Source: Camelus dromedarius (lineage: Eukaryota). Taken from it: a DNA stretch of 64,000 nt. The notes beneath the pieces are model-generated. The model did not search any database and was not told the origin of the DNA. It saw only the letters and a list, made by a program, of their open reading frames with translations. The stretch spans positions 434,001 through 498,000 of the forward strand of contig NC_087462.1 of the NCBI RefSeq assembly GCF_036321535.1. Reading direction: 5' to 3'. Positions 1 through 64,000 of the stretch are shown here, one piece after another. The position numbers and the translations under genes are program-made. Every line of letters starts with the position of its first letter. The stretch's first letter is position 1.

Positions 1-13
1 CCATGGTGCCGAG

Positions 14-19
14 AATAAA
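14..19 (+). terminator. Probable poly(A) signal of the upstream PRTN3 gene (gene body outside window)
   Basis: AATAAA in gagAATAAAaggtgaaacac. Position about 3.2 kb upstream of ELANE fits the AZU1-PRTN3-ELANE order, and the context resembles my recollection of the human PRTN3 3' end. Inference. Confidence 0.4.
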
Positions 20-204
20 AGGTGAAACACGCCCCCTGCCTCCTGTGTGTCCTTCCCACAGGGAGATGCAGGAGAGAATGGCCCAGGGGCCTCAGCATCC
101 CAGTCCCCAAACCCTAAACTGGGATGGGGGTTGGAGCAGAGGCCTGGAGTCTGGAGGAGGGCCCAGATCACAGTGGATCCCACCCTCCCAGAAGCCCACA
201 GACA

Positions 205-285
205 TGAGTTCTAATCCAGCCCTGCCAGTGTGACCCTGGGCAAGTTGCTATCCATCTCTGTGTCTCAGTTTCCCCATCTGGAGAT
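205..285 (+). mobile_element. MIR (core SINE) fragment
   Basis: ttctaatccagccctgcc...gtgaccctgggcaagttgct...ctctgtgtctcagtttccccatctg is typical MIR core. Further MIR relics lie near 1620-1760, 5755-5880, 38960-39010 and 51300-51370. Confidence 0.65.
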
Positions 286-2576
286 CTGAGTCACCAGACA
301 TTTCCCAGAACTGTCCGAAGAGCCCCACCCTGGCCCTGGAGGCAGGGGCCGCTCGAGGTCCAGGCGGTCATAAGGTGGGGTGTCCAGGGCCTGTGGGACT
401 CCTGATCCAGCCGGGGCAGGCAGAAGGACTACTAGCAAGGCTTCCTGGAGGAGGCGGCGATGCCTGAGCTGGCTCCCAAGGCTTGAACGGGAACAAAAGA
501 AGGGCCGCCAGGCGCGGCGCAGCACATGCGAAGGTCCTGCGTCAGGACCAGGTTGTGGGCGTGAAGGGCAGCAAGGCACGTGGTGTGGGGAAGGGGCAGG
601 GCCGGCGTGTGCTGGGCCACGGGATGGACCGGTGTCTGGAGGAGAGGCAGGGGTCACTGGCAAGCCAGTCGTGGAGAGGGCGAGTGGCCATGGGAATGAG
701 GCAGCCGAGGCTCAGGGAGAGGGGCCCAGAGGCTGGCGGACTGACTCACCAGAAGTGGAAGGCAGCTCTTTCGTTATTGATTTACTCTGCTGCCACCTGG
801 TGGCAGCATACAAATCCCAACGAGAGCGCGGATTCCCGGGCCGGCCCCCTCTAGTTAACCCTTTGACACCTCCGCTGGCCACCCGCGGGAGGGGCTGAGA
901 CCCGTTTACAGCCACACCAGGAGCAAGCGTGTGCTGAGACTGGCCGGCTGGGTTCCTGGGAAGTGTGTGCTGATCAGTGTCAGGGGGACGCTGGGAAGTC
1001 CCTGAGGCCCAAGGCAGGGAAGTGGGTTCTATAAAAAGCCGAGGGCCTTTTCACGCCCAGCACTGGGGGTAAATGAGGTTTGCTGGAGGGAGTGCTGGAT
1101 TGAGCCCACTGATGGGAAAAGGAGGACCCAGAAGAAAGCCGCCCTGGGTGTTTTCTGTTTTCTGTGAGTGAGTGTGTGTGTGCGTGTTTGAGAAAGATGA
1201 GTCAGAGGGAAGTTCTGCCCAGCAAAGGTCAGACCCCGGATGGGGAGCTAAGGGTGGGGGTCCTGAGGGACCCTGGGTGAGTCTGCTGGAGGTTGGCTGG
1301 GTTGTTGAGATTCAGGGAGCAACACACCTACAGGAACAACAAGCAGGATGTTCCTCAGACCTGGGAGGCCTTGTGGAGAGCAGGGGTCCCCCAGCCTCAG
1401 GCAGTGGGGGAAGACACTCAGGGCAACACCGCTCCGATCCTGAACCAGAATGCTCCCTCCAGAGATGCCTGGCTCCACCCCACGAGGTAGCTTCCACCAC
1501 ACCCTCCGGCCCTCCAGGAGGTGGTTAATGGATAACAAACCCTCAAGGTCTCGCTTTCTTATCTAAGAACTTGACAAAGCTTCATTCCTGTAATCCTCGG
1601 GACGGTCCCGAGAGATGGAGACTATTGTTGTAACTCCCATTTTACAGAGAAGGAAACTGAGGCACAGAGGGCCCAAGTCTGTGGCCTGAAATCCTGCAGT
1701 GGGCAAGTGGCCACTCCAGGATACAAGCCCAGGGTCCACATGCTTAACCCCTGTGACATGCGAGAATGTAGCACACAGCTGGTGCTCAATACATACAGCT
1801 CTGTTTAAATCTGTTCTCTTGGGAGGCACATCCCTCAAAGACACGGCCTCCTCCATTCTTCCCCACCCCCGGATTGGAGATGGTTGTGTATACAGCGGGT
1901 GCTTACTAAGTGCTCTATGGCAACTTTAACTCAACAGGGTGGGGACCCCGCTAAGAGGGGAGGGAGGCAGGGCTGGCTGATGTCCCCAAACCCAGGGAGG
2001 GGTGAAGGGCCGACATTGAGTGCCTGCTGTGTGCTAGGCTCCGGGAGGGCCCAAGAGAGATGGGGGTTTGCTTGCCTGTAGCCACACGTTGAGGGGGGTT
2101 ACCCAGGAACATGCTGGACTCCAGCCCCAGCCCCACCCCGGGTGTCCCTGGGTGCCCCTGCTCTCCAGTTCCTGCAGATGGATCCGTTGGTTCCCTCCCC
2201 TGAACCTTGCTCCCAGCCAGGAGAACGTTGCTTCTTGCGACAGAACTGGCTATGGTTGCAGCTGGAGCTCCCTGGGGGAGGCAGGAAGCGGACAGGGGCC
2301 ACAGGGCTGGGGGCTGGGGGCTGGGGGCTGGCCCGGGGGACCGCGTCTTCATTGTTCGGCAGGAATTCCTCCAAGGTCCAGGCTGAAGCTCTCAAGCTGG
2401 GGTGGAGTTCCATGGTCCAGCCTCCAGGCCTGGGCAGGAGTTCTTACCAGGCTGGAAGGGGGTTCAGTGAAGCTCAAGGGGTGGGGTGGGGTGGGAGGGG
2501 TCCTTTCCCAGAACCTCTGAGGGCCGCCAGAGTCTGAGTTCCCGTTGTAAGCAACAACCAAAGAGTGCTTGGAGGT

Positions 2577-2660
2577 GGGGAGGGTAGAGCTCGGTGGTAG
2601 AGCATGTGCTTAGCATGCATGAGGTCCTGGGTTCAAACCCCAGGACCTCCATTTAAAAAA
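2577..2660 (+). mobile_element. tRNA-Ala-derived SINE (camelid vic-1-like), short copy
   Basis: ggggagggtagagctcggtggtagagcatgtgcttagcatgcatgaggtcctgggttcaaaccccaggacctcca, with A and B boxes, followed by an A/GA tail. Confidence 0.8.
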
Positions 2661-2848
2661 GAGAGAGAGAGGTTGGAAATCAAGACCAGGAGGGAGACTC
2701 GAGGCTCAGAGAAGAAGATTCAAGTCCCCACCATGACCCTGGGTAGGCGACTCACGGGGAGGCCCCCTGGGTACACGTGGGGGCTGCTATTACAGGGCTC
2801 CAAGTGAACTGAGGCACGTGGGGGGACCCAGCCAATGTCCTTTGGGCC

Positions 2849-3027
2849 TAGGGTGGCCAGATTTAGGAAAAATACAGGGCACCCAGTTAACTCCGCGTGT
2901 CAGATGAAGACTCACTCTGCAGATAAGCACACCCTGTGTGATGTTGGGGATGTGCTTACCCTGAAGACTAAGGTTTATCTGACAGCCCAGTTTAGTTGTG
3001 CGTCCCGGATCTTGTCTGGTGACCCTA
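2849..3027. mobile_element. MER53-like palindromic hAT MITE upstream of ELANE
   Basis: Terminal inverted repeats tagggtggccaga / tctggtgacccta (11/13 complementary). Internal gatttaggaaaaatacagggcacccagttaa matches the recalled MER53 consensus. Confidence 0.7.
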
Positions 3028-3110
3028 CCGAGCCAGCCCCCGCCTGGCACTGGTCCTGCCCCCACCGTTCTTCCCAGCACCCACCTCGTCCCCTGCATCC
3101 CCAGGATGGG

Positions 3111-3180
3111 GAGAGGAAGTGGGGGCGCCTGGCCCCACCGTGGGGCAACTGCAACGGCCTCTGGGCATGGGGGCTATAAG
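3111..3180 (+). promoter_or_regulatory. ELANE myeloid proximal promoter (PU.1, C/EBP-like, c-Myb, TATA)
   Basis: GAGGAAGT at 3113-3120, gggcaactgCAACGG at 3143-3157 and TATAAG at 3175-3180. This is the same order as the described neutrophil elastase promoter. Confidence 0.7.
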
Positions 3181-3229
3181 AGGGAAGGGTGGGCAAAGGG
3201 GGCAGAGTCACCAAAGCCCCCGCCCAACC

Positions 3230-5336
3230 ATGACCCAGAGCTGCAGACCCTCCAGCCCTGCCCTCGCCTCCGTCCTGCTGGCCATGCTGCTGGGCGGTGA
3301 GTGGGGCCCGTGCCTGTCCCTGGGCATCCATTCCTGCCTCCCCACTTGCCCTGGACCCTTCTTGGCCCCCTCATCCTCCTGGGGAGTGACAGCTGGGAGA
3401 GGAGGAGACTGAGGGTCTGAGTGGTGAGGTCTGAACAGGGGCAGTCACTGGGCACTCTTCAGGGCCTCCAAGAGAGTGAAGTCCAGATCCAGCTGCACCC
3501 TGGCAGCGGGACCGCTCAGGCCCCCTCTCCACCCAGTGGGTTCCCAGTGGGGGTTCAGGGCCAGCTGGCCCAGGGCAGGGTTTCCCTGCGCCACTCACTG
3601 CCCGCACGGCACTTGTCCTCAGGCCCCGCGCTGGCCTCAGAGATAGTGGGGGGCCAGCCCGCCCGGCCGCATGCGTGGCCATTCATGGTGTCCCTGCAGC
3701 GGCGTGGAGGCCACTTCTGTGGTGCCACTCTGATCTCACGGAACTTCGTCCTGTCAGCGGCACACTGCCTGAACGGCCTGTGAGTGTCCCCCGCGTCCCC
3801 ACCCTGTTTCCAGCCCGCCCACCATGCGTGGGGCCAGGATGGCACTGCCACCTCCCTCCTGAGCCCGGGGTTGGGGGATCTTCCGGCACAGGCATGAGGG
3901 TCTGCAGGTCCTGCTGCTCCCGGTGGGGGGGGGGGGGTCTCTCTACCGATCCCCACCCCAGGGTGCCCCAATCACCTCCTGTCCCCCCTATCAGAAACTT
4001 CCGGTTGGTGCGCGTGGTGTTGGGGGCCCATAACCTGGGGCGGCGTGAGCTCACCCGGCAGACGTTCAGGGTCCGGCGGGTCTTTGAAAACGGCTTTGAC
4101 CCCCTGAGCCTGCAGAACGACATCGTGGTTCTCCAGGTGCGCGGCAGCTGGGGGCAGCCATGGCAGGTGCAAAGGCGCAGGGGGAGGCTTGCGGAGGGCA
4201 GGGAAGGGGCAAGGGGCTGGGGGACATGTTGGGGGCAGACCTGGTGTCTCCCCGCCGTCTCTCTGTGCCTCAGTCTCTCCCTCCGTAAAACCAGGAAGTA
4301 ACCCCCGCCCCTCTGCAGGGCTGTTGAGAGATCAGAGATGACAGCAGGGAAGCTCGGAGCAGCTGTCGATCAACACACCACTGTGATTTTGTGTGCCCGC
4401 TGGCCAAGGGCAGGGACAGTCTCCGTCTCTGTGAAATGCGGCAAAATCCCCCACATTTGGTGGGCGGGAGACTGGAGGGAGCGACCTGCCCTCCCGCCGC
4501 TGCACCTGCTGTTTACTGCACCCGAGACACGTCCAGGGCCACCCAGAGACATAGTGGCCGCTCCCACCTTACAGATGGGGAAACCGAGGCCCAGGGTGGG
4601 GAGCATCTTGCAGGGTGGGCGCCCCTCTCTGCAGTATCTCAGGACGATGATGGAACTTCAGGCAGGGAAACCGGGGCCTAGAGAGGCAAGGGCTGCCGCT
4701 CACCGCCCCCCCGTGACGTGCCACTGCCGTCTCCCCCACTGCAGCTCAATGGGGCGGCCACCCTCAACGCCAACGTGCAGGTGGCCCAGCTGCCTGCCCA
4801 GGACCAAGGCGTGGGCGACGGGGTGCAGTGCCTGGCCATGGGATGGGGCCAGCTAGGCACGGACCAGCCGGCAGCTCGAGTCCTGCAGCAGCTCAACGTG
4901 ACCGTGGTGACGGCCCTCTGCCGCCCTGCCAACGTGTGCACCCTGGTGCCACGCCGGCGAGCTGGCATCTGCTTTGTAGGTACCCTGTGTCCCCCCAACC
5001 CCTACCCCATCCCCACCCAGGCTGCAGAAACCAGGACTGCAGCCAGACCCCTGGAAAGACATCCCCATCCTGAAGGGCAGTGTGTGGGGCTGTGAGGGCA
5101 GGGCTTCCCAAACTTGTCTGACTCCGCAGGGGGACTCCGGCGGGCCCCTGGTCTGCAACGGGCTGGTCCAGGGGATCGACTCCTTCATTCGGGGGGGCTG
5201 CGCCTCTGGGCTCTTCCCAGACTCCTTTGCCTCCGTCGCCACGTTCGCAGACTGGATCAACTCCATCATCCGCCGCTATGGGGGCAGTGACCACCCCCCT
5301 CTCCACCCCAGGAACCCCGTGGGCAGAACCCCCTAG
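3230..5336 (+). CDS. ELANE: Neutrophil elastase, 267 aa, 5 exons
   Basis: Exons 3230-3296, 3623-3779, 3995-4136, 4745-4975, 5130-5336 (67+157+142+231+207=804 nt), all GT-AG and in frame. Signal peptide, SE-IVGG activation site, [12 protein letters not shown], and triad motifs AAHC / NDI / GDSGGP are present. Confidence 0.97.
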
Positions 5337-5412
5337 AAAGGGCTGCCCCGTTACCCACCTAACCTGCCCCTGGCTGAGCCCTTCCCACATGGCATCACGC
5401 AGCATCTGTCAC

Positions 5413-5418
5413 AATAAA
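5413..5418 (+). terminator. ELANE poly(A) signal
   Basis: AATAAA 76 nt after the stop codon, followed by a GT/T-rich downstream element. Confidence 0.85.
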
Positions 5419-6779
5419 AGCTCTCTGTTTTGTAGAATATCTGGGTGTGTGTTGGTTGAACACCTGGAAGTCACAAGTCCTCCAGAGAATGTTTTGGGCA
5501 TGGCACGAGTACGCTGCCACCAGGTAGAGGCAAATTCAGGGCACTGGGGTAAGAAGTCCTTTTCCTGCCCTCCACAAAAGGATGCTAGTGGTGGTTTCTG
5601 GTTCCCCCTCCTGTAAAGCATAATTAAACCAGCCTTGCAGGTGGTGGGAACACAAAGCGCTGCAGCAGGAGTCCGCCGAGTGCTGACGAGGCACAGAAAC
5701 CACTGCGTCCCCGCAAGTGCACACGCATCCCTTCCTGTCTCCAGCCCTCGCGGCCCCGTTTTACAGATGAGGAGGTGCAGAGAAGTGTGACGTCGCATTC
5801 AGGAGCCTGGGTTCCAGCCCCAGCTTTGTGACTTTGGGCAACTTGCTCCCTGTCTCTGAGCCTCAGTTTCCCCATGGGGAAGAGTGAGGTGCTGTCTAGG
5901 AAGGATCCGGGCAGGAGCTGGGGTCCCAGGCCAGCCTCGACCTCACTGGGTGGGGAGACGATCTCTCCTCCACCTACCCAGCCTTCGCCTTGGTGGGGTC
6001 GGGGGCGGAGGGCGGCAAAGCAGAGCAGGTATTTTGCAAGGAGTCACCTAGCCCCAAGGGAGGCACAGCCTGGGGAGGCGACCAGCCAGTACCCTCTTCT
6101 GCTTCCTTGAGCCTGGGGAGGAACCCCTGGGGGCCACAGGCGGGGACCGCGGCACACACACGGCCTCTCTCATCAGGCGGCTCACAGTCTAGTGGTGGGG
6201 GAACAGCCGCCCAAGCGAGCAAGTGAGAGAAGGGACGCCACCTCCCTCACCCTGCCGCCACAGCGCAAGGTGGGAACAAACCCCTCCCACCCTGTCCCCC
6301 CACCGCTCTCCTCCCAGTGGGCCCCACCAGCCTGGGCCCCACGCCAGGGTCTTTACTTTGGCTGTTCCCTCTGCCCGCCTGCTCTCCCCACCGGGTGCCC
6401 CCTGGGCACACCGCACACACACATGCACACTGCTCAGAAAGGTGACCCGCTGCCCTGCAATTGCTTTTTCCACTTAATACTACACCCTGTCCGTCTTTCC
6501 GCGTCAACAAAGCATCCGGGGACAAGCAGGGTTATTTATTGAACCGTCCTGTCTTGTTGGGTCATTTCCAAACTTTGTTGCAATTTCCAATACTCTTACA
6601 TAATCTGGACTCCACATCCCAATGGGCTTTTGGTCAGAGTTTCTGATTTTAGCCAGGAAGCATGTTAGGATCTGACCAGTCACATTTGTGACGTTGTTTC
6701 CTATTTTTCTCTGTACAAATGAAATAGTCCACTGTGAAAGAAAAAGAAGTAAAAGTAAAAATACTGCACACTGTCCCCA

Positions 6780-7100
6780 CTGGGTATGTTCGAGGTCCCC
6801 TCCCACTTCTGGTTGCAGGAAGCACCTCTCTTAGTAGGTTCAGGAGATGCTGACCCACCACCCCCAACTTACAGAGGCCACGTGACCCAGGTTCCGCTCA
6901 TTGGAACCTATCAGCTCCTGCCCACAATGAGTGTTTAGGAGCATGAGATCCAAGCTCGGCCAATCAGAGACAGCCTTGAGATGTTGCCTAGAGGGATGGG
7001 GAATTTGCGGAGGGGCTCCTGAGGTCACAGTGAGGGCGCCTGGTGAGGAAAAAGCCATCAAAGAGGAAAGGGGGGAACCAGAGGCACAGACCTAACATTG
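6780..7100. mobile_element. Ancient ERVL-type LTR-like fragment (family uncertain)
   Basis: ggccacgtgacccagg...gatccaagctcggccaatcagag resembles old LTR16/LTR33-type relics. Recognised by eye only. Confidence 0.35.
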
Positions 7101-7706
7101 TTCAGGTGCCTGGAACAAGCTACACCTGAAGGTAGACCGGGAACTTTCCATTTAAATGTCCTTGTTGAAGGCTCCTCCACTCAGTTCGACTAGATTTTTC
7201 CATCACTTGTATCCAACAGGTTTTCCAGCTGCCCTACACGCTACCTTTCCAATATTCTACTTGTTGGGGTATCAAGTCCCAGAGCCACAGCAGACCTTCC
7301 CCCGCCCCCACCTGACCTCTTCTCCAAGTGTCCAGAGGAAGAGAAAGAAGGGAGGGGCAGAAAATGAGGAAATGAGTTGTTTACAAACTGTGGTCTCCAG
7401 CTGCTGTTGCGAAACTCTGGGGCTGGAAGGGCACTCTGGGGTTACTGGGCTGGGGGGCAGTTCCATCCCTCTGCTCTGCCTGCTGCCCATCCTGAGGGTC
7501 TGCTCTCCACACCTGGGCTGGGCCTGGGCCAGGCTCAGAGGCAGCCGGCACGCCCAGCAGCCTGTCTACTCTTGGTACAAAATTCCAGCGGGAGATACCC
7601 CCCACCCCACCCCAGGGGGGATGGACAGGAGGCTCCTCTTTGCCCAGCTGGGTCTCTGCCCACTTGGCAGACAGGGCCTGTGGGAGTGCCCGCCCTCTTC
7701 CAGCCT

Positions 7707-7713
7707 CATAAAA
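7707..7713 (+). promoter_or_regulatory. CFD TATA-like box
   Basis: CATAAAA about 50 nt upstream of the ATG at 7762. Confidence 0.5.
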
Positions 7714-7761
7714 GCAGCCCCAGCATCCCGCCTGGGTCAGTGTCGAGGCCCCGGCAGCACC

Positions 7762-9884
7762 ATGGCGGGCCGCTCGCTGCACCTGGCGGCTCTGATCCTC
7801 CTGGGAGTGGCTGTATGCGGTGAGTGGACCTGGGCCTGGTGTGACAGCTGTGGGGGCCACTGGCCTGCAGGGCAGTCAGCCAGAGGGACCCCTTCCATCG
7901 AACACAACTGTCCTCCAGCCCCACTGAGTAGGCAGAGAGGTGGCGGTGTCCACGTGAACACAAGGCTCTGAAAACCAAGGAATTCTCAAAATTTTGACCC
8001 TAGCTTTTTGCGCACAGTGAGACTAACTCTACAGTGGAAAACCTGCAGCCCAAGGGGCAGCTGTCTGGTGGGGCTGTGAGTTTGGTCAGTCCCGTTTTTC
8101 TTATGTTTCAGTTGGAGCCGTTAGGCCGGACGTGTAGGTATGGAATTTGCCCCAGACTCTGTCCCTCACTGCCACCTGTCTTCTTGGGCATTCCTCCCTG
8201 GGCCCCTGGAGTTTGCAACTCTGGGAGGATTCCAAGGCTGGCATTTCAGTTCTGAGGGGTGCTGGAGCTGCCCGGGGGTATAGGGGGAATCTGAGGGCTG
8301 GGCTGCCATCACCCCTGGAGGCCTCACGCAGACCTGCCTGCCTCCAGCAGCACAGCCCCAAGGCCGGATCCTGGGCGGCAGAGAGGCCAAGTCCCACGCG
8401 CGGCCCTACATGGCCTCGGTGCAGGTGAACGGCAAGCACGTGTGCGGAGGCTTCCTCGCCGCCCAGCAGTGGGTGCTGAGCGCCGCGCACTGCCTGGAGG
8501 ACGTGTGAGTGGCCTGGGGCAAAGTTCCCGAAGGGGCTTTTGGTGGGGCCAGGACGTGGCTCTGATGCGGGCCCACCGCACTCCCAGGGCCGACGGGAAG
8601 CTGCAGGTGCTCCTGGGCGCGCACTCCCTGTCGCAGCCGGAGCCCACCAAGCGCCTGTACGACGTGCTCCGCGCAGTGCCCCACCCGGACAGCCGACCTG
8701 ACACCATCGACCACGACCTCCTCTTGCTGCAGGTCTGCTAAGTCTCTCCGCAGTCCCCACTCCTGCACTCGGGCCCCCGCCCCCGCCCCCGCCCCACCCT
8801 AATGCCGGCTTCCGCCCCGTCCCCCAGCTCTCTGAGAAGGCCGTGCTGGGCCCCGCCGTGCAGCCCCTGCCCTGGCAGCGCGAGGACCGAGACGTGGCGG
8901 CCGGCACACTCTGCGATGTGGCCGGCTGGGGCGTGGTCAGCTACACGGGCCGCCGGCCCGACCGCCTGCAGCACTTGCTCCTGCCGGTGATGGACCGCGC
9001 CACCTGCAACCTGCGCACGTACCATGACGGCACCATCACCCAGCGCATGATGTGCGCGGAGAGCAACCGCCGGGACACCTGCAAGGTGTGCGGCGGGGCG
9101 GGGCCGAGCGGGGGAGGGGGGTGATGGAGCGTGTGGCCAGGCGAAGGGATGGGACACAGAAGGGGCTGGCCCGCGGATGGGCGGGGACGACAGAAAGGCA
9201 GGGCGGGAGGCGGGGCTTAGCGCGTGGGCGGAGTTTGCACTGACCAGGATGGATCCAGGAGTGGGCGTGGCCCGAGACAGGTGTCGGGGCCCCAGATGGG
9301 AGGGTCAATCACGGGACAGGCTGGGTGAGCGTGTCTGGCCCGACGTCAAGATAGGGCTGGGAGGAGAGGTGGGATCTGGAAGAGGGTATGTACGAGGCGG
9401 GGCCTGGGCTTGGAGAGGGCGGGGAGTGGGGGCAGGGTCGGAGGAGGAGGCGGATGGCTGAGCCTGGGACAGGTCCGGGACAGAGAGGGGCGGAGCCAAA
9501 ATTCGGGGAGACGGGGCCTTAGTGGGTAGAGCCCGCAGCAGTGAGCAAGGCCCTGGGAGACTGAAGCAACTCCTGGCAGCTCCAGCTGGGAGCAGGTTGC
9601 GGCCAGAGGGACAAGCGGGAATGCAGCGGGCGCCGGTGGAGCTCACCCGACACGGGAGGGCGGGCCGGACGCCTGCGGCCGGGCCTGCACCAGACCTCAC
9701 GACCCCACCCCACCCCACGCAGGGCGACTCGGGAGGCCCGCTGGTGTGCGGGGGCGTGGCCGAAGGTGTGGTCACCTCAGGCTCCCGAGTCTGCGGCAAC
9801 CGCAAGAAGCCCGGCATCTACACGCGTTTGGCTAGCTATGCAGCCTGGATCGACGGCGTGATGGCTGAGGGAGCAGCCGCCTAA
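7762..9884 (+). CDS. CFD: Complement factor D (adipsin), 259 aa, 5 exons
   Basis: Exons 7762-7819, 8348-8504, 8588-8732, 8828-9085, 9723-9884 (58+157+145+258+162=780 nt). GR-ILGG activation site, AAHC, DHDLLLL, GDSGGP and the factor-D-specific self-inhibitory loop [11 protein letters not shown] are present. Confidence 0.97.
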
Positions 9885-9925
9885 GGAGGGCCTGCGGGGC
9901 GGCGGTCGCGGGGGTGGGGCCGAGC

Positions 9926-9931
9926 AATAAA
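9926..9931 (+). terminator. CFD poly(A) signal
   Basis: AATAAA 41 nt after the TAA stop. Confidence 0.85.
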
Positions 9932-11192
9932 GTCAACCCTTCCTGCATCCAGCCTGTCTGTATTGACTGCGCGCTGCGCGCGCGAGAAGACGGAGGCGAG
10001 CCAAGGGGGTGGCCGCAATCAGCAAACAAAAGCGTTTGCCCTGGTAATGCAGTGCCAGGAGGTGAGGTGACCGAAAGGCTGAGACGGCGTGTCCGGCGGA
10101 GGGACCTTCGGAGGCAAAAGTCCAGGGAACTGACGCCTTTCAAGCCTGGCTGGAGCTGCCAGGAGTTGCTTCACACCTCTGCCACACGGTGGCGCTCTTA
10201 CTCTTCCCTGGAAATTGGAGGAGCCCCGAACCCAGGGAGGTGCCCCCCTGGGAGTGGGTGTCCACTGGGTCCGGGGAACGTCCAGCTTTCCCTCTGCTCC
10301 CCAAGCAGAACGTGAAGGCCTTCCGTGTGCAAGATCCCGCTCTAGGCTGAGATTGAGGTACACAGAGAAGTTGTGTTCTTATGACCCAAGTCCCAAATCG
10401 GGAAGCAGGCTCAGAGAGACCGTGTGACTCTCCTGAGGTCACACAGACGCCCCTGAGCAAAGCCTGCAATTGAACCCGGAGCTATGGCGCCTGTGCTCAT
10501 AGGCACCCCAAGGTGCTGCCAGGTTCACTGGCTGAGGAAAGCGGGAAGGAGTCCCAGAGCAGCCACACTGACTGGGGGGTCCAGGTGACTCACTGCCCTC
10601 CCGGGTCTCACTTCACACTTCTGGGAGGTGACAGAGGGCCCTTCTCCCACTTGGATGAGGGGCCACTGAAGCCCAGCACCTAGTAGGCCCCAGGTGTTAA
10701 GCCTGGTCCACTAAGGGAGTCCCTTTGGTTGAAAAAGACAGAGGGTCTGAGAGGTGAAGCCCTGTGCCCCACCAGGGACTAGAATCGGAACCTGTGGCCA
10801 GGTTTCATTTTCCTGTACGGAGGGTTCAACTGGGAGCCATTCATTCATATGTAAACACTTGTCAAACGCCCACTGTGTACCTGGCCCTGGGCTGAGTACT
10901 GGAGACACAGCTAAGACCCAGCCCTGCTCATAGGACCTTAGCCAAATACTCCACTGGACAGGACGGCACTCATCTAGTCATTCTGATGACAAGTCTGAGT
11001 CTTTCCTCAGCCTAGCTGCAAATTTCATAATTTAAGTTGTACACATTTGAAAAAGAGGGGAGAGGGAAACACAGCTGCGGGTCATTCAGCCACGACAGAC
11101 TCATTCATCCAACAGGTATTTCCTGAATGAAACATGACGCCACGGAGTGCCTTTGAAATGATCCAGTTTGGTGGTGGTGGGTGGGGTGCAGG

Positions 11193-11382
11193 AGGATTAC
11201 TGGATTTAGCAAATAAAAATACAGGACATCCAGTTAAATGGGAATTTCAGAAAAACAGCAAATACTGTGTGTAACATAAGTATATCCCATGTAATATTTG
11301 GGACAGATTTATGCTAAGACAGTATGCATCGTCCACCTGAAATTCAAATTGAACTGCATCCTGCGTGTTATTTGGCAACACC
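11193..11382. mobile_element. MER53 palindromic hAT MITE
   Basis: gatttagcaaataaaaatacaggacatccagttaaat...tcccatgtaatatttggga...ctgaaattcaaattgaactgcatcctg...tttggcaacacc. The two arms are complementary. Confidence 0.85.
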
Positions 11383-12024
11383 ACTGGGGGTACAGATGAA
11401 AGCAGACTGTCCCCGTCGGTGAGCTGGGGGCCCAGACTCTCCGGGCCTGGAGGGTCAGAGCAGGACCAGATGGAGTGGGAGATGCAGCCTGGGGAGGGGT
11501 CTGTGTGTTTCCAGGCAGGAGACCTAGGCTTAATACCTTCTACCCTATGGGGGGTGCTCTGCAGTCACAATGGAAACCCAGGCGTGACAGAGCCATCTGA
11601 GAGCCTTGTGACCCTGCAGGCCGCTTCTAGCAACACCCCCTGGACACTTGTGGGGGAGGCGGTGAGGGGACGCCCCAAGCCACGGGGGAGGGCAGGACGG
11701 ACAGGGAGCGCAGGGAGGGCCACGTGGCTGTGCCCCACTGGCCAGAGGGAGTCCAGGGCTGCTTCCCACTTCTCTTCTGGAGAACGGCGGCCTCAGCTCC
11801 CTGATCTGTAAGGAGGGGCATGGGGACATGCGGACTGAACCGCCCTTTCGCGCCCTGATACCATGTGCTGCTGCTGCCCTAAGAGGTGGGACCACAACCC
11901 CCTCTCAACCAGGAAGGACATTCCAGAAGGACCCACAGCAGGCAGCACCCCATGGCCCCGGATGAGCCAACGATTCTGGACAGCCCGGCACGCTGAAGCC
12001 CACTGGGCTTGTCACAGCAGTCCC

Positions 12025-12270
12025 GAAATGTTCTGGTTATCTGCTGCCGCGTAACAAACCGCCCCAGACTTGGCAATGCTGAACCCCTGCCTCTCCATAT
12101 TCACTGTCCACTGAGCGCAGCTTACAAGGGTTGGGGGTCCTACGGGCACGGGGGCTCGTCCCGGCTCCACCATCTAGGTGACTGGAGCCTCGGGGCCTGG
12201 AGGTGTCCGGAGGCGTGGGGTGAGGTGTACTGAGCGCCCACACGCACCTCCCCACGTCGCATGGGCTTCC
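12025..12270. mobile_element. MLT1-type (MaLR) LTR fragment
   Basis: ttctggttatctgctgccgcgtaacaaaccgccccagacttggc matches an old MLT1 terminus. The end coordinate is uncertain. Confidence 0.45.
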
Positions 12271-13930
12271 TTGCGGCCCCGGGGCCCAGATGAGGGCCCA
12301 GGAGCCAGGCCGGTCCCCTCCAGCCTCAGGGCCACACGGCGCCACTCCCACTGCGCAGGGCAGGTGGGAACAGGCACGAGCCCCCAGACCCAAGGGGAGG
12401 GGCCATGGGCCCGCCCTCCACAGAGCCGTCCGAGGACAGTGGCCAGGTTGTAAAACCCCCACAATTCAATGCTAGGCCAGTGACATGTAAGTGCAAGAAA
12501 ACAGACTCATTTTTCTAAGACAATTAACTAGTTTAAAGACTTTAGAATGACTTAAGAATGGCAAATTGCTTAAAAACATATGGTCAAATGAGGTATGGGA
12601 GACATAACTGATCATAAGAGGCCGAGAAAAAATGTGCAGGAACCAGTAAGGACAGCCTTTTATGGCCCCCACCCGACAGTGTGGGCGCGGTTTGGGTGGG
12701 AAGGTCCCGGAGGAGAGGCCCTCCTCCTGCACCTCCAGTTAGAGCAAATGGTTTACAGACACCTCCCTCCTCCGGGCAGCGAGCGCACATCCAGGTGCCG
12801 GACCCGGGCTTACCACCCCCTCCCAGCAGACGCAACCTCGGCCGCAGGCTGTGCTGGCCCTGGATGCTGTCACCCTCCCTCTGGTGCGGTGGCTGCCGCA
12901 GGTGGAAGGGAGACAGGCCCCCAGCCCAGATAATGGGGCTCCCGGAGCTTGGCCACCCCTGGAAAGCCTGACATAGCAGCGTGAGTTGACCTCCCGCCAC
13001 TTGGCCTACCCTCCCTCTGATCTCCAGAAGGAAAACAAGAGAACCAATTACCACTTAACAGGCAGCCACTGTGCCTGGAGGCCACGGGGAGCCAGACAGA
13101 TTCTGAAAGTGGCTGCTGGCAGACACAGGGCCCCTGGGGAATGAGGCCTGAGCTCCCAGAACCCGGGGGCGGGGCCAGGTAGGGGGGACAAGAGACAGAG
13201 GTGCTCATATCAGCAGAAACTGGGGGCAGGGAGCACCCCCAGCCACATCTAGCCTACTGCTCCCCACGGGGACCCTGTGCCTGGCGTACACTAGTGCTCA
13301 ATAACGCTGGCACAGCAAGACAGCAACACACGAGGGGCAGAACCACACAGCCAGGGAAGGGAGCAGGAACTGGACGAGGCTTGGGGAGGGGCCGTGCCCG
13401 GGACACCGACGAGACGGCCTGTGGGGGCTTTCCTGGGCCCGCCCCACTCACAGACCTCTGGACACGAGGGCTTGGTATCTATCAACAGGCACAGGTGAGT
13501 GAACCGGGGCAGGCGGCCTGATGGGTGCAGGTGAAAAGTTCCAAAGGGCAGAGGCCTGGGCCATCCTGGACCCGTGGCACTCAGAGGTCCCAGACGCGGC
13601 ACACGGGCCCTGGCTCTGCCCGGGGCGGTCTCAGTCACCAGCTGGCAGGGTGGCCACGCGGCCGGGCCCTCCTCCCGGGGCTCACCGCCAGGCCCGCGGG
13701 GGGGAAAGAGCAGCGCCTGGGGCTGCGGGCGCCAACTCGACGCTTCAGGCCGTGTCCTCTCCTGCCCTGTCGGGCACCGGGGTGCTGGCTGCGGCTGACA
13801 AGGCCCCAGAAGCATAGTTCAAGGTGGCGCTGTCTAACGCACCCGATGAAGGTCTGGAGTACACAGCTGCTCTGTCTCCGGCAAGGGGACAGTATGGCCT
13901 TCCTTGAAATCCATCAGGAATCCACTTACA

Positions 13931-15000
13931 TTTTGCAAAGGAAACCATAAACCATAAAGAGACAATCTACAAATGGGAGAAAATATTTGCAAATGATGCC
14001 ACTGACAAGGCATTAATTTCCAAAATATACAAGCAGCTCGTACAACTGAAAAACAAAAAAACAAACAATCTCATCAAAAGATGGGCAGAAAACCTAGACA
14101 GACATTTCTCCAGAGACAGCCAGCCAGCCAGCCAATAAGCACATGAAAAGATGCTCAGTATTGCTAATTATCAGAGAAACGCAAATCAGAACCACGGTGA
14201 GGTGTCAAGTCACACCTGTCAGAAAAGCCATCATCAAAAAGTCCACAAATAATAAGTACTGGAGAGGGTGTGGAGAAAGGGGAACCCTCTGACACTGCTG
14301 GCGGGAATGCAGTTTGGTGCAGCCACTAAGGAAAACAGTATGGAGATTCCTTAGAAAACTAAAAGCAGATGCACCATGTGGCCCAGCAGTCCCACTCCTG
14401 GGTGTACAACTGGAGAGCACTCTAACGCGAAACGACACCTGCACCCCGAGGTCCACAGCNNNNNNNNNNNNNNNNNNNNNNNNNNNNNNNNNNNNNNNNN
14501 NNNNNNNNNNNNNNNNNNNNNNNNNNNNNNNNNNNNNNNNNNNNNNNNNNNNNNNNNNNNNNNNNNNNNNNNNNNNNNNNNNNNNNNNNNNNNNNNNNNN
14601 NNNNNNNNNNNNNNNNNNNNNNNNNNNNNNTGAAGTCACACGGAGAAAGACAAGAATCACAGGGTATCACTCACATACAGAATCTGAAATACGACACAAA
14701 TAAACTTATTGACAAAACAGAGAAACGGACTCACAGACAGAGAAGGCAAACTTAGGGTTACCAAAGGGGAAAAGAGTGGGGAGAGGCAAATTAGGAGTCT
14801 GGGGTTAGCAGATACAAACGACTGCATATAAAATAGATAAACAAGGACCCACTGTACAGCACAGGGAACTAGACTCATTAACTTGTAATAAACTATAACA
14901 AAAGAGAACCTGAAAAAGTATATGCAGAGCTGACTCACTTTGCTGTGCACCAGAGACAACGCTGTAAATCAACTACACTTCAATAAAATGAAAATAAAAA
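13931..15000 (+). mobile_element. 5'-truncated LINE-1 (degenerate ORF2 C-terminus plus 3'UTR), containing a 171-nt N-run
   Basis: gcaaaggaaaccataaac...aaatgggagaaaatatttgcaaatgat (ORF2 end); cetartiodactyl-type 3'UTR ...ctgtaaatcaactacacttcAATAAAatgaaaataaaaa; N at 14460-14630. Confidence 0.9.
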
Positions 15001-15062
15001 GGAAGTCATCCAACTAATAATTAAAGGCCGTCTGGAGCCTCCACTTACAGGGCCGGGTGCGC

Positions 15063-18000
15063 TCAGGGACAGCTGAGGGGCACTCGCCGCCACAGCCCCC
15101 CACACAGGCAGTTCTTGATCCAGCGCTGCTCCCACTGTTTGACAGCCGTCGTCTTGTTGGGTGACTTGAGCATGGTGACGCAGCCACACCTGCAGGCAGA
15201 GCCGGCGGTGGGGTGCTGGGCGGGGCTGGGCCCCCACCTGCGCAGGGCCTTTTTTGCCCATGCTCTGCTGGCCCAGGAACGCCGTTCCCTGCACGCCCCC
15301 AGCCTATGACGAGCGGACTCCTCTGCGTCCTTCCGTCCCAGCTCAGACATCGATCCCCACCTTCCTGAGTGGTGGAGGAGGGCCGGGGGTCTCAGCCAGC
15401 CCCTAGTGGTGCGACCCGGGGTGGTCTGCAGCAACACAGGCAGTGTCTGAGAAGCGCAGCACTGCTGCGGTCACTCCTTCATTTCTGTCCTGGTCAGGTG
15501 ACTGGGAGCGCCACCGGGGCAGGCTCGGACGAAGCACTCACAATCAGCGCCCTGGGACAGGACACTCGGGGAGGCTGCCGGAGACCCCTGCTCGCAGGTT
15601 CCACTTGGAACCCGAGGCCCCAAGCGGCCAGAGGCAGCACAGAGGGCGGGGCCGGCGGGCGCTCACCTGGTGCACGCCTTGCACTCCTCCGTGGGATGGG
15701 CGCCCAGGTGCAGCCTCCGCAGGTGGTCCGTCTTGGGGTGGCCCGGCGCCCTGGCAGGGACAGCAGCGCGTGAGGGGCTGCTGCACCCATGTGCATGCAC
15801 CCACACCACGTGCACCCGCCCGCCAGTGCAGATCCGCAGCCTAGAAGCAAAGCGGGCGTGACGTGCACACTTGGGGAAGGAGGGGGGGACGTCCACCAGT
15901 GGGGCTCCCACACACAGACGCCCCCACTGGAGGGCCCGCACCCCCACAACAGCTGAGAACCTGGGCCGAGCCCCGTCAGAGGGAACGCGGGGCTGGGGCG
16001 GGCCCGCTTGTTTTACCGGTGCGGAACGTTTGAAAACCTCTGAAAGAGTGTGAAACCCCTTGAGTGACCAGCCACCTCTTCTTGTAAGGTTTTCCTAAAG
16101 CCCAGACGCAAACCACAGCGTGTGATTCCTCAGGCCATTCCTCCCACCACGAGACAAGAAAGAAAATGTGGAGGTCTCGTGGAACAAGGCCCAGAGCGGC
16201 TTCCAGGAGCAGGGGCTGCAAGGTGCTAAGGCCCCGCCCCTAGTGACACTGCCTGGGGAATTCATCGCTTGAGCACTGTAAACAGGAGGCAGTCTGCAGG
16301 GTCCTGGGATCGTGGCCGGCTTCCTGACTGCAGCCCTCAGGTTCAGTTTACTTGCCTATAAAAAGGGGACAAACACCCACCCCACAGCATGGCTGGGCAG
16401 TAAAGGGTTAACTTGGCAGGCGTGGCATGGCCTGTCCAGGACCCACACATTCCAAAGAAAGGTTCCTCTAAAACCTTGGAAGGTCCTGCCTAGGGACTGT
16501 TCTGCCTCCCCGGGGCCTTGGGCCCTGCCAGGCAGTCTGTGCTGCAGTGTAATTTCTGGTGGAGGGCTTGGGGTATCAGCTTGAACTCTGGAGGGGTTGG
16601 AGCCTGAGCAGCCAAGGTCAGCCACATGGCTCCTGCGTATATGTGGGGACAGACCAGAGGAAGGATGACAACACCCAGAGAGACGAGGGCGTAAGTCAGT
16701 GTAGGCTGAGGTAACTGGATGAGGGAAGTGACAGGCAGGGGAGAGGGACTCGGAGGTAGCGGAATTCTCCGGAACAGCATTTAGGTCAGGCTGGAAGGAT
16801 GCAGACGGCACAGCACGTGCAAAGGCCCTGAGACAGAGGTGTGAAGGAGATCAGGCTGGTTTTGGGAAGACTCTGCCAGAAGGAAGGGCCGTGCCAAGGG
16901 CCGGAGGCAGAAACGGGTACGCACCTGATGAGGCCGTCCAGCTGCAAGGTGGTCGCGCTGCCAGGCAGAGCAGGAGTCTTGCCGAAGTGCAGACGCAGGG
17001 GCTGCTTGGGCTGCAGGCGGCTGACCAGGCCGTCGCTGACTGGCAGCCAGTCCAGGGTGGGGATGAGCAGCTGGCTGGGCAGCAGGCAGCACTCATCAAC
17101 GAGCGCCTCGTCCGGCTCGCTCGTTGGGCCCTCGTCACGGCCTGCAGGGAGGGGACCACGGGCGTGTCACTCTCCACAGCCCTGCCGGGAGCACTGCCCA
17201 CCCAGGAGGCACCCTGGCCTCCTCAGCTCACAAAACACCAAGTGCAGGCCCCAGCCCTTCCCTGATTTCCTGGGTGGCCCTGGAAGGCTCCTTCCCCCTT
17301 TGGCCTCAGCCTTCTCCTCTGTAAAATGGGGACCCACTTACTCATTTAAAAAATACGCAGCGAAGTAGGGGAGGCTATAGCTCAGTGGTAGAGCGCCTGC
17401 TTAGCATGCACGAGGTCCTGGGTTCAACCCCTGGCACCTCCATCAGAATAAATAAGTAATTACATAAAACCTAATTACCTCCCCCCAAAACAAAACAAAA
17501 CGAAACTGAAAAAAGACAAAAAAATACGCAGCGAGCACTGGGTGCCCTTTCTGGCATCAGAGATGCGACAGCAACAGAGTCTGGCTCCAGAAACACACAC
17601 CTGGTGACCCAAGACACATGTGCGTTAAGAATGGCTGAGTTTCATGAGCACTCACACTGTGCCTGGACCTGTGCTGGGGAAACAGTGGAGGCCAAGACAA
17701 CAATTTGACCTGTGGGAGCTTATATTCTGGTGGAGGGACTCAGTCAGGGCTTGTATTTCGATGGAGGAATGAGAGCAGAAGGCCGTGTGTCTTACAGCAG
17801 ATCCAGAGCTTGGTGAGCAGGCGGAAGAGCAGGGACATGCTGTCCTGGGTGTCTGAGGTGGCCGTGTACACAGGCAGGCAGCTGGGCTTCAGCAGGCCCC
17901 AGATGCGGATGACGACCATCAGCTCACGCAGCATGCCCAGCGAGGTGCCGTCCCGCAGGAAGCTGTGGCCTGGCCGCAGTGGGGAGCCCTACGGGGAGAG

Positions 18001-21000
18001 GTGCCCTGGTTGTGCACTTCAGTGTGCGCGGAGTCCTTGGAACTCAGGTCCTGAGGGGTGGGTGTTTCGGGGGAGGCGGGGCCGGAGGAGGTGGGGCTTC
18101 GGGAGGGGCGGGAGCGGCGGGTGGGGCTCCGGGGGGCGGGGCCGGGGAGGTGGGGCGTCCGAGCCGCAGCAGGCACACCTGATTGGGCAGACTAGCCAGC
18201 AGGTAGAGCACGAAGTCGCCCACCCACTGCAGGAGCTGCTGCAGTGCCTGCAGTGTGTTCATGTCCAGGACAAACTCTTCCGTCTTGAGGTTGATCATGA
18301 CCTTGTCAATGTCTAGCCGGGGACAGAAAGTCAGGACCTCACATGTTCATCGTGAGCACCCACTATGAGCTGAGCCCCGGAAAGCCGACCCCGACGTTGT
18401 GAACAAGCAAATGAGGGGTCAGCAAGGCTGAGTCCAGGACCCTGGAGGGAAGGGCTGGCTGGAGGAGCTCCAAGTGTCCACTGCTGGCCTTCAGAACTCC
18501 CTGCCCGCCCCTCGGACTCCCTGTACCGGGCACCCTGCAGCTCCCGCCGGCCCCCAGGCCTCCCTCTGCATGGGCAGCACCTCTGTGGACACCAACCCCT
18601 AGGCTGGGTCATCTGTTCCCCTGTTGCTGCCTGCCGCGAGAGTCCCCGCCCTTGGCACGCATGAGATGCCCAAGGGGCCCTCCTCAGTGGTTTGGGAGGG
18701 TCCTCCACTGTGGCATGGACGCTACAGCACTCCATCACCACGGCAGCCCATGAGGGCGGGGCGGGCAGGACCCACCAACGTCCGTGATCTTGGCGCAGAT
18801 CTCGGTCAACCGGTCTCCCGGGCTCTTATCCGGTGTGTTGAGGACGTGTGGACGCAGCAGCGACTTGAGTGTGGAGCTGATGGCAATGAGGAAGAGCTTC
18901 GCATGGTAATCGCATACACGGGTCACTGTGCAGGGCGACAGCTTGCAGAGCGAGGCCTTCATGGCCAGGATCCGGGTGGAGAGGACCTGGGGGGTGGGGG
19001 GCATGTGTGGGCAGATAAAGAGACCTTCCTCACAGGACAGCAGGGTCTCAATCTAGGACCAGGCCTGCCCCAGGGCCACAGGGCCACAACTGGGGCTCCC
19101 GGCATGAAGTGGGTGGGGCCAGGGATGCCCCACTGTTCGGGGACGGCCCCCAGAGGATGACCCAGCCCTGACGTCTCAGGGGTAACTGATGGACTTAAAA
19201 TATAAAATGCTCGCAAGCAGTTCAGCCCGATAAGCCAGGGATTTTAGCCTTCTGGCATTATGGGCTCCGAGCCCAGCCCAGCCCCGTCCCACGCCACTGC
19301 CCGGGGCCTCACAGCAGTCCACGTAACCTGTCAGGCTGGCACTGGGGGCAGGGCCTTTCTCTCCCGTCTGTCTCCTGGTTGGTCACTGGTGGCACACAGG
19401 ACCACTTCGGGTTCTGAAAAGTGCTGAGCGGCACAGCTGCCATCCTCAGCTGGGAGGCTCCGTGAGTTACAGGTGCACCAGCGGGCCTCGGATCCTTCTC
19501 TGCCTCTCCCACCTTTAGAGCTATGGTCTACGCTCTTACCTTAGGGGCAAGGGCCTCCAGGGCCACCCAGAGTCAGGTGGGGTCAAGCCCGCAGCCGAGC
19601 GCTGGTGGCTGAGGCAGCACCCGGCAACCAGGCAGGGAGGGGAGGCCTGCAGGTCACCGGAGGAGGGAGGCGCGCACACCTGCTGCAGCTCGGCCTTCTG
19701 GCGCGTGTACTCCTCGTGCAGCTTCTCCACCAGGCTCTGCACCATGCCAGGCTGCACGTGCAGAAGGATGTCCCACCAGTCATAGCCGGTCACCATGCAG
19801 TACTCCAGCAGGAAGAGCAGGTGCCGGAGGGCCAGCCCCACGTCCAGCGAGTGGCCCATGGACGGCGAGATGCGTAACATGCTCAGCTGCCAGGAGAGGG
19901 TGGGCCATGAGGGGCGGGGTGGCGAGAGGCAGGAAGGCTGCACCACCCCAGGTCCAGGCCTGCAGTCCTGTCCTGTCGGACCCGAGGGCTGCAGAGACAC
20001 CGGCGGGCCACACGGTGTGAAATGAGGTCACGAGTCCTTGGTTTCTGTGGCGGTGGCACTTCCCCGGAGGGACTTGGGAGGCCTCCCACCCAGCAGAGCA
20101 TGTGTGCAGTGACAGGACCGGCAGGGGTCGTGCGGTCCCTGAAGACACAGACCCAGTGCTCCGGAGAATCCGAACCCACCACCCAGAGATGCCGAGGACA
20201 GGCCGGAGCAGATGCGGGCAGAGCCAGAACAGAAATCACAGGGCACACCCGACAGCGACCCAGGAGCCCACTGCCTCTGGGGGGATGGGGGTGCATGCAC
20301 ATGAGTGTGAGTGTGCGAACGCATGCATGTGTCTGTGAATCCGTGCCGTGTGTGAACACGTGGGCTGTGAACGTGGGAGAGTGGAAACACCTGTCTGCGT
20401 GTGTGTAAGCAAGAGTGTGAGTGTGAGGGCTGCCTGCGTGTCCCGGCCAGGCCGTGGGCAGGTTCCTCTGGGAACAAGCACTTACTCCTCACAGTTGGGG
20501 TGGTGTTAGGGGTGTTAATCCCAGGACCCCTTACCCTGCAGAGCAACCGTCCTCGGGGGTCCCACTTCTGAAGCGCTGGCTGTGAGCCGCACACCCCACC
20601 CTGTGACAGAGACCCCGCCCAGACCCCCCCCCAGAGGGCACGGCCAACCTCAGCCCCCACGCAGCAGGGGCCTAAGACGCTTCAGGACAGCGCATACCCG
20701 GCCGTGGCTGTCGATGCCCACGAGGGCCAGGGAGGTCCAGGAGAGCTGCATGGCCTTGAAGTGGATGGCAGGGCCTGTGGTCCGAGGGCGTTTGATGGCC
20801 GGCTCGTCCACGGAGCGTGGGGCCGCAGAGCTGTAGAAGACGGCCATGGTCTGCAGCGAGAGCCGGTGCACGATGTGGACGCTGCCGTCGTGGAAGGCCA
20901 GGGCCAGCCCTGGGGGGCACACGCGGCGTCAGGCAGAGGCTGCGCCGGGGGTGCCGAGCCTGGGCCACTAAGCCCGCCCCACCCGGGTATTTGGCAGCCG

Positions 21001-24000
21001 CCCTCCCCTCTCCCTTGCTAACAGCCCCCAAATCGCTGGAGCCGCTTGTTGCGGGGTCTCCCCCCCTGCCCACCCCCCGCAGCTGGCCCTGAGCTTTGGC
21101 CGATGCGAGCCAACACTGATGTCCAGGGGGACAAGTGGGTAGGACACACAGCAGACGCAAGGGCCTAGGGCCAGAGCACACAAAGGGCCTGGGGGCAGCG
21201 GAGGTCAGTGAGGTTGGGGGCTGCGGTGTGGCTGTGTGCCCCTGGGGGCTGTGCCCAGGACCCACATCGCAGTACTGCAGAGCGGGGGCGAGGTAAGGGG
21301 ATGATGCCGCCTATGGACAGGTTGCCGCAAGTTCCCAGCTTCTCCCCTACTGATTCCCAACAGCTCTCTCCATGTTAAAGAGCAAAGCTCGTTGGCCAGC
21401 CTCCCAGCCCTCCGAGCCCACACAACCCCGAAAGCAGCGCCCACATCCTCGTGGACATGAGGCTAGGAGGCAGGCTCCCACAACCCTGAGACTCAGCTCG
21501 GAGCCCACCTCCCCCAGGGAGCTCGGGAGACAGCTGTACCGAGGCCGGGGTAGAACTGGGTGTCGCTGGCCACCTTCAGGTCAGTGTTGGTGAGCGAGAT
21601 GGGCAGTTTGGGCAGCGCCACGGCAGACACACGGTCCAGGTCGTTGGTGGCTGACAGGATCCGCCATTTGAGAATCATGGGCTGTTTGTCGCCAACTGAA
21701 AGCAGGGGTGGGGACGGGGTTGAGGGGACAGACAGCAACAAAGTGAAGACAAAGAGGATGATCTGCCCCAGCGCCCTGCCCTTCCCGGGGCCCCGAGCGC
21801 ATGATGCCCGGTGGGGCGGCACCACCATGTTCCCTTGAAGGAGCCAACGTGCTAGGGAGTGACCCCAACCCAGACCTCACCGCCACAAAACCCCAAAATT
21901 CCCCTCGCATCTCGGCCGGCTGGCGCTGGGTTCTCTGTCCCTATGGTCTGAGAGGTCCTGGGTGGAACCCCAACTTTCCCCAGGAGGCCTCAGCTGGACG
22001 GACCAGGGGCCAAGATGGACCCCCTGCGCCCCCCAGCCCCAGAGTGATGAGGAAGCCCCTCAACCAGAGGTGGGCTGGTTCCCGTCAATCTGAACTCGGC
22101 CCATGGGCCCGGTAGGCATGATGCCAGCTAAGGCTCAGTACTGCTCACACACCTAGGTGAGGCTGGGCTAGGTGAACAGGCGCCCAGCCGATGGTTAGCT
22201 GCCCCGGCTGCCCCGGGGCTGACGGCAGACCTGGAACCAGGACTGAGCGGCAGAGGCAGCCTAGCCCAGCACCTTCCGGACTGTGGTTCTGAGCCAGAGT
22301 TCGAGGCTGGTGTGTTACACGGCAAAGCTGGCTGAGACACAGCTCCTCTCGGCCCATCTGTCCTGAGCGCTCGGCCCTGAACAGCCCACATAAGGGGACT
22401 CTTGGCAAAAGTCATCCCCCAGGGAGACTGAGGCCCAGAGAGGGGCGACTCGGCCTGAGACCAGCGTGGACTATAGCACCTGATGCAGCGACACCAAACA
22501 GCGCTGTGAGAGTGACAACCCGGGCAGCAGCATACAGTGATTCACACCCGCCGTGACAGCTCGGGCCCTGCTAGGTCCACAGAGGAGCGTGTCAGTTGGA
22601 GGCTGAGGCAGAGCTGGACCTGAACCCACCTGTCCACCCACGCCAGGCCACTGACTCGACCATGGTGTGGAGCATGGTTGGTAGAACGGGGGCCTGAGGT
22701 CTGCCTAGGGGTGGCCACCCTCCAGAAGGGCCTGAGGTGGACACTCAGGGAGGACAGGCTACCAGACAGGGGAGGGGAGACTGGAAGGGGCAGGCCTGAG
22801 AGCCCAAAAGGCCTGTGAGGCTGGACTGAGGGGTGGGGTGGGGTTGGGCGTGTGAGCTCAGAGACCACCTCCAGCATCCCGACACATGCGTAAGGACAAG
22901 ACTCTACCCAGCAAGGGGAGGTCCTTCTGCTTGAGATGTGGTCCCACCTGTGACTAGGTCCCAGGGCTGGGGATGGCGGGGGTGGGAGACAAGGTGCAGG
23001 ACAAGCCCGGCCATGGGCGTGGGGGGCAAGAAGTTGGGAAGACAGGGCCCTGAGCTGCCTGGAGGAAGGAGGAAGACCTGGGAAGGGCCGAGGCCCCATG
23101 TTGCCCGACCCGCCCGCAGGGTCACTCAGGAAAGGCAGCGTGACCCTCTGGGCACTTAATTTCTCCCCAGCCACAATAGGCAGCTTATGTAACCCCTGTG
23201 GGTGAGCAGGGCTGTGAGAGGCCTCTTGACCCAGTTCCACAGCTACTCCAGGGCCCATCAGTGCTGATCAGCAAAGAGCCAAAGCTTCTGTCTGCAGGAA
23301 AACACCCTGTGTACAGGGCAGAGGTGGCCGGAGACCTGGGCCACGGGGTCACCCCAGCTTCTGGGAAGCTGGCTTTTCTGGCTTCCGCGCCTCGCCAGGT
23401 GTCAGGAGAGGGGACGGCCTTGGTGAGGGGCTTGGGGCTCCAAGTGGTGTGGGGAGGGGAGGCGAGGGGAGCTGGAGGGCGTGTTCTCGGCCAACTCCAT
23501 TCACCCCCACGCTCACTCTAATCGGGGTTTCAGAGGGTCCTGGGACTCAGGGGCCTGTGTAACTGGCCTGCCCAGGGTCCCTGCGCTGGGACACCCTCAC
23601 CACGCCCAGTGCCAGGACAGCGGGACGCAAGGCCAGGCGGAAAGGGAGGCTCACCGGCAGGCGAGAGCTGCTGGAAGATGTTGTTCACGGGGAGCCCCTC
23701 CTTGCGCAGGGACCAGCACTCCACCACGCTGCTCGTCTGGCTGGACGCGCACAGGAGCACCTGGGGGTTGGCAGCGGCTTGGGAAGCGGGCCTGGACTTG
23801 GCCCCCTGGCCTCTCTGGGCCTCCGGCTCCTACACAGGGCCCATGCCAGCACCAACCTCATGGCCGTTGTGGACTCAAACCCAGGTCTGCCCACCCCAAG
23901 TCCACACCTGCCCACCCCCGACAGCACCTCGCCTGGGGAGGGCAGTCACCCGCTGGTGCCCCTGGCAGAAAGCAAAGGGGACCAGGGGAACACATCAGGG

Positions 24001-27000
24001 CTTCCTGAAGGTGGGGGCGTATCACTACGAGGTTACAATGAGACCCCGTCTAACCTGGTTCCTGCCCTGGTCCTGGGACCTGAGGACACGTCACCTCACA
24101 GGGCAGAGGGGACCCTGAAGGTGGGATTGAGTTAAGGCCCCTGGGATGGGGGTGACCCTGGATTCCCAGGGGGCCCTGTGTCCTCACAGGGTCATCATCA
24201 GAGGTAGGCGGGAGGGTCAGAGTCAGAGAGAGACAGGGGATGCTGCGCTGCTGGCGGTGAGGATTGGGGGGGCCGGGGGCCAGGGATGCGGCGCCTCTAG
24301 AAGCTGGAAGAGGCAGGAGCCACTTCTCCCTGGAGCCTCTGGGGGACCAGCCCCGCCCACACCTGGTTTAGTCCCTTGGAGGTCCGGCCATGGGGCCAGG
24401 AGCTGAGCCACAGCAGGGGGCTCACCTGCTCCGACATGTCCCGCGCCAGGAACTTGAGGTGGGTGATGGCGGGCAGGCGGTCCCTGCGGTTGAGGTCGGT
24501 GGTGCAGCGCATGAAGAGGGAGGGCAGGATCTCGGTGTCGATGCGGCACTTCTCGCTGACCACGCTCACGCACACCTTGTAGAACTGTACGGGGGACGCG
24601 CTGCTGCCATCCGCCGTGGCCACCACGATGTTGCCGCCGCCCGTGAAGGCGATGTCGGCCAGGGCCGCGCGCCCACGCAGCCGGCACAGGCTCTCCGTCG
24701 AGGTCAGCACCTGGCCGCTGGGCTTGAGCAGGGACACGGTGACCAGGCCGCTGACCGTCACCGCAATCCAGCCCTCCATGGGCTTGCCCCCAAACAGCGT
24801 GAGGGACGGTGAGAACTTGACGCGGGAGAACTTCTCCCCGAAGCTGGAGGCGCCTGACTGCGGGCAGAGGGAGGGTCAGCCTGGTGTGGCCCCTTCCCCA
24901 GGCACCCGCTCAGCCTTCAGGGATCGGCCTTGGGAGACCGAGGACCCTCTTCTGGAAGCCGCACTCTTGGGAACACAGAAGAACCATGTGGCAGAAGCCA
25001 GGAGACCATGAACCTGAGTCCAGGTTTGGCCTCAGCCACTTGACCACACGAGCGTCCTGTGATGTGGGCCTCTCTGACCCCCCGTCAGAGAGAAAGAAGC
25101 CAGGGCCCTGATGACCCCCAGGGAGAGACACGGGCAGCAACCCCAAGATGCCCGCAGTGGGATTTCTCTAGAACCCGGAGAGGGTGGGCGGGGCCTGAGC
25201 TGCTGGGGCTTTAAAAGGCTTCTTCTCAGCGGCCAGAATTCTGCTCAAGGACCATCAGATCTGTCACTTGAGTTGATAAAAGACACAAAAAGGCGGGAGC
25301 TCATGGGTGGTGATGCAGAGAAAGGTCCCTACTACAATGAAGGAGCGCATGTAGTGCACGACTTCACTGCAGAGCAGACGTTTGAAAAAGACACTTCCCA
25401 CGGGGGAAGGATCCAGAAGGCCAGGCAGCCAGACAAGCGGTGAGAGTGCCTACCTGGGAGACGGGAGCCAAATGCCTGACCTCAATGCCACAGGCTTCAA
25501 AAGTCCCATGTCTGAGCGTTTTAAACCAGCACATACGTCTTTTATAATTTAAAGACAAATGTATTTGGTAACAAGGAGTCAAGCACTGACACCCGCTCCC
25601 ACATGGACAGACCCTCAGAACACGACGGTCAGAGAGAGAAGCAGGCACAGAAGGACACAGTGTGCGACTCCATGGACGTGAAACGTCCAGAACAGGCCAG
25701 TCCACGGGTACAGAGAATGGGTTCCCGGTGGTCAGGGGCTGGAGCGGGTGGGGGGTGAGGCTAATGGGGACACAGCTTTCTTCGAGGTGATGAAAATGGT
25801 CTGAAACTGCCTGTGGTGACGGTTGCACTAGTCTGTGAAGATACTGAAAACCCACTGAATTGTGTACTTTAGATAAGTGAGTTACTCGGTATGTGAACCA
25901 TATCTCAACAAAATTTGTTAAAAAAAAAAAAAAAAGAAAGAAAGAAAGAAACAAAGGAAGAAAAAGAAAACACACAAAAGGAGGGCTGCAGGGGCCTATC
26001 CTGGGGCAGGCGGCTGGCACCCAGGCTCTGCTCCCATGCATGGACAGTAAGAGCCCCCAGGCCTAGCTGAGCTCAGGGCAGGCAGATGTGGGGAAGGGAC
26101 AGGAGAAAAAGTCACTTTCCATGGCATCAATCCAGGAGGGCCTCCTTGTTCTGGAGGCCGCTCAGCTGAGGAGCCGTCTGAACACCTGTGGCGGCCCTGG
26201 GCCCTCACCCTGCGCCAGACGGCGGCTTCGCAGTGAACCCTGACAGTGACGACCATCAGCACCACGTGACCCCCAGGAAAGTGACGTGTGGAGGTGTGAG
26301 GTTAGGACATGGATGCAGGGTCCCTGACCTGGGTGGCACCCACTCTCAGTAGAGACGCTGGGCTGAATCGGGGTCCAGGGAAGAATTCTGGGATATTACT
26401 AAATCAAAGGGTGGGCTGGATTCCGAGAACAGCAGCCACTAGTTAAATGGATGGCCAGCTGGAAACAGGTGTTCACGGCCTGGTGGCCACCGTGACTGGG
26501 CCCCGGCTGGAGAGACCAAGGTGCTGGCAATGCGGGGAGGAGCCAGCCCGGAGGCTGGCAGGTAGGCAGGAAGGGTGAGGGCCCCCGTCCACCACCCCCA
26601 CTCACGCAGGGGGGACACCCACCTTTTCCACGTGCAGGGCCAGCTTCACACCGTTGTGCAGCCAGGACAAGGCCACGATGGGGTCCCCCTCCACCAGGCT
26701 GCCCACGTGGCTCTCCCAGCTGTTGGCCAGGTGGTCTGCCATGCTCCAGCACTTGATCTGCCCGTCAGCATCGGCCGACAGGAGCCGTGAGCCTGCGTCA
26801 CAAAGCCCACCGCTAGGCACATCAAGGCTCTGGGGAGGTGGAGCAGGGGAGTGGCACAGGTATATTCTGGAAAGGACTCTGGACATGGGGAGTGGGAAGT
26901 GCGGGGGCCGCAAAGACACAGGTCAATGGTTTGAGTCCCAGCTCTGGACCCTGGGGACTGACCAGGAAATAGAGCAGACAGCCCAGGGATTGGAGATCAA

Positions 27001-27876
27001 GGATGAGCACTGCCCCCTCCCTCGGCCCCGCCGGACCCCCAGCCCCACCCTCACCTGACTGGTCCCACTCGAGGCAGGTGATGGCTTCACTGTGCTCAGA
27101 GTTGATGGAGTGCACGTCCCAGGGGTGCTCCGTGTCCAGGATGTGGATCATGCGGGTCAGGTCTGCGAGGGATTGGGTGGTCAACAGGGCAACCACAGCA
27201 CAGCCGGCAGTGACCCCAGGGGTGACGAGGGAGAAGCCCAGCAAAGCCCCAGCTCCAGTGAGTGCGGAGCTGCTGCTGACACGCCCACGGCCCAGGGCTT
27301 TCCAGGAACAGGCTGGGTCTCCTCCCTGAGCAGGCCCAAGACTCTGCCACCTGTGTGCCTACACCTGTGATTGAAAGGACGAGAAAACCCGAAACACTAA
27401 TGTTGGGCATCTCTCCGTGGGAGGGAACCTCTGGTTCGTTTTCCTCATCCTAAACTTCTCTGTTTTTCCAATTTCCTCTAACAAGCGCAGGCCTGGTGCA
27501 CCTCAAAGGCTTTCAAAAGCCTGGAAAACTCAGGCATGAGCCTCAGGCCAAGCTGTAGGGAACCACCCACCCATCACCCCGTCACATTCTGCAGGGGTGA
27601 CCCAAGGGTCCCCTGGCTCCAGGCATGGGAGAGCACACTCGGCCCTTCACCCCTCATCACCCCTGCCACCGATGAGGAGATGCTGGAAACCTGTAGGAGC
27701 TGGGGCCTGATGACATGGGATGGGGGCCGGGCGAGGGGCGCACCCTGGTCGTCGCTGCGGAGGTCTGTGGTGAAGGCGATGAGGTTGCGGCAGGACCAGG
27801 CGCAGGCCAGGGGCACCGACGGGCAGTGGGTGCTCTTGGGCCATTTCTCCCACTCGCAGACATAAGCCAGGTCCAT
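15063..27876 (-). CDS. MED16: Mediator of RNA polymerase II transcription subunit 16, 829 aa, 14 coding exons
   Basis: Coding exons (minus strand): 27876-27744, 27162-27055, 26792-26623, 24857-24426, 23760-23655, 21695-21540, 20909-20698, 19886-19680, 18986-18776, 18312-18179, 17988-17796, 17141-16925, 15750-15667, 15189-15063. Total 2490 nt, phases consistent, all GT-AG. The protein runs [12 protein letters not shown]... to ...[19 protein letters not shown]. Confidence 0.97.
17364..17518 (+). mobile_element. tRNA-Ala-derived SINE with perfect 16-bp target-site duplication
   Basis: TSD aaaaaatacgcagcga at 17348-17363 and 17519-17534, preceded by TTT (TTT/AAAA L1 endonuclease site). It has a tRNA-Ala(AGC)-like head and an A-rich tail. 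Confidence 0.92.
23990..24360 (+). mobile_element. MLT1D-like MaLR LTR in MED16 intron
   Basis: ...gtcctcacagggtcatcatcagaggtaggcgggagggtcagagtcagagagag...ctctagaagctggaagaggcaggag...ttctccctggagcctct is characteristic MLT1 sequence. Confidence 0.6.
25500..25975 (+). mobile_element. Old L1 (L1MB/MC-type) 3' end with A/GAAA tail
   Basis: tccatggacgtgaaacgtccagaacagg...gatgaaaatggtctgaaact...ggttgcac...ccactgaattgtgtacttta...catatctcaac followed by poly(A) and (GAAA)n. Confidence 0.7.
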
Positions 27877-29368
27877 TGTGCCCACCCGCCAAGCTCACAC
27901 ACGGAGGGCGACCACCAGTTCCTGAAGGAGGGAAGGCTGGCTTGTCATGGACGTTCAGGCAGGGTGTGCAGGACCCCGAGTACAGTGCTGGGCGCTGGGT
28001 CGCCAAAGGGAAACAAGTGGACTCAATCCCTGCCCTCGTGTGTGGCGGGGGAGCTGCATTTTACACACTCATGGCCAAGGAGGCCTCCGCAGTGTAGGTG
28101 CGAGGGATAGAGGTGTGCAGCCTGGAGGAAGAGCATTCCAGGCGGAGGGAACTGCCAGTGCTAAAGGCCCAGAGGCTGGACCGAGCCTGGGGTGCTGAAG
28201 GAGTGGTCAGGCTGTGTAGCTGAACAGAGTGAGTGTAGGAGAGGAGTAAAGTGAGGGTGGGGAGGGGAGGAGGCAGATCGTGCAGGGCCTGGGGGGTTCA
28301 CCCAGAAGGGCTGAGACCTGTTTCTGTTTCAGCAGACCCCTCTGGCTGTCTGGAGGGCGAGGCTGGGAGACAAGTGGTCTAGGTGAACAACGATGGGGCA
28401 GAGGAAGCGGTGAGAAGAGGCACAACCCAAGGTCCGTCCTTAAAGAGGAGCCCACGGATACCCAAGAGCACCAGTGGGGCTGCCTTTGGCAGAGGCAGGG
28501 CGGCAGGGAGGCAGGGCGGGGGCAGGCAGAAGCTTGGTGCGGGACTTCCGAAGGTAACAGTGATAGCGGAAACACTGGCCTTTCCTCGGCGCTATGTGCC
28601 CGGCATCGATTAAGGCTATTCCCTTTCACCGTTACCAAAGCTCAGGGAGGCCGAAAAGTACCATCAACCCATTTTTCTCAATCACCGACCCCGGGTGCCA
28701 CGCTTCTTCAAGACCCGACCACAAGGTCCCTTCCACAGTCTTTAAGCTCTGCCCCTAAGCCTCCCGGGCCCCTACCCCTACTGTATCTGCTTTCCAGACT
28801 CCACTCCCAGTTTGCCCCGTGTCCCCGGTCCCAGCCTAAACTCCCGTTTCCACCTCAGGATCTCCCCAACAATCCCAAGGCCCTGCCCCCATACGGCTGG
28901 TCCTCCAGGCGCTGCCTCCAATTCGCCCTGTGAGACCCCCCAGGCTCCATCCCAGGGACCCCTCACCTAATACCTAGTTCCTGGCCCCCAGTTCCGGTCC
29001 CCAAGCCCCCCCGTAGTTCTCAAGCCCCAACCCCAGCACAACGCCCAGGCCCCTCCCCAGGGAGGTACGTCAGGCCCCGCCCCCGTTCGCGTTCCAGGCC
29101 CCGCCCCGACTCCCCCTGCTCCAGGTCCCCCGGACCCTCGGGGCGCCTCAGGTTTCACCCCGAGGTTCCTCCTCGACCCACCCCCACAGACCCCACCCAG
29201 AGCGCTCAGGCCGCGTACCCAGCTCCCCTTGCTCTCCAGGCCCGCCCTCTGACCCCACAGGCCCCGCCCCGGGCCCGCGAGTCGCCGCTTTTCCCGCTGC
29301 GCGCTCCCCGTGGCACCAGGTGCCGTCCGGAGGCCGGCAGGCCGCCCGAGCCCCAGCCCAGCGCCCAC

Positions 29369-29460
29369 CGAACTGGCCGGTGCGCCCAGACGAGCGGGCG
29401 GGGGCCTGCACGCGCCCTAACGCTCCGGCTCGGGCGCCGCCATCTTCCCCGCACCAACGA
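29369..29460 (-). other. MED16: Probable non-coding exon 1 of MED16 in a CpG island
   Basis: CpG island at about 29050-29560. Minus-strand donor CAGTTCG|gtgggc at 29369 joins the acceptor ccttcag|G at 27921. A YY1-type motif AAGATGGCGGC is present. The TSS is approximate. Confidence 0.55.
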
Positions 29461-29482
29461 GTCGCCCGCGCAGCGCGGCCGC

Positions 29483-29740
29483 TTCCCGGAGACTTCTGGG
29501 ATGGCAGCGGCTCCGGTCCCGCCCCGCTTCCGGGGTAATTTGCATACATTGATGGCGTTCCAGCAGACATCTGAGGTATACTTGGTGAAAAACAAAGACT
29601 TTCTCAATTTCAGTGAATGACCCGCACTTGGTTAAGCTATTATTGCACTAATGTCATAAAGTAAGAGGTAAGTTGTTGAACTTTTTTTTAACGGAGGTCG
29701 CCCTTTGTGAAAAGCAGTCCATTTTGTGCACTCTAAATAG
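29483..29740 (+). promoter_or_regulatory. RNA polymerase III type-3 (U6-class) promoter: SPH/ZNF143-like, octamer, PSE, TATA
   Basis: ZNF143-like (minus strand) gctgccatcccagaagtc at 29491-29508; ATTTGCAT at 29538-29545; PSE-like TCGCCCTTTGTGAAAAGC at 29698-29715; TAAATA at 29734-29739. With +1 near 29764 these fall at about -226, -66 and -30. Confidence 0.8.
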
Positions 29741-29763
29741 CCCTCGNNNNNNNNNNNNNNNNN

Positions 29764-29870
29764 NNNNNNNNNNNNNNNNNNNNNNNNNNNNNNNNNNNNN
29801 NNNNNNNNNNNNNNNNNNNNNNNNNNNNNNNNNNNNNNNNNNNNNNNNNNNNNNNNNNNNNNNNNNNNNN
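29764..29870 (+). ncRNA. RNU6: Inferred U6 snRNA gene hidden in the N-run 29747-29882 (coding sequence not visible)
   Basis: The promoter architecture points into a 136-nt N-run long enough for a roughly 107-nt U6 plus terminator. I recall human RNU6-9 lying head-to-head with MED16 at this position. Coordinates are extrapolated from PSE/TATA spacing. Confidence 0.62.
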
Positions 29871-30133
29871 NNNNNNNNNNNNCATCCGTGGATGGAGAAA
29901 CTGGGCTCGGTAAGCGAGAACCAATCCAGGGCCCGTGTGGATGCCACCCCGTCCCGTCTGCAAACCCCGATGGCCTGGGAGCCCGGCTGCGGGTCCGCGT
30001 AGGGGAGCACAGGCAGCCTGTGGGCGCTCCGGGCACCAGAAGTTGGGTCCTCGTTACCCGTGAGAGCCTCCAAGCTGGGGCATTTGGATTTCCCTCATTC
30101 GGCATCTGTGTTGAAAACTACAATGTCTGTTAA

Positions 30134-30265
30134 GGAGGGGAGGATGCAGCACAGCGGGGGAGCGCGGCTTCGCATGTTAGGTCCGGGGTTCAATCCCCAG
30201 CTCCTCCGTTAAACTAAAGATGGATAAATCTAAATTCCACTACCCCGCCCCCCGCCAAAAATAAC
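30134..30265 (+). mobile_element. Diverged tRNA-derived SINE with 14-bp TSD
   Basis: TSD acaatgtctgttaa at 30120-30133 and 30266-30279. B box ggggttcaatccccag is present. Confidence 0.85.
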
Positions 30266-30529
30266 ACAATGTCTGTTAAAATGGAACAGCACCCAGATAG
30301 ATCTTGGTTTCTAAACGGTGCCCGGGTGAAAGGAAGCAGGCTCCTTGGCTGGTTCTCGGTCACTCGGAGCAGGTATAGAGGTAAATCTCTCCTGCAGAAT
30401 TTTCAACCTTCAGGGACAAGGTCAGCCTTGTGAAGAGCCCTGTGGACAGCAGAGACCCCTGCTGTGGCCGGGGGAGGGCAGTTCCCTCGGTGCCATCACG
30501 AGAGAAACAGCAGATGACCCAGGCTGCGG

Positions 30530-30787
30530 AGTCCTGCAGGACACACAGCCAGGCCCAGACACACAGATGGAGGCACAGGGAAGAGGCCACATGAAGATGT
30601 TGGCTGGAGGGAGGCGGCCACAAGCCAACAAGGCCGGAGCCTCCAGGAGCTGGAAGAGGCAGGAGGGACCCTCCCTTGATACCTTGACCTCAGACCTCTG
30701 GCCTCCAGAATTGCGCGACAATAAATTCCTGTGGTTTTAAGCCGCAGTGTGGTGCACTTTGTTCCAGCGACCCAGAAAGCTCACACG
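30530..30787 (+). mobile_element. MLT1 (MaLR) LTR
   Basis: gaagaggccacatgaagatg...ggccacaagccaa...ggagctggaagaggcaggag...gacctcagacctctggcctccagaattg...aataaattcctgtggttttaagcc. Confidence 0.75.
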
Positions 30788-31036
30788 AATGAACTTGCTG
30801 GAGGTCACACAGCTGAGAAGTGGTGGAGTTGGAGTTTGAGCCTCTGCACTCCGGAGGGGACAAGCCAGGCGGCGGAGCCAAGGGCCGGGATGCTCCCAGC
30901 AGAGTCCCCACACACCTGCCTCCATGTGGGGTGTCATCCCTCAACGACCAGGACCCAAGGGCATCGTGAATGCCCCTCACGCCTCCAGCCCTGCCCCAAA
31001 GGAAAACTCCAGAGCTGGGGATTAGAGCACCAGAAG

Positions 31037-31042
31037 TTTATT
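31037..31042 (-). terminator. R3HDM4 poly(A) signal
   Basis: TTTATT on + (AATAAA on -), about 820 nt downstream of the stop codon. Confidence 0.7.
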
Positions 31043-31861
31043 GAACTCTCCACTTTCCCAAAGCACAACAAGCCACACACGCGGGGGCAGGGTGGGTCAG
31101 GGGGACAGTCTCCCAGCCCCACTCTCATGTGCCACGCCAGGGTGACCAGCACAGGGACACCCCAGAGCCAGGCTGGGGAGCAGGGGACACAGAGAGGGGA
31201 ACAGGACAGTCTGAGGGTGGAGGCTTCTGGCTGGAAGTCCCAAACCCCTAGTAGGAAGGAGGGGGTGTGTAGAGCAGATGGGGCCCCAAGAGCCACCAAA
31301 GGGCACCAGGGGCGGACAACACACAGTCCACAAAGAGGGTAAAACCAGCCTTCAAGACACAGCCTCTGTCCTGGGTTGCAGGGCACACACATGCACACGC
31401 ACACACGCGCAAAACGTAATGTTCCTGGGGTGAGGGTCAGGGCCCCAGAGACCCCCACGCAGGGACTGGAATGAAGCCCCCCAATTTATCACTTGGGGCA
31501 AGTTTTTGGCTTTTCTTCTGAAAAGGGAAATTTAAAAATCTACAACAAATCACATCAAATTCATTAAAAATGATAAAAACCCAGCCTTTGCCTCCTCCCC
31601 TCAGCATCTGACACTGACCGAGGAAGGGACACGGGAGCGACCAGGCCAGGGGTCCCCGCCCCAGACAGCGTCCCAGAGCGGGCAGTCTGGCCAGAGGGCA
31701 CGAAGCAGCCCCCACCGCCAGCCTTTGTCTGGGCAGGGAGGGGCCGCCCCAAGGGGAAGAGCATGTTTCCAAGGGAGGAGCCTAAAACGATCGAGCTGCG
31801 TCAGGGGAGGGCAGCAGAGGGCGTGGGGAGGGGTTGGCGGGCGGGCACCGCGGGGCCGCCA

Positions 31862-39791
<7,930 letters not shown>

Positions 39792-41684
39792 AGCTCGGAC
39801 GCCGCCGCCGCCCCCGCCGCTCCCGCCGCTGTCCAGGCCGCCCGGCGGGGCCTTCTCGGGGCCGGGCAGGAAGTGACGGGCGCCCGGGGGCGGGCCGGGG
39901 CGGGGCCTGGAGGCTGAACGGGCGGGGCGGGGGCCGCGGCCAGGTCCCGGCCAGACCCCGGGCGGCGGGCGGGAGACACCCGGCCCCGGGGCATGGACTG
40001 GGGACACTGAGGCGGGAGAAGGGGACCACTACCCTATCCTCGCCTGAACCCGGACTGTAGCCCCGGGGAAACGGAGACCGAAGGTCGCGAGTGTCTCTGC
40101 GCCCAGGCGGGGCTGTGGGCTGGGCACCCAGCCCTGGCGGGACAGATGGGGAAACTGAGGCCTGGGGAGGGAGAAAGGAGGGGCACGTCCTTTTTCAAAG
40201 GCATGGACGGACGAAAGGACCCACGCTGTCCCCACTGAGCACTAACAGGGCTTTCCTTCCACCAGCCCCGACCCGGTCCTCGGTAAAAGTGCCAACCCTG
40301 GAGCCCCGCTGGACGCCTCAATTTACTCATCTCTCAAAACCGGACAAAGTCAGCCCCAAACCCCCTTAGCCTTTTAGAGTTCATTCATTTCACAAATGCC
40401 CTCTGTACTCGGGGCCGGGGCTGTGTTCTCCAGACCCAGCAGTGACTAAATAGACCTTCCCCCCAGGGGGCAGGAAGAGGAGACCTCTGGAAAAGGGACT
40501 GTCAGGCTGCAAAAGTGGGAAGGGTGTTCCGGGCAGAAGGAACAATGAGTGCAAAAGCCCCGGGGCATCCAGAGTGGTCGGAGCAGGGTGACGGGAGAGC
40601 GTGGCGGGGGGGGGGGGGGGGAGAGGACAGGCCCATGAGACTGACGGCCCTTTGGTGACAGGTTGCCAGGCTTGGTTTTTGACCCAAGAGCAATGGGAAG
40701 CCAGGGGAGGGTTCAGAATAGAGAATTAAACCTGCTCTAGAATCTAGAATCCACCCTTCATTTTGCAAGAAAAGTAGGGAACCTGGATCACGTTAAGAGA
40801 CCCCACAGGGATGCAGCCCAGATGCAGCCTGGTGGAAATTGTACAGGACAGACGACTCAGCTACTTTAACAAATAAAGAGCAAGGGTGAAAAAGGAGAGG
40901 GGAAGGAGGAGGAACTACGACAAAATTCAAGAGGGCACACACCGTGTGACTTCATGCCGACAAATGTGAAAGAGGCAAGAGAAATCAACGGCCATACCAC
41001 TGAGGAGAGATGGTACCTCTGGGGAGAGTGCTTGGGTGAGGCTCCTGGGACCCGGGATGCCCGGTCTCAGGGTCCTGGCCCACAATGGCCAGCCATTCAG
41101 TAGGTGTGCTGACTCTCCAGGGCGCAGCCTGGGCTGTGCCCCTGTTCTTGGGAACTTCCAGGGAACCTGTCCTCACCTTCTTAACACCCTCCAGGACCCT
41201 CTGTCCGTCCCTGAGTGTTGCTGCTCCCCAGAGCCCCCACCTCCAAGGTCCAGCCACCTGCCGGACTGAGCGCTCTTCCAGGCCCATTCAACTTGGCAGC
41301 CTCCCCAAACAGTTCCTCTCTCCCCACCAAGTAAACTTGGGTCCCCTCAGCCTCACCTGGCCATCATTACCACCCCAAAAGGATTTTCCCTTTCTTTTCC
41401 GAGTTTTTAGGCAGTTGTCAAGAATACTGGTGAAGGCATGAAAAGGGTGGACAGGGAACTGTCTCCCCCTGCAGGTCCTTTGTTCTTCCTTCTTGACGTA
41501 TTTGCTGCACTTTGATGTCCATGAGTATTTTTCATGTCTTTCCCTCTCTAGTCCTTTTTACCCAGACACAGAGTCTTTTCTTCTGCTGCCCAGCAGCTCA
41601 CATGGCCTGCTGCACGCCTCACGGGACAGTGTCTGGGGCACATTTCTGGGTGTGGGTTTAGGGGATCAGCATTGTCCTTTCTTG

Positions 41685-42045
41685 AGGGGAGGGATAAATT
41701 AGGAGTTTGAGATGAACAGGTACACGCTACTTTTTTATGAAGTAGATAAACAACAAGGACCTCCTGTGCCTCACAGGGGACTATGTTCAGTACCTTTTTT
41801 TGCAGGGGGGTCATTAGGTTTAGTTATTTATTTGGTTTTTCAGTGGAGGTACCGGGGATTGAACCCAGGATCTCACGCATGCATGTGCTCTACCACTTGA
41901 GCTATACCCTCCCCCCCTACATTCAGTGTCCTTTAATAACCTATAATAGAAAAGAATATATGTATGTATAACTGAATCACTTTGCTGTACACCTGAAACT
42001 AACACAACATTGTAAATCAACTATCCTTCAATTTTTAAAAAATTA
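41685..42045 (+). mobile_element. L1 3'-end fragment interrupted by a SINE
   Basis: gataaattaggagtttgagatgaacag...acaacaaggacctcctg... resumes as ...gaatcactttgctgtacacctgaaactaacacaacattgtaaatcaacta. It is the same 3'UTR type as 14760-15000. Confidence 0.8.
41795..41914 (-). mobile_element. tRNA-Ala-derived SINE nested antisense in the L1 fragment
   Basis: Reverse complement reads ggggagggtatagctcaagtggtagagcacatgcatgcgtgagatcctgggttcaatccccggtacctcca. Confidence 0.85.
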
Positions 42046-42738
42046 AATTAAACTGTCCTTTATAAACTGCCCTCCACCTGGTTCCTGCCACCAGTAGCAC
42101 AAGTGACCATGTCCCCATTGTAGGTATCGCTGCCATGCTGTGAGGTGGGAGGTGGACACTCCCTAGGGGTCTGATTTACAGCAAAGTCCCGGGGAGGCTG
42201 AGTTATTTAAAGAACAGCCATCTTCCAACCACCAGATTCCGGGCATCCCTCCCTTGCCCTGAACCTTCCTGGCTCCCCAGTGTCCTGGAACAAACTCGGG
42301 CAACATATTCAGGGTCTCTGAGGGCAGGCCTCACCACTGGCCTGGGCCCACCCACCTGGAGCCCCAGCCCCGTGAAGGTCAAAGTCATGACCTTAACAAG
42401 CCTCATTCCCTTGTCCTGTAGCTTTGTCCCCCTGCTTTTCTTGCGAGTGAGTCTCCACGCCCCCTCCCACGCCCGCTTCCCCCGCCCCGCGCTCCCCCAG
42501 CTTAAGATCTGTCCTTCTCGGGTCCACAGCGGCCTCTATGAAGCCTACCCCCCCCCCCTTCGTCTGCCCCTCACTCCAGCCGCCCGGTCTCCTCCGTGCT
42601 CTCACCCTGACGGCGCGGGAGGAGGAGGGAATGGGCGAGAAGGGCGCTGCGCGGGTGAATGGAGGGCGCGCACGCAGTGGAGGGAGTGGCCAGCGGCTGC
42701 TGGAGAACCGGGAAGGCGGGGACAAGGTGGGATGAGGG

Positions 42739-42744
42739 TATAAA
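42739..42744 (+). promoter_or_regulatory. KISS1R TATA box
   Basis: TATAAA about 100 nt upstream of the ATG at 42842, inside a CpG island. Confidence 0.55.
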
Positions 42745-42841
42745 TGCGCGGCCGCTGCAGCGCCAGCGTTGGAGCCACCAAATCCAGAGGAGGTACGCTC
42801 CAGACCCGGGTGCAATCCTGGCGGGCGGCCGGGAGGAAGCA

Positions 42842-45727
<2,886 letters not shown>

Positions 45728-46035
45728 GCCCTCTCTGGGGGAATCAAGGTAGGCCCCTCCAGAACAGGCGCTGCTATTATTATTTTATTAATGTCCTTAT
45801 TTTTGTCCAGGATAATCCTAATGAACATGTTGTCTCCTGGAACGTTGGTTACAAATCTGCTTTGATGTTTGCTTCTATTAATATTGCAGTTACTATTTCT
45901 GTGTTTCCTGAAATCAAAGATGTATTGATGTTGGCACTTTCTGGAACTTTCAAGGAAGCAAAGTAGAAGTTTTCACACACAGTGTTGCAGCTGACTGTAC
46001 AATTGTAATGTAAGATCCAGCCTATTTTCAGAGAC

Positions 46036-46041
46036 ATTAAA
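46036..46041 (+). terminator. Candidate KISS1R poly(A) signal
   Basis: ATTAAA at the end of an AT-rich 3'UTR, about 310 nt after the stop codon. Confidence 0.5.
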
Positions 46042-46899
46042 AAGTGAACACAATGTGACTCTTAAAACTGATGAAACAGGGTACCCTTCTGACTCCCTGG
46101 TGAGTGTCCAGAGCCCAGGGTTGCTCGGGCTTCCTCCCAACATGGCTGTCGGGGAAAGTCGGACCTACTCCTGGGCGCACACGCTTCCTGCTTCCACAGC
46201 GAGCTGCTGGGAGTTGTCAGAGCCCCACCCAGATTCAAGGCTGGGGGAACAGACCCCCACTGGGCTGCATGTGCCAGCCCGGGGGGGTCGGGTGGGGAGG
46301 CCTCACCAGCCTAGGGCTTGGTCACCCTGAAGGGCAGCTGCCCCTCTCTTGGGGGGCCCCTGTCCTCCCAAGTTATTTGGGGACATTACAGGCGTCCAAA
46401 GAGCCCACATTTGCAGGGATTATTTATGTGAGAAGGACAGGCCATTCTGAGACTGGTCTGAAGCTTGCTTGCTCTGGTCTCCCAGCCATGGCCTGGGTGG
46501 GACTGAACATGAGGTAAAGTTCCCTTTGCCCACAGGCCCCGCCCCTCCCTCCCTCTCCTCTTCCCATCCCCCACACTCAGTCTCCCTGTGGCTTCCTGAA
46601 CTGCTACCACCCTTTCTACTTCTTGGCCTTTGCACGTGCAGGTCCCTCTGTTGTACCAAGCACACCCTCGCTCATCCATCAAGTCTCAGCTCAGCTGCCT
46701 CCTTCTCTGGGAAGCCCTCCTGGACCCCTCCAGGCTGTGTCAGGCGCCTCATCGGGGCCCAGTGCTGTTCTATCTCAGCTCTGATACCCTTGTGCTGTAT
46801 CTGCTGGGTGTGTATCTGAAGTGGTCTCCAGGGTTCAGCACAGAGTGGGACCGATCAAAAGAGACCGTGTGTGCAGAGTGAGGAGTAGGATTTCTCTGT

Positions 46900-47480
46900 G
46901 ATAAACAGAATTTTAAAAAAAAGTTAAAGAGGGACGCTCGGGCTCATGTCTCAGAGACAGGAAGACTTCAGTTCACACAGAAATTTGTACACATGGGATC
47001 GCAGCAGCTTTATTTGTGATAACCCCAACTGGAAACGACCAGGACAGGTGAATAGTCAGTAAACCGTGGTCCATCCACACCCACTAGGCAGCACTCAGCT
47101 GTGGGCACACTGCCAGCCCATGCAGGCCCCAGGGTGGGGCTCCACGGGTCTTGCTGAGCCTAGGAGGAAATTCCTAAAGGCGTGATGTGTGGTTCCAGCC
47201 ACGTAACATCCTCAAGGGGGCAAAAATATGGGAATGGAGGGCAGAGGTGATGGCCTGGGTAGGGACTGACTGGGAGGGGACAGCAGGACAGACCCTCGTG
47301 ATGGAGCCGCTCTGCTCCTGGACTGCAGTGGGAACGTGAGCCCATGCAGGTGGTGGAGTTGCGGAGGACTGAACTCACACACGCGAGTGCAAGCGAACTG
47401 GGGGAATCTGGATACATGGTTGGGTGGCATCCATTCAGAAACCCAGGTTTCAGTGTTGTACTGCAGCTTTGCAAAATGTC
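46900..47480 (+). mobile_element. Degenerate old L1 3' fragment
   Basis: gcagctttatttgtgataaccccaactggaaacgacc...gaatagtcagtaaaccgtggtccatccacac...; by eye. Confidence 0.55.
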
Positions 47481-48949
47481 ACTGTTGGGAGAAGCCTGGT
47501 GAAGGGCAGGAGGGAGATATCTCCGCATGAGAATGTACAATCATCTTGCAAGGAAAAGGTTTTTAAAAGGGAAATGAATGGGTTGAAGGGGACATCCAGG
47601 AAGAGGAATCGTTTCCAAACTGCAGAGCTAGTGCATCCCCTTCGTTTGTCCTCAAGTCCATTCCTGTGCATTATTTTTAGAGCCCCTTCTGTCTGGAAGG
47701 CAGCCGCCCAGCCCCCTTCCGGTACAGAGCCCCTGTCTGTGAAGGCGCCAGTAAGTGGCAAACCCCCTAGAGGGATGCAAAGGCAAAGTGACAGCAGTAA
47801 AAAAGGGTTACAAGGGAAACATGTATTACCTTTGTAACTGGGAGGCTGACCTTGGTGGGGGTAATTCCAGGAAGGCTTCCTGGAGGAGGTGAGTCCAGGA
47901 AATGTGAATTGAACTCAGAGGTGGGAAGAGCACACCAGATAGAGGGTACAGCCAGCGCAAAGGCCCTGAGGTAGGATTTGTCAGCTGGATTTAAGGAATA
48001 GCTAGGAGGCAGGTGGGGCTGGAGCAGGGTGAGGAGGGAAGATGAGAGGTGAGAACAGAGGTGGTGGGGCCATGCAAGCATCGGGGTGAGTTGGGTCTTT
48101 CCTGAGACGGGGTAGGAGCCATGGGAGGCCTCTAAGCAAGGAGTGACAGGGTCCAAGGTATGTGAAGATTTGTTTCCATTTATTATCTCACTCCTATGAC
48201 TATTCTAACATTTTGGCGGCGCCAGGACCAAGCATACGCCGGTATAGCCGACCTGGGAGGGGGTGCGGTGAGGGTGGGATCCGAAGCCACAGCGTGGGGA
48301 TCAGTCCCCTCTCCCGGGGGGGCGTGTCTGGGTGGGTCGGAGAGGGGTTAATTTCAACCTCAGAAAAGCAATGAAACAAATTTTAGTATAATTCTGTCCT
48401 GTGCAGAATTTAGGCTATACTTAAAGTGATTCGTTGTTGATGTGAAATTCTAACGTAAGTGTAAGTTCTCTATTTCGTCTAGAAACTCTCCCGGGGATTC
48501 AAAAGAGCTGCAGAAAAGGCTCGGCGGGCCTCTGCTTTCTGACCCGGGACAGTCGGTTTCAGGGACACGGCGCCCCCTCACGGGCCTCGGCGGAAGCCAC
48601 CGCGTGACGGGGCCGCCCCGCCCCCGGCTGCAACCTGCAGGTGCCCGGCAGGTGGCGCGCGCACCCCGCGGAGGGCGCTCGCTCCCCTGGGTCGACCCCA
48701 CAAAGGAACCCTAGCGCCTAAGGGGGAGCCACTCATGGGTTCCCCAACCTGGACCCCTGGGCTCAAAGGTTTCTCGCTGTGAAGTGGGCCAAGCAGAGCC
48801 GCATTATGAATGTCTCCTGGGCCTCTTCTATGAAAAAATATTTAAAACTGTATTTTTGCAGCTGCGTTGGTATAAAGACGAATTAATTTAGGCTAAAATG
48901 ATTAATACATATTTCTTATAGTCAGACTCGCTTTCTTCTTTTTTTAAAT

Positions 48950-49115
48950 AATATTTTATTTGTTTATTTGTGTTTGTTTTTTTAGTTTGCTTTTGATTTG
49001 GGGGCACTTAGGTTAATTTACTTACTTACTTATTTTCATAGAGGTACTCGGGATTGAACCCAGGACCTCATGCTTGCTGAGCAGATGCTGCTCTACCACT
49101 GAGCTATCGCCCCCC
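48950..49115 (-). mobile_element. tRNA-derived SINE
   Basis: ...gaggtactcgggattgaacccaggacctcatgcttgctgagc...ctctaccactgagctatcgccccc, with a T-rich tail on the left. Confidence 0.85.
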
Positions 49116-51399
49116 TACTCTTCTCATTTTAAAAGAAGTTAAAATTACATTTTCATAGACCCTGGCTTACCCAGGGGCCAGGTGTGGGTGATAGGAGAAG
49201 GGCGTCGATGGTTTCAGGCTGGGCCCAGCAACCCCTCCAGGCTTTTTTTGCCCTTTGAGATTGAGATGCTGACTAGTTCAAGTTGTCCTCCACCTCTGTG
49301 TAGACAGACACCAGAAATCCTGTGGGATGAGGAGAGAAGAGACACATGAATTCATTCCCTGACCCAGTGTGACTGGCACACCTACTGTGTGTCAGACCCT
49401 GCCTCAGGACTGGAGGCGCAGGCAGCCCAGATCAAGGCTGAGTGGGTAAATAAACACAGCTGTGGTGTCATGGGAGTGCCCTGATGAACATACAACAGGG
49501 TGATGTGATGGGGGCTCCCCTAACACTGAGCTGAGGCTCCTGTTTGAATGGGAAAACCTGAGGAAGGGCACTCCAGGCAGCAGGAATGGCCAGTGCAAAG
49601 GCCCCGAGATGGGAATATGCTTGAGGAGGAATCTATGTGGGAAGGTGGGCAGTTTGGGATCTGGGTGAACTTTTAAGTAGATGCCCCTCAGCTCTGAGTG
49701 GCGGGGGAGGATGAATGACTGACTGTGGGGCTCAGTGAGGATAGGGTTGGTTTTTACAGGGGCCCCGCAAGCCATACTGGACAGGAAACATAAGGCTGGG
49801 GTTGCTGCACCCATTTCCCAGCTTGGGAAACAGAGACCAGAGAGGGGTCTACTACCCTAACCTAACATCACCCAGCCAGGGCCAGGTGGAACCTGGGCCT
49901 GCTGCCCATGCCTGGTTGAGCCAGCAAGTCTGGTATCAATTCCCAGCTCCCTCTCTGAGCTAAAAATAGGATCCCCCCCTCACCAGAGTCAGCTGGGAAT
50001 CCAGCAGCCCCTCACCCTCCTGGGCCAGGCACCTCTGGGGAAGTTGCACCCAACTGCTCAGAGACAACCACTGCCCTCTGGGAAATGGGGGCAGGGGCAG
50101 CACCCCTCCTGCCCTTCAGGAGATCCTCCCTCCCTGTCCCCTGCCCTGAGAACAGGGGGGAATGTAATCCTCAAAACTACTGTAGAAGAAGTAAATTAAT
50201 ATTGACCCACTTTACACAGGGAGGCCCATGAACCTGCCCAGGATGGGGAAGGGGTTGTATTCTGATCTGTCTCTTTGGTGGGGAGGGGGCTTTCTTGCAC
50301 TTTGTAACTGATCTGGGGCCTGGCCCTTCAGGGGTGGCTTCCCTCCTCCAGCTCCACACCTTGGGGCAGATGTCTGGGCCCCTCTGGTGGTGTTGGGCGT
50401 TTAATAGCCTCATGGTGGAGGTTGCCCTGCCATCTGCTGCCATTAGGCTCCACACAGCCCAGGGGCTGGGATGCTGGGTTTCTTAAAAGGGCAGGCAGAG
50501 CTCTGGCCCTGGCTCAGGGGACAGCACCCCCACCCACCGCCTTGTCCCTTGGGCTTGTGAATCTCCCAGAGAGCTAGCCTGCAATTGAGGGGGATGATGT
50601 GGGGTGGGGAGGGAGGACCCCCAGAAAATAGCAGCGCTGTGCTCTGTGTGTGGGGGGGGGCTGTACACAACCCCCCCAACTCAAGTTCAGGGACTCCAGT
50701 CCTTCCAGAAGTTGGGGCCCTCTGGGTGGCCTCTGCCTGCCCTCCAAGCTCCCACTTGACTCTTATCTGGGCTGGAGCCTGGGCCCTTGCGATTAGCTCC
50801 CAGCAGTGGCCTGAGGGGCTGAGACCTCCTACTTGAGTTCACATGCCCACCCCCACATTCCCCTTAACCTTAACCTATGCCAGGCCTCAGTTTCCCACTC
50901 TCAGAAATGGAGAGTCTCTGCTACACCAAGAGGTGAGCCTCATGCGTTGGGCATATGGTGGGGCAACCAAGGGCTCAGAATATGGAAATTACTGTTGAAC
51001 TATTATTACCAAGGTGATAACCTCGTTTCTCCTCTTAGACGGTGTGGGTTATCAGGTTCCCAAGAGGTGGTGACTGTCGGGGGGTAGGGGTCATCACGAT
51101 TTCGCGACGTGCCCTCTGGGGGGATCCAGGACGCACTCGCCCACCCCTACGACTTTGCCAAGGCCGTGCCCCTCTCCTGGCAGCCGCGCTCCGCCACCCC
51201 CCCCCCATTGTGCAGCGCCCCCATCGCGGGACCTCAGTTCCCTCTCTCCGACCCCGCCCCGCTCTCTTTTCCCATCACCGCAAATCCTTACTTTACCAGG
51301 TCTCTAATCCCCATTTTACAGACTTGGAAACAGAGGCACTGCTCTAGGGGGTAAAGTCACTCCGGCGGGTTCTTCAGCCTAAGGGGCAGGGGTGAAACT

Positions 51400-52500
51400 C
51401 CGAGCCCAGGAGGTCCATACTAGGTGCTCAGTAAGATGGCGAAGGGGTCTCCGACCAGGCTCGGATCCCCTAAGACCTTCCACGCGGAGGCCCAATCTCT
51501 TCCCCTCCCCCAGCCCAGGTCGCTCCCAACCCCGCCCGCACCCTAGGCGCCCTGTGCGCTCCCGGCCACGGCGCGCACTTTGCCCACCGTCCCTAGATAG
51601 GGGGCGGGGCATTCCGCGTCCCGGTTCCCCTTCCCTTTTATTATTTATTATCCTTTAAAGGGGCCGCGACCTGAAAATTTCCGTCCACTCTCTCCCCCTC
51701 CCCAACACCCCTGAGCTAGTCGTGCATCGTCGGACTGAACTCCGGGGGCGAGGGGGCGTCCGGGAAGGGGGAGGGGGCCTCGCGAGACCCCTCCCCGCAT
51801 CCTGGGCCGCGGTGCTGAATCACCGGCGAGGTATTTGCATCTGAGAGCGATTTGTCACCCGGTGATTTGTCTGCGGGGCGGTGAGCGCGCCGGTCGGGGG
51901 GGGGAGGGGAGGGGCGGGGGAGGCCGCGCGCGGGGAGACTTTTACCAATCGGGTCCGTGGGGGGTGTAGACGCGGACTCGGCCGGCGTCTTGGTGAGTCG
52001 GCGCGCGGCACAAACCCGGCGGTGGCCGGGAGCCAGTAGCGCGCAGCTTGCGGCCCGGGCCGGAGGCCAGGCGCGGCCGGGGCAGGGCCGGACGCCAGGC
52101 GTGGGGCATGCGCCCCACGAGCGGGCCCTGCGCCCCCCGAGCGGGCCCTGCGCGGTGAGGCTGGGGCGAGGGGTGGGCCGGCCTTTCAAATCGCGGGTTC
52201 TGTCCCGGGTGGGTGCCGTGCGCCCTGGAAGCCAATGAGGGGGTGTCCCCAAAGTTGGTCAGGGACGTGGGTGGGGGTCCAGGGCCGGGAAGGCGGTCCC
52301 AGTGGGTCAGAGTTGGGGTGTTTTTCTCTGCGTCCCCCTTGAAGACCTCACCCCCTACCAGATTGCACCCAGGCGGGTCCGGGGGTGATCGGGGGTCGCG
52401 AGTGCGCGCCCCCACCCTCCAGCGGAAGGAAATGGTCTCTATGCGCGCGCGGGGGGCTAAGCTCTGGGTTATTTCATTTTTTTCCTCCCTGAAATTAGAT
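51400..52500 (+). promoter_or_regulatory. ARID3A: ARID3A CpG island promoter and probable non-coding exon 1 (donor at 51992)
   Basis: CpG island, CCAAT at 51945, donor TTG|gtgagt at 51992/51993, and downstream acceptor ccccag|G at 55380. Confidence 0.6.
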
Positions 52501-55500
52501 GTTTCATTTGGGATCCCCAAGGGGAGTGGGAGCGCCGGGTGGGGAGGGCAGTTCCGTGGCGACCCTCCCCAGCTTGGATGGTTTATTTATAAAGTGTCGG
52601 TTCTGGGGCAGAAAGGGGCCCCTGGAGGGAACACCATCGTGACTCCGTCCCGGGGTGGGCTCGGCCTGAGCCCTGGCTCTCTGGTGAGGATCCTCGGGAA
52701 AAGGCCCCCCTGTCCCGTTCAGTGCCCCCCAGACACAAAAGCGGGCGCAGGAAGCGCGGGGAGCGCGCGTTGGTCAATTCCAACGTTCGGCGGACCTGGG
52801 CGGCCGGTTTGTCAATAATCTTCCGTTTTTAGTGGCCCGGCCTGGAGGGTTTGCCCCCCCACCATGCAAATCTGCCGCTTTCCAAGAAGCCTTTGAAATC
52901 GGACTGGGGTTTCTGTCTTCTTATTTCTTCTCTTCTTAAGTGTTTCTTTTCTCACTTCCTCCAGACCGCCCCCGCTGGACTCTGCTAGCCCCCTCCCCAG
53001 GTTTCTGCCCCGCCCTCCCCCTTCTCTTCCTTTGGTGGAGTGAGGGCCCCCTTTCGCCACCCGCGGGCCCCAGCCTTGCACAACTCTTTAAATAACCGTG
53101 TTTTGCAAGCCCTGGGCTGAGCGGGTGACCTCTCTCTCCCCGGGAGGCATTGGGGGGGAGGGTGTGGCCCCAGATTCCTCCCCGCCCCTCCAGCCAGGTC
53201 CCAACGACCACCCAGCACCCCCATCCCCCCTAGTCCCTGCCAGGGGTTGCCTCTCCCCTGGGGTTGTCATAAAGTGGGGGTAGGGCCGAGGACAAAGGGC
53301 TCCTGGGGGGAGGGGTCTGGAGGGGGGCGGGCGTCACCCGCTTAGGGTTAATGGCGGCCATGGGGGGTCCTGCCCGGGCCCAGGGGGCTCTAGGGTTCCC
53401 ACCTGCCCCCTCCACCAGCCCCAGCGTGGAGGCCTGCCCTGCTCCCCTCCCCCACCGTGGACCCGGAAGGGTCATTAAACCCAGCAGGCCTGGGGAGGGG
53501 GATGGCGTGGGGGGAGTGGCTTCCTCTGGCCTCTTCCTTCTGCCCCCCAAAGAGGGGGGCGTTGCCCAGAGCGTTTCCGTGGGGAGGGGGGACTCATCTT
53601 GAAGTTGTCAAAGGTGGGGGAGGGGCGGCAGACCAGACTAGACACTGGGTGAGAAATGTCCCCTCAGCACTTCTTGGGGCTGGGGCTGGGGCTGGGGGTG
53701 ACCGCCTGCCCCTGGGGGGTGGGGGCTGGGTGCTATTCTGCTGCTTCTAAGGACAGGCTAGCCTGGTCACTCTCCAGCGCTGTGGCCTCGGAGAGGGCCT
53801 TTGTGCCCTGGGACCCCTGCCCCTGTTGGATCCTGAGGCCCTCCCAGGACAGGTCCCTGCCCACTTTCCCACAGGGGCCGCTCACCTGCATCCCCCACCG
53901 TCCTTTCACCCATCCTGCTGGAAGCCCCAAGGACTGGGGAAAGGGCCCCTCCTGTGACTGGGAAGGCTGGAAGGGTCTCCCCAGGGTGGGGTCAGGCTTC
54001 TTTCTCTTAGCAGGTCAGGGGAGGGGTTGGGAGGGTGGCCAGGCTGGTCAGTGTCAGCCAGCTACCAGGAGCCTCTAGCAGCCAGCACCCACTGTGTCAG
54101 CCCCTTCCTGTGTGTGGGCCCCCTGTGCTCCAGGAGCTGTTCAAGATCCTTAGGGGATTCATTTGCTGGGTTAGGGGTGGCTTCTGGACTCCCCTGCTGC
54201 CCCCACTGTCCCAGTGATGTACCATCTGGGGTGTCACTGCCAGACCTGTTGGGTTCTGCCTGGTCTGTTTTATTGGCGGCCTGGGCGGCTGGAGGTGTGG
54301 CCTGGGCTTGGGTGGGGGGCCGGGACAGGACCTGCGTCATCCTCCTGTCCTTTGTTGTGCCCCGCTGTGCCAGGCTCTGGGATGTCCATGCCCAGAGCCC
54401 ACCCGAGGCCTTGGCAGCAAGGGTTGGCTGGGGTCCAAGGGGACCCTAGGCTAGGGGCAGAGTGCATTGCATTCTGGGACATCGGCCTCACCTGGGGTCC
54501 CAAAGGGCAGGGGAACTCCCTGCAGAGAGCACGTGGGGGCTGTGTGGGAGGCTCTGATGTCACCCAGCCCTGGGTTCGAATCCCAGCCCTGCCCGGAACC
54601 TGCTGTGTGTCCTCCAGGGGGTCCCCTCCCAGCCTGCTTTCCTCGTCGGTGAACCAGGGGCCATCTGTCCCTCCTTCCTCAACACCAGTGTGGTGCTTGC
54701 TGTGCCCGCCCCTCCCCCCGTCTGTGCCATCATAGACTCGCTTCATCCTGCTTGGGCACAGGGAGGTGGGCGCGCCTTTTAGGGCACCACTGTGCCGATG
54801 GGGAAACTGAGGTCTAGCGAAGTTGAGGTTTAGGGATGGGATGAGAGCCTGAGTGGGGGCTGCAGCTCAGAGCCCATAAACAGCAAGTGCGTCTCGGGCA
54901 GCCAGCGTGCCTGTGAGAAAGGAAGGTGCCTGGCACTCCCCGGACCGGGCTGCACCCAGCACGGCCACGAGCAGCACCCAGAACTCAGAACCAGAACCCA
55001 GAATGCACCTGGACTCTGGTCCCTGGTAGCCAATCAGAGGCCAGAAGCGCCCTGTTCCCCTGCTCTGTTTATGAAACCATAATCCAAGTCTTCCTCCACG
55101 ACTGTGTGTTTCTGTGTGGCCCAGACTGGTGGGCTCCCTCTCAAGACCCTCAGGAGCCCAGAGTGGGGTGACCCCACTTCCCAGGCCACTGGAGGGTGGA
55201 CAGAGAGGGGGCGGATGGGGAGAGCATGCTCCTCCACCTCCAGGGGAGGCCTCCGGGTTTGCACCCTGGTGGACATGGATGGAAGGGATTTTCCAAGAGG
55301 CTTTGGGGGTCTGACTTCAGTGGGGAGGATGGGGCTGAGGAGCCCAGGGGTGGTCTGACGGTCTCTCTTGTCCCCCCAGGTTTCTGCAAACACGTGAATG
55401 AGCCACACACCAGCCGCTGCCCCTGGGTGCCCTGTGTGAGGAGGCAGTGCCCGCCTGCCGCTGGCATGCCCCGCCACCCCTCAGCCTGAGTCCGGCGGCC

Positions 55501-55639
55501 CTCGCCCCTGCCCCCCGCCACCCTGCACTGCCCCGGCTCCCCCGCGGCCCCCACACTGCAGTGCGGCCGGGCCCCCTCCCCACAGGGGCCGCCCCCGCCG
55601 CCCACCCCTGGTGCCCGGGGCGGCCCGGCCCGCAGGGCC

Positions 55640-57307
55640 ATGAAGCTGCAGGCCGTGATGGAGACGCTCCTGCAGCGGCAGCAGCGGGCACGCCAGGAGC
55701 TGGAGGCCCGGCAGCCACAGCCACCGCCGCCTGAGCCCCCGGCTGGCCCCCCGGCCCGCACCCGGGCCGCCCCGGACGAGGACAGAGAGCCCGACAACGC
55801 ACGAATGCAGCGGGCACAGATGGCCGCACTGGCCGCCATGCGGGCTGCGGCTGCCGGCCTCGGACACGCGCCCAGCCCCAGCGGCTCCGAGGATGGGCCC
55901 GCCGGCTCGGAGGACGAGGATGCTGCCCAGGAGGGGGCACCCGGCTCACCCGGCCCGCCTGGCCGAGGCAGGGAGGCGGTGGGACTTCCTGAAGACGATG
56001 GACACTTCGAGGACACAGGCTCCGACGATGACCTGTGAGTTGGGGTTTCTGGGGTTCACCCTGAATGAGCGTTTAATGAGCACTTGCTGGGTGCCAGGCC
56101 GCTCTGACCCCTGGGGATACAGCGACAGAGGAGGGACAAAACCCCTGTCCTGCTGACCACCAAGAGCGTCCATCCTTTAGAGCTTTCTGGGTGACTAGGG
56201 ACCTTTCTCCATCTGCACCACCCGGGGTGGGAGCCACCTGTGTTCCATGGCTGACAAGCATTTGAAATGTGGCCGGTGTGGCCAGGGATCTGCCTTTGTA
56301 GCTTTATTTCAACTTAAACGGAACTAGCTGCGTGTGGCCAGCGGCCCCTGTCGCCTGCCTGGGACAGATTAGGAACCTTCACAGAGTGGGCATTGATTGG
56401 CTCACGGATGCATCCCACCAGGTCTGATGCACGCCCCGAGCTGGTGCTACTGAGACCCTGGTGGGGTCCTTCTCGGCAGACACTTAATGCGCGAGGAAGC
56501 AGGCTGAGGCTGAGGCCAGCAAGAATATAAAGCAGGGGTCTTGGAGGGGGTGGCTAGGGGTAGGCTCAGCTTTCAGGAATGGTGAGGGGAGGTCTCCCTG
56601 CCCCAGTGACAGCCCCCAGGGAGGGCAAGGGGGGAGCAGGGAACCGCATGCCTGGTGGAGGGAACAGCCTGAGCAAAGGCCCCGAGGCAGGAACTGGGTC
56701 AACATTTTGGAGACCCAGTGAGGAAGCCTCTGCAGTGTGGTCAGGGAAGGGGATTTGGGCTTAGCAGTTGGGCCGGGGGGCTGGGGTATCTGCCAAAGGG
56801 TCACCTCTAGTTGTTCTGGGCTAACTGGGAACAAGAGCAATGTGTCTCAGGCCCTAAACAGGTCATGCTCACAGGCCTTCTCGGCCGCCAGAGCAGGTGG
56901 GGGCTGCTCTCCCATGCCCAGAGAGGGAAACAGGCTGGAGGGGTGAGCTGGGGCCTCCTCCCCTAACCCCCTAACCCTGTGTCCGCCCCAGGAAGCCAAA
57001 ATGGGAAGACGAGGAGGAGGAGCTGGAGGAAGATCTCGGGGACGAGGAGGAGGACGAGGAGGACGAGGACTACGGGGAGGAGGAGGGGCTTGGGCCCCCT
57101 GGCTCTGCTGGCCTCGGCCCCACAGCCCTGTTCCCCCGCAAGGCCCAGCCGCTCCAGGCCTTCCGCGGCGATGGCGGGCCGAGAGCACTGGGCAGCCAGG
57201 AGCGCCCGGGGGCTGGCCCGGCCCACCCCGGAGGGGCTGCCCACATAGCGCCCCAGCTGCAGCCGCCTGACCATGGGGACTGGACGTACGAGGAGCAGTT
57301 CAAGCAG
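55640..57307 (+). CDS. ARID3A: AT-rich interactive domain protein 3A (Bright/DRIL1), N-terminal part only; gene continues beyond window
   Basis: Coding exons 55640-56034 (MKLQAVMETLLQRQQRARQELEARQ...DDL, phase 2) and 56992-57307 (KPKWEDEEEE...DHGDWTYEEQFKQ|gt). I did not find the ARID-domain exons in the window. Confidence 0.95.
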
Positions 57308-60189
57308 GTGGGCTGTGCGTCAAAATGGGGGCACGAGGTTGCTGCTGGGGTCCTTCTAACTGGCCCAGGACAGCAGGGCATTTGCTGGCTGCGGGCTGGG
57401 CTCTGGGGATCCTGTAGGAGCCACAAGGGAGATTGTATCCTGTGGGTGGGCGGGGCCGGCCATTAGGTGCGCGGATGTGTGGATACGTGAGGACACAAGG
57501 TGGGCGGTGGAGTTTGGGTGTCTGCGCCAGCACCCGATGGGGAAATGGCCTCTCCTCAGGCCGTGTGACTGGCCGGGGCCCCTTGTGGGTCGTGGTGAGG
57601 CCCGCGGCAGCGGCCGGGGCTCAGGGACGCGGGGCCAGAGGCCTTGTCATTGTGTGGAGGCTGGTCTCTCCGGGCTGCGGCTGTGGAGGTTGGGCTGAGA
57701 CAAGGGTGGCCATGTCAGTGCGGACAGCCCCGCGGATGGTGGCTCCCTGGGGCTCTGGAGGGGTGGGGAGGAAGCGGGCGCCCGGGTGCCTTCCCCGCGG
57801 GCGGCCAGGGCAGAGGAAGTGGCCAGGCAGCCGATCCTTTGAAGTTGGGCCGGGCAGATGGAAACCAGATGGCGGCCAGGGCGGCCGGCTGGGCTTGTGT
57901 TCCAGCCTGAGGCCAGCTGGGCCCTGCCCCGACCTCTGAGAGTGGACGGTGGGGACCTGGCCTCCCCGGCCTGGCGCCTGAGCCTCATCTGGGGTGCATG
58001 GGAGCCGGGAGGTGACCGTGTGCAGCCTTGGGTCACCCCCCTCCCCGTGCTGGTGTGCAGAATGGGCAGTGGGACCCTCCGGAGGGCGCAGGAGGCTGGG
58101 CCACCGTGTGGGGCCTCTGCTGTCAGCCTCACTTGGGGAAAGGGCACCGGGACCCCAGCGGAACTCAGGTAAAGTGCAGGACTGGAAAGTGGACGCACGG
58201 CGTGAAGGGGACCGCCCAGAGGCTGACGGGGGCAATAGGAGATATCTAGGCAGGAGGAGATGGTGCCCTGGGGTGGGCATGGCCAGGACAGAGGCCTGGG
58301 GGCAGGAGGTCAGCTTCAAGGAATGGGAAGGAGGGTTAATCTCCTGCCCAGGCATCTCGGGCTAGGTGGGGCCCCAGCTTCCCGCTGGGTCCTGGCACCG
58401 TGGTGGTGCCGGAGGTGGAGTGACACACAGCAGACGTCACCTCCTTAGGGCGTGGCCAGCCGCACCCTTCAGCCTGGGAGGCTCTGCCCCTGTGGGTGGA
58501 CACCAGCCTGAGCTGGTACCCTGGATTAAGGGCTGCCCAGCTCCCTGCCTCAGTTTCCCTCCCCTTCCCAAGGAGCCCCTCGTGGCTGGGCTGTTGTCAT
58601 CTGGCCTGTAGATGAGAAAACACTGGCAAGGCAAGGGGGGGCGGGTTTCCCAGAACTGGGCTTCTTGACGTTCTTCAGGGTCAAAATGACGCAGACCGGA
58701 ACCTTACGGGCGAATTATGTTTATGGATTCACTGGGTTTTTGCCATCTGCCCTGAATCTCTCTCTTGGGCAGCCCCAGGCTGGGGGGCCAGAGCTGGATA
58801 GACACCCGCCACCTCATAGGGTCATGGCCAGACCAGAGCCCTTGTGGGGTTGGAGGTTGACCAGCAGCCCTGGCCCCACCCAGCAGCCCCAGCCACGGGG
58901 CCCAGTGCTGGTGGGAGGCGGATTTCAGATGGCCAGCGGGGCAGAGTCCAGGGGTCAGGTGCCCTGACTTCACAACCCCCTCAGCGTGTCCAGAACAAGG
59001 GGCCTCCGGGAGCCATCGTCCTTCTTGTCTGGGACGTGATGATCACGCCCTGCTGATGCCCAGGGTCGATTTGTGGATGGGGAAATTGAGGCCAGAGGAA
59101 GTCAGGGGACCCGTGTCACACAGTCAGACTCGTGCCTATGGAGTCCCCGCTAGCTGCCCGGCTCCCCTGCTGTGGGGCAGGGACAGTTGGTAAGCAAATG
59201 GATAGGAAGGTCAAGGTGGTCGTGGTGGGGTAGGGGGTCGAGATGTGGCTGGGCACCCAGCTGGGGAGGCGGGTAAGGCCCCTCAGGATATGGCGTTTGG
59301 GCCTAGTCTCGTAGGAGGTGCCAGGCACTACACGGAGGAATGATGGTGTAGCTGGCAGAGGAAATGGCCCGTGCAAAGGCCCTGAGGTAGGACGCAGCTT
59401 GGCTTGTGTGTGGAGGCCAGACGCCGCCAGGCTGGGTCCCAAAGGGAATGGTCCTGGATTCCAAGACGGTGAGGGCTGAGGGAGGTTATGGTCAGGTGAG
59501 GGGCTGCCTTGCGGTGCTGGGATCTTCTTCCTGTCCGTTTGTGACAGGTCCAGCAGCCAGCGCTGCCCTCCAGCCCAGCTGGCCAGGCACCTGTGCAGCC
59601 AGTGTCAACAGTGGCCCGGGCCCAGCCGGCCCAGCAGATGTCGGGGCCATGTTGACTCTGGCGCCTGCCCCACCCCCTTCCTGGCACGTGGCAGCCAGGC
59701 CAGCCAGCCTCCTGCTTGGCACCACCTCTGCCTCTTCCTCCCTGGTCTTGGCAGGGCCTGGGGCTGACTTCCGCCCAAAAAACCCTCGACAGCCGTGAAA
59801 TTACGCCATCGGCGACGGGGTCTGGGGGGCAGCCAGGCTGGGGAGGGGCCAGGAGCTTCAGGCTCATGGCCATGGAATCTTCCCTTGAAAGCTGGGAGCA
59901 GCGCTGCTGTGGGGCCCCAGGGGCGTGTGCGGAGTTGGCCGCTGCTGTCCTGGGTCCGTGTGTCGCGCATGGTGATCAGGATCTCAGTCTGCTGCGGTCA
60001 CATGTGGCATTTGGTGATATCCCGGTGGCTTCGGGTCACTAGCAGGGCTGCGCCTGGGCTCTCGAGAGTACCACCGAGGAATTTTAAGCCGGCAGACGCT
60101 GAATAACAGCTTGTCAGCCACTTTTAAGGGTTTGAATCCTCAGTCTCCACAACGCACGTGAACGCTGGGACTTCCGTTGACAGTTTCAT

Positions 60190-61060
60190 CGACGTAAAAG
60201 TCACAGAGCACGATTCCCCCACTGAAGATGCAAGTCAGTGGTTTTAGTACATTCACAGGGCTGTAGGGCATCACCACGGGCAACCTTAGGATGTTTCCAT
60301 CTCTTCAAAGATAAACCTTCCAAAATGCCCCCTTTAGCTGCTACCCTCGTCCCCTCCCCCAGCCCAGCAGCCAGGAACCCACTGTTCACCCCTGTGGACT
60401 GGCCTGTTCTGGACGTTTCACATCCATGGACTCACACGCTGTGGGGAGTCCATGTGTCTGTCTTCTGTGTCTGCTTCTCTCACTGAGCACCGTGTTCTCA
60501 GGGTATGTCCACGTGGGAACGGGTGTCAGGGCTGCTCTCCTTTTCGTGGCTGAGTAATATTCCGTTCGGGTTTTGTTTTGTTTTGTTTTTTTCTTTTTTG
60601 GTGGGGAAGGGAGGTAATTAGGTTTACTTATTTTTAGAGGAGGTACTGGGGATTGAACCCAGGACCTTGTGCATGCTGAGCACATGCTCCCACTGAGCTG
60701 TACCCTCCCCCATATTCCATTAGATGTGCGTATACCACGTTGTATTTATCCACTCGTCCACCAATGGACACTTGGGTTGTTTCTTCCTTTGGCTGCCATG
60801 AACACGTGTGTACGAGTTTTACACAAATGTGTGTACCCAGGAGGGGGGCTGCTGCGTCACACGGGAACTCTGCATTTAACCCACTGGGAGCTGCGGTCGT
60901 TCACGGCGGCAGCTGCATTTTGTATCCCCAGCAGCCACACAAGGGTTCCAGTTTCTCCACGTCGCCACTGGCACTTGTGGTTATGACTCTGACTCCAGCC
61001 GTCCGGTGGGGGTGGTGCGCTATCTCACTGTGGTTTTGATTTGCATTAAATGTTGGGATA
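60190..61060 (-). mobile_element. Old L1 (L1MB-type) fragment in ARID3A intron
   Basis: gtaaaagtcacagagcac...gtgcaagtcagtggttttagtacattcacag...ctgagtaatattcc...gtttatccactcgtccaccaatggacacttgggttgtttc. Confidence 0.75.
60571..60710 (-). mobile_element. tRNA-Ala-derived SINE nested in old L1
   Basis: gaggtactggggattgaacccaggaccttgtgcatgctgagcacatgctcccactgagctgtaccctcccc. Flanks atattccgtt (60557-60566) and atattccatt (60712-60721) form a 9/10 TSD. Confidence 0.88.
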
Positions 61061-64000
61061 TTCCCCCCCACTCCCCACTTTCCAAGGTCATGTCTGCTCA
61101 GCACAACTTGTAAATGAGCTCAAGAGGTGTAGGGATGACAAACCTAGCTGTTGTTTGTCGCCTAAATGTGCACAGGCAGCGGGTTGAGCTTCTTCTGAGT
61201 CTCACGTACCCTTACTTGGTCCCACGGCGGGGGGGAGGGCACTCCTACTGCCCCCACTGTGCGGATGAGGAAACCAAAGCGCAGAGTGGGCAAGCCACTC
61301 GCTCACAGTCACACAGGGCAGGTGTCAGAGTTGGGATTTGACCCCCGGGTACACTGGGGGCATAGCAGGCTGCACGTCCAGGGGCCCACTGGCTATGGGT
61401 CTGGGGGGACCTGGATGGCGCTCTGAGCCTCAGTTTCCTCATCTGAAATGGAGACATTTGGTCCAGGGACCCACATCAGGGCCTCGGGACCTGGGGCCTA
61501 GACATACACAGGCCTTCAGGCAGGAAGGGCCACCAGTGAGCCCTGAGAGGCTGCCCCACCCTCGCCGTGGACCCCACCCAGGCCCCTCCCCTCCTCCTGG
61601 GGCCCAGTGAATTCCCATGGGAGTCCTTCTGTACCCCAGAGACAGGCTCCAGCAACTTGGACTGAAACCAGGGGCCTCAGATGTGTCCTCAGCACGAGGC
61701 TGGGGTCACATTTTTTTTCTGGTCCTTTCAGCTCACTTAGAATTTTATTGACTACGGAAAACACACTATGTCCTTTTTTTTTTCTTCTTTTTGGCGATTA
61801 CCTCTAAGTCTGGTCTTCGGAGCCTGGAGTATCGCAGCAACATTTCCACCAGGAACATTTTTAAAGTCCTTTTTTGATTCCAGAAGAACACTTGGCACCA
61901 TTCTTGTGGGGGTTCCAGGGAGGCCTGAGGCCCAAAGGCCCCCACCCCGCCCCGGCCGGCATCGGCCGTGGTGTCTCCGGGCCTTTCTCTGCCCGTTTAC
62001 ACAGAAGTGGGGCTGACGGCTGTCCAGGTGTGACCACTCGGGGGCTGCGGGCTCCGAGCTGGACCCTGCTGTCCTGCCACTTTTCCACGTGACTTTCGCC
62101 CTGTGTCCGTCTGTTTTATCTGAGTTCTGAGTTGCCTTTTTAGTGCTGCAGTTTCCTTGTGGGGCCCAAACCAGCACATTGTTCTGTTTTCCTGTTCCCC
62201 TGTTGTAAACTTGAGCACCACAGTGAACATCTCCGGGCTCATGAGGGCTGCTTGGGGTTGTGTGGTGTGGGGGTTGGGAGCTGGCCTTGCCAGGGCTTGG
62301 GGAGGAGGTGGCAGGTGTTTTCTTCATCCTGCGTGGGAGCCCCCGGAGGCTGGGGAGCCAGGAGTGGACCCAGGCACTCCAGCCCTGTCAGGGCTGGCTT
62401 AGGGGAAAGGCTGCCCTGAGGAGTGGAATTTGGAGCTGGGGCTTTGCAGGATATCTGAGAGTTGGCCAGATGGACAGAGAGGGGTTAGGGTCCGTGCCTT
62501 GGAACAGTGTGGCTGGGACGTAAAGTGGGAGGGGGAGGGGTGAACAGAACATCTGGGCAAACCAAAGGTGGGCTCATGGGGGGCCTTAGCAGGGCTTTTA
62601 GAGTGGGCGAGGGAGAGAGATGCTGGGGGAGCCCTTCCAGGGCCCATGCTCCAGGCAGGAGCGGAAGAGGCCAGTGCTGCAGCTGGGCCTGCCGGGCCGG
62701 GGGGAAGGTGAGAGCTTCTCGGCGGAGGAGCATGTTCAGGGCAGAAGGCACACCCTGGGCACAGGCTGGAGGTCAGGTGAGCCCAGCACCGTTATCCGGT
62801 GTGTTGGGGACAGGGTGGGCCTGGGGCCAGGCCCTGGGTCCCTCGGGTGCCGGGTGTCATCCTGGGGCGGCGGGATCCCTGGGCCCCGAGCTTGGGGGCG
62901 GGACGAGTGCTGGGAAGCCCCTCGGGAGGCCGGCCCAGCCGCCTGGGGCAGCGCCCGCCTCATCAAAGCAGCTGCGGCTGCTGGCATGGAGCCAGCTGGG
63001 CCATGGCGGGCGCGGGGAAGGTGCCCGCCTGCCAGCCCCTGGCACCGTGCCCCTGCCCGTGCCAGCCCAGGGAGCCACACTGACTCAGCCGGAAGAACCT
63101 TATCTGGCCCCGGCGCCGCCGCCCAGCCGCCCGGTCACCGCCATGGGGTCACCACCACTGCGGCCTGGCCCCACGCCCACCGCTGCTCCCCACCCTGGTG
63201 GCCGCTGCCAAGCGCCCGGCCCCTCCCCACGCTTTCTAATAACACACGCAGCTGCCAGAGAGAGGGAGTGGTGCCCAACATTCTCTGCCAGGCGGGGATG
63301 GGTGCGGGTGAGCACGTGGGGTCCAGCCTGCTGACCAGGGCGTCCGGGCACATGTGGGGACCTGGTGGTTACGTGGGGTCCCTTTGGGCTGGGGGGGCCC
63401 TGTCTCGGGGGGGGGGCTCTGTGTGTGGCAGGGTCTGAGTTTGCAGGGCAGGGGGTCTGGGGGTCGCGACTGTCCCGTGTGTGCACATGTACATTCCATG
63501 GCCACGTGGCCCATCTGCGGCATCTTTATGGGCAGCTGTCAGCTCCAGCGCCATGTGTGTCCCTGTGTCTGGAGTGTTGGGTCTGTCCGCGTGCACACCC
63601 TGTGCCGTGGCCCCAATCTGCATGGACGTGTCCTGGGCTCGTGTACCCCAGATGTGTTGGCCCAGCGCCAGGCATGTCCCATGTGCCTGTATGTGACAGG
63701 TGGTGGGCCACCGTCTCCCATGGCTGTTTAGTTTGCGTGCAGCTGTGTGCGTGGTGGGGTCTGTGAGCACACGTGTATGAGCGCACGTGTATGGCCGGGC
63801 TCCCAGTGCTCCGCCGTGTGAGCCTTGCGTGCGCACCGCTGGCCCCACTGACCCCGTGTCCCAGGAAGTGTGAGGTGGCAGTGGGGCCCATTAGCCATCA
63901 GCCACGTTCCCCCCCAAGTCAGTGGTTTGAGTCGGCCAGCCCAGGCACAAGTCAGCCGCCTGCACCTGCCCGTGTAGGCTCCAAGCTGCCTTGCTGACGT

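Follow-up and report, generated by a model that had tools for sequence, protein, structure and literature searches.

The window analyzed here is a stretch of 64,000 nucleotides of dromedary DNA in which a run of N's lies between MED16 and an R3HDM4-like gene. The genes and gene-related features of the window, assigned from Pfam matches, open reading frames (ORFs), base composition, and short motifs, are the following.

4980-5333 and 8284-8505, + strand: trypsin-family exons (Pfam), the second of which resembles complement factor D (CFD-like)
~16.8-27.9 kb, - strand: MED16 exons (Pfam Med16_N, E 2.6e-31, and Med16_bridge)
27577-27894, - strand: exon bearing the MED16 ATG, with the start codon at ~27876
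29000-29530, - strand: CpG island (GC 0.76, CpG observed/expected ~0.85-1.02), presumed to hold the MED16 promoter and a non-coding first exon
31037, - strand: AATAAA motif, likely 3′ end of the R3HDM4-like gene
33.7-35.4 kb, - strand: R3HDM4-like gene, R3H-assoc exons (Pfam)
42.6-45.7 kb, + strand: 7tm_1 receptor (Pfam), KISS1R-like
from 55637, + strand: start of an ARID3A-like gene (ORF)

The genes are collinear across the gap, in the order CFD-like, MED16 (- strand), gap, R3HDM4-like (- strand), KISS1R-like, and ARID3A-like. The CpG island was searched for a coding first exon of MED16, and none was found, the ATG being located in the next exon; thus, exon 1 of MED16 is probably non-coding. 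A YY1-like sequence, AAGATGGCGGC, is present in the island at 29436-29446 (- strand), approximately 100 bp from the octamer described below. The short ATG-led ORF at this site (MAAPEPER followed by a stop) was considered as the MED16 start and rejected, since the true start lies in the next exon. Three tRNA-like matches of 38 to 41 bits are located at 2579-2651, 17370-17442, and 41844-41911, one of them in a MED16 intron; two of the three were called tRNA-Ala(AGC) by ARAGORN. These matches are probably not tRNA genes but SINE heads of tRNA origin.

Between the CpG island, which ends 8 nt before the octamer, and the N-run, the + strand carries a set of motifs that point into the N's. The motifs, the gap, and its right flank are given below, with positions relative to the predicted transcription start (+1) where applicable.

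29527-29533, + strand: ETS/GABP core CTTCCGG (motif scan), 4 nt 5′ of the octamer, a possible partner in the distal element
29538-29545, + strand: exact octamer ATTTGCAT, the Oct-1/POU2F1 site and distal sequence element (DSE), ~-226
29546-29697, + strand: spacer of 152 bp between the octamer and the PSE, about the size of one nucleosome, which it may accommodate
29698-29716, + strand: PSE TCGCCCTTTGTGAAAAGCA, a putative SNAPc site, ~-66 to -48
29734-29739, + strand: TATA-like box TAAATA(G), ~-30 to -25, 17 nt 3′ of the PSE
29747-29882, no strand: run of 136 N's, unread or masked, covering predicted positions -17 to +119
29764-29870, + strand: predicted U6 snRNA body of 107 nt, wholly under the N's, placed from the promoter geometry and the length of U6
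29883-29916, + strand: right flank, with a donor-like CG/GTAAGC whose junction is at 29909/29910, 27 nt past the gap

The original prediction had located an octamer at 29538, a PSE-like element at 29698, TAAATA at 29734, and 136 N's starting 7 nt farther on, and every one of these elements was recovered at the position given, the PSE-like element as TCGCCCTTTGTGAAAAGC(A). The seven letters that separate TAAATA from the first N are GCCCTCG. In genes with this promoter architecture, the octamer of the DSE usually lies ~200 to 240 bp 5′ of the start, often together with a ZNF143/Staf (SPH) site that is frequent but non-obligatory. Placing +1 at ~29764, as had been proposed, gives -226 for the octamer, -66/-48 for the PSE, and -30/-25 for the TATA-like box; the arithmetic is correct, all three spacings are satisfied at once, and the start is uncertain by ~2 nt. 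[quoted passage not shown] The PSE consensus, TCACCNTNA(G/C)NNNAA(A/T)(G/A)N, is found 40 to 70 bp 5′ of the start (PMC5493778), and a competent PSE-TATA spacing is 15 to 18 nt (PMC11696126). The camel PSE departs from this consensus at 2 of its 12 specified positions and from the strict 19-mer by 3 mismatches. GABP binding is also known at SNAPc promoters (PMC3499247), although any function of the CTTCCGG core here is a conjecture from the motif.

Of four sequence features sought for the type-3 class, the PSE, the TATA box, and the octamer were found, and the one lacking is the Staf site, which is not obligatory. A search near the octamer with the published Staf consensus at up to 3 mismatches returned no site. 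The best candidates there carry 4 to 5 mismatches, a level that the window reaches 204 to 810 times and, hence, one that represents chance; of the distal element originally implied ("SPH+OCT"), only the octamer is therefore supported. The best Staf/ZNF143 match of the entire window is TGTCCCAGAATGCAATGCA (2 mismatches) at 54463-54481 on the - strand, ~1.2 kb upstream of the start codon (55637) of the ARID3A-like gene. A 19-nt motif whose function is unknown has been reported upstream of type-3 genes (PMC3499247). As a marker it was uninformative in this window (113 matches compared with 73 expected) because it is too degenerate for a window this rich in GC. A run of eight T's on the + strand (29682-29689), 9 nt 5′ of the PSE, would halt Pol III read-through from upstream.

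To estimate how often such a promoter would arise by chance, each motif was evaluated separately and in combination. Exact octamers occur 4 times in the window (0.72 expected), the strict PSE 19-mer at 3 mismatches occurs twice (0.70 expected), and the looser published PSE consensus at 2 mismatches occurs 21 times (16.8 expected). The PSE match by itself is thus no better than chance, and it is significant only within the composite. Among 2,000 random 64-kb sequences with the dinucleotide statistics of the window, a PSE with a TATA-like hexamer at the right spacing appeared at a rate of 0.001 (strict) to 0.0125 (loose) per sequence, and the same pair accompanied by an octamer 120 to 200 nt upstream appeared in 0/2,000. 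A local null model was also built from the AT-rich block that contains the motifs (29530-29746); although biased toward them, it gave a probability of ≤2.5e-6 for all three. In the real window, exactly one such composite exists on either strand, namely, the set at 29538-29739. Two of the other exact octamers, at 51833-51840 (+) and 52864-52871 (-), are situated ~1 kb apart in GC-rich sequence upstream of the ARID3A-like gene; neither is accompanied by a PSE or a TATA box.

The three-motif composite is far beyond chance, and this result bears on the view that the motifs are a promoter relic or a fortuitous cluster, with the gap reflecting an assembly failure or the masking of unrelated sequence and no functional small-RNA gene being present. 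The imperfect PSE, which lacks significance when considered alone, and the missing Staf site speak for such a relic, and the only other N-run of the window falls in an L1 repeat, so that N's need not mark genes. In contrast, the composite is improbable even under the local base composition, a neutral relic would not retain an exact octamer together with exact spacings, and the position is syntenic with that of a known active human U6 gene. We therefore consider a relic or a chance cluster unlikely. The data support a complete promoter in which octamer, PSE, and TATA box are spaced as in type-3 Pol III genes, located on the + strand and aimed into the N-run.

The gap and its flanks constrain the length of any transcript. 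With +1 at 29764, 119 N's remain, which accommodates an RNA of 107 nt with 12 nt to spare, as the original prediction had held for U6. Neither a T-run nor an snRNA 3′ box is present in the right flank (29883-29916), and after the gap the + strand has no stretch of at least four T's until 30400, 518 nt beyond it (none in 29883-30399). The terminator of a Pol III transcript, if there is one, would therefore have to be inside the gap, which fits a U6 RNA of 107 nt. If the stated gap length is right, the RNA cannot exceed ~119 nt, a limit that admits U6 and excludes 7SK, RMRP, and RPPH1, although the figure of 136 may be an estimate only, which weakens the size argument. The sequences 600 nt before and 600 nt after the gap share only chance 8- to 12-mers, with no overlap or duplication. 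No ORF of any length runs into the gap from either side, and stops are encountered within 6 to 112 nt to its left in all six frames; 136 is not a multiple of three, and the reading frame is not at issue. Rfam was run over the entire window and, with permissive E-values, over 28500-31200; no fragment of U6 or another snRNA was found in the flanks. This silence is expected if the RNA lies wholly under the N's, and it argues neither for nor against the gene.

A weak mascRNA-like Rfam match at 30156-30207 is accounted for by a short tRNA-derived SINE at ~30134-30265 (noted region, 30120-30279), which has a B-box-like core, GGTTCAATCCCC, and on either side a perfect target-site duplication of 14 nt, ACAATGTCTGTTAA. 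The second N-run of the window (14460-14630, 171 N's) is within the 3′ portion of a + strand L1, so that both N-runs of the window fall on sequence that is either repeated or highly conserved. A second L1 copy covering 14460-14630, which would have served to calibrate the length of that N-run, was sought in the window and was not found.

The right flank also raises the question of whether the TATA-like box could belong to a Pol II promoter, with the N's hiding the 5′ portion of a first exon that ends at 29909/29910 and belongs to a divergent transcript, probably a non-coding one. The donor-like GTAAGC 27 nt past the gap and the adjoining CpG island, which looks bidirectional, are consistent with such an exon, and some Pol II can be recruited at type-3 promoters (PMC3499247, PMC11696126). 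However, a single GTAAG within 30 nt is weak evidence of a splice donor, the gap is not adjoined by an ORF on either side, and a PSE 17 nt before the TATA-like box combined with an octamer at -226 is a type-3 signature that is improbable by chance. A hidden Pol II exon is thus quite unlikely, and the type-3 promoter is retained as the preferred reading.

The promoter does not by itself specify which RNA it drives, because its elements are common to all type-3 genes (PMC3499247, PMC11696126). The RNA is hidden from view, and other species of ~80 to 119 nt would fit the gap as well; U6atac, a Y RNA, a vault RNA, tRNA-Sec, or an undescribed RNA could in principle be transcribed from a true type-3 promoter at this position in place of U6. 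Several observations weigh against these candidates. A U6atac RNA of 125 nt would overrun 29882 into a flank devoid of a T-run, and 7SK, RMRP, and RPPH1 (265 to 340 nt) are too long, provided that the gap length is right. None of the genes for U6atac, Y RNA, vault RNA, or tRNA-Sec is known to be located between human MED16 and R3HDM4. The conserved gene order at this locus points instead to RNU6-9. We accordingly regard a type-3 RNA other than U6 as very unlikely, and we assign an extremely low probability to a variant U6, or an undescribed type-3 small RNA, under the N's with a control region of ~300 bp shared with MED16.

A U6 snRNA gene under the N-run is the reading best matched by position. 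The human order at 19p13.3 is CFD, MED16, R3HDM4, KISS1R, and ARID3A, with RNU6-9 presumably located between MED16 and R3HDM4, ~270 bp from the MED16 start. The camel gap occupies the place that corresponds to this presumed human position, having MED16 head-to-head on its left and the 3′ end of the R3HDM4-like gene on its right. The active human U6 genes number five and include U6-9; the U6 RNA has a length of 107 nt, and a protein-coding start site that is transcriptionally active, for which MED16 is not named, has been reported close to U6-9 (PMC2082468). Our literature search found no paper naming RNU6-9 together with MED16, R3HDM4, or 19p13.3, and it yielded nothing useful on camelid U6 promoters. 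Taking the promoter and the gene order together, we consider it likely that the 136 N's conceal a U6 snRNA gene that is the camel orthologue of human RNU6-9 and is arranged head-to-head with MED16. The original prediction of a hidden U6 gene is thus partly supported: its type-3 promoter, its strand, and its RNU6-9-like position are upheld, its SPH element is not, and the RNA body is a prediction from the promoter geometry. The original suggestion that the N's stem from multi-copy U6 reads that failed to assemble is doubtful, since such a run may equally be a deliberate mask. The description of the gene as invisible to annotation therefore applies to the present copy of the sequence and is not a biological finding.

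Transcription of the predicted gene can be envisaged as follows. Oct-1 would bind the octamer at -226, perhaps aided by an ETS factor on the adjoining CTTCCGG, and a nucleosome over the 152-bp spacer would place Oct-1 beside SNAPc bound to the PSE at -66/-48. Through SNAPc, Brf2-TBP-Bdp1 would in turn assemble on the TATA-like box, which lies 17 nt downstream of the PSE. Pol III would be expected to start ~25 to 30 nt beyond that box, near 29764, and to stop at a T-run within the gap after ~107 nt.

The predicted camel gene resembles known systems to different degrees. Human RNU6-9 belongs to the same promoter class (octamer DSE, PSE, and TATA), a protein-coding start site is nearby in both species, and the camel gene order matches the order at human 19p13.3. 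However, the camel RNA body is unread and a Staf site was not detected; the two genes are likened here by promoter class and position. RNU6-2 and RNU6-1, the model U6 genes, share with the camel locus a PSE-TATA distance within 15 to 18 nt, a TATA box of the TAAA(A)TAG type (the TATA oligonucleotide of human U6-2 is CTTAAAATAGG; PMC11696126), and a DSE ~220 bp upstream. They are located at other loci, and whereas these models possess an octamer and a ZNF143 site, the camel octamer is accompanied by an ETS core alone. Head-to-head Pol III/Pol II gene pairs of the RPPH1-PARP2 type are alike in that a type-3 Pol III gene lies within a few hundred base pairs of the CpG-island promoter of a divergent Pol II gene; they involve another RNA and another partner gene, and shared use of the control region is putative in the camel pair.

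Nothing at this locus is new in kind, since the gene class, the promoter, and the locus are all already known. The biological weight of the finding is correspondingly small: octamer-PSE-TATA U6 genes are textbook material, and a human U6 gene is known at the site. Its value is practical: where N's conceal a gene, an intact external promoter and a conserved gene order allow the gene to be inferred with good confidence. The present copy of the camel sequence is also flagged as lacking what is probably a true U6 gene, of which there are few. The idea that U6 transcription depends on nearby Pol II is not new (PMC2082468), and the head-to-head arrangement of MED16 and U6 would be a natural case of this reported dependence.
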